From positions 1 through 64,000 of the forward strand of contig CAWGVG010000046.1 in the NCBI GenBank assembly GCA_963825865.1: a stretch of DNA of 64,000 bases, given 5' to 3'. Each line of letters opens with the position of its first letter. Within the stretch, counting starts at the first letter, position 1. A model generated the notes under the pieces. It worked only from the letters and a program-made list of their open reading frames with translations, was not told the origin of the DNA and searched no databases. The stretch comes from an uncultured Nitrososphaeraceae archaeon (GTDB taxonomy: Archaea; Thermoproteota; Nitrososphaeria; Nitrososphaerales; Nitrososphaeraceae). Made by a program: the position numbers and the translations under genes. Of the stretch, positions 1 through 64,000 are shown piece by piece.

Positions 1-761
1 GGAAACGGAAGAGGGTTCTCTTTATGCCGTAAAAAGCGGAATTGCAATAGCTATTAGCGGTCAGGCGCTAATGCATTTCAAAATTTAACCTGTGTTGTTT
101 TACTTGAGCAATGAAACTATTAGAAGTTCTGAACTTGAACATAGACTAGCAAAGCTTGTCTTGTTAGACAGTGATTTGGCAAAACTATTGATCAGAGTCA
201 GAGTTGAGAGAGCAATTCAGATGGAACTTTCAAAGCAATTTAAGAAATCTATAATCCTAGTCGATGGGTCTTTGAAGTCATCTGTGTTTGAGGACAAAAA
301 TCAGGGTATTAAAAATGTGTTAGAGAATTGTTCTCTTTACGAAAAACTCTATCATTGGAATCAGCAAGAATACTAGACTCAAAATTCTTGACAGAGTTTC
401 AAATCCCCTTACAAAGGTCCGTGGACCTGCATATATGGATGTTGAGTTGATTATCAAAAGCCTGATTCGAAACAGTATAGGCAACAACCTTCTTGTAAAG
501 TTTGGAAATAATAATAGTCATATATTGCGTGTAGATGTTGTTACTGTTAATGGTGATAAAGATGAGTCACTTGGAAAATTACTTGGAAATGACTCAATAG
601 CAGCAGGATATCCAGAAAACATGCGACTTGCGCATCACATTTCGACTTTTACTCACACTGAGGTATCCTGCCTTAGAGGATATGTATTAAGCAACTATAA
701 TGTGACAGAGATTGCATCTGAAGATATTCGTAGAACTTTACTTGGTTCAATCACGGTATGA
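1..761 (+). CDS. nurA: NurA-family DNA double-strand break repair nuclease (5' partial, frameshifted near 350-430)
   Basis: ORFs 92..376 and 435..761 carry ILVDGSL and GYPENMRLAH motifs typical of NurA; overlaps the start of a HerA-like gene. Confidence 0.8.
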
Positions 762-2216
762 AGATCTTATCAAAAAATGGTAATGAAATTGTCATGTTGG
801 CAATGATAACAGATACAGCTGGTAAGGGTGATTATTTGTTAATTGAAGATGAAAAATCAAATAGAAAGATGATTGTTCAGGTATATGATGAAGAATATCC
901 TTCTTCCCAATCTTTGATTGAAGATATTGTAAAAGATTAAGGCGGTAACCGCATCAAGTACAAGAGAATCTACAAGATCCTCTAGACATTGGAAGTTTAT
1001 CAAGGATGCTCAGAGATGCGAGACTGTTTCGAACTAAAATAAATACAGCCATAGATTTGTCAGTAAATTATCAAGCGATGTTACATGGCTTCCATCTCGA
1101 GTATATTCTAAAGTAAGGCGTTTGAAGATTTCGGAATTAGGTTTGTTTCTAGGAAGGAGGGGGGTTTTTCCTATTCCTATTGGAAAGGCCGGAGGAGATA
1201 ATGAAGATTTTGAAATCTATGCTGAGGACCTCGATGGCAAGTTAAATATTATTACTGGAAAAAAAGAATCTGGTAAGTCACACCTTTCCAAGGTGCTTGT
1301 TAAAACGTTAGTACAACATGGAGCATTCGTCGTTGTATTTGATCTGAATAATGAATATGGGGGACTGGCATGGAACCAGGATGGCTCTCCGTCTTCAATA
1401 GCCGATCAGATAATGGTACTTGAACCAGGAAATGGATTGAAATTCTCCCTTGATTACTGTGGCAAGGCTGCTATCTCTAGCATGCTCAAAAATGCACTTG
1501 ATATGCCAGCAGCTTCATTACGTGAATTCTTCAGAATCTGGGACTCACTTGAAATTAAACAAATACTGGGTATTGGAGCTCTGGGTAACGCGATAAATAC
1601 TTGCAATATTAATGAGCTTGTACGGGATGCACTTATTTCTAGATTCCATGTAATCCAGTCGTCTAGATTATTTTTAGACAGGAGTAATGATGATGAGGAA
1701 TTAAGGTTTGAAAAAGTGATTTCAAAAAAGTGCAAAGGCACTGCAATGGTAATTAATATGGGTAAAGTAACGCCGGTCGTAAGAAAAATGATTGTAGAGT
1801 TGGTGTTGAGTAAACTAGTGGATTTGCTCGAGAAGTTCATGATTCCTCCGATCTTCTTATTTGCAGAGGAAGCCCACCTCTATATTCGAGACACATACTG
1901 GGAAGATATTATCACACGAATGAGACATTTCGGAATCTATACAACATTTATCACAAACCAGCCAGATGCTATAGGCGATGGAATTTACCGGCAAGTAGAC
2001 AATATATTCTTGTTCAATTTTATTAATGAGGCAGACTTGGATAAAATATCAAAAGTATCATTAGCAGATAATGATACTATCCGTTCAATAGTTAGAACGT
2101 TGCCCCAGCGTCATTGCTTATCTATTGGGAAGGTGGTATGTGATTTACCTATAGTTGCGAAGATCGCAGCAACAGAAGTGCTGACTCTTGGAGAGACGAA
2201 AAAATTCTTTAGATAA
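758..2216 (+). CDS. herA: HerA/DUF87-family helicase-ATPase (N-terminal part interrupted at ~940-1120)
   Basis: Walker A GKKESGKS, FDLNNEY, Walker B FAEEAH, RMRHFG, TNQP; N-terminal HAS-barrel-like part in ORF 758..940. Confidence 0.85.
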
Positions 2217-2253
2217 TAATGGATGTATAAGTCTTATCGTTATTTTTAATTTT

Positions 2254-2601
2254 TTAAACGATAGCTACTTCTCCTCGTTTCTTTGTGCCTATATCCACTG
2301 CTTCTATGATTGGAGAGACGAAAATCTTGCCATCTCCTGCTGAGCCAGTGCTTACTGTGTCCACTATCGTCTTGATGACCTTATCTACTTCAGAGTCTTC
2401 CACTATTAGGAGAATATTGGCTCTGACTGAAAATTCAGAGGTAAATCTTCCGGTTCCTCTGTCGGTTTCAACGATCGGTTTTTCTCCTTTGCCCCTACCT
2501 TTTGCATCAAGAATAGTACATCCACCCACTCCTGCCTTCTTCAATGCTTCATTTGCAGCCAATACCTTCTCGCTACCGATAATAGCTTCTACACGTTTCA
2601 T
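2254..2601 (-). CDS. glnB: P-II nitrogen regulatory protein (GlnB/GlnK family)
   Basis: MKRVEAII, GRGKG T-loop entry, TGSAGDGKIFVSPI signature. Confidence 0.93.
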   Translation of the reverse strand: MKRVEAIIGSEKVLAANEALKKAGVGGCTILDAKGRGKGEKPIVETDRGTGRFTSEFSVRANILLIVEDSEVDKVIKTIVDTVSTGSAGDGKIFVSPIIEAVDIGTKKRGEVAIV

Positions 2602-3280
2602 GTTTTGCTATAAAAGGATCTTACAATATAAGGTTTTCAAATAATACTTGCAAATGGAGCTGATGAACATATATGGGCATATCTTCTATATTTCTTTGCT
2701 TCAATTTTTATTAGCTTTCTATGTAGCCAATAGATTCACGTTTGTCACCTGGTTGTTGCAATGTTATTGTGTCGCGTGAACTACTGCCAAAAAAATTCCA
2801 TTTGGCAAGATACTTGTTTATATGGGTAAAAAATGAAGCAAAATCCAGTAATCTAAAGATGGGACTAGACTGTAAATAGTCATAAGTGTATAGATCATCG
2901 AACCGCCGGGCTGAGACCTGTTATTGATGTAATTACTCATCCTTACTATTATATTATCTATTAACATACACGGATAGTAATAGCATGGTTATTAACCTAT
3001 AGTTAGTTAGGATCATTTACGTGGTGAAATCTTTTATATTTGACTTTTAATGTAAATATATGCGTCGCAACAGGTTTGACATGTCATACTTTCAGTCGCT
3101 TTACCTTTAGTTGTTGGCCGATTTATTTTTTAGCAGTTGCAACAAGTTTATATTCTATGTATTTTTACATGTTATTGCGAACCAACAAACATTATTATCA
3201 ATATACGACAAAACGAGTCGATAGATATATAAAAGATAAAGTAAAGGGTTTTTGCTCTGCGCGATAATAAAATAATAAAG

Positions 3281-3664
3281 ATGGACAAGAAAATAGTCGT
3301 TTTAGTTGCAATTGGTATAGCTATGACCGTCTTAGTATACTTAGGATTACAAAATTCTTTAAAAATACCGGCTTTATTTTCTGCACCATTATCATCTGAA
3401 GCAGCAGTTGCGATTGTTGCGCAAAAACAGAACCTCACCAGATATAATATAAACGATTTCTCAATAAGATACGTCTACATTAAGGGTGATGGATCCTTGT
3501 TTGAGTCTAATATAAATTCTAATTCGATTGGGAAATATCTTGGTAAAACGGAGACAACAATAACAACAGCAAATTATTTTTCATGGGAAGTTAAAAAAAA
3601 TAATTATACTTACTATATAGATAGCGCAACAGGTGAAATTGTCACCAAGTCGATGAACAATTAA
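3281..3664 (+). CDS. membrane-anchored protein with PepSY-like C-terminus
   Basis: N-terminal hydrophobic helix; WEV...YYIDSATGEIV resembles the PepSY motif. Confidence 0.55.
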   Translation: MDKKIVVLVAIGIAMTVLVYLGLQNSLKIPALFSAPLSSEAAVAIVAQKQNLTRYNINDFSIRYVYIKGDGSLFESNINSNSIGKYLGKTETTITTANYFSWEVKKNNYTYYIDSATGEIVTKSMNN

Positions 3665-4349
3665 ATCTCTTAATTAGGATCCTTCCACAATTTTAAACAT
3701 GGTAATTTGTTCGTTCGTTAATTGATAATGAAATTCCTAGCTGGATAATATGGCATTGATTTGTCCACGTCTTCTCGGTAGGAAAATGATTTTGGGGCTG
3801 TAACCTTGTAAATAATTCTATAATACTGTGCTAATGATGGAATAAAGTGAGTATTGTGTCATTATCATACTAAAGAGTACTATATACTATACATACAAAT
3901 GTGCGATAAATCAAAATAAGCAAGAAAGAAATTACTTTCATTTACAAGTCTTGGACATCTTTCAAATCCTTTTGTAATATGCTTTTGAATATTATAATAT
4001 TCGATATTATGTATATGTGTAAACAAAATGACACTAAAAGTAAATATTCTATACTAGTTATCCCAGGATATCATCCATAATACTGTCGACTATGGAATTG
4101 ATTTAGATATTGCTTGAGTCAGTCTATCAGCCATTCATTATTCATCTATTGTCCTCATATATGTCTGTAAATCGAAGCAAGCTGTATCACTATCATATAC
4201 AAAATCTCTATTTCGCTAGTGAAAATTTATTATATATTTTAAGAACATTGATAAGTAAGTAAAATCATTTAGAAGTAAGTATTATATTGACATAATATTC
4301 TCTTATAGAAAGTATTATTAAGCAATTATTTATATATCAAGAACCGTAA

Positions 4350-5883
4350 ATGTCTGACAACAGACGTTCATCAAACAAGCAAGCAGCAGAAATATTATCA
4401 TCATCTACTACTAGCACTTTAGAATTAGATAGGAAGATTACTTTAGTAACTGAAGGTTTTATGACCTCCAGCAAGTTATCCGAATTAATCCTGAGAGACA
4501 GGAACAGGTTATCTAAAGAAAATGCCCTGACAGTTTCCAATTATATATTAGCAATGAAAAGAGAGATCAATCCTAGACTTAGTTACATAAGATGCACTAT
4601 ACAATTCCTATCAGAACTTTCAAGATCTGCTGGAATAGCAAAGAGGTTCAATAGTATGACAAGAGACGATGTTTTGTCATATTTGGATAGTAATCGTAAA
4701 CTTGAAAGCGATGATCCATTACACAAATGGATAGGAAGTTATAATACAAAACGGATTGCACTCATTAGATTTTTCAAATGGTTGTATTACGCAGATATAG
4801 ATAGTCCTAAAAGAAGAAATGAGTTATCTTCAACAGAGAGAAAACCTGAATGCATTCAGGGCATTCCTCAACTTAAGAGAAAAGAAGTTAGTTGTTACAA
4901 GCCATCTGATATGTGGACACAGGAAGACGATCTTCTTTTCCTAAAGTGGGTTACAAACAAACGTGATAGGTGTTATCATACGATGGCACGTGATTTGTCT
5001 GCACGACCACATGAAATATTGAACCTGAGGATAAAAGATGTTATATTCAAAAGTGCAAATGGTTACCAGTATGCAGAAGTTCTGGTTAATGGAAAAACAG
5101 GTAGTAGACATATCCCATTGATCCAATCCATACCCTATATCAAAGACTGGCTAGCCAATCACCCAAGTAGGAATAATCCAAAATCTCCGCTTTTTGTAGG
5201 TTTAGGTAAGCATAGTATGGGTAGAAAACAACTTACTCTTAGTGGCCTATACCAGATATACCAGGATTACAAGGCAGAATTCTTCTCTAGGTTATTAGCA
5301 GATCCCATAGTATCAAACGAAGACAAGGGGAATATTAAAGCGCTACTTGCAAAACCATTCAACCCATACATAAGACGCCACAGTGCATTAACCGAGAAAA
5401 GTGTCAAGCTAAAATCCAACACATTGAACCAGCATGCAGGCTGGTCCATGAATAGCAACATGGCACAGAAGTATATACACTATTTTGGAAATGAGTCTTC
5501 TGAATCATTACTTGAGGCATATGGCATAGTTACAAAGAATAATGTTCCAATAGACACATTGAACCCCAAGATATGTCCCAACTGCAATGAAGGTAATACT
5601 GTAGACGCCAAGTTCTGGCAGCAAGTGCAAAATGATAATGAGCTATGAAGGATATCAAGAAGCACTAGAGTCACAGAAGCAGAAAGAAGACAAACTAACC
5701 GTTATGGAAAAGCAATTCAACAACATGCAGTCAATGCTGGAGAAGTTAATTGCGGGCCTTTCAAAGACTTCTGATCAGCAGCAGCTTAACGCCATGACGC
5801 AATCATTGCTATCTTCAGGAGTGCTGAAGGTAGTAGCACCAGCATCCTCTTTCATCTTCATCATCATCTTAGCCGCCAGCTAG
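4350..5883 (+). CDS. tyrosine recombinase/integrase with C-terminal Zn ribbon and coiled coil (frameshift near 5620)
   Basis: catalytic motifs SARPHE (R), GKTG (K), PYIRRHS (R), HAGW, KYIH (Y); CPNC followed by CSKC in the shifted frame; continues in ORF 5632..5883. Confidence 0.9.
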
Positions 5884-6011
5884 TAATGCAACAACAGCAA
5901 CGATAACAGAAAAGTAGGAGTACCGGTAGCACTAGTGTGGTGGTAGCAGCCGTAACGGTAGTAGTAGTCTTCAAGCGACATTTTCTCCTTGTGTAAATAT
6001 TTTCTCAATAT

Positions 6012-7308
6012 TCACCTTCTTATCTTGTCCCATACTGAAGGCAAGAATTGTGGATGCGCTATCTCATTCATTAATGGGCCTGTAATAACCTTGTAGTTTT
6101 CATGCATGCTGTTGTACTTTTCTTCAGGAGTTTTATAAAAATTGTCTGTAAGTGTCTTGATACGGTTGATTGTTTCATCACAAGCAATATAGTCAAGAAT
6201 TTCACAGGCAGCCTTATATTCTTCAGATGTGAAGTTATCCGTTTCAACTGCGGCTTTATAAGCAGCTTCAGCATCGGCTTTAGCTTTCTCCCTTTGCTTG
6301 GTTGCGTTTTTCAACCTGCTACGCTTTTGGTTAATTTTTGTAAAGAAACTGGAAGTAACGGTGTTTACCATGGAGAAATTGGTACCATTCTACTTCTTCG
6401 CGTTTTGGCCTTCGTTTGTATTTCCATACATGCTCCATAAGCATTTCAGTTTGGCCAAGTAAACATATGCAATCAAGCAAAAATTCATGTAGTTGCCTGT
6501 CTATAATGCCATACCGTGTTTCACCTTCAACTGGCCACGATAATTCTTTTTGAAGAAACCGTTCTCTTTCTCTTTTAATCCTAATCAATTCCGACTCGCC
6601 AATTGGTTTGATTAAGGGAGGCTGGTACTCACTTAGCTTATCAAAATACCACTTCACTTCTGAAGTGTCTTTGAATTTGACATAACGGAATCTCCAGCCA
6701 TTTGCGCTATCTCTATATTCATGGAAAAAATCACTTATCGAAATACCTGGCAGTGTATCGGACATTCTATGAGGCTTATTTCCAATCTCAAAAACTCCCG
6801 CCTCGACTTTTGAATAATCACTAACAGGTTCTGGCACTGAAAAGCCAATGGCTACAAGTGACATTAAGAGAAGGTATACTTTTTTGTTTCTCTGTTCCTT
6901 TGTCTCTCGTAACAAGATGTTGTTGTTTTTTTGCTGCCTGCTGCTGATATGCCTGGCGTTTTCTTCTCTTTTTGTTCGAACTTTTACAGGCAACTCTAAC
7001 TCCAGAGCTAACTTTGCATTTTTACTTAACCGATAAAACCTTGGATTGCCGGCCTTAGTAAATGGGTCTCTCTCTATTATTTTCTGTTTTTCTAATGCTT
7101 CTAAGTGGAGACTGAGAATCCGGTGAGTTATAGCACGATGTAACTCCTCTACTGTCTTTAAAATTCCGTCAAAGTGAAGTTCTTCTCTTTTCTTTTTAGT
7201 CTTATTATCCTCTAGAGCATATTTTTGTATTATTTTCTTGTCATTTAGGGCCTGGATTATCGCTTCGTCAATTTTGTGGTCATATTGCATTATTGATACC
7301 AGTATCAA
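6012..7308 (-). CDS. hypothetical protein with N-terminal winged helix-turn-helix (frameshift near 6350)
   Basis: ILSLHLEALEKQKIIER...RFYRLS wHTH pattern; ORFs 6331..7308 and 6012..6371 overlap out of frame. Confidence 0.6.
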
Positions 7309-7344
7309 AATGGTATTTCTTTATAAACTTACAGAAAGAAAGAC

Positions 7345-7737
7345 GTGATGAAAAGTCAGTTATCCAACAAAGAAGGATCAAAAATTCAACAACAGCAGCA
7401 AACCATTTCTTTTTTGGTTTGTCAGCGCTGTAGCCATTCGTGGGGCTATCGTGGGAGCAATCCGTACATTGCTATATGCCCGCATTGTAAAACGACAGTG
7501 CAAATAAGAAAACAACAGCGAGCCACAAGTCCCAAAAAGTTGATGACTCGAGGGCTGTTGTTACGCTTCAGCCTAAGCGACATAAAAAAATTGAAAACAG
7601 TAGTAGTGAGCGAAAATGAAAATAACAGTAGCAGCGGAAACAGAAACCAAAGAGCAAGAGAAATACCAACAACACATCATAGGTACCAAATGTCCAGCAG
7701 AACCATGCGCTATATTCTATACGGATACGCTACTTAG
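7345..7737 (+). CDS. small Zn-ribbon protein
   Basis: CQRCSHSW...CPHCK motif; divergent from the wHTH gene; the C-terminus may be read-through. Confidence 0.55.
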   Translation: MMKSQLSNKEGSKIQQQQQTISFLVCQRCSHSWGYRGSNPYIAICPHCKTTVQIRKQQRATSPKKLMTRGLLLRFSLSDIKKLKTVVVSENENNSSSGNRNQRAREIPTTHHRYQMSSRTMRYILYGYAT

Positions 7738-7924
7738 TTCAATTCTGATAGAATGCCGAGACGCTAAACACGCTACTCAAAACGAAAATCAAGGAGAAGC
7801 TGGAAGAGGAGGGAAAGCCACCACAGCAACCCACAATCTCACCAGGCACAGACAGGACACGACAGGAGCCACCAAGAACAACAACGCAGGAGCGCTGAGT
7901 ATTCTAAATGATGACTACCGTTAG
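7616..7924 (+). CDS. hypothetical protein of the mobile element
   Basis: ORF between the Zn-ribbon and primase genes with CPAEPC...IECRDAKH. Confidence 0.4.
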   Translation: MKITVAAETETKEQEKYQQHIIGTKCPAEPCAIFYTDTLLSSILIECRDAKHATQNENQGEAGRGGKATTATHNLTRHRQDTTGATKNNNAGALSILNDDYR

Positions 7925-8186
7925 TGTGATTAGTAACAGCCCCTATAAAAAATTTTGTAGTTCTACTACTGTTGCAACTAGAGACAGACTCTGTAATCGT
8001 TGTGGGCAGCCAATTACCCTGAAACGATTTGAGGTTTTTAAAATCATCCACCCACGTGATATGCTTCTCTCGCGCAAGGTAGTTGAGAAAAGTTGGTATT
8101 GTGCATTCAACTACAAATCTGACCAGCATCACACACACGAGAACGACAACAAATACGGCGACTTGTCGCCGGGGCTGGCTGCGTAA
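7908..8186 (+). CDS. small putative Zn-binding protein
   Basis: CNRCG motif; ends 3 bp before the primase start. Confidence 0.4.
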   Translation: MMTTVSVISNSPYKKFCSSTTVATRDRLCNRCGQPITLKRFEVFKIIHPRDMLLSRKVVEKSWYCAFNYKSDQHHTHENDNKYGDLSPGLAA

Positions 8187-8189
8187 AAT

Positions 8190-10613
8190 ATGTCATCATC
8201 ATCAACAACGCCAGCAATAAACGAATTTGCAGACTTTTGGCGCTATGATATTGGAGTAAATGTAATCCCTGCAGATACCAAAAATAAAGCCGTATACATA
8301 AAATGGTCAGAGTGGCAGGACAACCCCATTCCTGAAGAACTACATAATCCATGGAAATCGGAAAACAAATTCTCAGACGGTATGGCAGTCATTTTAGGTA
8401 AAGTATGGCATAACAAAGAAAAACAAGGTTTGTATCTCAACGGTGTTGACTTAGACAACCTGAAGGCAATTGAAGAGATCTGCACGTACAAAGGTAAGGC
8501 CATTTCGATTAAAGAACTAGCGCAATCGACCTTAGTTGAACAGCACCAAGATGACACCAATAGAACACACATCTATATCTATTCACATGAGCCATTTGCA
8601 AAAAAGAGCAGCGACAAAACCACAATAGAATCTATCAAAAAAATAGAAAGTAGCGAGATCCCAGCAATAGAAGTTAAAGGAGAAGGTAGACATGGAACAT
8701 TGTTTTGCTCACCTTCCATACATGAAAGCGGGTATAGTTACCAAATAATAGGAACACGAGAACCAGTAATTGCAGATGATTTTGAACAACATATAGACAA
8801 TATTTGTAGAAAACACGGAATCAGCTATCTTGATGGCAACGGCAACGGCAAATCATTGTCATCACCACTTCTACCAATTGAGGATTTATTCAAACCAGAC
8901 CACAAAGTCTACGAAGGTCACAATCGTCATGAGAAATTACTTCGAGCTATGGAGTCGCTTATTGCTCGTAACAGAAGCATTCTGTCAATATGCAAAATAC
9001 AGGAACTCGCTAGAGTGGAATAATGCACATCGCGAACCACCATTAGACGATCACGAGTTTGACAGGCAATGGAATGACGCAAATAGGTTCATTGATAGAA
9101 GGAACAGACAAGAGCAAGAAGGGAAACAACGACAAGGCCCAACAGAGGGTAAAGTAGAAGAGCAGGAAGAAGAACGTTTAGCAGCACAAAATAAACTCAC
9201 AGCCAAAGATATTGAGTTTGTAATTAACACTATCAAAAAAGAAGCACAATACGATGAGCTGTCTATAAGGCAGTTGTTTTATGGTATGGGGAGCGCATTT
9301 ACTAAAGACGCCATATCTCACATAGTCAACTCTAAAGAATCGGGTGCTGGCAAGTCCTATTTGCTCAATCTTGTCTCAAGCTACTTTCCAAACAAGTACG
9401 TAATTGTATTATCCGGCATGTCGGCCAAGGCCCTATTTCATAGAAGGGGCATATTGGTGATACAGAATAAGGAAACGGGAGAACTTGAGCCAATAGCTCC
9501 TATGATAGAGCCCCTTGAAGCTGAAAAAGACGACATTGAGAACAAACTGATAGATGAGTCAGGTAAAGAAGCAAAGGAGCGAAATAAGAAGCAAATCAAG
9601 GATTGGAAAGAGAGAATCAGAGAGCTCGAGTTAGAAGTCAAAGATATTGAGAGCCGTGCAGAGAAACTAATTCAACTAGACAACCAGATAATCATTTGCC
9701 TAGATACTCCTGAACCTTCAGTATATGATGCGCTGATGAGTATCATATCCCAGGACACAGAAAGAGATCAGCAATACTCATTTGTCTATAAATCAGGTGT
9801 CTCAGGCAAGCCAGGAACAAAAGATAACATACTGAGAGGAACACCCGTGCTTTTTACCAGCCAAGTAATAGATGATACAAAGACGTTGCGCTTTGCTGAG
9901 AAGAATCGAAGGTTCATAAACATTAACCCAGATACAAGCAGCGAAAAAATCCGTGCCGCAAATAACATTATTGGATTAAAACATGGATTTCTGCCAGAAG
10001 AGTATGATGATTTAGTGGTAAGTAGGTCTGACAAGGAGAGCCAGGCGCATAGTTAAGATTATGATAGCCAAGCTAAAGCGAGCATACCAAACAGTTAGGG
10101 CCAACGGAAGACGGTGTTAAAATTCCATTTGCGCTATCGATAACAAGTTCAATCCCAGATGGCCATGTTTGGAGTATGACTGTAACAGATAGAACGATAA
10201 AGTATCTAGCTATAGTCACAAAAATTAACATGGATTCTAGGCCTAAACTGGTAAATGAACAAACAGACCAGTTTTACCCAATTTCTATATTTGAAGACTT
10301 GAAAGAGACATTGAAGTTAATGCAGGTAGGCGCTAGCGGGGCGCGGCCTTACATAGTGAACTGGTACAACAAAGTATTTGTTGATGCGATCAAAGACCTA
10401 GATGGAAGGCCAAACCAACAAGTAACAGCAGATGGAAAAACAATAGATGGAACGCCAAATGTAATTGCTAGTGAGAAGCACGTTGGAGTAAATACAGAAC
10501 AGCTAGCAGCAAAGACCAAAGAAGTATTCAAATGCACAAAGCCTTATAGCAAAATATTCCATTTTTCTGATTTACGATCTAATATAGAGCAAGCATTGAT
10601 GGACAGTAGATGA
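8190..10613 (+). CDS. bifunctional primase-polymerase fused to PriCT and P-loop ATPase/helicase domains (several frameshifts, C-terminus truncated)
   Basis: GVNVIPAD..K...W.EWQ, VDLDN, THIY, PSIH Prim-Pol motifs; GHNRH...WN..H.EPPLDD PriCT-like; ESGAGKS Walker A; ORFs 8190..9023, 8830..10056, 10176..10613. Confidence 0.8.
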
Positions 10614-10753
10614 AAAACAGGAAAAGTATGATGCATTAGCTACACTATCAGATCAGGTTATGAAACTCATAGCAGAAGTACAAGAATTGAGGAGGCAGAA
10701 ATAGAGGAATAGATATACAATACAAAATATTATTAGTTTTATTGCTTCTGATT

Positions 10754-11810
10754 TTATTGATGTTCTTGTTCGAATCTAACTTTAAATTCTTCTATTTTCT
10801 TAGGTGAGATATACATCACGAGATTGCCGGCTGACTGAATCCAAATTGGTACAAATTCAAGACCATCTGGCTTACCGCACTTTATGCAGTCTATTTTTTG
10901 AAAATACCTTTCTGCGTCCCAACGCGTCGTAAAGATGAAGGGTAATTGAAGAAATTCAAATACATCTAACTGAAATGGATAAAACTCGCAATCTGTACAA
11001 ATAACCTTGAAGTGTAAGCTTGGTGTAGTCCTGGATATTGTCATATCGTATAACTTCCCATTCTTCCTTTGTAAAGTATCCAGTGAATTGGGATTCGATA
11101 TCGAGTTTGAACTGAAAAAGTAATAGTCTTTGCGTTTTCTCATCTAATTCCTTAATAGTTTCAATGAAAACCCTTCCAATTTCATCTTTACCTAGAATAG
11201 CACGGGTTGAAAAAAGTCGCACCAAAAAGATAAAGTTTGCGTCTAAAGGGAATTTTTCTATAAGGATCAGCTTTTCATTGATAAGTCTAGGAAAAATACC
11301 TTTCTCTTTACACTTTGTAAGAAACTTTATAAGAAAACGTGCGACAGAAGATTCTTTAGAGGACAGGTCGAACATAAGCCTACTAAAAACCATCTCTATA
11401 GCTGTTGAACGAGCATCGCCTTTCGCATTTATGGCTTCAATCAGCCAGGCAAAATAGATTCCGTCATCTGTGAAATAGTATGCTGGTGTATCAGTATTAT
11501 TTTTCTTTGCTTTCACAGTTCCATACTTCTCAATTAAATGTAGTTCGACCAGATCATTTATTCTGCTTTGGATATAGTTCCGTTTGGTCTGTAATCTGAA
11601 ACTCTTTGGAATATGTGAGCTAGCATACTCCTCAAGAAATGGCCTATGATTTTCTATTAGCCATTTCCCTATATCTGTAAAGCGAAAGGATGGTGGCGGC
11701 TTTTTTCCTTCCGTTACCCTTACGGACCACAGTAAAATATCCTGGCGCAATTGAATATCCTTGTTACCATCGCCGAGTATGATTGATAGGATACTAACTT
11801 TTTCATGCAT
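10754..11810 (-). CDS. hypothetical protein, wHTH-like N-terminus and C-terminal CxxC Zn ribbon (frameshift near 11000)
   Basis: INDLVELHLIEK...YYFTDDG; overlapping ORF 10754..11143 supplies CTDC and CIKC. Confidence 0.6.
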
Positions 11811-11874
11811 ACTATTTATTACTAATTACTAACTTAACTAAAGGCTTATCATAGTTTTCTACTTCTATATATTA

Positions 11875-12046
11875 ATGGATACACCTCAACGTGTTCAATA
11901 TAGAAGGGTCCAAGGTCTTATCGGAGAGACATCTTTCAGTGTGATTTTGCCAAAGCAGTACCGCGATTAGTTTAGGAATTGGAAAGGGAGATTTTGTCAA
12001 GGTTCGCAAAGAAGAAGAACGGATAATCATCGAAAAAGCATCATAA
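11875..12046 (+). CDS. AbrB/MazE/SpoVT-family DNA-binding protein (one frameshift; absent from the ORF track)
   Basis: manual translation MDTPQRVQYRRVQGLIGETSFSVILPKQY / AISLGIGKGDFVKVRKEEERIIIEKAS*. Confidence 0.8.
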
Positions 12047-12170
12047 GTGATCATAAGGAAATGAGACTAGAAGTATTAGGTTTGGGCGTTAAAAGTTTCG
12101 CAACCGACAACCCAAGTCAAACCAACAGCCAGCAAGATGGTAACAAAAAAAGGAGAATTGGAATAATAAA

Positions 12171-12978
12171 ATGACAAATACAAAAGAACCAACAGATAAA
12201 CAATTCTTAGAATCAAGAAATTGAACGTCTCCTCACTTCAGAAGAATACAACGCTGTTAGAAACATAACAGACGAAGATCAAGAATTGGCAAAGAAAATA
12301 GTAATGACTTTAATAGATATAACTTCACCTGATGACGGTTTAACTTTAAATCAATTAGCACAAAAAATTAACGAATATGATAGTTACAAAATCCAAAGAG
12401 CACTTCAATTACTAAAAAGAGTGACGCTTTTGCATATGCGTAACATGATAAATGATCCGCTTATGATCAGTTCATTAAATATATGCAGTATCTATTCGGA
12501 AAAAGCAAAAGACGATGTATTCCTTAACGTTGCTGGTAATAGAGAATATCTTGAAGGATTTATGCAGTATCTTGGATTCAATATCCCAGATAATGGGAAG
12601 TATGTGTATCTAAAAACACGCAAAGGCGGCGGAACAATACTACTTAAAAAGGATGAATTAAGAAAGTATGGAATTACATTTTACAAAAATAATCCAGAAG
12701 CAGAAAAATACTTTACTGATTATCATCCTGAAGATTCTGTAATGCAAGGTTTGAAAGGTAGGTACACTACAGAACAGGGCCTAGACGAGTTTTACTACCT
12801 AGTTGACGGCGTAACAGACTTGTTACGAACTGCTGGAAAGAAAGGAATGACAAATGTAGAAATGACGCATATACTATTACCTGAGTCAAAAAATGCATCT
12901 GGCCCAGCGTTTGGTTCTTATCTAGACAAGATTGATGACGCGGTATATTTTCTAGAGGAATATGTGTTTAAAGAATGA
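12171..12978 (+). CDS. hypothetical protein (possible N-terminal HTH; frameshift near 12220)
   Basis: 230-aa ORF with GLTLNQLAQKI; upstream ATG at 12171 preceded by AGGAG. Confidence 0.5.
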
Positions 12979-13444
12979 CAATCATACACAGAACAACATC
13001 TATTATGATGAAAGAGAGAAAAAATTCTGCAAGCCCCAGCATATCAAGACCTGGACGAGAACAGCAAGGTGATTTTGATGAATAGACTAAGCAAAAGATC
13101 AAGCATATCTTGAAGAGATACAAAGCACAACAGCAACAGTTATCATCTTTACAGCAGACAAAATACATCAAATTCGTTCATGACAAAGAATGCAAACTGC
13201 TATCTTTCACAGGCAGCCTAACTATGAAAAACAATATCTTGCAAGTAACAATTTTTAAATCTATTACAAAAACGAATAAAGAACAAGTTTAGCCGATTTA
13301 AAGATGATACAAAAACTATGGACTTGCATTACCTTTCAAGCGTAGAAATTGAATGCCACCTTGAAACAAGCATGGTGAAATTGAACACTTGACCCTGCAA
13401 ATTGAACATAAACAAAAACAAGAAAAAGAAGGCGGTAGGATTGA

Positions 13445-13933
13445 TTGGCTCAGAAAGTCCAGGAGCTGAGCAGCCAGGAACATAGCCAGAGGGAGATAGC
13501 ACAGATATTACAGGTATCTAATGGTACTGTTAACAGAGACTTGTCGTACCTCAGGCGGCAGGCAAAGTCCAATATCAAAAGATACATTGACGAAAGGCTG
13601 CCAGAAGAGTACAAGAAATGTCTGGTCGGGTTGACTGCAATTCTAAGGGAAGCATGGAATACCTCGCAGCAGGCAGAAGACAGGAGAGAGAAGATACAGG
13701 CTTTGTCGTTGGCTAAAGAGTGTTATTCAATGAAACTTGAACTATTAACCAATGCTACAGTAGTAGATGATGCTATAAAGTTTGTATCGGATAGGTCAAA
13801 AGAGAAGATGAAATCAAGCTACTACGTACCAACAAAGATGACAAATATGAAAATCGAGCTAGAGAAAAAACAAGAAAAGGAAACTGGAGAAACAGCATCA
13901 ACTACAGGTACAACTTTGAATCAAGTTTTTTAA
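13445..13933 (+). CDS. helix-turn-helix protein (family common in Nitrososphaeraceae mobile regions)
   Basis: SQREIAQILQVSNGTVNRDL HTH followed by LPEEY.KCL.GL and ALSLAKECY. Confidence 0.75.
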   Translation: MAQKVQELSSQEHSQREIAQILQVSNGTVNRDLSYLRRQAKSNIKRYIDERLPEEYKKCLVGLTAILREAWNTSQQAEDRREKIQALSLAKECYSMKLELLTNATVVDDAIKFVSDRSKEKMKSSYYVPTKMTNMKIELEKKQEKETGETASTTGTTLNQVF

Positions 13934-14250
13934 AATCTTGTCATTAAAGAAACTTGGTATCGGCGAGCCAGTCCAAGTAGTAACCATTAATATTCAGTCT
14001 GGGTTTACTTTTGGCGGTATAATCTGAAAAAGTTCCTTATTTTTTTTGATATTTTAGGTTTTGATGCATTACCAAAAAAATTAGCAGAGATAAGCGGTTT
14101 TGAAGAAGACTCATTAGAGAAGTATGTTTTTCAAAACCACTAAAAAAGAAGATTGAAGAAATAAAACAAGAAGGACATAAACTCATCGAAGGGACAGACA
14201 GTTATCTAGCCATAGTAGATAACCTTGAATCTGTTTCTAAAATCATAAAA

Positions 14251-15171
14251 ATGGTAACTACACTTAGAATTCCACATAGGGATTGTAAGTTTGTGCCCTT
14301 TGAATTAGCAGTAGATGTAAAGGAGATCAAGGAAAAAGAAATAGAAAATATAAACAGGAAAGAGATTATCGAATTTTACAAGAATGACATAGTCAAGTCC
14401 TATAAAAAATACTACAAATCAAAACATAACGATAGCATAAAGCAAACATTTGTAGTTCATACTGATAAGTTTCACAAAGTGTTGGAATTGAAATCAAGAC
14501 ATCTCTTTTCCGAGAAAATCGAATTCAAAGGTAGTATATTTTTCTTGGCAGATCTAGACATTATGCAAGACATAGAGAGCAGTACACATGATAACAAAAT
14601 AAATATTAAAAAATTTAAAATCAGTATAACAAAAGAACCTCTACTGTGGAAACACCTTGAGCTCAAGGCGCTCCTCTTTTCATCTCTAGATAGCAATAAT
14701 TGGAAAATCCAATTTCTTTATGCCAGAATTCGTCACTGATGATCCACTATTTTACCTTGCGTAAATACTCCACACCTGAAGCTAGTTCATGGAGTATATG
14801 ATATCGATCAATTCAATCACTTGCTTGATCAACTAACAGCTGGAAAAGAGATTACGTTAGGACAAATATCGGGTTCTTTAGATTTGATACCTAACAGAAT
14901 AAAATATGATGTTTATGATGGATCTACTTCGTCTAGTAGAGATTTCGGAATTAATGAACCTTGTCATATGTTATTGAAAGACGGCAATACATCGACTGAA
15001 CTTGAAGCAGTTGAACGACATTTAAGATATGAACTTCAATCTCATAATCCAAGGTATGAGGATTTACAAGATGCTGTTACCAAAGCATTGCGGTTACCAT
15101 GGTGGAGAGGACGTAGTTCTGTGATAATGTATGCTCCATTTGTCGTAATTTGGTGTCCTGAAAACCCATAA
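14251..15171 (+). CDS. hypothetical protein, fragmented
   Basis: consecutive same-strand ORFs 14251..14739 and 14821..15171; no recognisable motif. Confidence 0.4.
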
Positions 15172-15443
15172 TACTTAATTCTGAACAAGGCTTACTAGAC
15201 TTTACAGCTAACATCTAAAGGTACCTAGTGGATTCTTATATTGTACAGTTATATGGTAGGAGAAATAGCGAGTAAGGTTCTCGTGCTTGTACGAATAAAA
15301 CCCACAAGAATACTTGCAGAAAAAGATATAGACTCCTTGGGAGTGACGCTTATTATTATCTATAAATTGGAGGAAAGGACTAGCAGACGAAAAGCCGAAA
15401 GCATCAATGGTATGACAAATTATGTATGAACAATTATGTAAGT

Positions 15444-15839
15444 TCAAGAGATATCTTGGGCTGTAAGTTCACTGATAATCTTTAAGATATTTTCAATTAT
15501 TTTTTCATGGGATTGTTCTTGTTTTTCTATAGAAACCCGTAATAGATTATCATTGTGTAATGGAAACGATGCAACCTTTATTTTTTCTCTTTCCGAGAAA
15601 CTATAGATGGTTTTACCAAACTCTTTATCAAAATCTTTACGCATTTCACTTCTAAGAGCAGATTCTAAATACAGTTTTGAAGAATCTCCTTTATCTTCCA
15701 TGGATTTTACACTCTGCCTCATTCCTCCTGCTACGAGTGTTCCCATATTATTTACTACACCAGCGAAGCGTATATTGGGGTTTAGCGCAAATATGGCATC
15801 GCATAGCTTTTGCAATTTGTTGTTATGAGTAGACATCAC
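15444..15839 (-). CDS. DUF6659 / roadblock-like family protein
   Basis: IRFAGVVNNMGTLVAGGMR...FGKTIYSFSEREK...SFPL pattern typical of thaumarchaeal paralogues. Confidence 0.75.
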   Translation of the reverse strand: MMSTHNNKLQKLCDAIFALNPNIRFAGVVNNMGTLVAGGMRQSVKSMEDKGDSSKLYLESALRSEMRKDFDKEFGKTIYSFSEREKIKVASFPLHNDNLLRVSIEKQEQSHEKIIENILKIISELTAQDIS

Positions 15840-16244
15840 TCAACCGTACGATATCGTCTTTTTGTATTATTAGTCTTGTTATCTAGAAATTGTGGTTTTT
15901 TGGTACTGCCAGTAATAGGTAGATATATCGCTCTCTTTACCATTGCCAACAAATCGACTAGACTGGACTATGCATATACGTGATAGTAATGATGATAAAA
16001 GTGGATGGCAAATAAAAATATATGCAAATAAAGGTAGGCGAATAACCGCCATAGTAAGACCACAGAGCAATAGTGCCTGTGTTTATGTCCCTGCTGATTT
16101 CATCCAAATCCTCATGAGCAACTGACTAGCCATTTATATGGAAGAAAATACCTTCCTTGCTGTTTTCACCACTGACGTGAGAACATAGTAAATGATAGGT
16201 AGTAGTAGCAGGATATTATTATATGTACAAAGAAGATCGCATAC

Positions 16245-17012
16245 TTAGATTTGTGCCATACTCCCATCGACGAACAGTTCGATACCGGTGACATAACTGC
16301 TGTAATCCGACACGAGGAACGAGACGGCTTTCGCGATTTCGTCAGGAGCTTCCCATACGCCCCATCGGCACGCTGGCCACGAGGCTCGTCTTTATGTGCT
16401 CGATCTGTTCCTCAGTCTGTACCGCGCTATTGAAGATCGGTGTGTCGATATAACCAGGACTGATTGCGTTGACGCGGATCTTGCGTTGTTTCAGCTCGTC
16501 CGTCCAGGTGCGAGCAAATGACCGTACTGCGGCCTTGGTTGCGCTGTAAACGGTTGATGTTTCGAATCCTTTGGATGCAGCGATCGAAGCATTCAGAATG
16601 ATCGAACCCCCTCCGCTGTCCTGAAACAGAGGAAGCGCTTTTTGAACACTGAACAGAAGCCCTTTGACGTTGATCCCTAACGTTTTGTCAAAGTGCGCTT
16701 CGGTAATCTCCCCCAATGGGGCGAATTCTCCAACACCGGCGTTGGCGAACAGGATATCGATGCGGCCTCTGCTCCTTCACCTTGGCATACAACCGGTCAA
16801 GATCTGCGAGATTTGAGACGTCGCCCTGAACACCGGTGACGTTGTTGTTGTTGTTTTTGCCGATCTGCTTGACTGCTGTATCAAGTTCGCTTTGACGGCG
16901 GCCGGTGATAAAAACATAGGCACCCTCGTCGACGAACCGCTGTGCCGTGGCGAGGCCTATTCCGCTGCCTTCCTCCTGTGATGACTGCTACTTTTCCTTC
17001 AAGCTTTTTCAT
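16245..17012 (-). CDS. short-chain dehydrogenase/reductase (GC-rich, frameshifted)
   Basis: [46 protein letters not shown] across shifted frames. Confidence 0.9.
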
Positions 17013-17083
17013 GATTTTTACTCTTGCGTTGATAAGATTTAAGTTGTAAGAGTTGAGCATCGTCAGTATACAAAAGATAAAAT

Positions 17084-17233
17084 ATGTACATACTTTGTAA
17101 TTCATGCGGAAAAGAGTTTAATGATCTAGTTGAAGGAGTGAGGTACTCAAGCTCCACTAAGGGAGTTCCATTCTTCTGCTCAGATGATTGTTGCAAAAAC
17201 TACCTTAATAGAGCCGGTAAAGTAGCTAGTTGA
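17084..17233 (+). CDS. 49-aa TRASH/YHS-like metal-binding protein (absent from the ORF track)
   Basis: MYILCNSCGKEFNDLVEGVRYSSSTKGVPFFCSDDCCKNYLNRAGKVAS*; CxxC...FCSxxC motif. Confidence 0.7.
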   Translation: MYILCNSCGKEFNDLVEGVRYSSSTKGVPFFCSDDCCKNYLNRAGKVAS

Positions 17234-17333
17234 AGTGTAGAACTAGTAGACAGATATACTTAGATTTAGATGACGTAACAATAGTTATTATTGCTCTTTT
17301 TAGCTGTAAAAGTGTTTATTGTCCAGTCGTAAA

Positions 17334-17633
17334 TTACTTCTACCATTACATTTATCGCAGTATTTCTCTACGACAATAACACCGTCGCCGACATCAAAGA
17401 AAGCTTCCCGGGTGGCAATATTACCGCAATATACACAAAATTTTGGCTTATCTTTATTATTCGTAAATGATGCATTGTTGCATGATTCAGAAAAATCGTT
17501 ATTGTTAAGTGTTTACAGCATAAACTATGAATGATTTGGATGCGAAGTAATCACTTTTGGTCTAGGTTTCTGAACATAGTCGACCAATATCAGATTCGTG
17601 CAACAAAGCAGTAAATGAGTTTACTGATTTCAA
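17334..17633 (-). pseudogene. small CxxC..CxxC Zn-finger gene interrupted by a MITE
   Basis: removing 17471..17610 plus one TSD restores TTG-KSVNSFTNNKDKPKFCVYCGNIATREAFFDVGDGVIVVEKYCDKCNGKK*. Confidence 0.8.
17471..17610. mobile_element. 140-bp MITE related to the IS5-family element of this window
   Basis: TIRs tgcattgttgcatgattc / gattcgtgcaacaaagca (15/18); perfect 8-bp TSD gtaaatga at 17463-17470 and 17611-17618. Confidence 0.9.
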
Positions 17634-17698
17634 GATTTTTTGTATAAACTTAACCTCTTACCATCTGTAAACAGAGGTAAGCACACTTGGTACCAAAT

Positions 17699-17803
17699 TC
17701 AGCTAGGCTTATTTCTCTTACGTCTCTCATCTTTGGCATACTTTTTGCTTCCTGATCGCTGTGCAGTATAAGCATGAGTTTTATTTCCTTTTCGATGAGC
17801 CAT
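17699..17803 (-). CDS. 34-aa highly basic peptide
   Basis: MAHRKGNKTHAYTAQRSGSKKYAKDERRKRNKPS*; AT-rich TATA-like region upstream, hairpin downstream at ~17658-17680. Confidence 0.4.
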   Translation of the reverse strand: MAHRKGNKTHAYTAQRSGSKKYAKDERRKRNKPS

Positions 17804-18302
17804 AGTTACATAAATAAAGTCAGAGAAATATATCCTATCCTATCGGATCATCCATTTAGTAGACTCAAGTATAAACATCTTACTAAAAGTCCAAACATCT
17901 CAATTCCTGTTGGTATCTATCTTCTCTAACGAATAATTCTCTTGGTATAAGTTGGTGAAGCGTTGCCATGCGGTCGGATTTTGCTACTTTTTCATGATAT
18001 CTTTCAACAAATTTGTTATTTCTATCCAGTTCTGCAAGTAGATCGCCATGAATTGTTTTTCTGCAGTCCTCAAAAAAGAGGGTCTTTTGAACTTACTTCT
18101 TCTACTTTCGTTGAAACCTTATACCACTTCTCATAGTAGTATTTACTATGCTTTTTCATCTACCATTTTGCGCATATGGATCTCTTATACGAATCTTTGC
18201 CAATCGTAATAAGACCAGAACCTAGCCAGCGTGTATGCAAATGAAGATATTAATCCCAGTTCTTGCTTGTTACAGTATCCTTAGCTACGCTTCACATGGC
18301 TG

Positions 18303-19690
18303 ATGCTGATTCTTTCCCATAGCCGCAGTTCCATCAGATCATCGTCTAAAGGAGTAGTGATATTAAATAATACTACTGCTTCTTTTGCCAGTAATAATAA
18401 TTACACATGTAAGCCTCCAGTTTTGTACTCCAAACTAGATGGTAAAGGAGTAGTGATATTAAGAGGAGCTACTGTAATTGATGGCACTGGTAGTGTACCA
18501 AAACCTGATGCAGTAATAATTGTCAATGCCAATAAAATAGTTGATGTACTTACTGACGATAGCAAATACCATACACAATGTAAACGTTCTAAACCTTACT
18601 GGCAAGTATATCATACCTGGACTTTTTGATATGCATGCACATGTAGCAGGTGTACTAAAAAACTCATACAATCAGACTAAATCTGAGGATATGCTCAAAA
18701 TGCTTTTAGCTAATGGCGTTACCACTATACGAAATCCTGGTGGACCCACTAAACAGTCAGTAGCGTTGAAGGAAAATGTAACTGCAGATAAGATAAAAGG
18801 ACCAAGAATATTTACTGCAGGCAGGCTCATTAATGATCCACAGATACCAATACCATTTGTAGAAAAGCAAGTCAAGACGGAACAGGAGGTTAGACAAGAA
18901 GTTCGCCTCCAAGCAGCAAGTGGTGTAGATTATATCAAGATATATGTTGGCCTTAGCCCTAATTTAGTAAGAGCAGCTATCGATGAGGCGCATCACGATG
19001 GAATAAAAGTCATTGGACATTTATATTTGACAAGCTGGACTGATGCTGCAAATCTTGGTATTGATGCTCTTACACATGGAGTTCCAGTAAGTCCATATCT
19101 GTTACCAAAAGATAAGCAGAGAATATTTATTGAAAATGGTCTAGGCCCATTCGATCACTTCTTGTGGCTTAGTTTAGTAAACCTAAACAGCAGGCAGCAA
19201 TAATAATAGTAGTAGCAGTAGTAATACAGAAATTAATGAAATGATAAAATCTTTAGTAACACACGAAGTTCCAATAGATCCAACCTTGGATATATACGAA
19301 GCAATGCTAAAAGATGATACGAATTATCAATACCTCTGGTCTAAAGTGCTTCGGTTAACCAAAATGATGTATGATAATGGAGTAGAAATTCTTTCAGGAA
19401 CTGATATCCCAAACTTTGGATTAATTCCAGGAGAAAGTCTACATCATGAGCTAGAGCTCTTGGTAGAATCAGGTATTAGTCCTTTGGATGTTATTAAGAT
19501 TGCAACAAGAAATGGAGCAGATGCTCTTGGCATATTAAACAAAGTAGGAACTGTAGAGAATGGAAAAGAAGCAGATATGATTGTCCTTGCAGCAAATCCT
19601 ATTGATAACATTAGCAATACAAAGAAGATTGAAGCTATAATAAATGATAGAAAGCTAGTTGACAGAGAAAAAATATTATTGAATAGATGA
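18303..19690 (+). CDS. amidohydrolase family protein (frameshifted)
   Basis: GATVIDGTG, IIPGLFDMHAH, GVTTIR, DYIKIY, GTD, ATRNGA, ADMIVL. Confidence 0.9.
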
Positions 19691-19759
19691 GATCATATTT
19701 CAGGTCTGTTAACTGGTAAGGGATACCTAGTTGATAGAGACAACAGCCGAATACAAGTC

Positions 19760-20637
19760 TCTATAAATGGGACCAAACTTGCTGAAATAACAGAGGAGCA
19801 ATTTCCATTAGAAAAGGATATTCAAAGGCTAACTGAAGCAAATATGCAGCAAATTTTTGAGCTCGAACTTGTAAGATCTAAATTTGAAATTCATGGTCTA
19901 AGAATAGATACTCTTGGCTTTGATAAGGAGTCTGGAGCATTTGTTATAATAGAGTACAAGAAAGATAGGAATTTTTCTGTGGTTGATCAAGGTGTAGCTT
20001 ATCTGAACTTGATGCTTAATAACAAAGCTGATTTTATTTTAGAATATAATGAAAGATCATCATCATCATTATCCAAAACTCTGAAAAGAGATGATGTTGA
20101 TTGGTCTCAATAACGAATAATATTCATCATACCTGAGTTTACGAAATATCAACAATATGCTATAGGATTCAAAGACTTGGGCATACAGCTTTGGGAAGTT
20201 CACAAATATAGTGATGGTCTTATTGGATTTCATGAAATAAAGCCCATCGATAGACAAGAATCCCTATCTACTATAACCAAAATAAAATCCTATTGCAAAA
20301 AAGGTAACTGAGGAAATAAGAGTCTATACTGAAGAAGAATCATTTAAATGAAGTTGATGATAACATCAAAGAACTATACTCAGAGTTGAAGTCAGCAATA
20401 TCCATACTAGGTAATGATATTGAGGTAAGGCCAAAGAAACATTATGTTGCCTTCCGTCGCAAACTTAAGCTATATCTTAATATTGAAATAAATCAAATTG
20501 ATGACCCATTAAAGAAAGCAAGAGATGTAAAGGATATAGGACATTATTCAAGTGGTAAAACAGAAATAATAATAAAAGATAGAAGTGAAATCCCTTCTGT
20601 ATTACCTCTTATAAAACAAGCATATGAAAAAAGTTGA
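19760..20637 (+). pseudogene. PD-(D/E)xK nuclease-like + DUF5655 domain protein, disrupted
   Basis: RIDTLGFD..IIEYKK..QG..Y; C-terminal PKKHYVAF, ARDVKDIGH, IKQAYEK; in-frame stop at 20111 and apparent deletion after AFRRK. Confidence 0.75.
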
Positions 20638-20737
20638 TTTGCATAACATGCTTGTAACCACTATAACAGTTTGTTAGAAAATAAAGTTTAGACAAAGCCA
20701 GGTTACTTGAACCTCATAATTCTTTAGCCGTACTGTT

Positions 20738-21406
20738 TCAGTTCACTATCATTAATGCTTTGCCATGATGGTCCACTAACTTTTGTTTTTGCTCTTCTGT
20801 AAATCTTTTATCAATGTCTTCTTTATGATAAATGCAAAATGCTTTTAATTTCATACCATCAAATTTTGATGGCAGGGATAATTCATATTCAACAAGTTTA
20901 TCTGCTGTTTTATTATGATGGTAATGATAAAATGAACCTAAATCAGCAATTACAGAAACTCCATTCTTATCTAAACTTTCTGCCTTTTTAACTAATTGCT
21001 TGAAAAATGACATTAGCCTATCTTTCCCATTATAATTATTATCTGAATCAAAATATGCTTTTACAGAATCCATTATTAAAAGAGAGCCTTCCTTTTCATA
21101 TTTTTTTACTTCAAGAATGCTATTGCTATTAATGTCATTAACAGTACCATCATTAGCCTTACCCTCTGCTATATTGTTGACAAAACCCTCAGACAAAGTC
21201 TTTCTAACCTTATTAGCAGTCTCATAATACGGGAGGATAAGAACAATTTCATTATTGTCTTCTAACTGGCTTTTGGCGTACGTTGAATAAGTCTCTCTTA
21301 ATGTTTCTATATTAGGATAGACAAGAATAGAATGAGTGCCATATTCTGCTTTATTGAGATGGTCTAAAATCTCATTATTAGATCCAATTATTAGATTTTC
21401 TTTCAT
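20738..21406 (-). CDS. MEDS (methanogen/methylotroph DcmR sensory) domain protein
   Basis: GTHSILVYP, LVEYELSLP, FCIYHKED, HHGK pattern. Confidence 0.8.
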   Translation of the reverse strand: MKENLIIGSNNEILDHLNKAEYGTHSILVYPNIETLRETYSTYAKSQLEDNNEIVLILPYYETANKVRKTLSEGFVNNIAEGKANDGTVNDINSNSILEVKKYEKEGSLLIMDSVKAYFDSDNNYNGKDRLMSFFKQLVKKAESLDKNGVSVIADLGSFYHYHHNKTADKLVEYELSLPSKFDGMKLKAFCIYHKEDIDKRFTEEQKQKLVDHHGKALMIVN

Positions 21407-21490
21407 TATCTAGATACACAACGTATATGGCTTGATAAACAGATGTTATAAGCATTGTAGTGTGCCAATTCACCTATTCTTCTGTTGTAT

Positions 21491-21909
21491 TTAACTAGGA
21501 TAATTGTTTGCTATTAGACCTTTTAACTTTCTTATAGAGAATGGTTTTTGAAGAAAGGCGTCTATCTTAATACCTGGTAAAACCTTTGAGAGTTCTATGT
21601 TATTAATCTCAAAAGCAGTCATTAGTATAATCTTAACTTCTGGGTTGATTGCTTTTACTTTTCTCACAAACCCATAACCATTCATACCTGGCATTCTAAT
21701 ATCAGAGATAATTATGCTGAACAAATTTCAAAATTTGACTTGAAATATTCTAATGCTACAATTGGATCTGTAAAAGCAGATACTCTGAATCCAAGACCTT
21801 GCAGAGATTTTTTAACTATTGTTGCAATGTCAGGTTCGTCATCAAGTACAAGGATAGATCTATTATTACTATTACTATTATTATTTCCTTGGTTAGTATC
21901 TGGTAGCAT
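21491..21909 (-). CDS. stand-alone response regulator receiver (frameshift near 21720)
   Basis: ILVLDDEPD, ISDIRMPGMNG, MTAF, FLQKPF. Confidence 0.9.
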
Positions 21910-22217
21910 CTTTCTTTTATTCTACCTTCTTTTGCAAATAGTGTGAAAAATAATCACAGATAAAAGTATTAGTGATTAAGACTCTTCTTTATGACCTTTT
22001 GTAACTTGTAAAACCTGAGATGTCTGATCAGTATTATAGTAGTTTTAGCAAACAAGTATATCTGGCAGGAAAAGAACACAGTTGTATATGTATTCTTGCT
22101 ATTATTGTAATACTTATCAAACTGACCTGGAAAAAAGCTACGAAAGACATGTTATACTAACTCACCCTAAAAGGCCAGCTTATCCTAGCAAGGTAGATTT
22201 AGAGAGGCTAGGAATAC

Positions 22218-22442
22218 ATGGACAGGGAAAGAGATGGGAAATATAGTATATGGTCATATATGAGTATTGAAGAAGCTCCAATTAGATGCAGATTTTGTAA
22301 AGACATTATAGAAGTTGACAAAGCAGGAGAACGCTTTATCATTACAGCCTTCTCAGGCGGAGTAAAAGAATATGAACATTGGAAATGTTACCAGCAGCAG
22401 ATGTTTACAAAAGTACTGCAGAATATCTTTGGCTGGTGCTGA
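22218..22442 (+). CDS. small Zn-binding hypothetical protein
   Basis: CRFC...HWKC motif; true start probably 22260. Confidence 0.5.
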   Translation: MDRERDGKYSIWSYMSIEEAPIRCRFCKDIIEVDKAGERFIITAFSGGVKEYEHWKCYQQQMFTKVLQNIFGWC

Positions 22443-22562
22443 TAATTATATCTAACCATGTCATTATCTTTACCAGCTTATTTTTGCTTTATGAAAAAAT
22501 GGAGCAACAATAGTAATTGATAGTAATTTTATAATACCTTAAACAATTCTTTATTCTTACAG

Positions 22563-23009
22563 ATGTCTGAAGAAAGAAGAGAAAGAAGAAGAATTACAAC
22601 AGAATAGATACAAGCAAAAGCAGAAGATCTAGGTGGAGAAGACGCAAGCCTAATCACAGAATCAAGAAGAAGTGATACCTCTTACAGAGACAAAATATGA
22701 ATCTCCATCAAAGAAAGTAAGAAAGACTAGGAAATCTAAGTCAAAGGCTGTGCTCCAAAGAAGGAATCTAATAATAACACTAACTTGATAAGCATGTCAA
22801 AACAGCTTGAAAAACAATCAAAACAGCTTGCTAGGATTGAAAAAGTAATTCAACCATTACAAAACTCATTTAATAAAATAGACAGACAATCAAATACAAT
22901 AAAACAGCTTTATGGGATAGTAACACAATTACAAAGACAAATTCACCATCAAATTCAACAACAACAAAACAACACACTCAAAAAAGAAAGGAAAGGATGG
23001 GATTACTAG
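22563..23009 (+). pseudogene. coiled-coil hypothetical protein, fragmented
   Basis: ATG at 22563 with internal stops; ORF 22785..23009 is a Q/K-rich heptad pattern. Confidence 0.35.
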
Positions 23010-23490
23010 CCCAAAGAAGTGAGGAATAACAGCAGCAATGAGACTCATTCACTATCCTACAATTCGAATTAACATATGACTAAGATGTTCAGAATTATCA
23101 TGCTGCATTCTTTATAAGTACTTTGGCTCTGTCCTTAACTTTATTTAAAACATTGTCATGTGTTGAAATAATGCGTCCTATAATATTGACAGGAGAATAA
23201 GGTAAAATCTTGCCAGATTTACTAATAGGTGTAGGGCCATAAAACAAGCAGAATGCATTACCTTCGGGCCAAAATGCAACGTCAAATAGATTTACCTCTG
23301 ATTTTGCATTTTCTTCTTGAGCAACTATTGAAGTCTTATCAGTATATAGTTCTTCACCCCATTTATTGATATTTACTTCAATTGGGAGATTCTCTAGTAT
23401 TGCTTTAACAGTTTTGGGTGATTGTGAGTCATCTAATTCCACAGATACAGTTTCGTTAAATTCAGGAAATATTATTTTTATGAGTTTTTC

Positions 23491-24490
23491 TGCTCTGTTG
23501 CATAATTCATTAGGATTTTAGGTTATGCAAACCGTTAGCTAGGTGATTCGATTGAACATGTTATACAGAGCTGCCTTTAGGAGGAATCTCTTTTACCATG
23601 TGAGGAAACTTTCTAGCTGTTACATGTTCACCAAATGTTCTTTTAATGGAAGAGAATGCTGTTTCTGCTATCCACCTGTACCCATAGCTCACGCTACGCT
23701 TCCATTTTTTGAGGTTTGTCTGTTGTCTTACTACAGACATATTCCTAGCATAACAGTTAGTTGACTTGACCTTGGAATTACTTCTTGTCTTTATACCAGG
23801 CTTAATGTGGTTCTTTGATAGGTATCTAAAATTCTTATTGCTGTCGTACATACCATCTGCTAATATACCCTTCAGATTATTATTTTCAGAAGCATTGTCT
23901 ACTAACTTCTTTAGCATCTTACCATCATGTACCTCTTCACTTGTTACCTCCAGAGATACAATTCTTTTCTTCTCGATATCAACTGCTATGTGTATCTTTA
24001 GATATCCTTTTCTGACATGCCATTTGTGGTGCATCCATTCCCCTCGATTAGCTACCTTAATGCCGGTGCTGTCTAAAGCAATGACAATATCATTTCCTAA
24101 TTTTTCATCGATTTTAATCTCTAGCCTGTTTATACGTCTATTAATGGTACTATAATGTGGTGTGTTTGATACTTCTTTACTTGCATGAGCTATGACTACA
24201 CCCTGTGTTTGTCTATATGGTAGATGGAAATATGCTCTCATGTAACCTAGAAGCTGAATAAATGAATTTGGGTAGCAGTAGGGCTCACCAACCTTACCAA
24301 GGTTCATTTGACATAATTCATGATCCCATCCATCAAGTACATCAAAATCCAAGAGTACTTGACCACGCCTAACTAGTGATTCATTATAGCAAGGCCAGTC
24401 AACCATACCAGAATAATTAATACTAGCAAGCTAAATGGTGAGTGGTCAAATAAGTATCACTTACAAGATAATTAATCATGCAACAAAGCA
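23491..24490 (-). mobile_element. IS5-family insertion sequence, copy 1 (1000 bp)
   Basis: 22-bp TIRs (19/22) tgctctgttgcataattcatta / tgctttgttgcatgattaatta; 8-bp TSD agtttttc at 23483-23490 and 24491-24498. Confidence 0.95.
23561..24406 (-). CDS. IS5-family DDE transposase
   Basis: YNESLVRRG, ALDSTG, YLKIH, LADGMYD, RWIAETAFSSIK; C-terminal frameshift relative to copy 2. Confidence 0.95.
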   Translation of the reverse strand: MVDWPCYNESLVRRGQVLLDFDVLDGWDHELCQMNLGKVGEPYCYPNSFIQLLGYMRAYFHLPYRQTQGVVIAHASKEVSNTPHYSTINRRINRLEIKIDEKLGNDIVIALDSTGIKVANRGEWMHHKWHVRKGYLKIHIAVDIEKKRIVSLEVTSEEVHDGKMLKKLVDNASENNNLKGILADGMYDSNKNFRYLSKNHIKPGIKTRSNSKVKSTNCYARNMSVVRQQTNLKKWKRSVSYGYRWIAETAFSSIKRTFGEHVTARKFPHMVKEIPPKGSSV

Positions 24491-24743
24491 AGTTTTTCCA
24501 TAACACATTTTTACTCCTTTTTTATTAGTACAATAATATTGTTATTATATCATCTGGAATGAATTATAGTTAATGCAGTCGCTTCCTTAACTTAGAACTA
24601 AGGGGAGCAAATTGTTAACTATTATTCGACAAACCTTGATTTACATATACATGAAAAATGTTATTAACTGTCTGATTACTAGAAAATAGTATGGACAAGT
24701 CGAATTACCTTGAACAGAATAATTTTTTAATATAATACTTGAT

Positions 24744-24809
24744 TTTCTTTTACAACTAATTTAAGAAGTCTTTTAATGTTTCTTTTACAACTAATTTAAG
24801 AAGTCTTTT
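24744..24809. repeat. 31-bp direct repeat, two copies, period 35
   Basis: tttcttttacaactaatttaagaagtctttt at 24744-24774 and 24779-24809. Confidence 0.85.
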
Positions 24810-25352
24810 GTAGATTCCTTTCAATTCTTCTCCTTTCGAAGTCGTGATTCCTTTAATTTTAGCAAGAACAGTAAGTTTAAATGATTTTGTAAATTTCATT
24901 GCATATTCTAATACATTAATAATTCTTTCTTCCGCTGCTATTACTACTGGATGTAAAACCTCCTTTAGTTCAATAGCTGTTTCTTTTGCTTTTTTAACAG
25001 GTAGTCTTGTTCTATCAAAAACAATTACGTTTGTAGAATTATTATTTTTTCTTAATTCTTCTTTCTCTTGATCTTCTTCTTCTTTGTCCGTTATAATAAT
25101 ACTGTTAATGCCTTCTGTTCTAAAATACACTGCAATATCATCATATCCTTCTAGTAAATCCTTTGGAATAAAATGTCTTTTTTGATTTAAAACTCCTTTC
25201 GCTTCTACTACTATGAAAGGCTCGCACAGTCCTTGTATTGAACCAAGATATACGTCATTAGTAATACTTCTTGCTTCCTTTTTTATTATGTTATTCCAGT
25301 TTATGATAGTACTACTGCCTAGATTAAGATGACTGATAGTATTGCTTTTCAT
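24756..25352 (-). CDS. hypothetical protein
   Basis: 198-aa ORF; INWNNIIKKEARS...LG.IQ...FIPK.L.EGYD pattern seen in thaumarchaeal paralogues. Confidence 0.55.
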   Translation of the reverse strand: MKSNTISHLNLGSSTIINWNNIIKKEARSITNDVYLGSIQGLCEPFIVVEAKGVLNQKRHFIPKDLLEGYDDIAVYFRTEGINSIIITDKEEEDQEKEELRKNNNSTNVIVFDRTRLPVKKAKETAIELKEVLHPVVIAAEERIINVLEYAMKFTKSFKLTVLAKIKGITTSKGEELKGIYKRLLKLVVKETLKDFLN

Positions 25353-25726
25353 AATTTTTCGTTATGTATACAATTTTAATTTAATACAAAGGATAGTCAC
25401 TAGTTGTTGGTTTTTTTGTTCACTATTCTTTATTGCAGATCCAGTTATTCACGTATCCTGCTCCACTTACGTCGGAACTAAAAGTGCTGCTACCTATATT
25501 ATTAATTACACTGGAATCTATACTTTGAAGCGCATCTTGAAACTTTGCCAACATGGAACCTGTGGTATCATTCTTCAATTGGTTATAGTATTTTTCAAAA
25601 GCTTTTTTGAAGTCTCAATATTGATTAACACAAAACACAATTTTGGGATTAGATTTGAGATCATAAGTAATACCACATGTTATAGGATTGTCCATCTCTA
25701 TCTTAGAAATTCTTTTGATAAAATAT

Positions 25727-26041
25727 TCATGAGTTAAGCCGACTTCTTACAGCTCCATATAGGCCTTTTAATCCATCTTTTTCAAGGTCAATGTTAACTT
25801 TCATGTAGTAGGGATGAAAAAAGTCTTTAATGAAACAAATATAATTCTGATTCAATTTTGTTTTCTTTCCACTTAAATCACCACAATAAAGACCTCCTAA
25901 AACCTCAGTGTAAGTAGATAACCCTAAAGCGGCAAGGTAATTTGCAGTTCCTCTAATTGCTACTGGTATGTCCTTTTCAATAATAAACTCACGAACTGTA
26001 TCAAGGTAATTTATAGCATTTTGTAAAGATATGTATGACAT
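25727..26041 (-). CDS. hypothetical protein (probably continues by frameshift toward ~25400)
   Basis: ANYLAALGLSTYTEVLGG...LYGAVR; coding-like sequence continues downstream. Confidence 0.45.
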   Translation of the reverse strand: MSYISLQNAINYLDTVREFIIEKDIPVAIRGTANYLAALGLSTYTEVLGGLYCGDLSGKKTKLNQNYICFIKDFFHPYYMKVNIDLEKDGLKGLYGAVRSRLNS

Positions 26042-26724
26042 TCTGGTTCCTCTAATTTATCATGATTTTCGACGAGTTCACATACAAATTCCTTTGCAGA
26101 AGCAAAGGATAAGGTCTATAATCAGATTGAGCAAGCAATCTACATAACCTATAAGGATTGCTAGGCTAGTTTTTCCGTTGATTTTTGTAACGAGGTAAGG
26201 TATGACTGTGCATGTTCCAAAGCTTTTCTTTCAGTCTCTGATAATGGGGTATCACCACCAATCATTCTATATTTTCTTTCAGGATGCGGTGGTATATTAA
26301 TGTCAACTTTGTCCCAACATTTGATAACTTATAATAGTGACATACGAAGATCACAAGTACAAATTTTAGGAATGAACTGCCTCTGCTTGACTGACACTTG
26401 ATAATATCAAAGCAATAAACAATGATTCGGCTAAGAATGACTCTCTGTAGAGCTCGCTGCTCGCTCTGACATAATCCTTATTTTCTCCGTATTCAGAAAA
26501 CATATTGATTTGAAATATTAAGTGTTAAAGAGAATTCTATTTTCTTCTCTCAGAGCATATTCAAAACCTTTCCATGATTCAATCTCTTTATGGTATAGCA
26601 GAAATATTTTCTATCTTTTTAGAAAGGTTGACAAAAAACTGCAACTACTTACGATGGTTATTTGATTCAGTCAACTATGATGATAAGATAATTAACAGTG
26701 ATATCGAGAACTCGTTTCATGCAT

Positions 26725-26832
26725 GCAGCCAATGATACAGTCAGAGAGATATAGCGCAGATATTACACGTATCGAATGCTACTGTTAACAGAGATTTATC
26801 CATTCTAAGAGAGCAGGCCAAAACAAATATCA
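26725..26832 (+). pseudogene. remnant paralogue of the HTH gene at 13445
   Basis: encodes SQRDIAQILHVSNATVNRDLSILREQAKTNI versus SQREIAQILQVSNGTVNRDLSYLRRQAKSNI. Confidence 0.75.
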
Positions 26833-26962
26833 CGCTCTATGTATACTTGATTAAACTTAACGCCAGCATCATGTGGTAGATCTCTTTTTGACAGCTACGG
26901 AATCTTTCTATAGATAGTTGCAGAATAGACCTATAGGTAAGACAAGATAGATATGTATTATA

Positions 26963-28205
26963 ATGTTGTCAAAAACTGACTCTCATAATTATGTGTATGC
27001 TGCCAACATCAAAGATATAGATGCTGCTGGTGGTTGTTTATCTATCACAGTTGAAAAACACACTATTGCAATTTTCATTTATGATTCTAAGTTATATGCT
27101 GTAGACAACCGCTGTCCGCATATGGGCTTTCCTTTAAACCAAGGTACTGTCAAAGATGGCATTCTCACATGCCATTGGCATCATGCACGCTTTGATCTTA
27201 TGAACGGAGGAACATTTGACCAGTGGGCCGGTGATGTTACTTCTTTTCCTGTAGAAATTCGTAATGGAAACGAGGTATGGATAGATATTTCACCTGCAGT
27301 AGTAGATACTGATTCCTACTATTATCATCATAAAACACTGCTACAGAATGGACTGAAGCAAAACATTCCATTAATGATTGCAAAAACAATCATTGCAATG
27401 TTAGATGAGGATAATAGTAGGGATAGAGAAGATGGTAACGAAAAAGACAATGATGGTTTGTTAAATGCATTCTCTGTTGGTCTTGATTTTGGTAGCCATT
27501 ACAGACAATCTGGATGGGGTCAGGGCTTAACAACACATACTTGCATGATGAATATTGTTCCTTATCTTGATACAGAAGACAGGCCTTATGCTCTATATCA
27601 TGGTCTTTCTGCTGTAGCACAGGACTGTGCTTCGATGCCGCCACGTTTTAAAATATTCTCATTACCAGAACCTTGGCCAGATTTGTTTACGCTTAAACGT
27701 TGGTTCAGACAGTTTATTGAATCTCGTGATGCCCAAGCGGCAGAAAGGTGTATCGTTACTGCTGTAAGGCTTGGTGCCAATAGCTCTCAAATATCAGATA
27801 TACTTTTTGGCAGCAGCTACCGACCATCGTTATATTGACGTTGGCCATGTTCTGGACTTTACTAACAAAGCATTAGAAGCACTTGATACAGCTGAGTGGG
27901 AAGATAACAACGACAACAATAAGGAGCTAGTAGAGTCAGTATTGAGTAGCCTGGTGTCTGGATACGCTAACGCCGAAAGAATGGAAGAATCTAACTCATG
28001 GCGATACCCAATAGATTTGATTGATATCCTTGAAAAAGCCTTCAAAAAATTACCTATAGTTTTGAATAATTATGGTAGTAGAGAAAGAGAACAGGCAGAA
28101 GAAGACAAAAGAGGAAGAAGTAATCAAAGAAGAAACCAAATAGTGACAGTGTTATTAGGTGATGATCCACAGTTAATCGTAAACTCATTATTAGATGCCT
28201 TAAGC
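26963..28205 (+). pseudogene. Rieske [2Fe-2S] domain protein with long helical C-terminus, truncated by an IS
   Basis: CPHMGFPL...CHWHHARFDL Rieske motif; GWGQGLT, ALYHGL, GHVLDFTNKA; reading frame runs into the IS TIR at 28206. Confidence 0.85.
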
Positions 28206-29319
28206 GGGGTTGTTGCCTAATTCGTTTTAATTGACTGTAAATATGATTTCACGGTTTTCGATTTAGCTTAGAAAGGGTATGCACCCTCTTATTGACTTGC
28301 AAGCACAAGAGGAAAGATGGTTACTGGTTGTGTTACCATCTAGCACATACCCTAGAACGAGATATGCTTATCGAAAATATAGTTTCTCTGGTCAAAGAAA
28401 ATCCTCCTCCTACTTTAAAGAAGAACAGTAATAGAGGAAGGAAACCAATTCATTCTTGGGAAAAACTTGTCTGTATTTGTATATTGATGGTTGTTTTCGG
28501 TTCAACGTACAGAGATATACAGAATATAGTACCCTCTCTTAATTTGCCATGGAATAACGAGCCATATCCAGATCATACGTGGATATCACGTACATTCAAG
28601 AAGATACCGCTGATATATCTTGAACGTGTACTAATATGGTCAGCTTATCTATGTTTGAAAGAATCAGGCTGGAAGAAGGGTATTCTCGCATCAGATAGCA
28701 CCGGTGTAGAGACAAACAGGTACGGATACGAAGTACGATTTATCAAAAATAGTAGTAAGAAATTCGAAAAGATAAGGGTAAAACAGTATCTGAAATGGCA
28801 TATCACAGGGATACTTGATCATCTCATAATACTTAATACACGACTTACCAGTAAGAAAACACACGATTCTCCAGTACTCCGAACAATGCTAAACAGATTG
28901 AAGAAATATAGATTAGACTTTGCAGGTTCAACATTCAATGGTAACAGAGGTTATGATGGCAACAAGAACTTCCAGTCAGTGTTTAACATGAACATGCTTC
29001 CAAATATCAAGCAGAGAAAAAACTCCAAGAACAAGAATAGCAGTAGTAAGAAGAACAAATACAGAAAGAAGGCTGCAAAGATATTCAATGCATCAATATA
29101 TCGTTATAGAGGATTGATAGAAGGAATATTTGGAGCTGAAGAAACTAAACATCATCATCATCAGCTATACTGCACATTCAGATTAAAGAACAATCAGAAA
29201 AGATTTGGATTAATTAAATCAATAGGCTGGAACCTAGAAGTCCTTAACAGACTACAATGTGCAAACAAACTGGGAATAAAGGTGACACCATATGCGATAT
29301 CAAATTAGGCAACAACCCC
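28206..29319 (+). mobile_element. IS5/IS4-like insertion sequence
   Basis: perfect 17-bp TIRs ggggttgttgcctaatt / aattaggcaacaacccc flanking a DDE transposase; no TSD visible. Confidence 0.9.
28292..29308 (+). CDS. DDE transposase (second catalytic Asp appears replaced by Asn)
   Basis: PDHTWI, ASDSTG, YLKWH, HDS, FNGNRGYD, YRYRGLIEGIFG. Confidence 0.85.
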   Translation: MTCKHKRKDGYWLCYHLAHTLERDMLIENIVSLVKENPPPTLKKNSNRGRKPIHSWEKLVCICILMVVFGSTYRDIQNIVPSLNLPWNNEPYPDHTWISRTFKKIPLIYLERVLIWSAYLCLKESGWKKGILASDSTGVETNRYGYEVRFIKNSSKKFEKIRVKQYLKWHITGILDHLIILNTRLTSKKTHDSPVLRTMLNRLKKYRLDFAGSTFNGNRGYDGNKNFQSVFNMNMLPNIKQRKNSKNKNSSSKKNKYRKKAAKIFNASIYRYRGLIEGIFGAEETKHHHHQLYCTFRLKNNQKRFGLIKSIGWNLEVLNRLQCANKLGIKVTPYAISN

Positions 29320-29426
29320 GGATAGATTATAGCATTCACATTGAAAATTATAAAAACTATCAGTAAAATTGAATTATGCAACTTGTAATTATCTGTAGAT
29401 CAATATAGTTTAATGTGTTTTTTATC

Positions 29427-29755
29427 TTACTTCTTTTTTACTTCTCTTATTACAAAATCTACAGATTTTTTTAATTCCTTTTTGTCCAATTCTATTGGCT
29501 GTTTTGTGTCTATCTCTACGCTATCCTTGTCTTGAGCAATTTTTTTGATAGTTCTTTGAATTTCGTTCTCCATTTCTGCATGTCCTATTAGGCCTAACAG
29601 CTTTGATTCTGAAGCATGTTTGCGTATAGATTTACGCAATTCATTATTTGTTGAAACAAGTGTTGCTGAATTGTAAATTCCTAACAACATCAAAAATGCT
29701 GCTATATTCAAAACTGTTATCGTTGTAAGTCCAAAGGGAGGGTAGGGAGCAACAA
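29427..29755 (-). pseudogene. C-terminal fragment of a membrane protein
   Basis: PPFGLTTI...LGIYNSA..VS.N.ELRKSI...LLGLIG.AEME pattern; no N-terminus. Confidence 0.5.
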
Positions 29756-29756
29756 T

Positions 29757-29975
29757 TTGTGCGCATTTGAAGTTGCCTTTCCTGATAACGCAATTTTCGG
29801 AGTTATGAAAGGTGGTGTCTCTAAAACTGTAGCTGATGGGCGTTATATAATAACCCAACCACTTGCAAAAGGCACCTACACCATCCAGTACAAATTAAGT
29901 TTGATATGTCAGGGAACAGATTGCCTACAGCCTAATTTCGCCCAAAATGTAAAATATACCGTAATTGTAGAATAG
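29757..29975 (+). pseudogene. C-terminal fragment of a secreted thaumarchaeal-type protein
   Basis: FPDNAIFG...VADG.YIITQPL..G.YTI...NFAQNVKY; abuts the opposite-strand fragment. Confidence 0.5.
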
Positions 29976-30162
29976 ATATCCATTTTTTCTCGAGCTAATT
30001 TATTATAATAATGGCTCAATTCACAGTCAACAAGTTACATGATAAATTATTATTATTACATTATAACACAACAATGCACTGCCATAACTTATTTGACTTT
30101 TCAGCATCAATGAGCTAAACCTTATTTATGCTGCAGCTTGTAATAATGATACTGAAAAATAG

Positions 30163-31386
30163 ATGCAGGCTTGGACAATTTCAAGATGTCTCATTCTGCA
30201 ACCGTTTTTCTTGATTGTCACTATGGCAGTTATTATTATTATTATATTATACAGTTTGTCTTGGCCGACAAATGTCTTTGCTTTATCCCCTGCTTTTGGG
30301 CGCCAAGAAATAGCAAATCCCTGGTACCATTGGACAGATATGCAAAGTGGGGAGGAGACTAACATAGGACCTAACTATACAAATATACACTCAGTCACTT
30401 ACTCTAGCGATGGCAGGTTTTTAAATTCTACACTTTGGTTTCCCTCATTAAGCGGATTAACTTCATCAAATGGTAAGCCTTCTGCTGATGTTATAGCTTA
30501 TGGAATTATGATTGATGCTGATCTAAATGGCGACTCTGGATTCCAAGGAGTTGATTATGAGCTTCAAATTAGTTGGAACAACAACACCAAAGCATGGACA
30601 CAAACATTGATAGAGTATGCCTCAGATGGCAACTCGAGAAGAATTTCGCCAGCTGCTGACACTAACTTTACAGGTTTCACTGAGAAGGACAAAAATTATG
30701 TTAAATTAGATTTGGACTTGAAGTCCATACTTTATCCACCGCGATATAGGATATTCTTCTATGCCTACTCATTAGAGAATAATAAGAGTTGGCTCCTAGA
30801 CCCAGTCAGATGGATATATGTTCCACCACCTGAATTTTCTATGTCTACCTCACCAGCTACTTTAGATATAACGGCTGGAGACAAAGGCACCATTGAGCTT
30901 AATGTAAACTCGACCACAGGTTTTCAACCAACTGTTTATCTGGATATACCGTATCTGCCAGCAAATATTGGAGTAGAATATGAAAATGGAAACAAAACGT
31001 TAAAGATGCCAATTTATAATGTGGCTAAATCAAGCTTAGTTATCAATAGCGCAGCCAATATGAAGCCTGGCCTTCATACAATAGATGTATTCGGGAACGT
31101 AGTTTTTCAACCACAGTATTTTAAACCTCCATTCAGTGATTCTCCTATTATTATAAATCCTGAAAATATAACGACCAAGACAAGTTTCAATATAAAAGTA
31201 CAAAAAGCCCTAGAACCCTTAGAGAAAGTCCAACAAATGTGGAATCAAATAGGCGGTGTATTCAGTTTCATATATGTTCCTGCCGTGGCCATCATCGGAT
31301 GGATACTTACTAAACATGCAAAGAAGAGGCAAGAAAGATCAAGGGAAAGGAGAAAGAGTAAGCATTCTAATTCCGATAGTTCATAA
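30163..31386 (+). CDS. membrane-anchored exported protein
   Basis: N-terminal signal/TM helix, beta-rich body (YSSDGRFLNSTLW, IDAD..GVDY), C-terminal TM plus basic tail. Confidence 0.75.
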   Translation: MQAWTISRCLILQPFFLIVTMAVIIIIILYSLSWPTNVFALSPAFGRQEIANPWYHWTDMQSGEETNIGPNYTNIHSVTYSSDGRFLNSTLWFPSLSGLTSSNGKPSADVIAYGIMIDADLNGDSGFQGVDYELQISWNNNTKAWTQTLIEYASDGNSRRISPAADTNFTGFTEKDKNYVKLDLDLKSILYPPRYRIFFYAYSLENNKSWLLDPVRWIYVPPPEFSMSTSPATLDITAGDKGTIELNVNSTTGFQPTVYLDIPYLPANIGVEYENGNKTLKMPIYNVAKSSLVINSAANMKPGLHTIDVFGNVVFQPQYFKPPFSDSPIIINPENITTKTSFNIKVQKALEPLEKVQQMWNQIGGVFSFIYVPAVAIIGWILTKHAKKRQERSRERRKSKHSNSDSS

Positions 31387-31595
31387 TAGTCATTTTAACC
31401 CATAGGTTAAACAGAACAACACATCATCATGATAGATCTGATGTCCATAATACGTCAAAAACAAATAAAAAAGCATCTCTACGCATAGCATATATTTGCT
31501 GCTTAACAGATCCTTGAAAAATGATTCATTTATCGAATTCGTATATATATTATAATAATAATAAGTTGATGGCCTGTTGTGGTTGTTATTTTTTG

Positions 31596-31800
31596 CTAGC
31601 TGGTCGAATTTGTGGTAGTGGTAGTAGTAGAGTTGGATAGAGTAGAGTTGGAGCTTGTTGTTGATGGTGGAATAGGTGCATCAAGAAATGCAACTGTTGT
31701 TTGTACAGGAAACGACATTATACCAATAATTAGTCCCATTAGGACAAATGTTACTGTCAAAACGAATAGCATCATAAATGCTGCATTATCTTTCATTAGC
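31596..31800 (-). CDS. small membrane protein with Ser/Thr-rich tail
   Basis: one TM helix followed by PPSTTSSNSTLSNSTTTT. Confidence 0.45.
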
Positions 31801-31966
31801 ATATGAAAAGTTATGTTAGACAGACTAAAATACTTTGAGTATATGTTTCGAGTTTTAGATAGACAGATAGATACCTGCATGAATATCCCCCAATTAATAA
31901 AAATTAAAAGAATAAAAGTTAATTTCGTTTTTGTTTTTGTTGTTGTTCTTCTTCCTTCTCTCTCTT

Positions 31967-33122
31967 TTACTCTACTTCCTCATCCTTAGCTGCTTTCTTA
32001 CTACCGCTGCCCTTCTTCTTCAATTCTTCATCCATATCATCTGATCCCCTTTCGTTTACAGTAAATCTCGCATCCGAATATGGATGGTAAGGAGAGTCTA
32101 TCATCTTTGCAACCCTATTTTCTCCAGATTTTCTAAGATATACCCTGTAAGTTGAAGCATGTCCTAACACATTTCCACCAGCTGCTTTTGTGGGATCTCC
32201 AAAGAAGGTATCAGGAGATGATTGCACTTGGTTTGTTATAACTATGGCAATGTTGTATATTTCAGCAAGTCTTATGATCTTGTGTAACATGCTATTGAGC
32301 CTCTGCTGTCTATCAGCCAATGTACCTCTTCCCGCAAACTCTGCCCTATGAAGAGAAATTATACTATCAATTATCACCAATTTCGCTTTAAAGTCATCGA
32401 CATATTTACCAAGGTTCTTTATTATTAGTTCCAAATGAGAGCTGTTGTAGACTTTGCACACTGCTACATTCTTTAACACTTGTAACTGGATCAAATCCTC
32501 TTGCTCGTGCTATCTCTTGTACTCTTTCAGGTCTGAACGTTCCTTCTGTATCTATGTATATTGTACTGCTATCCAGTCCACCTGATTCTATAGGCTGTCT
32601 AGCTATGGCACACAGAGTATGGCATATTTGTGACTTGCCAGAACCAAATTCTCCATAGAATTCAGTTACGGCCTGGGTCTCTATACCTCCGAGTAAGAGT
32701 TCATCAAGGGTACTAGAACCGGTAGAACATCTTAACAAGGATTTCCTTTTCTCTAGAGCTGCATCTGCAGTAACGAATTCTTTCTCCAACACTTTGGAGT
32801 CTCTTAATAACTTTTGGGCTGGCAATTATGAATGTACTAGCACTCTCTTTTGAAGCGTTAATGTCCACAGATAATTCGTCGGCAGTTGCTACTGCGAGAT
32901 CCATCACAGAGACAATACCTGCTTCTTTCAGCTTTTTAGCTGTCGTAGGACCAATGCCTTCTATGTCTTGTATCTCTAGTTCAATTATATCCAATGATGA
33001 AGTTTCAGATACTGTTGTTGCTGGCAGCAGGCAGCACTTGTATCACCCTTTATAGCAGTGATATTATTATTACTATTAGCAGTAGTAGATTCATTTTCTA
33101 CAGACGGTTTTCTATCCACCAT
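31967..33122 (-). CDS. radA: DNA repair and recombination protein RadA (frameshifts near 32480, 32820, 33025)
   Basis: Hh[65 protein letters not shown]; upstream frame extends to ATG at 33122. Confidence 0.95.
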
Positions 33123-33667
33123 ATGACGTTCGAACTACATATAATGAACGCTTGTATTAATATTGAAAGGTACCAAATAGGGGGGGAGGGCGGCGTGATA
33201 AATGAATGAATCTACAGGCATATACCACTCCTTATTCTTCTCACATTCTACCAATCATACCATTCTACCGCTCCTTTAGATAGTATCAAGCTGCTGCTTA
33301 ACAATGAACAGAATATAAAAAAAACAAACTGTTAATAAGAAAAATTAGTTAGTCAGACTATCATAACGGTGAGAATATGCAGGTGTAATCAACGGCCATC
33401 AGTCACAGCCGTACCATCTAAAATATAAAAATTGGCTAGTGTATATACCTTAACGGTTATTATTTTAATATGATCAATATAGTAGTTATTTTAGTACAAT
33501 CCATAAATCTTAACATAGAAAAAGAGAACCAAACTTAAAATAGCCTATCAATAGAACCTCAAGATCCGAGGTACTTTTTCAAGAATTCTAAATATAATAA
33601 GCGCTATAGAAAACAGGCTGGAAGAGATGATAACAGAAAAACAAAACAAAACAAACAACCAAGCTAA

Positions 33668-33887
33668 CTAGCTTGATGGCATTTCACAAAGATCAGCATA
33701 GAAATTGCTCCCATATACGAGGCCGAACTTTTTGAACATAATTACACATTCCTCTGAATCGAACACGTAATGCGAATCCATCAATTATCTCTTTGATTAC
33801 CGTAACTTTTTGTCCTTCTTCTTCTCCTTCGCGTCCTACCAAGGTCTTTCCGCATAATGCACATTTAGCTTGTATTTTTTCGGCCAT
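33668..33887 (-). CDS. stand-alone TRASH-like metal-binding protein (frameshift near 33777)
   Basis: corrected translation CALCGK...IIDG/SHYVFDSEECVIMFKKFGLVYGSNFYADLCEMPSS*. Confidence 0.75.
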
Positions 33888-34213
33888 TGTGATGTTATCT
33901 TTTTTTATTTTTTATTTTATTCCACCTTACTGCGCTATCATAGGTAAGACTTGCTTCTGCCTCCTGCTTACTTCTTTTCATCTCTTTTTTCCTCATCAAC
34001 AATATTAACGCCATTATTATGATCTTTCACTGATAGTACTTTCCTTGGAAGTATATATTTAGATCCTTTTATTTCGCCTGTGAATTTTATTATATATATA
34101 TCATACTTTTTATTGTTTTTGCTACTTGTTTCTATACTTAGGAACTTTCAACAGCCACATCCACACATAATTTTAAATTCCTTTATATATCAATAAGTAG
34201 CATTTTTAGCATA

Positions 34214-35189
34214 TTGACTAGCTGTATTGCTTTTCATTCTTATAAGGGCGGTACTGGTAAGACAACAATAGCTGCCAATCTTGCTGCCTTATTAGCAAAA
34301 AAGGGGTATCGTGTATTTTTATTAGATCTTGATGTATATGCGCCCAGTCTTCAAGCTTATTTTGGAACTAAACCAAAAAGATGGATTAATGATTTCCTAA
34401 ATGGTCACTGCAGAAGTTGGAGACGTAGTAATGGACACCACACACATGGTAGAGGAAATTAATAGTAATAAGAAAATAGCTGGAAAATTATGGGTTGGCT
34501 TCTGCAGTTCAAAGAAGGAAGAAATTTACAAACTCGAGGGTAGTACTGGTGGTGGAAAGCAAGATAGTTCAAAGATACAGTTGCTTAGAAGGTTTATACT
34601 TTTGAGAGAACAACTGATTTCGCTGCATGACGCTGAATATATCATAATTGACACTAGCCCAGGTATAAGATATTGGTCAATAAATGCACTGGCCGTTGCA
34701 GATACACTCTTTCTAACCCTCAAAATGGGTGATCTTGACATTGATGGTACAAGAAAGATGGCTGACGAAATCTACGGATCCTTTACAAAGTTCGGCGCCA
34801 AGTCCTATCTTGTAATGAACAGGGTGGCTGGCTATTGTGTACCCCACTATGATATCATGTCTGCTTCTCAGATATCATCACCATCACCATCCCCATCCCC
34901 ATCATCACCAGCTACCTCTAATACTATTACGGATACTGATGAATCACGATCACATCACAATCAAAAATCTGCCATTACAGTGCAGCAACAAAAAGATGAA
35001 ACAAATACTATTAGCAATACGCTGTCTAGCGAAGTGGGAATGGATGTAATTTCTTCTATTGCATGCTATTGCGATATTCAATTTACTAGTAAAGAATTCT
35101 TAACTGCTATTAAATATCCGGACCATCCTTTTGCAAAGCAAATTGAACGGCTAATAGAAAAAATGAAAACAATGCCAACTAAAGCTTAA
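34214..35189 (+). CDS. MinD/ParA-family ATPase (frameshift near 34405)
   Basis: deviant Walker [32 protein letters not shown]. Confidence 0.9.
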
Positions 35190-35243
35190 TCCTTAAAAAA
35201 ACATAAAAAAAGTATATAGATGACGAATTAAAGACTTCAATTA

Positions 35244-36882
35244 ATGCAGATTCCGGGTATATCTGATCTCTTAGATAAAGGAACTATTCCTGATAGCGTG
35301 CTACTCCTTACCGGTCCTGCTGGAGCAGGCAAAAGTATGTACTGCAGACAGTTCTTTGCAGACGGCTTATTTGACAGAGATTATTGTATTTATGTCAGCT
35401 CCAATTTAACTGATAAGCAGTTTAGAAGTCAATTCTCTAATATTGAAAAGTTAAAGCTAATTGAAAATTCCAAATTTATAAACCCATATCTATACCACAC
35501 AGATCACCTTAATAGTCAAGAATATTCTTCTCCTTCGTCTTCGTCGTCGTCGTCTTCTTCTTCCTATTCATTTACCATTTCTGATAAAAAGAATGAAGAT
35601 AATGATGATAAAACAGGTGGTGGCGGATTGGACAATGACAACATCAAAAAATTATCATTGACTTTAGCAGAAATTCGTGATGATCTAATCAAGGCAAAAA
35701 AATTTGTCCGTGACGATAATAATAATAATAATGTCAGTATTAATAATAATATTCATCATCCTGCATATCCTTTTTCTTCTTCTTCTTCTCCAGATGGCAA
35801 TAATAGGTCTGTTCGCCTGATTGTTGATTCTCTGACACACCTTTTGGTGCTATTTGGACAAAGCGCTGTGTTGAAATTCGTCAACGATCTCTCTTTTCTT
35901 TTGAAAGAGTTTGGAGCAATGGCAATTTTTACATTGACTACTCCATTATCAAATGAGTATTTGACCAATGCTTTAAGTTCTATTTTCGATGGCATAATTG
36001 AAATGAAGCTTGAAGAACATGGTGGATCTATGACTAGGAGTATCAGACTGCTTTCGATCAAGGGTCTGCACCATAACCCTTCATGGATCAATTTCAAAAT
36101 CTCTGATGATGGCAGCCTGGCATTTGCTGACCAATCGTCTTCGTTGACCTGTATGTTATGTGGAAAATCAATTTTGGGCACACCTATATTTGATTCTGAA
36201 TTTACATTTGACAGTCAAAGCTGTTTAGAAACATACAAAAAACTTGCAGTAGTTTATGGTTCGAATATATCAGAAATTGGACTACCCTCAGAGGTCGTAA
36301 ATGTGAACTTTTTCTTTATAGACATAGTAAGCCTTTCAGATCCTTCTTTATCTATTAAAAAACAAAGAGAAAAGATCGAGGTCCTGAACAAAATGATTGG
36401 TTCTTGTGATGCCTACTTCAGAACACCCAGGGACAAGAAGATTATTCTCCCCACAGGAGATGGCATGGCTATAGGTTTTTTGTTGAATATAGAGCTACCT
36501 TTTCAACTTAGTATTCAACTCCACCGAAAACTTAGGGCATACAATCGTGGCAAATCCCCCGAAGAATTTATTGGAGGTACGAATCGGTTTAAGTTCTGGC
36601 CCTGTGTTTGTAGTCAATGACATAAACGATAGGCAGAATGTATGGGGACCAGGGATTATACTTGCCCGCCGCGTTATGGACATAGGTGATAACTACCACA
36701 TATTATTAGCAGAAAGAATAGCTGAGGAATTGATTGCACTCAAAGATGAATACAGAGCATCCATAAAACCCGTCGTCGATTATCAGATTAAACATGGCCA
36801 AACAATCAAATTGTATTCGGCTTTCTCGAAGGAATTTGGAAACCCAAAACCACCAGCAAAGATTATTGAACGTTATTATTAA
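35244..36882 (+). CDS. KaiC/RAD55-like ATPase fused to a TRASH-like domain and a class III nucleotidyl cyclase (frameshift near 36572)
   Basis: GPAGAGKS, RLIVDSL, FDGIIEM, RSIRLLSIKG; CMLCGK..FDSQSC; FFIDIV, PTGDG, VRIGLSSGPV, NVWGPGIILARRVMD, IKHG. Confidence 0.88.
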
Positions 36883-37395
36883 AAGAGAAAGTACACTAAA
36901 GCAAGCGAAATAAAAAATTTATTAGAGAAAACACACTTCTTTGAACTTCCTTCAAAGCTGTGACAGTCTTCTTCTAAAACAACAAGAGGCGCAGCTGATT
37001 ATTTTGTATATAAAATCACAATTCAAAATAATAATAATAATAATAATAATCAAAGCCAACACTCTGTGGAATGCAATGATGTCAATATTCAACCCACTCT
37101 CAGACCGCTTATTGATATTTTGACCAAATATTTGCGAAAATGACGTAACAAGTATTGGCTACACTGTATATAGCTATCTTTAATTGTCAGGTCAGATAAA
37201 TTTTAGCAATATCAAATATTTTCTTGCCAGAAAGAGAGACATGTTGTATAATAAACGATTTTTTAGCATCACCATTTCTTTGACCATATTTCTGACATAC
37301 TCCCTACGTTAAAGCCTTGGGGTTCTGGTGTCTGTATCGTTTTCTACAGTTGCACCTTTAAGCGTATCAGTGCTCGCTTTCCAATGTATCTCTGT

Positions 37396-38260
37396 CTACA
37401 TTGGATTGATCTCTGGTGGATATGCGCAATACGATATCGGTTTGCCAATATTGAACGACGCATTAACATCTCCATGATCAACGTGTCCATTTGGACACTC
37501 AAATCTTTTATCGTCTCTTTTGCCTATATGTCCACACCTAGAACATGTTTTTGACGTATAGCGTGGATCAATATATTCAACGATTATCCCTTGCAGCTTG
37601 TCCTTGTATTCTATAAACTTCTGAAGTTGATAGAATGACCAACTGTTCAAAGAATAACGAAAACTTTTGACATGCCTCTTGCCCTTTCGAATGTCCTGCA
37701 GTTTTTCTAGCCTTATACTAGATTTTGCACTACTTGCTGTTTCGACTATCTTTTTACTAATATGGTGGTTAAGGTTCCTAACGATCCTGCTTTCTCTATT
37801 TTTTATCTGTTTAACCTTTCTATACTTACCTCGTTTCTGCAATCCTTTCCTAATGTGTTTATATTTTGTATGAATATGCTCAGCAATCTTTCCTAATTTC
37901 CAAACCTTGCCTGTATCTGGATTTGATATAACTGCTATATGACCTGTAGTATTCAAGTCCACTCCAAGATATCCGTTATTGTTAGCATAATAACATTGTT
38001 GGTGGTATTCTTCTTTTTCTTTGACTGAAACAGAAACATATGCATACTCTTCACCAATTTCTATCTGGTTTACATTTTCAAAAGAATGTGGAATTCGATA
38101 TTCAAACGAACACTTTAGACACGGTATGCTTATCATCCTTAAGACTCTAAATCTAGTTTAATGCCTTGATTTGGAATTGTTAATTTGATATTCTTCACCT
38201 GTCTGATTACTTTGTTTCTACCATACTTTCGAAGTATCTGGTTGGATATAGCTGACTTTA
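37396..38260 (-). pseudogene. tnpB: RNA-guided endonuclease TnpB, N-terminally truncated
   Basis: LGVDLN, NHHISKKIV, IRLEKL, WSFYQLQKFIEYK, TSKTCSRCG, DVNASFNI. Confidence 0.9.
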
Positions 38261-38450
38261 TGATGTCCATACCAAGGACATCATATCCATACTCTTGTCT
38301 GCTTACCTAGAATCAGTTCTTTCAGCCTTGAAGCAATATCCTCTGTTAATACTTTCCTTCTATACTTTGGACAGAATATAACATGATACTGGGAGCTATA
38401 TACTAAATGGCTATCTGTCTTATACTGCTTTGGATAGTTCTGGATATACG
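38261..38450 (-). pseudogene. tnpA: IS200-type Y1 transposase TnpA, N-terminal fragment
   Basis: HLVYSSQYHVIFCPKYRRKVL; ends before the HUH motif. Confidence 0.9.
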
Positions 38451-39100
38451 TATTAATTATATGATAATCATGTATATAATGATTTAGATATATGTTGTAG
38501 TAATGCCGCAATTCATCAAGTCTCTAAGAGAGCTGGCTTTCTTGCGTCTTCCAGTAAGATTCTTATCATATAGAAAAAGTGAGAATAAGAAATAGAATTG
38601 GTGATGAGATCTGTGTGATATCAAATAGTACATTATCTACATTTTCTCTGAACCTTTTTATTTTCTCAAACAACAACATTTTCTTTTCTTTTCTTATCTC
38701 TTCATCCATCATCCATCCATACTTTCATAAACTCAATTGTAAATCCCACTGTCATACTAACTGTTAATAGTACACCAAGGTTTGCCATTGCTCAGTCATT
38801 ATATGGTCGCCGACATATCCAATAGTACGTCCTACTCCAGTATTGGTTGGAACTTGAGAAGTTGTATTTGCAAGGAACAAATTTCCTAGAGATTGTTTTT
38901 TTGTATAGAACTCTATAGTTAATTCAAAGTATAAAGATATGGAATTGTGTCTTTTTTATTTTTAAACAAAGCATATTTAATTATTATTATTATTATTAGA
39001 ATGAAAAACTTCTCATTAACTGCAGTTACTGCAGTAACTGCAAAAGTGACTGCAGGCAAGCCAATAATAATGCAAAAGAAAGTTTTAAGGAGTGAAGGTG

Positions 39101-39237
39101 CTTGACCGGAAAGGAAAAACAATGGTAATGTCCACATTGTTCTGAAACCTCAGATAGACCTTGGAATTTAAAAATCCATATTGCGAACTTTCATGATAAA
39201 CGTAGTTTATTATACACCCTAGTGGAAATGGAGTAAG
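39101..39237 (+). pseudogene. C2H2 zinc-finger remnant
   Basis: KQW*CPHCSETSDRPWNLKIHIANFH. Confidence 0.55.
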
Positions 39238-39678
39238 CAATACACCTTTGGTAAATCTTTTGTATATGATAAGTCAAGTGTCATTATTAATTTCAGTGTT
39301 ACTAGTCATTAGTCCTGGACCATTTGAAAGATAACTACGATCCTTAATTAAAGGAGGTTTAATTTTATGATTGACCTCTCTTCTGAAGATTCAGATAAAA
39401 GTTTCAATGCCTAGACACGCAGATTACACACCAAACTATTCCAATAGACTCCAAACCTTCTGGATTTCCATATGGAGAATGGACTGCCAATTCCTGGCAA
39501 TAGGCCTTATCAATTCCAAAAGATCATAATCCTCATTGACAGTTCTGCTAACATTGTGCTGAAGGACAAAACCATATTTGTAAACTTACTTTCTTGTTGT
39601 TGATACATATTTCTAAAAAATACTCTTTATTTAAACTTAATAGTTGTTAGAGAAGTGTATGTGTGTTGAAGCAGGAAC

Positions 39679-40418
39679 ATGATATTTGAGTTAATAAGTC
39701 GTAAATTTCAGTTTAAATTCAAAGATAGAGTTGCTGCCAGCTGACATCTTAGGAGAGTCTTTAAAGGGCAGAGTTAAAAATAGAGAAGAACAAAAAACTG
39801 CAGTCGTTTTGGGTATTCCACGGGGTGGAGTAATAACAGCTGATATTGTAGCAAAGAAGTTGTATACCCCTTTCTTTGATATTATTATTCCAAGAAAACT
39901 TACAGATCCGGATAACAAAGAGCAAGGAATAGGTGCCATTATGGAAGATGGTACTACATATATTGACCAGCAATTGATAAATGATTTGCAAATATCTTCA
40001 GAGTATGTAGAAAAAGAGAAACTAGAACAAATACAAGAGATTAAGCGCAGGACTGCATTATATCGTAATGATCCAACAAGAAAGGATTTTTTCAGTTCTT
40101 CTTTTCTTAAAGATAAGACTGTAATTTTAGTCGACGATGGAGCTGCAACTGGAGCAACCATTATTGCTGCCTGCCAGATGGATAAAGCAACTAGAAAACA
40201 AACCTAAACGTTTGATAATTGCTATTCCTGTAGCTCCAAAAAGCACAATAAACTTACTAAAGAAAGAATGTAACGCAGAAGTTGAAGTTGTAATCAGTCC
40301 ATCTTCTACATTTCATTCAGTCGAACAATACCATCAGAGCTTTCAACCCATTCCAGATGAACAGGTTATCAGAATTATGAAGGACAGAAACATATTACCA
40401 CCATATTCAACATCATAA
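39679..40418 (+). CDS. phosphoribosyltransferase family protein (frameshifted)
   Basis: FKDR, VLGIPRGGV, PRKL, VILVDDGAATGAT, IAIPVAP. Confidence 0.9.
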
Positions 40419-40789
40419 TTTTGGATATGGGTTCGTAACATCTTGTTATCTCATTATTTATATATAGATATATACACACCATCTGTTAGTAAAGCCGTAG
40501 TTTACAATACAACCTTTACTTAGCTTCTTATGAAATATAAAACAAGAGTAGAAGTATTATTGAAATCACTCACTCTTATAATGTATGATAATTAGGTAGA
40601 AATATAGATACTAATACAAAGCCTAAAGAACAACTAACACAGGTGATCATGATTTCCTAAGTCTTCCTAAGGCTTTCATGGTTTGGCAGGTATATCTTAC
40701 ACGTAATCACTTAGACAGGGAATATATGAGAGAAACAATATTTTTGGTTATCTGTTCTTTCCCTCCCTCTATTCTTTTTCTTCTCCTTG

Positions 40790-41089
40790 CTATATAGATT
40801 CGTCCTTTTGGTTATCTTCAGCAAGTGTGAATACAAAACGTGAGCCACAATATTCTTCAGATCCTTCTTTTTCCCAATTTACATTGTATGCACGTGTAAC
40901 TTGTTTTCCGATGATTTTAATAGTTTTAGGCAGATCAGAATACAGCTTCTCGACCTTTTCTGGACTCTTTGTCGTAAGCAGAGACCGGCGTCTTTTCATC
41001 AAATATTTTACTGCCACATTTCTATGAACTTGCCCTTCTACAGGAATCTGCTCCTTGCTGGTATCGATAGTAAATTGTCGTTTAGGCAC
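40790..41089 (-). CDS. conserved hypothetical protein
   Basis: intact 99-aa ORF, VAVKYLMKRRRSLL. Confidence 0.65.
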   Translation of the reverse strand: MPKRQFTIDTSKEQIPVEGQVHRNVAVKYLMKRRRSLLTTKSPEKVEKLYSDLPKTIKIIGKQVTRAYNVNWEKEGSEEYCGSRFVFTLAEDNQKDESI

Positions 41090-41584
41090 GGTTAATTTGT
41101 TAATATTTTGATCATGATTATCATAACTAATGGTTAACGCTATTTGATAAATCTGTCAACTACCACCAGCTAAAGCATGGTGGCTTGTAACTGCCGAAAA
41201 AAGAGGCGCTACAATAGGCTGATTGACTGCAGCCCTAGCATTAGGAGCAATATTTCTTGCTGCCACATAATCTGCCATTTCCTTGTATCCACATTGAAGA
41301 CATTCAAAGTCATTTCTTGATTTTCTGTTTCGTCTGTCTATGTATTCGCAAGATGGACATTGCCTTGAAGTGTTCTTTGAGTTTACAATCCTCAAAGGAA
41401 CGCCTTCCTTCTTTGCCTTATATGTTACAAAGTTTCTTAATTCTCCAAAACTCCATTTTGAATGTCTGTCTCTCTGGCTACGTCTAAAAACAGTTGTCCT
41501 CAAACGAATGTTAGTTAAAAGCTTATGTAAACACACGCGTAGTTATTTTCTGTAAACTATGACTAGTTATGTTCTTGTGCGTGT

Positions 41585-42591
41585 TGCTTTGTTGCATGAT
41601 TAATTATCTTGTAAGTGATACTTATTTGACCACTCACCATTTAGCTTGCTAGTATTAATTATTCTGGTATGGTTGACTGGCCTTGCTATAATGAATCACT
41701 AGTTAGGCGTGGTCAAGTACTCTTGGATTTTGATGTACTTGATCGATGGGATCATGAATTATGTCAAATGAACCTTGGTAAGGTTGGTGAGCCCTACTGC
41801 TACCCAAATTCATTTATTCAGCTTCTAGGTTACATGAGAGCATATTTCCATCTACCATATAGACAAACACAGGGTGTAGTCATAGCTCATGCAAGTAAAG
41901 AAGTATCAAACACACCACATTATAGTACCATTAATAGACGTATAAACAGGCTAGAGATTAAAATCGATGAAAAATTAGGAAATGATATTGTCATTGCTTT
42001 AGACAGCACCGGCATTAAGGTAGCTAATCGAGGGGAATGGATGCACCACAAATGGCATGTCAGAAAAGGATATCTAAAGATACACATAGCAGTTGATATC
42101 GAGAAGAAAAGAATTGTATCTCTGGAGGTAACAAGTGAAGAGGTACATGATGGTAAGATGCTAAAGAAGTTAGTAGACAATGCTTCTGAAAATAATAATC
42201 ATGTGAAGGGTATATTAGCAGATGGTATGTACGACAGCAATAAGAATTTTAGATACCTATCAAAGAACCACATTAAGCCTGGTATAAAGACAAGAAGTAA
42301 TTCCAAGGTCAAGTCAACTAACTGTCATGCTAGGAATATGTCTGTAGTAAGACAACAACAGACAAACCTCAAAAAATGGAAGCGTAGCGTGAGCTATGGG
42401 TACAGGTGGATAGCAGAAACAGCATTCTCTTCCATTAAAAGAACATTTGGTGAACATGTAACAGCTAGAAAGTTTCCTCACATGGTAAAAGAGATCCTCC
42501 TAAAGGCAGCTCTGTATAACATGTTCAATCGAAATGACCTGAGCTAACGGTTTGCATAACCTAAAATCCTAATGAATTATGCAACAGAGCA
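41585..42591 (+). mobile_element. IS5-family insertion sequence, copy 2
   Basis: same TIRs as copy 1; duplication tgtgcgtgt at 41576-41584 and 42592-42600. Confidence 0.95.
41669..42547 (+). CDS. IS5-family DDE transposase (intact)
   Basis: near-identical to 23561..24406; DSTG, ADGMYD, AETAFS. Confidence 0.95.
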   Translation: MVDWPCYNESLVRRGQVLLDFDVLDRWDHELCQMNLGKVGEPYCYPNSFIQLLGYMRAYFHLPYRQTQGVVIAHASKEVSNTPHYSTINRRINRLEIKIDEKLGNDIVIALDSTGIKVANRGEWMHHKWHVRKGYLKIHIAVDIEKKRIVSLEVTSEEVHDGKMLKKLVDNASENNNHVKGILADGMYDSNKNFRYLSKNHIKPGIKTRSNSKVKSTNCHARNMSVVRQQQTNLKKWKRSVSYGYRWIAETAFSSIKRTFGEHVTARKFPHMVKEILLKAALYNMFNRNDLS

Positions 42592-45546
42592 TGTGCGTGT
42601 TATTATAATCCTCGGTCCAATCCGATACTGCCTGTCCTATATCAGACTCATTTCCAAATGTACTGTTATCGATGGCTTTCCTTTGCATCCACATCCATCT
42701 TACCTCTATCATATTGAGTTCTGGCGATTTTGTAGGAAGGAACACAGGCACTATTCTTGGATGATGGTGTGCTAACGCTTCTCTTGTCTTCTTGGATTTG
42801 TGTATTATGGACGCGTTGTCAAGTACCATGAATATTCTTTTGATGCTTGAATCATAGACTGAATCCACTTTATTCATGAAATCGATGAACTGATTACTTT
42901 TCTTCTGTTGTTGGTAGCAGTGCGTTAACAACATTCTATCGTTTGTATAATCGTAAATGCCAAACACGTTCAACAAACCTTTTACTTTCTGATCATGTTC
43001 TATTTTGGTCTGAGTAGAACACCATGAAGAACCACCATATGTTTTAGCTGCTATGGGTCCTTTTTCATCCTGAAATAACAGTACCTGAATATGCATTGGA
43101 GTTATTCTTCAGCTCTTCAATATGCTTTTTTTAAATCATAATCTGGGCCTTTGCTTTTACTACCTAGAACAATCTTGGAATGTCTCCACTCAATACCGTG
43201 TTTTAAAAGTACATTTCTTATTTCAGCATGACTAATGCTACCAACTATTTTCTTTTCCATAACGTACCCTGCTAGAACACGTAATGACCATGTAGAGAAT
43301 TTCAATCCTAGTTCCCTCGGGTTAGCCGATGCTATACTTACAATCTCGTTTTCTATATCATCTGTTATATTTAGAGCATCATGATCATGTTTCCTTGATG
43401 ATGATACAATGCCATCAATAATACCATGACCGTTGAATCTGTGTATCCATTTACGTATGTTATATTATCATGATGATTGGTTTTCCTTCTTATCTCAGGT
43501 ACCGTATATCCTTCATTCCGTAGAAGGATAATCTTGGCTCTATAACCTGCACCCTTACTACTATCGTCGTCAATCATGGCGTATAGTCTGTTCTTTTCTT
43601 CTTCAGTGATATCTCTGAGATAGGTCGGTCTCATAAAATCTTAGAATAACATGTCAGCTAAAGTTATTACTACAAAAATAATCTGCTGATTCAATCATAA
43701 TGTCTTTACAACATTAACATACAGACCGTTTTACAATGCTGTTAAATCTTCTAGCGCAATTGTTTGATTCGTGCCTTTAGCCTTTGAGACAATGGCCTTT
43801 GATATAACATGATTAGTATCTTTCTTAAAACGTCTTTCCTTACCAGAAACTTTCTTTAACTTTGTCTTTGCTGACTTGGTTCCAACTTTCTGTAATGTTG
43901 ATCTTTGTTTACTATAATGCTGTCTTGTTCGTTCTACATTCTTACTATTTCCAAACACCTGACGATCAGAATCAACGGCAATATTCTCAATTCATAAATC
44001 AACACCTAAAGCACCTACTGGATCATACCCTGATTTATCAGGTGTGTCAACTACGACAATAAGATAGATAACACCATTTTTGTATATTAAATCACATTGT
44101 CGTCTTACTACTCCCCTACTATCAAATCTTGCTTTCTGGTATTCACCTACTCTGGTAGCAAGCTTTAGTCTACCTTGTAAAGTCATTATAGATGCTCTGT
44201 CAATGTTTATTCTAGAATTACGCAAGTCGTATTGGATTGCTCCAAGTGATCTGAATGCTGGCCTGATATCTTTATTTCGTTTATATGCTTCTACAACTTT
44301 GCTTATTATCCTTATTGCAAATTGAGCGGTTAATCCAAACTTTTCTCTTATGTCCTTGTAGACTTGTTTTTACAGGTCATATTTGTTTGAAAGTCGTTGA
44401 GAGAACGCTATATCTGCCACATAATCAGCTGCTTTGTTATACCTTCTCATAGTCTCTAACAATATGGCCTTATCATTATCTGAGGTTTCAAGCCTAATCA
44501 TTAGAGACTGAAGCATCTTTTATTGAAGGAATATATCATTCAACGATGTATTTAGCTTTTATTACTGTATGTCGGCAATTCCTCCCAATCTTAAAAGTGG
44601 GCTTCCTTGCCGATTATCTGTGAATTTTAGTTATTTTTACGCAAAACTATAGATGATAGAAGTAGCAGGGTTTTATTATTTATTTCTGAATTTATTTTTA
44701 ACATTCATAATCTTTAAAAGCAAAGAATAAAGCAAGAAATTACTCGATGTTATCCAGGGGGGTTGTGTCGAAAAGGCATAGATCTTTCATTCCTTTGAAC
44801 ATTGCGGTCACTGCAACAAAAAAGTACCTATTCGTTTAAAGTACAAGCATTTGCATTAAAAAAAGAAAATGAAAGTCAATTCCCACATTCATATTATTTA
44901 CATGCAACAAGAAGAATTTTCAAAAGCATCTTCTTCGAAGGTTGGAGCAGCAGAGGTAATAACAATATACTGTCAAGCCCCTGTTTAAGATTTGCCAAAA
45001 ATCATCATGTGATACGGATCTTTCTTGATGTTTCTTAATTATGTTGATTCCATTATTTAGGAATCATTTCTTCATAAATAGAAGCTTAAAATAGTAACAC
45101 TATATCAGAAATAGGTTAAAGAATAATAGTGGCAATCAGTCCAATTAGTCAGTTGCATTGTCTAATTCTGGACAAGGGCTACCAGATACAGGTCGGCGAT
45201 TATCACAATAGCCTTGATTTTTCCACACTTAGTTCTTCCTTTAAGTAATCTTTTTTATTCCATTCTTACTATTAGATTTAAAAAATTGTCTGTCAGGTAT
45301 CAGACAATCATTAAATCAAGCCGAACAAAAATCGGAGCAGGTACTATCAAGACTATTATTCCTATGATTATATAAATCAGATACCAAATTGTCATATGCT
45401 AATTATTTTAAGAGCAATATAAGAAATAAGAAATTCCCATAACTTATCGTATACATTTTACTATAACTATCGAGACAATAATATTTAAGGCTACTTTACA
45501 GACCAAAGGCATGCCATTCATCAAATCTAAATGCCATTTTTTTAAG

Positions 45547-46387
45547 TCAATCGAACCCTACCTCCCACAATCGTTTATCTTTTGATAATATCGCAGGAAG
45601 TTCTTCTTTATAGTGGAATCCACATTCATCAAGGACTGATTCAAAATCAAACTTTACCTTAGTAAATACCTCTTCTTCTTTTTCCAGCCACGAGCATAAA
45701 CTTGCAATAACCTTATCTCTTATTTCGGGCCTCGTATATAAATACCAAAAATTATGTGCAGTACGGACTGTAGCCAATTCTTGCTTCTTCTTTTCATCTA
45801 TTATTGGCGAAGGCGTATAGAACTTATTCATTAATTCTGTATTGACATCTATCCAAGATGGTGTTCTCCACCAAGCTATTTTCTCAAATCCAAATTGGTC
45901 ATATTCACATCCTCCATTTATACCGCATTGGCCTCCGGCATCAAATGTGGTAATAATACACTTTGCAGATCGTGCCACAAATTGACGAAAATCTACTCCA
46001 GGTTCCATCCAACCTACAAATGCAACATCAAATGTTTTTGTTTCAACAAACCATTCCATAGGCAGCTGAATAGATATAATCGGGCCTAGGTTGCTGAAGA
46101 ATATAAAAAATGCTCCCGTCCTTTTCAATACCTATGGCAGTAGGAAGAAATTCTCTTATCTTTCTCAAAAAGTCACCGTAGCCGCAGCCAATATCTACAT
46201 AATCAGGGTTATGTGAAATTGATTTCGCAACTTGCACTATCCTCATTACATCGATTTTACGATAGGTAAAATATGACCCTGCAAAAAACGGAAAAATATA
46301 ACGTTCATGATACGGTAAAGGATTTAGAGCTTTGAATTGCTGATATGTCAGATAAGCTTTTTGCAGTTCATCTACTCTAAATGGCAT
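45547..46387 (-). CDS. class I SAM-dependent methyltransferase (frameshift near 46060)
   Basis: YVDIGCGYGDF, AIGIEKD, FDVAFVGWM. Confidence 0.75.
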
Positions 46388-46603
46388 CTATACTTCTTCT
46401 TCTTTTTAAAAGAATTCTCATATTCAGCCTCTTATATTTTCACCGAGTTCAACTTCAAATTTTAATAATAATATATCTATTTGTAAATAATTTAAATTTA
46501 ATTAAAGAATTTATATTATACAAAATCAAAGGCAAAACGGTCCCTCCATAACGCTGTTGAGAAAACCCAAAAGGCTTATTAAGTTCGACTATAATTTGCT
46601 GTT

Positions 46604-46828
46604 ATGGTTAGGAAATTCGACGATTGGTGGAAGACCGTTCCTGAAGATCTTAGGAATAAAACCCGCAAGGGAGATGAAGGAAACAAGCCTTTGCTAAACC
46701 AAGTTAACTATGTTCTTTTGCATCTTCATTTAGCCGGCAAACATGACGCCAAACCATCCCACGAAGAGCTTAAGGATTGGCTACATAGCGGTCAGGTAGA
46801 TGTCCTTAGGATGACCGCCAAAAAATAA
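46604..46828 (+). CDS. conserved hypothetical protein
   Basis: intact 74-aa ORF upstream of the ferredoxin. Confidence 0.65.
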   Translation: MVRKFDDWWKTVPEDLRNKTRKGDEGNKPLLNQVNYVLLHLHLAGKHDAKPSHEELKDWLHSGQVDVLRMTAKK

Positions 46829-47026
46829 AATAAAATAATAGAAGGCTTCATTTTTTTCTTTTTCTTTACTTCTTTTTCGGGATAAAACTTGGAAGCTGTA
46901 TTTATTTCTATTTTATAAAAAATCAGCGTCAGCAGTAGTCTTGCAGTGATTGTTGTTATAACAGTGTTTTGCTATTGGCATAGGGTTTAAATAGTTTCGA
47001 AAGTATGCACCTTTAGTGAATAGTAT

Positions 47027-47320
47027 ATGCCAATTGCTATAATTCCAGACGTTGATGAACAAAGATGTATTGGCTGCGCACTCTGCGTAGAGATTTGCAC
47101 TGCTCTTGGTCCAGATGTACTCAGGGTTAAACCTGTTGAAGGATGGAAGAGAGGTAAAGCATTTATTTTCTATCCGGAAAGATGCATTTCAGATGGCGCG
47201 TGTATCGGAGTATGTCCAACACACGCAATATTCTGGATGAGACCAATGGAATACACCTCAGGACAACCGGTGCCACTGCACAAGAACGGTGTATTCGATA
47301 AGGGCTGGGAAGAAGGATAA
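47027..47320 (+). CDS. dicluster 4Fe-4S ferredoxin
   Basis: CIGCALCVEIC and CISDGACIGVCP motifs. Confidence 0.92.
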   Translation: MPIAIIPDVDEQRCIGCALCVEICTALGPDVLRVKPVEGWKRGKAFIFYPERCISDGACIGVCPTHAIFWMRPMEYTSGQPVPLHKNGVFDKGWEEG

Positions 47321-47407
47321 ACAAAATAAAATAGAAAACAACTCCATATCTCCCTTTTTACATTTTTATCATTTTTGAGGATAGAAGTATCTAGCTTCAA
47401 CAGGGCG

Positions 47408-48395
47408 CTAATCCAGTTTGTATTGTATCATGCTTATCCTAAGAAGAAGAGATCTTACAACCTCTGTCCAAGCATTACCAATATTAAGCATATTATATCC
47501 TCCACCACCTAAAGCAATTATTCTTCCGTCACAATGCTTGTGCGCAAGTCGATGTAAGGCATCTGCTGCGTATCTGTGTGCCTTCTGTGTATACTTTAGG
47601 TGTGTTATCGGATCGCCATTTAGGCAGTCTGCACCACATTGCAATATGATTAACTCCGGCTTTGCTACATTATCGATAAATTCATTAATTTTTTTGAATA
47701 TGCCAATAAAATCGTTATCAGTGGAGTTTGGCGCCATAGGTATATTTAATTTGGTGCCTTGTGCTTCGCCTATGCCTGTCTCTAATTCTGAGCCCGTTCC
47801 CGGATATAGAAAGTGGCCATCTTCATGTATGTCTGCAATGAAGAGTAAAGGATCGTCTTCGAATTCGTAATAAACTCCATCGCCGTGATGGGCATCTATA
47901 TCCACATAGGCAATTCTCTTTATACCGTACTTTTTTCTCGCTTCTAGAATTGCGATACCTATATCATTAAAAACACAAAAACCACCAGCAGAATCTCTTC
48001 TTGCATGGTGAAGCCCTCCAATTGGATTGAATGCATGCTCTATTCCATTTCTCTTTTCGAGTACTCAGATCGAGTGCGTTTACAGTAGAACCAACTACGT
48101 AGGAAGAGGCCTCGAATACACCTTTGAATGCAGGGGTGTCACCAGTATCCAAAAAACCCGTTCCATACCGTGAAGCCTTCTTTACAAGATCTACATACTC
48201 TTTATTGTGAAATGACAGTATTGTTTCTTCTTCCGCAAAAGATGGCTCTTTTATCACGACTTGTGTAGATTTGTCAAGGTTCTCATTTTGGATTTTTGAC
48301 CAGAAAGCATAGATTCTATCACAACCCAAAGGATGCGATCCACCAAATCCATATTTGGCTAGTGCTTCTCCAAAAATCACTGCAGTATAACACAT
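47408..48395 (-). CDS. histone deacetylase / AcuC family protein (frameshift near 48060)
   Basis: HPL, GDTP, GGLHHA, GFCVFND, VDIDAHHGDG, YPGTG, QCGAD, GGGGY. Confidence 0.92.
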
Positions 48396-49090
48396 ATAAT
48401 TAACACTATCAAATACAACGGAGATAGAAATAAGTATTTTAGAAAATATTAGTCACAGTTATTATTATTATTATTATAATGATACGTCTAGCCTTTGTTT
48501 GCAATTTATAATTAGTTATTAAGAATGGGACAGAGAGCATAACAGAAGAATGAGGGGAAGAGGAGGAGGAGAAGATAGCCTACCTACCATTCTATTTTGT
48601 TTTTTTCTGTTATCTACCAAAGTCATTTGCAGTAAAAATTGTGAGGGAAGCAAAAAAAAGAAAAAACCATCAGAGCTTACAAATACAAGACACATATTAG
48701 AAGAGAGGCATTTAGAGAATGAGAGCAATCTATATGCATTTCAAGGTAATTTTTGCACCAGGCCAAAGAGCGAGTAGTAGAGATAGAGACTTCCAATAAG
48801 AAGAGATATTTTAGCACTGCAGTAAAAATAATTTATTGTAAAAAACTTAGTTTTTTTGTTCTCTACAACATCATTACCTTAAATCTGGCTTTCTTAATGA
48901 TGCATCGTAGTAGTAATAGTAGTAGTTCGCCTTTAATACAGCTGTAAATATAGAAAACAGCACCCTACCCCATTGAGGTCAACGAGTAACACCAAAGCCA
49001 CGCTATGATTTTTGCTAAACAGCTAGATGATTTTTATACAGAAACACTCGAAATAAACTTGACATATCTATAAGGGAGTGAGAATATACA

Positions 49091-49666
49091 ATCAAACTGG
49101 TCATTACCGGAAATCCAGGAGTTGGAAAGCATACAATTGCGAAATTTGTTGTCGATAAAATGAAAGGAGCAAAAGTAATTGATATCAACACAGTTGCGAT
49201 TAATAATAATGCCATTTTGAGGAAGGACGATAGATATGGAATAGACGTTGATGTGAAAAAGACTAGTAAACTGATGGCAGATAAACTCAAAACATCTGAA
49301 GACTTTGTAATCATTGGACATCTCGCGCCATATGTATTAAATCCTGCTATGATAGATCTTGTCACAGTTTTGCGACGTTCGCCATATGAACTAACACAAA
49401 CTTTTAAACAAAGAAAATACACGCCAGATAAGATAAGAGAGAATGTCGCTAGCGAAATACTAGGCGTTTCCCTCTATGACGCATTAAAAACTTTTGGTAA
49501 ACGCAAAATTGCAGAAATCGACACAACTGCAAAAATGCCTCAACATACTGCTGATGAAATAATTTTGATATTGCAAAAAAAGAAAAGAAAGCAAGTTGTA
49601 GGAATAGTCGACTGGCTTTCGCTGATCTATAAAAGAGGCGATATTCAGAAATTTCTTGAGTATTAA
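49091..49666 (+). CDS. archaeal adenylate kinase, AK6/Fap7 type (start uncertain)
   Basis: KLVITGNPGVGKHT upstream of and in frame with the called ATG; IGH, RKY..KIRENV..E, EIDTT, VDWL. Confidence 0.85.
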   Translation: MKLVITGNPGVGKHTIAKFVVDKMKGAKVIDINTVAINNNAILRKDDRYGIDVDVKKTSKLMADKLKTSEDFVIIGHLAPYVLNPAMIDLVTVLRRSPYELTQTFKQRKYTPDKIRENVASEILGVSLYDALKTFGKRKIAEIDTTAKMPQHTADEIILILQKKKRKQVVGIVDWLSLIYKRGDIQKFLEY

Positions 49667-49868
49667 AATTTGGAAATATCTTTACTAATGTATGGCTTTC
49701 GTTGTGAATTAAATGAATTAATAAATTAATTACTTAAACGAGGATTCGCGTTCGTATTTTTTATACCACTTGCCGAAATTAAAATATATAGTTGTTTTTA
49801 TGTTAGAGAAAATTCAGTATCAAAATTTATATATATATTACTGAAACCATACCCACTTTGAAAACATC

Positions 49869-50283
49869 ATGGCTGCTATGCTTACTAGAAAGTTTGGAGA
49901 AGAGACACTTCAATTTTTAGGCAAGAAAGTGTCTGTAGAGACTTCTGATCAAAAAATTTATAATGGAACGTTAACGGGTATTGATGAAAAACTCGATGTG
50001 GTACTTGATAATATAGATGGTCAGGGAATCCTCAAATTGATTCTTAATGGTTCATTTGTTAAAGAGATAAAACTGCTAGAAAAGCCATTTGATTTTAAAT
50101 CTTTGGCTGATAGACTCGCTAGAGTATTTCCGGGTCTGGTAAAGATTAGGGAGGATGTAGGAGCCATAATTGTAATGGACAAAATCAAAGTCACTCAAGC
50201 AGGTATTGAAGAGGGTTTTGGTCTAGGCAGCAGATAGAGTCAAGGCAATTTATGATGAATTTATTAGGGAGACTAAGAAGTAA
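49869..50283 (+). CDS. Lsm/Sm-like RNA-binding protein with C-terminal extension
   Basis: GKKVSVE...YNGTLTGIDEKLDVVL Sm1 and LILNGS Sm2; C-terminal frameshift. Confidence 0.85.
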
Positions 50284-50285
50284 AG

Positions 50286-51911
50286 TTGTCATTTGAGGTC
50301 AGATATACTGACCTAGCTGCTCGTATTGGAAAATTATACACTCCTCATGGGATTGTTGAAACCCCCGCTTTTGTCCCTGTTGTCCATCCGGTAAGGCAGA
50401 CCATCAGTTCACAGTTTCTAAAAAGACTGGGCTTCGATATAGTAATTACCAATGCGTATACCACATTACGACATTACGGCGATGAAGCTAGAAAAAGAGG
50501 AATCCATAGCATCATAAATTACGACGGAGTAGTAATGACTGACTCAGGCGGATATCAAGTTTTGGAATATGGATCTATTGGGGTTAAGCCGTCAATTATA
50601 GCACAATTTGAGATAGATATTCGAAGTGATATTCCTGTTCCCCTTGACAAACCAACAGGTTATGGATTAAAGTATGAAAAAGCAAAAGACTATGTAGAAG
50701 AGACACTCAAAAACGCAAAGGAAACTCTTGATGTAGTATCAGAAAGCAAGAAAAGATTAGGAGGAGGAGGAGAAGACAGAATTCTGGATGACAATATGGG
50801 AGGAGCAGGAGATGCAATATGGGTAGGACCGGTTCAAGGTGCAGAACATTCAGATTTGATAAAATATTCTGCCACTGCGTTAGATAAAATGGGATTCAAA
50901 TTTTTTGCTCTTGGCAGCCCTGTGGAAATAATGGAGGCATACGAGTTCTCAACGTTGGCACAGATGATAGCTAGTGTCAAACGTGCTATTCCCACAAAGC
51001 CGATCCATCTGTTTGGTGCAGGTCATCCTCTAACAATTCCTCTGGCTATTGCATTAGGATGTGATATGTTTGATTCAGCGTCATACATGCTCTATGCTAA
51101 AGATAATCGATATATGCACGCAAATGGTACCGTCAGGCTAAAAGAACTTTCATATCTTCCCTGCCACTGTCCCATTTGTACTACTTATACTGTCAAAGAA
51201 TTGCTTGAAATGGATAGAGATAAGCGGACGATAGAAATAGCAAAACATAACCTCTACATTCTGAAAACGGAAGTTGACACAGTAAAACAAGCGATAATGG
51301 ATGGTAGATTATGGGAATATGTAATACAGAAGGCTCGTGCTCATCCAAAGCTTATGGAAGCTATGGAATTTTTCAAAAACTTTGAGCTTCTAGAAGAAGG
51401 AACTCCCCTCTTCAAAGAAAAAGCAGTCTTTCTTTATGATTCGCTAGATCAGTATAGACCAGAGGCTAGACGATTTAGAAAGATAGTTTCTGAATTTCGA
51501 TCGTCGAAAAATAAAAAGAAATTAATATTGTATCCAGAATCACATCTTCATCCATTCTATTCTACGCAAAACTTTCTCCAAATTGTAAAAAAATTTCCTA
51601 ACGCACAGATTTGTACTTATAATCCGTTTCTTGGAATTATCCCCGCAGAAATATCTGATATATTTCCAGCAGCACACAACCTGATCTCAAAATCAACAAT
51701 AATCCACCATCAAGCACAGGATTATCCAAGCTTTATAGAATCGCTAAATGGATTTCTCAGTGTAAATAGATTTGAGGATATAACTATAGTGGCAGACCAT
51801 TTTATGCATCAGATAGTTGATGATGAAGGTGATGGTAAGAGGAACCTAATAATAAAAAAACTAAATTCGAAAGTTTTAGATTATGAACAAGATATCATTT
51901 CCAAATTGTAG
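50286..51911 (+). CDS. tgtA: archaeosine tRNA-guanine(15) transglycosylase
   Basis: ARIG...ETPAFVPV, MTDSGGYQ, VQG, HLFGAGHP, CDMFDSA, CHCPIC, HNL. Confidence 0.95.
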   Translation: MSFEVRYTDLAARIGKLYTPHGIVETPAFVPVVHPVRQTISSQFLKRLGFDIVITNAYTTLRHYGDEARKRGIHSIINYDGVVMTDSGGYQVLEYGSIGVKPSIIAQFEIDIRSDIPVPLDKPTGYGLKYEKAKDYVEETLKNAKETLDVVSESKKRLGGGGEDRILDDNMGGAGDAIWVGPVQGAEHSDLIKYSATALDKMGFKFFALGSPVEIMEAYEFSTLAQMIASVKRAIPTKPIHLFGAGHPLTIPLAIALGCDMFDSASYMLYAKDNRYMHANGTVRLKELSYLPCHCPICTTYTVKELLEMDRDKRTIEIAKHNLYILKTEVDTVKQAIMDGRLWEYVIQKARAHPKLMEAMEFFKNFELLEEGTPLFKEKAVFLYDSLDQYRPEARRFRKIVSEFRSSKNKKKLILYPESHLHPFYSTQNFLQIVKKFPNAQICTYNPFLGIIPAEISDIFPAAHNLISKSTIIHHQAQDYPSFIESLNGFLSVNRFEDITIVADHFMHQIVDDEGDGKRNLIIKKLNSKVLDYEQDIISKL

Positions 51912-52018
51912 ATACCACTTTTTATTACGATTCATTATTATAATCTCTTTTGTCAACCGATTTTTGATGCAATATAGCATAGGCTTTGTTAAAAGGCATT
52001 AATTGATAATCTTTCTAA

Positions 52019-53106
52019 TTAATTCATTCGAAGATCTTTTGTATTTTTGATTTCTTTTTTTGGATTACCAATTACAAATACGGCCTCATTGTTTGAAATA
52101 TCTTTATCTTTACCTGTTCTTTGATCCCATTTTTCCTAATTGCGCAAGCAAGGCCGACAATTGTATTTCAGGATGTGCACCAGTTGCGAGCCGGTAGTCA
52201 TATTCTGCCATTAGTGCTGCGAAATTCATCTGGACGATCTAACTTCATATTATATGCTTCCTGATTAGCATATTTTAGAAAATCGCCCTCTGACATTCCA
52301 TATACATGCATTAATTCAAGCAATTTAACTCTAGCATCATTAAATTTTCCTGTAATAGCCAGTCTAATAACTTCCCCAACTTTGGCTTTACCTGAAAGAC
52401 CCATTGATGCAATCACATTGGCAATTGAAACAGAACCCATTCCTGTCGATGCTTGAAGAATGTTAATGGAATGGCGTAGATCTCCTGAAGTAGCAGTATA
52501 AATTTGTTCAAGAGCCTTTTCTTCATATTTTACTCCTTCTTTTTCACAGATCATCTTCAGATAATCTACAATATCTTCCTCTGCTAACCTTGTAAAGTGA
52601 AATACCACGCACCTGCTCTGAATTGGTTCGATAATTTGTGATAGATAATTGCAGATAATTATGAAGCGCGTTGTCTTAGAGCTATCTTCAATGATCCTCC
52701 TTAGTGCTGTTTGAGCTTCAGACGTCATTTCGTCTGCTTCATCAAGAATGATTATTCTGAACGGTTTGTCATCGTTATTGCTAGTTGAAAGTTTCATTAC
52801 AGCTGCAAACTCTTTCACTCTTTCACGAACCATCTTGATCCCTCTTTCGTCCGATGCGTTTAGTTCAAGTGTGTCTCTTTGCCAGTATTCTCCAAGCAAC
52901 GCTCTTGCAATACACAGAGCGGTTGTAGTCTTGCCTACTCCGGCAGGTCCTGCAAATAGCAAATGTGGAATCTCATCAGGATTTTTGATAAGATTACTCA
53001 ATCCATCAATAATTTGCTTTTGATTGATAACTTGCTCTAATTTCAGTGGGCGATACTTTTCAACCCACATCAAATTTGATAGAACGTTATTTGTTGTTGA
53101 TGACAT
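52019..53106 (-). CDS. rfcS: replication factor C small subunit (C-terminal frameshift)
   Basis: WVEKYRP, GPAGVGKTT, ELNASDERG, ILDEADEMT, IQSRC, GDLR. Confidence 0.95.
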
Positions 53107-53195
53107 AGTGTGTCTGAGTATCTCAATGTTGTTCTACAGGATTAATAACTTAACTAAAAATCTCTCATTTAGCTTAAAGCTTAACAAAAGCTATC

Positions 53196-53784
53196 TTGAC
53201 AAAAGATATAACTGATCGAAAAGATATACTAATATTAAATATCGAAATGACTGGTACCACCCCTTATTCACGGCGCAATGCTATTCAAGGCACATACCAT
53301 ATAGAATATCTCATGGAAGATGTTCGTGTGATGTATAAACACGACACAAAGGCAGGCTGCAGGCAGTATTGTAATTGATGCAAAAGAAGGCGATATATCC
53401 TCTCTTCCTAGATGGGTAGCAAAAATCTTGGTTGAACAAGGCAACATTGAAATCCAAGATAATGATATTTCAGCGTATGTATCCAGGGCCTTGAACCGTG
53501 AAAGAATAGCAAAACCCCATGATCTATCTGGTCTGGATCCTGATTTCTATATCATAGCTAACGATTATCTTGAAGGATTAAAGGAAAGAGAACGAGAGAA
53601 TCTAGTAGTTTCGCTAAACTCTTTTGTGGCTTCTCGCCTTGAAAAGATTGTAAAATTGGCAGCTGCATCACCGCTTTCGCCAGAACTGGAAGGAAAAGTC
53701 TCAGCAGAAGAAAAAGAACTTTATCTTCAGATCCATCGTTTTTCTTCAGAATTCAAACAGCAGGTGTTAAAGAAATTTGGCTGA
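53196..53784 (+). CDS. DNA replication complex GINS subunit (Gins23-like; frameshifted, start uncertain)
   Basis: LPRWVAKILVEQG, DFY, RLEKIVKLA, AEEKELY; overlaps the mcm start as is typical in archaea. Confidence 0.85.
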
Positions 53785-55866
53785 GCAGCAGCAACATCAA
53801 CAGCAGACCGCAGCAGCATTAGTAAATGAACTAGAAAAATTCCTACGAGCATTTAAGGATAGGGAAGGGAACTACAAATATTTTGATAGAATTAATCACT
53901 TGATGGCTTCTAATTCTATTTCGCTTGTAGTGGATTATATTGATTTTGATTCTTATAATCCAGAGCTCGCTAAGCAAATTACACATAATCCAGATGAAAT
54001 GTTTGATGCATTTAATGAGGCAGTATTTTACATTTTAAACGAAATTCATCCAGATTATGCACATGAAATTCATGAGAACATCAAGGTTAGAATGGGAAAT
54101 TACACTGTACAAAAGGGCTTGCGTGAGATTAATGCCGAGGTGATTGACAAACTGATTGGAGTTTCTGGTATGGTGGTGAGGTCATCTGAAGTAAAGCCAC
54201 TTGCCAAGAAAATAGGATATCGATGCCTGAATTGCAATGCTATTAACGAAACGCATCAAAAAGGGCTGGCTACTGAAGAAACCCCTCAAATGCATAAATT
54301 GTTCGGAAAAAGAGCTGGAAATGGATCCTGAAAATAGTATTTTCAACGACTTTCAAATGGTCAGGCTTCAAGAACTACCCGAGGACCTACCAGCAGGCCA
54401 GCTTCCCCACTATGTTGAAGTCACAGTAATGGGAGACCTTGTAGATCGATGTCGTCCTGGTGATAGAATTATGTTAACTGGGATTATACGAATAGAACAA
54501 GAACAGAGTTCTGCCCAAATAAAAACCAGTCTTTTCAGATTACGAATGGAAGGAAATAATATCGAATATCTTGGTGGGCTGATTAGTAATAATAAGGATA
54601 GCCGAACTGTCGAAAGAATAACTATCAACACTGAAGAGGAAAAACAGATCTTAGCTATTGCAGGCAAATCGGATGCCTATGATAAGCTAATTGCTTCTTT
54701 TGCTCCACATATCTATGGCCACGAGGTAATCAAAGAAGCAATCCTGTTATTGATTGTAGGTTCGGTAACAAAAAAACTTGAGGATGGATCTACAAGAAGA
54801 GGTGATATTAATGTACTATTGGTCGGCGACCCAGGTACTGCAAAATCAGAAATGTTAAAGTTCGCTGCTAAAATTGCTCCAAGAGGACTTTATACTTCTG
54901 GCAGAGGTTCAACCGCTCGCTGGTTTAACTGCAGCGGTAATTCGAGACAAGTCAGGAATTATGATGCTCGAAGCTGGAGCTGTAGTATTAGGCGATCAAG
55001 GGTTAGTATGTATTGATGAGTTTGATAAGATAAAAGCTGAAGACCGCTCAGCGCTGCATGAAGTAATGGAACAGCAGACTTGTTCAGTTGCAAAGGGAGG
55101 TATTGTTGCTACACTAAACGCAAGAACTTCCATTTTATCGGCAGCAAATCCGACATACGGAAAATATGATCCATTTAAGAATATTACTGAGAATGTAAAT
55201 TTACCAATACCACTTTTGACGAGATTTGACCTCATTTATGTGATCAGGGACACTGCGGAAAAGGAGAAGGATAACCGTATTGCTAGACACATTTTAGAAA
55301 TTCATCAATATGCTGAGCACGCAGCACAGCCTGCTATCAGCACTGATCTCTTCAGCAAATACCTTTCATTTTCAAAACAAATTGAACCAAATTTAACCAC
55401 TGACGCAATTGACCTCATTAGAAATTACTACATGAAAATGAGAAACGTCGATTCAGAAGGTATGATTACAGTTACCCCAAGACAACTTGAAGCCCTAGTA
55501 AGATTATCTACAGCACGCGCCAGATTGTTGTTAAGAGACAGAGTCGAATCTGAGGATGCTGAGCGCGCAATCTACCTGGTACAGAGAATGTTAGAAACTG
55601 CAGGAGTCGATGTCAATACAGGAAAAGTAGATTTTGGTGTCATTCATGGCAAACCACATAGCGAAGTTTCAAAGTTGAAGATGTTTATGGAAATTTTCAA
55701 CGCATTGTCGGGACAAGACAGAAATGACGTGGAAGAAAAGAATTTCGTTAATGAACTTGCAAAGACAGGCAAGTTTACGGAAGATGAGGCACGAACCTTC
55801 ATTAAAAAGGCAATGCAAAACGGACAGATATATGAGAGAAAGTCTGGCTTTTACGCTAAAGCATAA
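53777..55866 (+). CDS. mcm: MCM replicative helicase (two frameshifts)
   Basis: Zn finger CLNC..CINC, QELPEDLPAGQLP, RGDINVLLVGDPGTAKS, IDEFDK, AANP, LLTRFD, TPRQLE. Confidence 0.97.
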
Positions 55867-55879
55867 GATATCTGTCTAG

Positions 55880-56028
55880 CTTTTTACTATCAAACACAGT
55901 CTGGACATTGTACCCTGTACATCTCATCACTCTTTCAATCCTACTATAGTTCGATTCAAACTCGATAAAATGATGAAGCGGACAGTTGTTGAGGAGGTCT
56001 TTCAATCCAATCCAACTGAACTTGCAAT
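55880..56028 (-). CRISPR. orphan CRISPR mini-array/remnant: one intact repeat, two partial repeats, two spacers
   Basis: 55932-55961 ctttcaatcctactatagttcgattcaaac (rc GTTTGAATCGAACTATAGTAGGATTGAAAG, ending in ATTGAAAG); 37-bp spacer then ctttcaatcc at 55999; 36-bp spacer preceded by tactat-caaac ending at 55895. Confidence 0.75.
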
Positions 56029-56362
56029 CCAAATGATGTTAGAAGATGCTGGCTATGATTGCATCTCATACACAGACTCACTTAAAGCTCTACAAGAGTT
56101 CAAACCATGTTTTTATGATTTGATTTTACTTGATATCAAAATGTCTGTACTAAATGGATTTGAGCTTTGCAAAAAGATAAGGGAGATTGATAAAACTGTA
56201 CATATCGTCTTTATAACAGCTTCAGAAGCATATTATGAGAAGTTTAGAAGTCAGCACTTTCCAGAGCTAGGCAAGGTTAACTATATTCAAAAGCCAATTG
56301 GAAATGACGAGTTAGTACAAACAGTAAATACGATTATAGGCAATTCAATAACCATTGGCTAG
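55970..56362 (+). pseudogene. response regulator receiver lacking its native N-terminus
   Basis: YDLILLDIKM..LNGFEL, FITA, YIQKPI present; the ILxVDD beta1 motif is replaced by CRISPR-derived sequence. Confidence 0.8.
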
Positions 56363-56665
56363 CCTAGCCTCTTCAGAATATAGTCATCATCATACGACGT
56401 ATTGTTCTTCTTCTTCTTCTTCTTTTTGAATAGTGATCAGCTGGCAGCTACATCACACGTTAATAAGATATAGTATAAATGACTCTTCTATTCAATGAAG
56501 TTACCACCCTCTTAAAAGTACTATGCTTAAGAGGTAACAGAAGTACAATACCTTAAATACAATTTACTATTCGCATGTTTTAAATCTGCGAGTGGCATTT
56601 GACAAATGTGTCTACAGACTATCACGTTTGTTATTTTTAAAGTACCAGGGATTTTAGAATAAAAT

Positions 56666-57088
56666 ATGCCAACAATAGTTCACTTTGAAATACCTGCAGA
56701 TGATGTTGATAGGGCAAAGAAATTTTATAGTGATTTGTTTGGATGGAAAATGGAAAGATGGCCTAGATCAGATGATGATGATGGTAAAGATAGCTCTTCT
56801 TCCTCTAATAATAATATGGAATATTGGATCATAAGTACAACAGACGACAAAGGAAATAAAGCAGCTATAGGCGGAGGAATGATGAAAAGACAAGGACAAC
56901 ATCATCAACAAATTACTAATTTTATAGATGTAAATTCAGTAGATGAATATTCATCAAAGATAGAAAAGCTAGGTGGTAAAGTAGTTGTTTCTAAAATGGC
57001 AGTACCAGGTATGGGATATTTTGCAGTATGTCATGACACTGAGAATAACAGTTTTGGTATTTGGGAATCTAATGATAGTGCAAAGTGA
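56666..57088 (+). CDS. VOC/glyoxalase family protein
   Basis: IVHFEIPADDVDRAKKFYSDLFGW, GGKVV, GMGYFA..DTENNSFGIWE. Confidence 0.92.
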   Translation: MPTIVHFEIPADDVDRAKKFYSDLFGWKMERWPRSDDDDGKDSSSSSNNNMEYWIISTTDDKGNKAAIGGGMMKRQGQHHQQITNFIDVNSVDEYSSKIEKLGGKVVVSKMAVPGMGYFAVCHDTENNSFGIWESNDSAK

Positions 57089-57436
57089 TTATCTGTATTT
57101 GATCCCAGCAATATAGAGCATGCATAACTATATCTTATCTATTATCTTTACCTTATAGTGATCAGGCAGGATTTATGGCTGCAGTTAGAAATGCTAGGAT
57201 GGCTATCAGTCGTTTTGTCGGAACATTCGATCGTGCGATGAGGAGGAATATGATATAACTCCAGTTCCTAATGAAAATGCAGATTTTTACCTTTTTGTAA
57301 TAAAAAAGAGAGATAGTCTAATAATTGGAGGAACATAGTTTTTGAGGAAAGAGATAAGATAAAGAAAGCGAAAATCCAGAATGAGCAATTTGATAAACCT
57401 CCCCTAGACAAGACAGAAACTATTGACACTAATGCA

Positions 57437-57631
57437 TTGTATAGCAAAAATGTAGCTCTTGATAAATTAGGTAAGCATGAAGATGCTATAAAATACTTTG
57501 ATAAAGCAATTGAAATAGATCCTAAATTTAGTAATGCATGGTTAAACAAAGGTGTAGCTCTTGATAAATTAGGCAAGGATGAAGAGGCTCGTGAAAGTTA
57601 TGAGAAGAGTAAAATGACAGCTAAAAGTTGA
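57437..57631 (+). CDS. tetratricopeptide repeat protein (short or fragment)
   Basis: two TPR units (ALDKLGK.E.A; AWLNKGVAL). Confidence 0.75.
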   Translation: MYSKNVALDKLGKHEDAIKYFDKAIEIDPKFSNAWLNKGVALDKLGKDEEARESYEKSKMTAKS

Positions 57632-57737
57632 AAGTGGTAACGGAAATAAACATTCTCAAATTCTTGATAAGAAAAGGAGAAAAGATACCTTAACTTAACA
57701 CGACCTAGTCAACTATCGTAAAGACTATAAAGCCTAT

Positions 57738-58103
57738 ATGGTAGCTTTTTGCTGCTGGTTACTAATGAATCAGATACTTTTAACAAAGGCCAAGAACAGA
57801 TTTGCCAAGGTAATTGAAATCATAGAACAAGAGAAACACAATTATAAATTTAGGACAGGAACCCTAGGTCAGGATAGCTTTAGATGTACCATTGGTCTTA
57901 TTTTGAGTCACTATGGCTGGACAGGTTATAGTTGTTCCTCAACTGACTATGAGGAAGCAGATTACAAACTAAATGAATTAATTTCCACAGAAGAACAGCG
58001 CATTATTGCAAGCATAAACGACAGTAGCGAAAGTTATGACGTAGTAATAGAAAGACTAGAGAGATCTGGGCGAAACCATTCATTAAACTCTGACTCGAAA
58101 TAA
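57738..58103 (+). CDS. hypothetical protein
   Basis: 121-aa ORF, RCTIGLILSHYGW. Confidence 0.5.
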   Translation: MVAFCCWLLMNQILLTKAKNRFAKVIEIIEQEKHNYKFRTGTLGQDSFRCTIGLILSHYGWTGYSCSSTDYEEADYKLNELISTEEQRIIASINDSSESYDVVIERLERSGRNHSLNSDSK

Positions 58104-58526
58104 ATATTCCCACTGAATGTAATGGCATCAATACACATAGAAAACTTATTGCAGCCTTGGCAAAGGAGTTGAAGGCAAAGGATTCCCAAATAGAAGAACA
58201 AGGAGGCATATCTATATTCTGTGGTATCATTACAAGTCTGATTAAGTCTAATAGATTTTGATCTGTTTATAAGGTCTATTACAATGAAGGAACAAGAACA
58301 AGCTGATGAGGAACTCTACTACTAATACATACAGCAGTATTTCGAGAATCTCTAAAGAGCAGGTTCATTCCAGAAGTCCTTATTATAAGGTGGAATTAAT
58401 TTGGAATGATAGTAAGGGTGCTTTTTCAGGATATCTTCATTAATGTCCATGAATACATTTGGACGGCGCCACCTGAATTTTCTATAGCAATCTACATTTA
58501 ATACTCTGACAATAAATATTGGGTTA

Positions 58527-59024
58527 TTGGCAAACGAAAAATGGTTTAACAAACAACTCGATCCAAATGCCTTCTACTCATCTATAGAGGAGATTTTTGC
58601 AGCTTTTGGCCCCCCATACGGAGCAGCTGATAACAAAATCGTAGCAAATGGCTTTTTCTGGTCTTCATTGGCGATAAATACACTTTTACGAAGTCGTGAA
58701 TACTCGGACAACCCTACTCAAAAAGAATGCAGCAATAAAGAAGAAGAAATCACCCAATACAGCTATTTACATAATGAAAGCACTCTGCTGATGTTAGGTT
58801 TAATGGTTCTATCATGGGTAAAAGTCAATCTTAAGAAAAAGACAGAAAACGGACACTGTCATAACCCTACCCATAAAACAACTCAAACTAATAAGACGAC
58901 GAACTGTCCAATTGGAAGCGATTTCCACGGAAAGTTATACTCTGATTACATATTAATGTTGGAAGATTTTGTAGAAAGTGTAAAGGCCTGTACTCCTACT
59001 CCAATAGCGTCATCAAGTCAATAA
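58527..59024 (+). CDS. hypothetical protein (probably a fragment)
   Basis: 165-aa ORF, no recognised motif. Confidence 0.35.
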   Translation: MANEKWFNKQLDPNAFYSSIEEIFAAFGPPYGAADNKIVANGFFWSSLAINTLLRSREYSDNPTQKECSNKEEEITQYSYLHNESTLLMLGLMVLSWVKVNLKKKTENGHCHNPTHKTTQTNKTTNCPIGSDFHGKLYSDYILMLEDFVESVKACTPTPIASSSQ

Positions 59025-59218
59025 TAAGTGGTGCAAGCTTAAAGGGTTCTGTATTTCTGTAGTGTCGGAAGCGTATTAATGCTAATTCGCGAGAAAAATC
59101 GCTGCCACCTTCACTCAAATAGATTTTCTAGAGCGATCGCCGCTATTAACATATTTGATTATGTAAGCAAGCATTGCTATGTTCTGATGAGTTACATGAA
59201 CCCTTCAACCAGCAAAGC

Positions 59219-59240
59219 TCAAATCCCTCTGGACCCGCTA
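59219..59240 (+). other. isolated tRNA 3'-end fragment (possible att scar)
   Basis: tcaaatccctctggacccgcta reads as T-loop, T-stem 3' strand, acceptor 3' strand and discriminator; no 5' half upstream. Confidence 0.5.
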
Positions 59241-59711
59241 ACTACATGGATTTGATAATAGCTTTACTGCCGGGACGCTAGCGAATCGAACGTTAGCATT
59301 ATCTTTGACCTGATACCGTCATCATCTTCTTTTTACGCTCTTCTAAACTCTTCATATTGAATCTCTTGTTCCCGCTCTTGGCCTGTATTATCTTCCTGTT
59401 CTTGACTTTTTTCTATCAAAGCAGCAGCGTCTATGTCGGGACGTTTTTCAGTATCTTCTTTTTCCAAAATATTTTTCTAAACAGACGTAAGATCTATGAG
59501 ATGAGATATGAATTTACAGTCACTACTCATTACCACACCATCGATTTTGAATAATACTGTATTGCTAGGAATGCTTTCTTCAACTTTAATCTGCTTCCCT
59601 CAACAATAAGTTAAGTTTGAAGACATTATAATGATATATCGTATAAGGATAGGTTTATCTGTATGCTGCTACTGCAGCATTCAGGAAGCATAGAAACTTT
59701 TTAAACTGTCA

Positions 59712-59972
59712 TCAACAAATCTTGTATATTATTGGGCCTAGCTTTTGCAGGTGGGAGTTATTATGCTGGTATTGCCAAGACCATATAGATTGACTATATG
59801 ATGACCATGTCTCTTTCCAACTAAAATGACAACTATTACAGCTCTTCAATTGACTAGAACTAGTATCATCTATTCTATGTCTTTGAATTCTTAAACTGTC
59901 GGCTGACTTACAATTAGGACAGCAGTAGTAAGATGACACTTTTGTAAGCTGATCAACCCCAAACTGAACCAA
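59712..59972 (-). CDS. small Zn-ribbon protein
   Basis: CPNC...CNSCHFSWKE. Confidence 0.55.
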   Translation of the reverse strand: MVQFGVDQLTKVSSYYCCPNCKSADSLRIQRHRIDDTSSSQLKSCNSCHFSWKETWSSYSQSIWSWQYQHNNSHLQKLGPIIYKIC

Positions 59973-60581
59973 TTATATTATGAAATATTGCTACCTTCTA
60001 TTATATAAGATTTGTCACGTAAAATCATCTAGTGCCTAACTACAAACACTATCTTAAAAATATCCTGTAGTTAGATATCGCCATCAATATTCTTGTGTTG
60101 GATCTATTATTATTACTATCACTAGTAGCGTCAAGTCACCACAGTAGACATAAAAAGCTACTACATGAAATTCTCATAGCTCGTTCCTTTTTCACGTCTG
60201 CTCAGTAGTGGATGACCATACAAAGTATAGGACAGTACTATCAGGTCAGACATTAGTATAAGAACTTGCTAGTCGATCCGACATTGAAGATTTCTGTAAA
60301 TGGCGTAGAAATATCTACGAGAGGTAAACGAATAACAGACAGTAATAGGGTTGATGATGTTATTCGGAATTCAGGTCTAAATATGGCGAAGGGCAAGTGA
60401 AAAAGTATTATAGTAAATTTGATGTGGCAGTCGAGGCTCTGCTCTGACAGCTCTTATCAGAAATCCCTTAGGTTATGAATTATGTTGTTCAATCATATAT
60501 CTGTGATTCTGAATATTTTTGACGCTTAGCCAATAAAGGAAAATAAAGTTAACAAAAAAGAATATCATGGTAACACCATCA

Positions 60582-61355
60582 TCACACCGTCTGGCCTCCA
60601 TCAACGACCATGGTATGCCCTGTGACGAAGGAAGCCGCATCCGAACATAACCAGAGGACGGCCGAGGCGATCTCTTCTGGCTGACCCATCCTTCCGACCG
60701 GCTCCTGTGAGATCATCGCTTGGCGGCCTTCAGGAGTGCCGCCGCTGAAGCGCTGGATCATCGGGGTGTCAATCATTCCGGGGGCCACGGCGTTGATGCG
60801 AATATTCGACTGAGCGTAGTCGAGGGCAGCTGCCTTGGTCAGGCCGATCACACCGTGCTTCGCAGCGACGTATGCGGCTTCCGCCTTGAATCCTTTGACA
60901 CCGGCGCCAGAAGAGGTGTTTACGATGGCGCCGCCTCCCTGCTTGAGCATCAGCGGAATTTCGTGCTTTAAGCACAGAAATACGCCGCGCAGGTCAGTAT
61001 CGACCACACGATCCCACTCTTCGACTGCAAGTTCCGCTGTCAGTGCCATCTTCTGTTCTACGCCTGCATTATTGAAGGCGAAGTCAAGACGTCCGAAGGT
61101 TTCGATGGCCTGTCCAAGACAGTTCTTCACATGTTCTTCTGTTTGAGATACATCGCACTTGACTGCAAGCGCTCGTCCTCCTGCCTCTTTGATGATGTTG
61201 GTCGTTTCGTGGCTCCCCTGCTCTGAAATATCGGCGACGACAACGCTAGCGCCTTCGAGTGCAAAAGCAATCGCAGTAGCTCGGCCAATGCCACTTGCTG
61301 CTCCGGTCACAAACGCAACCTTTCCTTTGAAGTTATTATTACTCTTCATAATCAC
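60582..61355 (-). CDS. short-chain dehydrogenase/reductase (GC-rich)
   Basis: [34 protein letters not shown]. Confidence 0.95.
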
Positions 61356-61383
61356 TTTACTAGATTTTATAATTAATTTTGAT

Positions 61384-61515
61384 TATCCTGTATTGCTCGT
61401 CGCTAAGCTTTTGCATCCAGTATGCCAAGTTGGTGTCGAGTTGTTCATGAATAGCGATCGTTTGTCATATGGTCGAAATCTACAAGTCGCTCTTTCCAAG
61501 TTTGCGTTTTTGCAT
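61384..61515 (-). pseudogene. aldo/keto reductase N-terminal stub joined to a second cupin tail
   Basis: AGGAGGT RBS then MQKRKLGKSDL*; then IAIHEQLDTNLAYWMQKLSDEQY resembling the upstream cupin C-terminus. Confidence 0.65.
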
Positions 61516-61529
61516 TGTTCCGATACCTC

Positions 61530-62156
61530 CTATTTCGCCCCTACTCTGGCTTGGTATTGCTCGTCGCTGACCTTTTCCATCCAAGTTTCGATCGTGCCGT
61601 TGAGATGTTCCTGAATGGCAATAAGGGTCGCGGCAGTGGTTGGAGTTGCTCCGTGCCAGTGCTTTACGCCAGGTGGGATCCAAACTACGTCACCAGGACA
61701 TATTTTTACAACAGGATTACCTTCAACTTGTGCTAATCCACAACCAGCAGTCACGACAAGTAGCTGACCTAGTGGATGGGTGTGCCATGCAGAACGTGCA
61801 CCAGGCTCAAATGTTACACTAACTGCATCCAATCTTGCTGGGTCTTTAGCTCTAAACCATGGGTCAACGATAACGCTGCCAGTGAAATGCTCGGCCGAAC
61901 CCACAAAGGAAGGTTGTGAACCAGCTCTTCTGATTTCCATGCTCGAAGTTTGATTTGTTACATTACCTTGCGTCGTCGTATCTTGTATTGACTCATTTGT
62001 ATTCTGTGCTATAGGTGAAACAGATTGGTCTTGTCGCTGTTGGGTTTGTCCTTGAGCAAACATCGGATTTCCTGTTCCATCATACATTGCAATTATGTCA
62101 AATGCCAGTGCTGACAGAATTGCACATCTTGACAGTTTCGTTACCTTATCATTCAT
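61530..62156 (-). CDS. cupin domain protein with N-terminal extension
   Basis: [45 protein letters not shown]. Confidence 0.92.
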
Positions 62157-62338
62157 AGAACTGCATTGTATTCTAAATCAGATAAGACTTTATTTCTGTA
62201 TTCACTCAAGATAAAATACATAATCAATTTTTTACTTAGTTTATGGGAATTAATGATGCTATGTATTTTTCCGCGTTTGTAACAAGATGAAATAAATAGA
62301 AAGTCAAAATCAAAAACAAAGAAAGAAAGAGATTCTAT

Positions 62339-62530
62339 CTATTCATTCTTTTTTATTAGCTTGCGGAAATGGTCGGTATTGTTTATAACTTCATTCCATG
62401 ATTGCTCTGTATAACCATGTACTTCCATGCCATGCTTCTTTGCATTTTGCAATAGCTCTTCGGTTTCTCCGTACATTGTGTGGGTGCAAACAGGATCTCC
62501 TGCGTCTTTGCAGTTCAGACTTAATGTCAT
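62339..62530 (-). CDS. DUF1059 small metal-binding protein
   Basis: CKDAG..C.....GETEE...H...VHG. Confidence 0.8.
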   Translation of the reverse strand: MTLSLNCKDAGDPVCTHTMYGETEELLQNAKKHGMEVHGYTEQSWNEVINNTDHFRKLIKKNE

Positions 62531-62648
62531 TTTTTTGGTACCAATAACTCACTCGCTATCGATGTCAAAGGTTTCTCGGTCAAGCTTGTAAAGACTTCAC
62601 TCACTTCCTCAACTTATAATCTAAAAGATCGTTATTATTTCATCATAA

Positions 62649-63296
62649 TCAAGTAACCTTAATACTTACTTCTATTGCATCTCGTACATTTGGAGTAAAC
62701 TCCAATGTAGTTTCGATAGTTTCACTTTTGTATATTCCACCAGAACTCCTTACATACTCCAAATAATCTAGCATTTCATTTTTGGAGACTTCTACGTTAT
62801 CTGCAACAATTACAGCACCTTTATTCAGAGCCTTGTCTTCAGCTAACTTCAGGTATGTCAAATATTCATCTTTGGCTGCATCTAAAAATAACAAGTCAAA
62901 TTTCAAATCAAGCTTGGGAATTACTTTTAAAGCATTACCAACTATAACATTTATTATCTCTGAAAGGCCAGCATCATCTATATTTTTTCTTGCGATATCT
63001 GCAACTGATCTGTCTATTTCTATAGTTACTATTTTTCCATCTGCTTGAAGAATATCAGTAGCAGCAGTAGTAGCCATCAGTATAGCAGAGTAACCATACA
63101 AAGTACCAACCTCAAGAATGTTTTTTGGATTATATTTTTTGATAATTTCTGTTATGATTCTACCTTTGACAGGGCCTATAGATGGAACAAATTCATTTTT
63201 GACCATCTTTTCAAGACGTCTAAGAACGTCTGATGGCTTAGCCATATTAACTTCTTGGTCATCATTATAATTATTACCAGTAGTATTAGATCTCAA
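62649..63296 (-). CDS. O-methyltransferase
   Basis: ILEVGTLYGYSA, TIEID, FDLLFLDAAK, VADNV. Confidence 0.9.
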   Translation of the reverse strand: MRSNTTGNNYNDDQEVNMAKPSDVLRRLEKMVKNEFVPSIGPVKGRIITEIIKKYNPKNILEVGTLYGYSAILMATTAATDILQADGKIVTIEIDRSVADIARKNIDDAGLSEIINVIVGNALKVIPKLDLKFDLLFLDAAKDEYLTYLKLAEDKALNKGAVIVADNVEVSKNEMLDYLEYVRSSGGIYKSETIETTLEFTPNVRDAIEVSIKVT

Positions 63297-63618
63297 AAAT
63301 ATCTGATTCCTTTGTAGTCATGGGTCCTCTTCTTGCTTCAGGATTTACTTCGTCCATACTTTTTGCTAACTGAGCAAGTTTTGGATTTGAAAGCAGTTTA
63401 TTAATTTGCGCTAGCTCATAACTAGACCTGATTACAACTCCTCTTTTCTTTGTAGCAGAGCCAGATGAATCAACAGGATTTATTTCAATAGCTAAGGAAG
63501 GAGCTATCGATTTTAGTCCAGGTAACCTAAGTAAGAATATGCCAGGTATACTGGTAGCTTTCCTTTCCCAGTCCTTACCTTCTTTTATAAATTTGGTTAG
63601 TCTCTGATCAGCAGACAT
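63286..63618 (-). CDS. conserved hypothetical protein
   Basis: GKDWERKATSIPGIFLLRLP...EINPVD...KKRG. Confidence 0.65.
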   Translation of the reverse strand: MSADQRLTKFIKEGKDWERKATSIPGIFLLRLPGLKSIAPSLAIEINPVDSSGSATKKRGVVIRSSYELAQINKLLSNPKLAQLAKSMDEVNPEARRGPMTTKESDIFEI

Positions 63619-63768
63619 ATACACTGTATGATCAAAGGTATTGAAGTAATAGTTCTTTAATAATATATATAGTATATTCATGGCATGTCAACAAGAGATA
63701 GGATCTGAACCTATGATGACTCTAAGACATGAATTTTAATAGATCTTCTTTTTTAACTAAAAGTACAT

Positions 63769-64000
63769 ATGTCAACTACTGCTAGTCAAAAGACAATGTT
63801 CTCCAGAATACTAATTGCAATAGATGGCTCTGATGCGTCAATGGATGCAGCAGATTATGCTGTATCTATATCTGAACAATATAATGCAGAACTTCTTTAT
63901 GCTTTGCATGTTATACACCCAGCTGACGCTGATTTATTTGGATCAACTGGAGAAATGACAACAGCAGCTTACAATACAATAGACATGAACAAAGAAGCTC
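63769..64000 (+). CDS. universal stress protein (3' partial)
   Basis: FSRILIAIDGSDASMDAADYA...ALHVI. Confidence 0.85.
   Translation, partial: MSTTASQKTMFSRILIAIDGSDASMDAADYAVSISEQYNAELLYALHVIHPADADLFGSTGEMTTAAYNTIDMNKEA

Follow-up and report, generated by a model that had tools for sequence, protein, structure and literature searches.

The window, the whole stretch of 64,000 nucleotides analysed here, contained three genes of interest. On the forward strand, positions 35244–36882 encode a KaiC-like ATPase followed by a CxxC…FDSxxC knuckle and a class III cyclase-homology domain (CHD); the assembly itself distributes these over two overlapping open reading frames that are +1 apart (35244–36620, 458 aa, and 36547–36882, 111 aa). 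When read through, the fusion begins with a single KaiC/ArlH-like P-loop domain of the RecA superfamily (aa 1–295; 35244–36128), which was identified by Pfam PF06745, by profile comparison with the PDB and by Foldseek. There follows a putative TRASH-like metal knuckle (aa 296–342; 36129–36269), recognised from an invariant CxxC and an hhalign match, and then the CHD itself (aa 343–545; 36270–36882), identified by PF00211, PDB profile and Foldseek and ending in a conserved C-terminal tail, HGQ…FGNP. The characteristic motifs are GPAGAGKS (aa 24–31), LIVDSL (192–197), FIDIV (358–362) and TGDG (404–407), while the residues of the knuckle are C303xxC306 … F322-D-S-x-x-C327.

Upstream on the same strand, a frameshifted gene for an ATPase of the ParA/MinD superfamily (34214–35189), represented by two ORFs with Pfam matches to CbiA, ParA and AAA_31, ends 54 bp before the fusion ATG at 35244. 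A divergent, AT-rich intergenic region (33888–34213) separates it from a reverse-strand gene for a small stand-alone TRASH/YHS-like protein of about 70 aa (33668–33887), the two halves of which lie in two frames and were recognised from sub-threshold Pfam matches and hhalign. These two genes were arranged in the same divergent way in two related genomes (G016 and G017). Judged from the ORFs, their translation and alignment, the three-part frame, its motifs and its neighbours, including the position of the MinD/ParA-like gene, all lay where the first-pass annotation had put them. RadA, which is upstream of the module, was split into three pieces in the window, and remnants of IS200/IS605 elements were seen just downstream. 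No archaellum or Kai partner genes occurred at the fusion locus. Close relatives carried the database names Nitrososphaeraceae and Ca. Nitrosopolaris.

Integrity and conservation of the fusion gene

A single surplus base within 'ggagg', at about 36575, interrupts the frame of the fusion, close to position 36572 where an indel had been noticed before; the base was assigned to 'ggagg' because P0002, an intact protein 97% identical to the window fusion, reads …KSPEEFIGVRIGL… across the break. Contigs from three DNA runs (X1, X2 and X3, belonging to three soil-metagenome studies) had one letter fewer at 36575. The MinD-like gene is frameshifted too, by one extra base at 34405/6, and the contigs of all four runs compared had one letter fewer at 34405 or 34406; the independent contigs used in these comparisons were 90–99% alike to the window and may represent other strains. 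In the small gene the frameshift falls at about 33776–33779, between a half that reads MAEK…IIDG and another that reads HYVFDSEEC…VYGSNF, and a contig from an RNA library extended over 33708–33944 with one gap.

These frameshifts were interpreted as likely sequencing or assembly errors, since the independent contigs lacked the extra bases and an intact protein of 97% identity is available for comparison. It is very unlikely that the insertions are real and that all three genes are true pseudogenes of a decaying module in the window strain, even though the frameshifts stand in the assembly as given, transposon remnants lie just downstream and the compared contigs may come from other strains. 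Five single-base breaks occur inside 5 kb, two of them in RadA, a housekeeping recombinase, and the window genome (G000) is only 81.8% complete; the contigs from three studies were uniformly without the extra bases, and there was no further sign of decay, the read-through being free of stops and so similar to the intact protein. Strain indels within the fusion ORF, as revealed by contig comparison, were all multiples of three, with the exception of the break. Because this assembly is rich in single-base insertions, its broken genes should not be taken as pseudogenes.

The fusion was matched (E ≤ 1e-40) in 105 of 121 Nitrososphaeraceae genomes, representing 18 of 18 genera (103 of 119 genomes without the two unpublished ones, G050 and G092), and occupied a largely syntenic place across these relatives. 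Their fusion frames were open and stop-free, at 470–552 aa; intact orthologues were present in complete genomes, encoding a soluble protein of about 480–550 aa. Among 8000 metagenome proteins scored, 1022 matched at E ≤ 1e-5, and about 23 full-length representatives of the fusion were obtained at 50% clustering. Pfam returned the same domain architecture for the intact P0002 and for distant members. The three-part fusion proposed in the first-pass annotation is therefore real and exists as one intact gene in relatives; the independent contigs likewise indicated that the cyclase is not a separate gene. The KaiC-knuckle-CHD fusion is under selection as a single gene. Expression was indicated by RNA-library contigs only; their depth stayed under 5, and carried-over DNA may account for them.

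Domains of the fusion protein

The Pfam KaiC model (PF06745) scored 68.7 bits on the first ORF piece and 67.8 bits on the read-through (cut-off 26.6), and the profile of this part matched KaiC in the PDB at 5e-22. Both Walker motifs (A and B) are intact, with G29, K30, D195 and S196 invariant in the alignment. The top Foldseek matches were KaiC, FlaH with ATP, PH0284 and SSO2452; like the fusion, ArlH/FlaH, PH0284 and SSO2452 possess one RecA-type P-loop domain with both Walker motifs (TMt 0.67–0.72), but they are single-domain proteins, to which the fusion adds a low-complexity insert of 100 aa and the cyclase domain. This insert is variable (aa ~88–190) and was modelled by AF2 at a pLDDT below 50, compared with about 90 for the KaiC-like core. 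There were partial NCBIfam matches to FlaH, ArlH and KaiC_arch; models of the KaiC type remained below their cut-offs (KaiC, 59.7 vs 408; thermo_KaiC_1, 46.3 vs 307; ArlH, 36.8 vs 215), and no NCBIfam model reached its cut-off for any part of the module.

The catalytic Glu pair of KaiC (E318/E319 of CII, after strand 2) was absent. In the comparison of profiles with the PDB, 'ILFAYEESRA' of KaiC was aligned to the family consensus 'iyisssltek', and the window protein has Ser/Asn and Leu in place of the pair. Because these residues are missing, the KaiC-like domain probably serves to bind ATP, not to hydrolyse it. Thus, the designation 'KaiC-ATPase' is upheld by Pfam and by the Walker motifs, but a role in hydrolysis is doubtful. 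ArlH/FlaH, to which the domain was similar in structure, is described as a platform for oligomerisation that binds ATP and hydrolyses it slowly or not at all.

Within the linker, C303 and C306 were invariant in 17/17 and 43/43 alignment rows. The knuckle follows the pattern C-x2-C-x15-32-F-D-x3-C, such that Asp occupies the position of the third Cys of TRASH, for which the four-Cys pattern is C-x2-C-x19-22-C-x3-C. In one clade (seven His-variant rows, support 93/82) the second part is F-H-x2-H instead; two predicted ligand positions have switched together here, from D…C to H…H, and in this single clade only. The four-Cys TRASH pattern was consequently not matched, given Asp in place of the third Cys or, in that clade, His…His as the final pair of ligands. 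The predicted model of the knuckle comprised a beta-hairpin and a helix, and the CxxC knuckle, beta-hairpin, F-x-x-x-x-C and helix are common to it and to TRASH/YHS (PF08394, PF04945). Domains of those families, however, sit at one end of a regulator or transporter, whereas the knuckle is an internal hinge between two enzyme-like domains.

Direct scores for the knuckle were low: the Pfam TRASH model gave 13.6 bits on the linker (cut-off 27), a genome-wide TRASH model gave only 10.9 bits against the window linker, and the small paralogues were also sub-threshold in Pfam (Arc_trans_TRASH, 21.5 bits, cut-off 27; YHS, 20.6 and 16.7 bits, cut-off 30.3). When 12 rows of linkers and small proteins were compared by hhalign with eight TRASH regions of related genomes (five of them above the Pfam cut-off), the probability was 93.8% (E = 1.8e-7, 46 columns). 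The earlier label 'TRASH' is therefore borne out as a likeness of profiles, but not by Pfam cut-offs or by the third Cys. The divergent, stand-alone TRASH-like protein reported alongside it was present, and was found to be a paralogue of the fusion linker; a free copy of the knuckle often lies close to the fusion, with intact orthologues of 55–77 aa near the module in four genomes (G003, G014, G016 and G017).

For the CHD, Pfam Guanylate_cyc (PF00211) matched the read-through over aa 353–515 (profile positions 8–170 of 183; 27.2 bits, cut-off 21.9). The second ORF piece by itself scored 21.8 bits, just below the cut-off, while P0002 and two distant intact members scored 24.6, 28.0 and 24.3 bits. 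Against the PDB, the best sequence-profile match of the CHD was Ma1120 of M. avium (1.4e-6), which, like the CHD of Rv1900c from M. tuberculosis, belongs to the minimal mycobacterial class III adenylyl cyclases. An AF2 model was made of the homologue in G211, a genome of another family (pLDDT 87.2); among the Foldseek matches listed for this model (ranks 1–50), all were class III adenylyl or guanylyl cyclase domains, with Rv1900c at rank 1 (TMt 0.79–0.83), isolated catalytic domains at about 0.7–0.83 and Ma1120 also listed.

D360 (FFFIDIV), D406 (TGDG) and R476 were invariant in 17/17 and 43/43 rows, spanning sequences down to 44% identity, and D406 aligned to the GDG Asp of Ma1120. Since the N-terminal half of the CHD alone found no cyclase by sequence in the PDB, D360 is presumed to be the first metal-binding Asp from the Pfam coverage, the fold match and the sequence motif. 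The canonical Lys position is L/I/F402, the Asp position is an invariant N465 and the transition-state Asn position is I472; hence, 3/6 canonical catalytic or specificity residues were retained, namely the two Asp and the Arg. The base-specifying pair (Lys/Asp for ATP; Glu/Cys-Ser-Thr-Gly for GTP) was absent from the CHD in the alignment and on comparison with Ma1120, and of the transition-state pair the Arg was kept. Ma1120 and Rv1900c share the fold, the metal Asp pair and the Arg with the fusion.

Ma1120 is described as an active adenylyl cyclase without the transition-state Asn (Ala164), in which A164N drastically reduced adenylyl cyclase activity and abolished guanylyl cyclase activity (PMC4215837). 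Loss of the Asn is therefore not disqualifying, because an active enzyme has Ala there. Unlike the fusion, with its L/I/F and Asn, Ma1120 keeps an ATP-selecting pair, given as Lys101 (in that paper's numbering) and Asp157 (PMC4215837). Furthermore, Ma1120 is a bare catalytic domain, whereas the fusion has the knuckle and KaiC-like domain at its N-terminus and the HGQ…FGNP tail. In having a C-terminal CHD behind an N-terminal module, the fusion resembles multi-domain class III cyclases. A 2018 review by Bassler et al. is said to describe such a C-terminal catalytic CHD as controlled by N-terminal fused sensor modules.

Taken from its sequence, the product of the CHD is probably a cyclic nucleotide; with non-canonical specificity residues, no prediction of its base can be made. 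The first-pass description as a 'second-messenger synthase' thus agrees with the fold and with both Asp residues, but is made uncertain by the retention of only half of the canonical set. There were 16 PF00211 places in the window genome, in which this CHD subfamily is expanded; the subfamily is also part of many other architectures. The genome further contained one domain for cNMP binding that passed the Pfam cut-off, a possible candidate receiver.

The MinD/ParA-like neighbour

The MinD-like gene was intact in relatives, at 290–340 aa. Pfam scores were 73 bits for AAA_31, 55 for CbiA and 52 for ParA, and the best PDB matches were Soj (9.5e-12), FleN and archaeal MinD (~3e-9) and an Mrp homologue. 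With the ParA/MinD proteins (Soj, FleN/FlhG, archaeal MinD, Mrp/ApbC) it shares a deviant Walker A with the signature Lys (KGGxGK[ST]), which was invariant in the alignments, and switches I and II. It differs from curated members in falling under every NCBIfam cut-off (minD_arch, 56 vs 201.75; minD_bact, 38.7 vs 212.9; ParA_partition, 61.6 vs 180; AAA_KGGVGR, 71.3 vs 90), in its invariant Cys motifs (GYC and IPCYCDIQF) and in a variable, Ser/Pro-rich insert. Invariant residues comprised K11, K16, D38, D40, DTSPG, C217, C297, C299 and H317 (alignments A4 and A8). The PC[YF]C[DE] motif is not specific to the module, because it was kept in MinD-like relatives of other families, beside small winged-helix proteins and with no TRASH nearby. 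Unlike Min and Par systems, in which a MinC/MinE or ParB partner is expected, no such partner gene was conserved beside the MinD-like gene in relatives' neighbourhoods; its neighbour is the cyclase-like protein.

Of 37 relatives examined, 24 had the gene directly upstream of the fusion and in the same orientation. In the remaining 13 it was unlinked (all nine of genus g16, both of g3, one of g11 and one of g13); it was located elsewhere in the genome in G015, G077 and G002, which were searched, and in the two of these that belong to g16 it adjoined a phosphoribosyltransferase gene. In G211, the same MinD-like gene directly precedes a knuckle-CHD protein of 252 aa without the KaiC part. Across a sample of 300 genomes from the phylum, G211 alone had a full-length MinD-like orthologue (475 bits), and it alone had a match spanning knuckle and CHD. 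The order MinD-KaiC-cyclase was thus kept in most of the relatives examined and broken in 13 of 37; outside the family, in G211, linkage to the MinD-like gene recurred with a protein that lacks the KaiC-like domain.

The fusion and the MinD-like protein were weakly suggested to form a complex by structure prediction. For the pair from G014 the median ipSAE was 0.43, with one of three runs at zero (0.52, 0.43 and 0.00) and the best control at 0.00; the runs agreed in at least 64% of contacts and partner pLDDT was at least 68. The mark used for complex prediction was reached by 58/80 solved complexes and 2/110 mismatched pairs, although at an ipSAE of 0.60 or below it was reached by only 7/80 solved complexes and by both of the mismatches. 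The prediction called for in the first-pass annotation thus returned a weak score. The proposal there that the synthase is spatially positioned is accordingly speculative, as its neighbour also fell short of every curated MinD or ParA cut-off.

Interpretation of the module

The best explanation for these observations is a signalling module conserved in the Nitrososphaeraceae, within which the fusion would act as an ATP- and metal-gated cyclase; this reading, taken as a whole, was given a probability of about 0.5. Since Walker A and B are present and the catalytic Glu pair is absent, the KaiC-like domain may be, by analogy with ArlH/FlaH, an ATP-binding, slowly or non-hydrolysing platform for oligomerisation. 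Class III cyclase domains have to dimerise in order to work, their active sites lying at the interface, and the nucleotide state of such a platform would decide the pairing of the tethered cyclase domains. The knuckle is located exactly at the hinge between the KaiC-like domain and the CHD, and from there it could tie cyclase pairing to metal occupancy. The small free-standing paralogue might supply metal or vie for the knuckle's contact, while the MinD-like ATPase would be the most likely direct partner or regulator.

Several features are also consistent with a catalytically dead CHD working as a regulatory domain that binds nucleotides or dimerises, in which case the fusion would be a KaiC-'hub' adaptor that senses ATP or metal and operates via protein contacts (with the MinD-like ATPase, for instance) instead of a second messenger. 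The canonical Lys, Asp and Asn are all replaced family-wide, the KaiC-like Glu pair is also missing, so that both 'enzymes' look degenerate, and the CHD has diverged so far in its N-terminal half that sequence comparison does not lead to cyclases. Nevertheless, this account is possible rather than probable: pure scaffolds usually lose the metal-binding Asp and Arg residues, and here both Asp and the Arg are invariant down to 44% identity; Ma1120 is an active cyclase on record without the Asn; and the occurrence of the subfamily in many architectures, with its 16 PF00211 places in the genome, fits an output enzyme.

It is unlikely that metal, and not ATP or position, is the primary signal, with the MinD-like ATPase, the free knuckle and the fused knuckle passing or sensing Cu, Zn or Fe-S and the cyclase reporting metal status, although this overlaps the best explanation. 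The MinD-like protein contains three invariant Cys and an invariant His, the knuckle resembles TRASH/YHS, families named for heavy-metal binding, and its ligand positions change jointly from D/C to H/H. The MinD-like gene stays with knuckle and CHD even without KaiC, in G211. Ammonia oxidisers depend heavily on copper, which was counted in favour too. Yet the third TRASH Cys is Asp here, the PC[YF]C[DE] motif extends to relatives without TRASH nearby, and no conserved metal-transport or chaperone genes were found near the module in relatives' neighbourhoods. An anti-virus defence of the cyclic-nucleotide kind, in which the signal is made on infection, is extremely improbable and was already disfavoured. 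The layout of a cyclase and a P-loop ATPase also occurs in defence systems, and transposon remnants are nearby; however, PADLOC produced nothing meaningful (for mad8, 17.3 bits on the P-loop part; for PDC-M28B, 34.5 bits confined to the region of Walker A; none on the CHD), the fusion is present in 18/18 genera at a largely syntenic place, unlike patchy defence islands, and no effector gene adjoining the module was conserved in relatives' neighbourhoods.

Returning to the gated cyclase, a more specific version of it is tentative and rather doubtful: a non-hydrolysing KaiC-like ring would read ATP and the TRASH-like hinge would read metal, plausibly copper, with the Cys-motif MinD-like protein as partner and a product that is not cAMP or cGMP. 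In that version the specificity pocket would be altered, a hydrophobic residue and Asn replacing Lys and Asp.

The wider family of each part is known; what appears to be new, at the level of sequence, is the placing of KaiC-like and TRASH-like modules before a class III CHD. The first-pass annotation knew of no experimental description of this architecture, and literature searches found no description of a KaiC-TRASH-cyclase protein either, nor any report of a KaiC-like or TRASH-like module as a regulator of a class III cyclase. Class III enzymes are reported to be very few of the predicted archaeal cyclases, and cAMP in most archaea to come probably from a yet unknown enzyme (PMC8646023). In the soil ammonia oxidisers considered here, which are abundant, a class III-type domain has been conserved throughout an entire family, and one CHD subfamily is wired to a KaiC-like domain and a ParA/MinD-like ATPase, which are thought to be typically archaeal signalling parts. 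The fusion bears, therefore, on the use that archaea make of class III cyclases, on the product of these enzymes and on whether KaiC-like 'hubs' drive a second messenger. Were the more specific version above correct, for which the chance is small, this family would give access to a class III pathway of cyclic nucleotides in archaea, one whose signal logic is unusual.

Three genes and their frame breaks

The region 33668–36882 comprised three genes, with one frame break in each. On the minus strand, the gene for a small Cys-containing protein (33668–33887) was broken once by a frame change, which puts MAEK…IIDG and, after it, HYVFDSEEC…VYGSNF in successive frames; the window's small-ORF piece had no Pfam match at E ≤ 1. 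On the plus strand, a ParA/MinD-like ATPase gene (34214–35189, as ORFs 34214..34462 and 34401..35189) was followed after 54 bp by a fusion gene of 545 aa (35244–36882, as ORFs 35244..36620 and 36547..36882), which joined a KaiC-like domain, a knuckle linker and a cyclase-homology domain (CHD). All of the motifs reported for the fusion protein by the first-pass annotation were found in place, and its single indel near 36572 was confirmed as one extra base at ~36575, within 'ggagg'. This position followed from alignment to P0002, an intact metagenome protein of 550 aa with 97% identity over its full length, which reads …KSPEEFIGVRIGL… across the break. A break in the C-run at 36557–61 (TCCC, Ser) was ruled out by the same alignment and by aligned contigs. 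The read-through translation of the window gene, P0001, therefore has six wrong residues (439–444), and P0002 and intact orthologues were used in its place in later domain analyses.

Contigs from three DNA runs of three studies (X1, X2 and X3) and one RNA-library run (X15), all soil metagenomes with word shares of 0.27–0.49, were aligned to 33600–37000. Every contig covering 36575 lacked one letter there (depth 21.1/21.1 in X1, 6.95/6.95 in X2 and 5.81/5.81 in X3), and the view that the fusion is one reading frame, with no separate cyclase gene, was upheld. One letter was also missing at 34405 or 34406 in all four runs, while the small gene was spanned at 33708–33944 by an RNA-library contig with one gap. 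Other listed indels within the large ORF were all multiples of three (GGT, nine letters, GAT, TTC and GGC), and the remaining ones that were not multiples of three were intergenic (two letters at 34090, one at 35195). X15 contigs lay over parts of all three genes at a depth of 2–4, which is no demonstration of transcription. The aligned contigs were 90–99% alike to the window and may represent sister strains; the best holder among the runs may be the source sample itself. Upstream, RadA (31967–32994, minus; two pieces matched Pfam Rad51, at 152 and 112 bits) lay in three overlapping ORFs, which is further evidence of frequent single-base indels in the assembly. Given the contigs, five single-base breaks within 5 kb (two of these in RadA) and a genome completeness of 81.8%, assembly error is far more likely than decay; that the breaks are real, and the three genes true pseudogenes in this strain, is very unlikely.

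Other features were noted nearby. Two IS200/IS605-type remnants, both of which look truncated, lay just downstream of the fusion gene on the minus strand: a TnpB-like ORF (37396–38136) containing a TNB domain of the Cas12f1-like type (77 bits) and a Y1 (IS200-like) transposase fragment (38281–38511, 32 bits). A 407-aa ORF (30163–31386, plus) had no Pfam match at E ≤ 0.001 and probably encodes a surface protein: its product is hydrophobic near the N terminus, carries numerous N-x-S/T sites and has a hydrophobic anchor followed by a basic tail at the C terminus. Rfam had no match on the whole window at gathering scores.

Domains of the fusion protein

Pfam KaiC (PF06745) matched the read-through translation with 67.8 bits, and was also found on P0002 and two distant intact members; among the NCBIfam models for KaiC, ArlH and archaeal KaiC-like proteins, none came near its cut-off. 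The AlphaFold2 model of P0002, built from 43 sequences, had a mean pLDDT of 76.6, with confident cores and a disordered insert (aa 88–190), and its Foldseek matches were KaiC, FlaH with ATP, PH0284 and SSO2452. Walker A (G29, K30) and Walker B (D195, S196) were invariant, and the KaiC catalytic pair E318/E319 stood opposite Ser/Asn and Leu in a profile alignment. Going by these residues, the domain is read as one that probably binds ATP but hydrolyses it little, if at all.

In the linker, C303 and C306 were invariant, and the second half took two forms: F-D-S-x-x-C, found in the window and its closer relatives, and F-H-x-x-H, found in other relatives. In a tree of 16 rows of the knuckle-CHD alignment and five CHD-only outgroups, all kept, the seven His-variant rows formed one clade (support 93/82); thus, two putative ligand positions switched jointly, in a single event, to other residues able to bind metal. 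Pfam scores were below cut-off both for the linker (TRASH 13.6 bits) and for small paralogues (TRASH 21.5 bits; YHS 20.6 and 16.7 bits). When eight Pfam TRASH-matched regions of related genomes (five over cut-off) were compared with 12 linker and small-protein rows, hhalign returned a match (93.8%, E 1.8e-7, 46 columns) that placed FD..C on FCC..C. Together with the sub-threshold Pfam scores, this identifies the linker, at the level of sequence, as a divergent TRASH/YHS-like knuckle in which another residue stands in place of the third Cys. The small gene, a free-standing paralogue of the linker, occurred near the module in four of eight larger loci (genomes G017, G016, G014 and G003) and at the edge of one further locus (G068).

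The CHD was matched by Pfam Guanylate_cyc (PF00211; 27.2 bits, cut-off 21.9) at aa 353–515 of the read-through, and likewise on P0002 and two distant intact members. A natural 252-aa knuckle-plus-CHD protein, from a genome of another family (G211), was modelled with a pLDDT of 87.2; its best 50 Foldseek matches were class III cyclase catalytic domains only, with the Rv1900c CHD first and TMt of ~0.7–0.83 for isolated catalytic domains. D360, D406 and R476 were invariant in 17/17 and 43/43 rows. When the PDB was searched with a profile covering just the N-terminal half of the CHD, no cyclase came up, only chance uL23 matches (E 0.17 and 1.9); solved structures thus lend the first metal Asp no support at residue level, and its assignment draws on Pfam coverage, the fold and a characteristic cyclase motif. 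Beyond the cyclase core, the C-terminal tail (36780–36879, aa ~513–545) had invariant or nearly invariant K-H-G-Q and F-G-N-P, and was also present in a CHD-only paralogue.

Conservation and gene neighbourhood

All 24 same-family genomes among 40 relatives matched the fusion, with open frames of 470–552 aa. When more genomes were drawn, 105 of 121 from the family matched at E ≤ 1e-40 (103/119 without the unpublished genomes G050 and G092), representing 18/18 genera; the fusion query found no KaiC-CHD fusion in 300 genomes from the rest of the phylum. Of 8000 scored entries in a protein collection, 1022 matched at E ≤ 1e-5, some of them bearing the JGI name 'KaiC/GvpD/RAD55 family RecA-like ATPase/class 3 adenylate cyclase', and a 50%-clustered library held ~23 full-length representatives. 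Two ESM Atlas clusters (134 and 74 members) carried both Pfam families; all were archaeal, with Nitrososphaerota the commonest phylum. The fusion family is auto-annotated in databases.

In another family (f13), 16 of 43 genomes carried the CHD subfamily; 15 of these matches were CHD-first proteins of 370–490 aa (15/43 genomes). The closest CHD paralogue resembled these: at L039:889–2100 (minus; contig C33 of the source genome), a 403-aa protein started directly with the CHD and had FFFIDIVGLSDPS, GDGMAIGF and WGPGIIxARR motifs as in the fusion, while its 200-aa C-terminal region had no Pfam match. The class III cyclase model matched 16 places in the source genome (15 over cut-off), among them C18:41177–41716, C3:1645–2136 and C24:35643–36131; by archaeal standards, the cyclase family is greatly expanded here.

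The upstream neighbour belongs to the ParA/MinD superfamily. Its PDB matches were Soj (9.5e-12), FleN, archaeal MinD and an Mrp homologue, and there were Pfam matches too; no curated MinD or ParA model reached its cut-off. Its invariant residues included the Cys of the GYC and CYC motifs and one His. Relatives in other families kept a 10-letter conserved motif and IPC[YF]C[DE], and adjoined small winged-helix proteins; L085:1465–2271, L087:1294–2079 and L088:1282–2067 represent this wider archaeal subfamily of ~260 aa, beside winged-helix genes.

For the neighbourhood survey, 38 relatives contributed a single fusion locus each; these were the best-scoring matches and hence non-random. The MinD-like gene was directly upstream on the same strand at 24 of the 38 loci. 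Since the G057 locus ended at the gene start and was not judgeable, the gene order put forward at first pass was kept in 24/37 relatives but absent from 13/37 (nine g16, two g3, one g11 and one g13). Four of these 13 genomes were searched for a MinD-like orthologue elsewhere: in G015 and G077 (g16) it lay beside a phosphoribosyltransferase (PRTase) gene, in G002 (g3) it was present elsewhere, and in G010 (72% complete) none was found. A PRTase-domain gene also occurs in the window (39731–40207, plus), 3 kb downstream of the module, and directly after the MinD-like gene in these two g16 genomes, G015 and G077 (L064:2553–3251, L065:2526–3224), with the fusion gene elsewhere; this suggests that the three genes once stood in the order MinD-like/fusion/PRTase and that the fusion gene later left it. 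Beyond the module, synteny was not kept, except for RadA in the closest relative and the PRTase gene in some genomes.

In G211, a MinD-like gene (289 aa, L078:603–1472) whose motifs match those in the window directly preceded the 252-aa knuckle-CHD gene (1501–2259), without KaiC; the latter protein and the corresponding part of the window protein share 67% identity. Among the 300-genome sample, only G211 had a full-length MinD-like orthologue (475 bits, profile 1–305), the other 52 matching genomes having 250–290-aa relatives at ~110–170 bits. This pairing and restriction strengthen the link between MinD-like protein and fusion. The G211 protein fell in a polytomy of the knuckle-CHD tree, which is compatible with KaiC loss in G211 and with gain in the family.

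Structure prediction for the two proteins of G014 gave a median score of 0.43 (runs 0.52, 0.43 and 0.00), against 0.00 for the best control; runs shared at least 64% of contacts, with a partner pLDDT of at least 68. The complex mark was reached by 58/80 solved complexes and 2/110 mismatched pairs, but at scores ≤ 0.60 by only 7/80 solved complexes and both mismatches. The prediction weakly supports a complex of the MinD-like protein with the fusion protein.

Proposed function and alternatives

Observed directly were the domain architecture, its persistence as a single gene, the conserved and recurrent MinD-like linkage, the retention of the metal-Asp pair and Arg, the loss of the Glu pair and the co-variation of knuckle ligands. 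The reading that best fits is an ATP- and metal-gated cyclase with a MinD-like partner, with a probability of roughly one in two. Tethered class III domains would act as dimers; a KaiC-like ring, binding ATP and hardly hydrolysing it, could bring the CHDs together or hold them apart, and the knuckle at the hinge could make their pairing depend on metal. Members of the MinD-like superfamily are ATP-dependent dimers, and the MinD-like ATPase would be the likely partner of the fusion. The product would be a cyclic nucleotide, its base unspecified; the source genome has one cNMP-binding domain above Pfam cut-off (C20:4942–5202).

That the CHD is catalytically dead, and the fusion a scaffold, is a possible but rather unlikely explanation. 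The specificity pocket fits neither an ATP nor a GTP pattern: compared with Ma1120, the best solved relative (profile, 1.4e-6), the adenine-selecting Lys is replaced by L/I/F and an Asp by an invariant Asn, while the transition-state Asn position has Ile in the CHD family and Ala in Ma1120. According to PMC4215837, Ma1120 is an active adenylyl cyclase with this Ala, and its A164N mutant had drastically lowered adenylyl cyclase activity and lost guanylyl cyclase activity, so the missing Asn should not disqualify the CHD. A module that primarily handles metal, to which the knuckle and its paralogue would be central, is less probable still. A role in defence is barely credible, because PADLOC yielded nothing meaningful on the module and the fusion gene is vertically conserved.

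No description of a KaiC-knuckle-CHD fusion or a MinD-like partner was found in the literature, nor any match for 'KaiC' with 'cyclase homology domain', in keeping with the first-pass annotation, which knew of no experimental description. The main survey of KaiC-like fusions, Makarova et al. 2017, reportedly the key paper on KaiC-like hubs, may already list it. In passages of a genome paper (PMC13577086), class III cyclase clusters are noted as family-specific, with extra copies in one genus, and KaiC goes unmentioned there; the supplementary tables of that paper list the family-specific clusters and may include this one by name. On the reading of a gated cyclase, what is new would be the regulatory part placed ahead of a class III cyclase.

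Follow-up and report, generated by a model that had tools for sequence, protein, structure and literature searches.

A probable inert relic of a type I-B-associated CRISPR array at the edge of a strain-variable island downstream of mcm in a Nitrososphaeraceae archaeon

Directly downstream of mcm, the replicative helicase gene, an uncultured Nitrososphaeraceae archaeon carries one CRISPR-like repeat that is flanked by two spacer-sized segments and by pieces of two further repeats. Is this a small array that can still yield guide RNAs, or the remains of a larger one? The first-pass annotation of this DNA favoured a functional trans-acting guide locus and named an eroded array as the alternative. 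The stretch of DNA analysed here (the window, 64,000 nt) comprises bases 1–64000 of contig C46 of assembly G000, which holds 4.98 Mb on 62 contigs and is 81.8% complete. The results described below argue for the alternative. The element is probably an inert, leaderless relic of an array of the type I-B-associated repeat family that circulates within the Nitrososphaerales, both of its ends having apparently been cut by rearrangement.

The 30-bp unit was found at 55932–55961 on the minus strand, as first annotated; it occurs once in the window and was matched in none of 100 shuffled sequences. The element starts 24 nt past the mcm stop codon (55864–55866), so that the position right after mcm was also correct. 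The features of the locus are as follows.

53777–55866, plus strand: mcm (replicative helicase), with Pfam matches MCM_N/MCM_OB/MCM/MCM_lid
55867–55889, no strand: native mcm 3′ flank with a T-run; the homology of relatives ends here, at the left breakpoint
55890–55895, minus strand: trailer-side repeat stub GTTTGA, the first 6 nt of the repeat, 36 nt from the intact repeat
55896–55931, minus strand: spacer B, 36 nt, no target found
55932–55961 (55961–55932 as read on the minus strand), minus strand: intact 30-nt CRISPR repeat GTTTGAATCGAACTATAGTAGGATTGAAAG, the single whole copy
55962–55998, minus strand: spacer A, 37 nt; a plus-strand ATG at 55970 begins a chimeric receiver-domain ORF
55999–56008, minus strand: leader-side stub GGATTGAAAG, comprising the final 10 nt of a repeat; 11-nt exact direct repeat
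56009–56028, no strand: 20 nt of filler between the repeat stub and the receiver-gene homology, matching the repeat at 7/20 and the paralogs at 4/20 positions
56029–56362, plus strand: 3′ part of a receiver-domain (REC) paralog, its native 5′ end (RILLVDDEPD) missing

Read on the minus strand (56028–55885), the order is the 20-nt filler, GGATTGAAAG, spacer A, GTTTGAATCGAACTATAGTAGGATTGAAAG, spacer B, GTTTGA and TAGTAAAAAGC, the last of which continues toward the mcm stop codon. The CRISPR-derived piece measures 119 bp (55890–56008; 6+36+30+37+10). Together with the filler it occupies the entire gap between two unrelated pieces of chromosome.

At least two full direct repeats with regular unique spacers are not present; there is one full repeat, and its neighbours are the 10-nt and 6-nt stubs at the correct 37- and 36-nt spacing. 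Both stubs are in repeat orientation, GGATTGAAAG after a 37-nt gap upstream of the intact repeat and GTTTGA after a 36-nt gap downstream. Chance occurrence was estimated from genome-wide counts on both strands of the 4.98 Mb (GGATTGAAAG, 36 times; GTTTGA, 3599 times). For a 6-position array-like slot, P was ~2e-5 for GGATTGAAAG and ~2e-3 for GTTTGA. These two pieces of the flanking partial repeats reported earlier were upheld; the TAGTA that had been added to the second was not, for reasons given below. The hairpin of the intact repeat is weak (−4.3 kcal/mol, z −1.5). Folding of the 143-nt region gave no excess structure on either strand, and no Rfam family matched positions 55700–56200 at E ≤1.

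Large arrays in G026 (a complete genome of 1.6 Mb), G029 and G022, genomes that represent other families of the same order, contain the exact 30-mer (100% identity). The arrays of G003, a member of the same family, carry a repeat variant with 2 mismatches to the 30-mer. Cas6 (TIGR01877) and Cas1 are present in all four genomes. Judged by its match to bona fide arrays in these cas-bearing genomes, the 30-nt unit is a genuine CRISPR repeat, and the CRISPR origin assumed in the first-pass annotation was borne out.

The cas operon of G003 has the order cas6, an ORF in the cas8b position, cas7 (Cst2/DevR), cas5b, cas3, cas4, cas1b and cas2. The ORF in the cas8b position matched no family, and cas3 consists of HD plus helicase. 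The operon is of type I-B. It is directly followed by an array with the orientation GTTTGAA...ATTGAAAG, which agrees with the earlier reading of our repeat with ATTGAAAG at its 3′ end. From the orientation of the G003 operon and array, it follows that the leader side of the relic points toward the receiver gene and the trailer side toward mcm. The last repeat of the G003 array is degenerate at its 3′ end; of its sequence, only the first 19 nt remain.

The repeat was also searched for in the genome itself, a check that the first-pass annotation had proposed. At up to 3 mismatches there are 12 copies, in groups of 6+2, 2, 1 and 1. The 11 copies other than the 30-mer differ from it by 1–3 bases and follow the same orientation logic. 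Copies of the repeat family on other contigs are distributed as follows.

C15: a six-repeat array, the largest in the genome, and a two-repeat array
C42: two repeats and a degenerate one
C44: a solo repeat copy
C18: a degenerate repeat copy

The mini-arrays and solo repeats of this genome comprise three repeat variants. At the same threshold of 3 mismatches, the repeat was detected in 40 of 201 sampled genomes of the family, a tally that counts our genome among the 40 and takes in the unpublished genome G088, on which no claim depends. Only one or two copies were present in 20 of the 39 repeat-carrying relatives; isolated copies are therefore either common in the family or products of fragmented assemblies.

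We compared both edges of the element with the corresponding sequences of relatives. On the left, the mcm 3′ flank GATATCTGTCTAGCTTTTTACTA is homologous to GGCATCTGTCTGGCTTCTTACTA in L012/L050 and to ...TTAGCTTTTTACA in L045, all of them relatives without an array. The pentamer TACTA (55885–55889), which is TAGTA on the minus strand, lies within this conserved flank, e.g. in GCTTCTTACTA of L012/L050 and GCTTTTTACA of L045. Hence, only the 6 nt GTTTGA can be repeat-derived, and TAGTA belongs to the flank of mcm. The homology stops at 55889/55890: none of 69 BLAST rows from the loci of 80 relatives extends beyond 55890. In none of these 80 mcm loci, searched with up to 3 kb of flank per side, was the repeat found at ≤6 mismatches.

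On the right, nine REC paralogs drawn from G000 and G013 were compared. The alignments of six of the nine begin exactly at 56029. The 5′ end RI(L/V)(L/V)VDD(E/D)PD-x-C-x-x-YQ is kept in 8/9 paralogs; in the copy on C46, the sequence upstream of CCAAAT at 56029 bears no relation to them. The filler at 56009–56028 was considered as a diverged repeat, but it agrees with the repeat of this locus at 7/20 positions and with a variant on C4 at 10/20; neither value is significant, and the idea was rejected. Among genome matches with up to 8 mismatches, no reciprocal repeat halves (the repeat without its last 10 or its first 6 nt) were found.

From these edges we infer the order and mechanism of the deletions. 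An array of a mobile type I-B repeat family would once have occupied part of the island that follows mcm. By deletion or illegitimate recombination, it would have lost its trailer side beyond the first 6 nt of one repeat, and its leader side, leader and promoter included, through the first 20 nt of another. The leader-side cut would have been joined to a truncated copy of the expanded REC paralog family at 56028/56029, and the trailer side to the native mcm 3′ flank at 55889/55890. The cas genes would have decayed or been lost, leaving stubs on C18, C22 and C20. Since the central repeat is intact and identical to those of active-looking arrays elsewhere, the relic is presumably young. An array eroded in this way fits the evidence, including the lack of a cas locus, which the first-pass annotation had named as the mark of a dead remnant.

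The join at 56028/56029 raises another reading, compatible with an origin as a relic, namely that a gene has taken the CRISPR fragment into use as its 5′ end. The ORF at 55970–56362 is open and codes for 130 aa, close to the 132 aa of the stand-alone REC paralog L026. Its start codon and first 20 codons come from spacer A, the repeat stub and the 20-nt filler. D55, T83 and K108 are invariant in the alignment of REC paralogs; we equate them with the phospho-acceptor Asp and with the Thr and Lys of CheY-type domains. The sequence is, moreover, identical in contigs of two studies (see below). Against this reading, the Pfam Response_reg (PF00072) match covers profile positions 13–110 of 111 only. 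β1 is gone, and FQ stands where the paralogs have the acidic DD pair (VDD to VFQ), so phosphotransfer should fail. A complete (βα)5 receiver domain with N-terminal acidic pair and phospho-acceptor Asp is thus not what the ORF encodes. A second 5′-truncated REC copy, on C30, is clearly dead, which makes the truncation look like decay, and the chimeric N-terminus was seen in 0/80 metagenome loci. We regard such an exaptation as unlikely. One may at best imagine a TATA-like promoter in the palindromic, A+T-rich core of the repeat, which lies ~24 nt upstream of the ATG. That CRISPR DNA was recycled both into the N-terminus of the 130-aa receiver ORF and into a promoter at leaderless-promoter distance, with putative expression, seems to us decidedly unlikely.

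Expression of the chimeric ORF would make it a minor instance of CRISPR DNA put to new use as coding sequence, in which a CRISPR spacer and repeat gave rise to the N-terminus and promoter of a REC protein that has lost its phosphorylation pocket and would be phospho-independent. The first-pass annotation had noted that spacer A looks like coding sequence. This impression was not sustained: the ORF starts inside spacer A, and no independent coding signal was found there. In the metatranscriptome X9, contigs cover parts of mcm and positions 56029–56219, and none lies over 55817–56004, although Logan contigs of this kind show neither RNA ends nor strand, cannot demonstrate that expression is absent, and so weigh on neither side. 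The contig at 56029–56219 has a loose end with paralog-type 5′ sequence and therefore derives from another REC copy. A link between the REC family and the CRISPR repeat was likewise considered and rejected. None of 80 metagenome REC loci has a repeat, and a ‘repeat’ on C4, at a distance of 2.7 kb from a REC fragment, belongs to no array and shows 7 mismatches.

Could the element still act as a functional orphan mini-array, transcribed from the minus strand and processed by Cas6 in trans into one or two guides for interference or regulation? In favour of such a role, its repeat is whole, and the exact sequence recurs in arrays of genomes with Cas1 and Cas6. A leader was sought by comparison with other arrays. 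Local alignment of the 150 nt preceding the G003 array with those preceding the six-repeat array on C15 scored 31 (10.8 for shuffles, z 12.6), and the two sequences share the motifs TTTATAAA and GGTTGACCC. Upstream of the C46 relic there is no leader and no conserved promoter motif; the sequence there is the antisense of the REC gene and aligns with no leader.

The first-pass annotation had reported no cas genes in the window. None was found there, and no intact one in the assembled genome. Profiles for Cas1 (PF01867), Cas6_C (PF01881), Cas6 (TIGR01877), Cas2 (PF09827) and RAMPs (PF03787) gave 0 matches in the 81.8%-complete assembly. The controls for Cas1, Cas6 and Cas2 were positive in relatives; RAMPs were absent from G003 and G026 too. 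ORFs of at least 100 aa from the cas loci of G003 and G026 were then used as tblastn queries; cas2 (<100 aa) fell outside these queries and was covered by the PF09827 search. A cas6 fragment (residues 1–69) was recovered at C18:51234-51028, where it ends in stop codons, and cas8b-like fragments (residues 155–532) at C22:7408-8526 and C20:1318-254. For cas7, cas5, cas4 and cas1, tblastn detected nothing in the genome, and for cas3 only weak generic helicase matches. With neither adaptation genes nor Cas6 or effector genes in the assembly, the locus would be expected to acquire no spacers and to give no mature crRNA. A cas operon could lie in the missing part of the assembly. As for the six-repeat array on C15, its conserved leader could point to a recent loss of the system, or to a system that still exists.

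A BLAST search with the spacers, as proposed in the first-pass annotation, revealed no target beyond chance level in the genome itself, phages, plasmids or 238 genomes of the family. In the own genome (blastn-short), the best hit was a 15-nt exact match that does not lie in the seed (E ~0.1, chance level). The 119-bp piece matched none of 50,697 phage records. Among 72,556 plasmids, a 22-nt match was seen to a bacterial plasmid (E 0.3), but it falls inside the repeat portion and was put down to chance. The 238 family genomes were searched twice with spacer-plus-flank queries, and two candidates were rejected as chance or low complexity. One, in G210, matches 28/32 positions over the boundary of spacer B, GTTTGA and flank and lies in a coding gene (E 9.5e-5 per genome, ~0.02 over the whole search). 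The other, in G227, matches spacer A in 33/39 columns with two gaps (E 2.3e-4 per genome); it lies in a conserved host gene beside orc1/cdc6, whose ortholog in our genome (C21) is unmatched. One chance-level row of the spacer A search came from the unpublished genome G180 and supports no claim.

The stubs bear on the same question. By general Cas6 biology, a 10-nt stub should be too short to be a Cas6 substrate and would not define the 5′ handle of a spacer, which leaves the enzyme a single site, the intact repeat. As only 10 nt of repeat remain upstream of spacer A, Cas6 could presumably not define its 5′ end. At most, given antisense read-through and an incoming compatible Cas6/Cascade, one handle-bearing crRNA with spacer B could arise. 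In favour of a working mini-array, the genome is only 82% complete, and Cas6 might be supplied in trans from the unassembled part or by an incoming mobile element. According to PMC6563490, host Cas proteins seem to serve, in trans, the stand-alone arrays that thaumarchaeal integrative elements carry. Weighed against this are the missing leader and promoter motif, a cas inventory of fragments in which cas1, cas2, cas6 and RAMP genes were not found, spacers with no target beyond chance level, a repeat at mcm in 0/80 relatives, and ends that coincide with breakpoints. We consider a functional guide locus very improbable and infer that the relic lacks function.

An assembly artefact, either a chimeric join through a CRISPR repeat or an array collapsed in a metagenome-assembled genome, had also to be considered. 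The assembly does have indel problems. The mcm gene, which relatives have in one frame, is split into three overlapping ORFs by two +1 insertions near 54266 and 54917; the MCM Pfam matches divide cleanly over the three, and the gene on C46 is the only close copy in the assembly. The junctions were examined in soil runs of two different studies, X1 and X3, one of which may be the source sample. Contigs of X3 cover 55768–55918 and 55931–56125 with 0 differences, and those of X1 cover 55835–55904 and 55926–56058, again with 0 differences. Between them, they span one junction from the mcm flank to spacer B and the other from the repeat, by way of spacer A and the stub, to the REC gene. Since contigs of two studies reproduce both junctions, these are no assembly artefact. 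Loose ends of X3 contigs at 55932 and 55963 correspond to the C42 array of the same genome, and hence the same organism was present in X3. One X1 contig lends the artefact some colour, as it has an intact repeat with a different 37-nt spacer in the place of spacer B and another full repeat adjacent. Of the X1 joints, one goes back 37 nt with the different spacer and the other skips 153. These joints could be graph artefacts through the 30-nt repeat at k=31; if the variant spacer is not such a k=31 chimera, some strains have a longer array here. Truncated repeats, besides, are not expected from a chimera, and an artefact is hardly credible.

The relic forms the left edge of a strain-variable island of 11.7 kb between two core genes, mcm and a helicase-like gene. 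The latter (ortholog at C46:67549-69729) has 726 aa here and is conserved at ~730 aa; its label comes from the N-terminal sequence alone. In G013, G016 and G009, the distance from mcm to the helicase-like gene is 1.6, 7 and 6.7 kb, respectively, with unrelated content. Besides several unknowns, the part of the island within the window contains the REC fragment and genes for a glyoxalase-like protein, an SDR, a cupin and an O-methyltransferase. The only PHROG matches in that part are those of the receiver ORF, to families of unknown function, and neither a tRNA nor an integrase was found. A 9.6-kb contig of the soil run X2 agrees exactly with mcm as far as 55864, beyond which its sequence is a different one; X1 has a similar contig (2 mismatches). 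Sister strains therefore differ right at this site.

The element could finally be taken for a Racr-like solitary-repeat RNA anti-CRISPR or a virus-type mini-array on an integrated mobile element, as it has a single intact repeat without cas genes in a strain-variable island, but this is scarcely tenable given that, within the window, the island shows neither an integrase nor a tRNA target, PHROG match or other hallmark of a mobile element, that no matching host cas system is present to be inhibited, and that flanking partial repeats are excluded by the definition of solitary repeat units (SRUs) in the available text of PMC10651486.

The preferred reading, an inert relic, was compared with known systems as they are described in the accessible portions of the respective papers. 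Orphan or degenerate arrays that remain after cas loss (e.g. PMC7145637, as excerpted) are alike in having a canonical repeat family, terminal repeats that have decayed, a few spacers to which no target is known, and no cas genes alongside. Compared with these, the relic is smaller than usual, with one intact repeat, and its ends appear to be cut by rearrangement and not by drift, one of them being fused into a gene. The stand-alone arrays and type I-B systems that integrated elements carry in thaumarchaea (Krupovic et al. 2019, PMC6563490) come from the same phylum and share the type I-B context. Closely related repeats common to distant lineages, and arrays without cas genes, are reported in that paper. 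The arrays described there have 69–96 spacers, lie on recognisable ICE/CIE elements and are accompanied by a host adaptation module with identical repeats, whereas the relic has 2 spacers, no element hallmarks and no cas genes. On what that source describes, these arrays are the nearest biological context, but they are large and served by host Cas.

Three other kinds of small unit resemble the relic in part. Virus-borne mini-CRISPR arrays (Medvedeva et al. 2019, PMC6858448) also have 1–2 spacers and no cas genes; as far as the available text describes them, they possess complete flanking repeats, host-like leaders that bear promoters, a viral location and spacers against sister viruses. Complete flanking repeats, a location on an element, a leader and spacers against related elements were not found with the relic. 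Regulatory mini-arrays and cr-like RNAs (Shmakov et al. 2023, PMC10120712) share a repeat-like unit, a spacer and a degenerate distal repeat, and such units are said in the accessible part of that paper to arise via the recombinogenic nature of repeats. In the same excerpts, they are placed within cas loci or beside them, show conservation among related loci and carry spacers with partial matches to cas promoters. Here, there is no assembled cas locus, 0/80 relatives have the unit beside mcm, and the best self-matches are 15 nt long and lie outside the seed. SRUs, or RNA anti-CRISPRs (Camara-Wilpert et al. 2023, PMC10651486), are alike in the single intact repeat away from cas genes. According to the text available, they lack partial flanking repeats, follow a promoter on a virus or plasmid, and occur in hosts with matching Cas. 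The relic has partial repeats within 100 bp, and neither a mobile element nor a matching Cas was found with it.

The relic is an ordinary leftover of a known kind; its only mildly novel angle is the receiver ORF that begins in a spacer. For annotation, it is a case that CRISPR finders which count repeats would miss, and one that might be over-called as a guide locus if read naively. The relic further documents the decay of CRISPR-Cas in a large-genome soil ammonia-oxidising archaeon of the Nitrososphaeraceae, where mini-arrays, solo repeats, a cas6 stub, cas8b-like fragments and arrays cut at island rearrangement junctions make up the picture. The identity of the repeat with those in arrays of other families fits the mobile-element-borne type I-B systems reported for the phylum in the excerpted part of PMC6563490. 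At the right-hand join itself, the motif CAATCCAA repeats at 56003, 56008 and 56025, a recurrence that may reflect microhomology or slippage.

The Nitrososphaeraceae assembly from which the window comes is an assortment of CRISPR remnants. These comprise three variants of one repeat together with a second repeat family, and the largest array in the assembly has six repeats. Besides the relic between mcm and the receiver-domain (REC) gene, the following remnants and cas gene fragments lie on its contigs (C-numbers):

CRISPR remnants, C15: 55957-56316 and 57640-57736
CRISPR remnants, C42: 5025-5122 and 6109-6138
CRISPR remnant, C44: 35322-35351
CRISPR remnant, C18: 51256-51285
CRISPR remnant, C22: 8658-8753
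CRISPR remnant, C48: 43563-43704
cas6 N-terminal fragment, C18: 51028-51234 (69 residues, 59% identical to Cas6 of G003, a same-family relative carrying a type I-B cas operon)
cas8b-like fragments, two near-duplicates, C22: 7336-8559 and C20: 221-1222 (about 40% identity to residues 155-532 of the G003 protein)

On C18, 21 nt separate the cas6 fragment from a degenerate repeat upstream of it, and a two-repeat mini-array adjoins one of the two cas8b-like fragments. Since the degenerate terminal repeat and the trailer are identical between both C15 arrays, their sequences point to a duplication of the array end.

Contigs from two soil sequencing runs, X1 and X2, were compared with the window at the 3' end of mcm. 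Over the final 565 nt of mcm, an X2 contig was identical to the window and an X1 contig had 2 mismatches; both left the window sequence just past the stop codon (55864 onward). At the species level there are therefore at least two haplotypes here, the relic-bearing junction being one of them, and run X1 contained both it and the diverging haplotype. In a further X1 contig (record 4; 195 nt; window 55926-55962), two full repeats flank a 37-nt spacer that differs from spacer B, and the second repeat is followed by spacer A, the stub (the 10-nt partial repeat of the relic) and REC. The last 6 nt of this different spacer (ATCACT, + strand) are common to spacer B. The contig either represents a variant of the relic locus with a longer array or is a chimera of the k=31 graph.

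REC-domain proteins of about 130-200 aa form an expanded family in this assembly (four matches) and in that of a relative, G013 (at least 10 matches), the copies showing about 80-85% nucleotide identity to one another:

Window: 56029-56362
Other contigs of the assembly: C22: 77611-78240; C30: 5302-5589; C4: 15927-16223
G013: loci L021-L027

Some copies carry an N-terminal extension of 75 aa. Two copies in the window's assembly lack their 5' end, and the one on C4 seems to be cut short at its 3' end.

The window mcm (53777-55866), the sole close copy in the assembly, has two +1 insertions compared with relatives, one following a GGG run near 54266 and the other near 54917, and consequently reads as three ORFs. 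Either the assembly consensus has indel errors at these points, or the gene became a pseudogene very recently. Elsewhere in the window, at 47408-48395, a gene that looks deacetylase-like, the family being guessed from its translation, is apparently split into two ORFs.

In the BLAST output, spacer A gave periodic 11-nt matches to an 18-bp tandem repeat on C27 (125596-126002; at least 23 copies in a run), presumably a coding low-complexity repeat.
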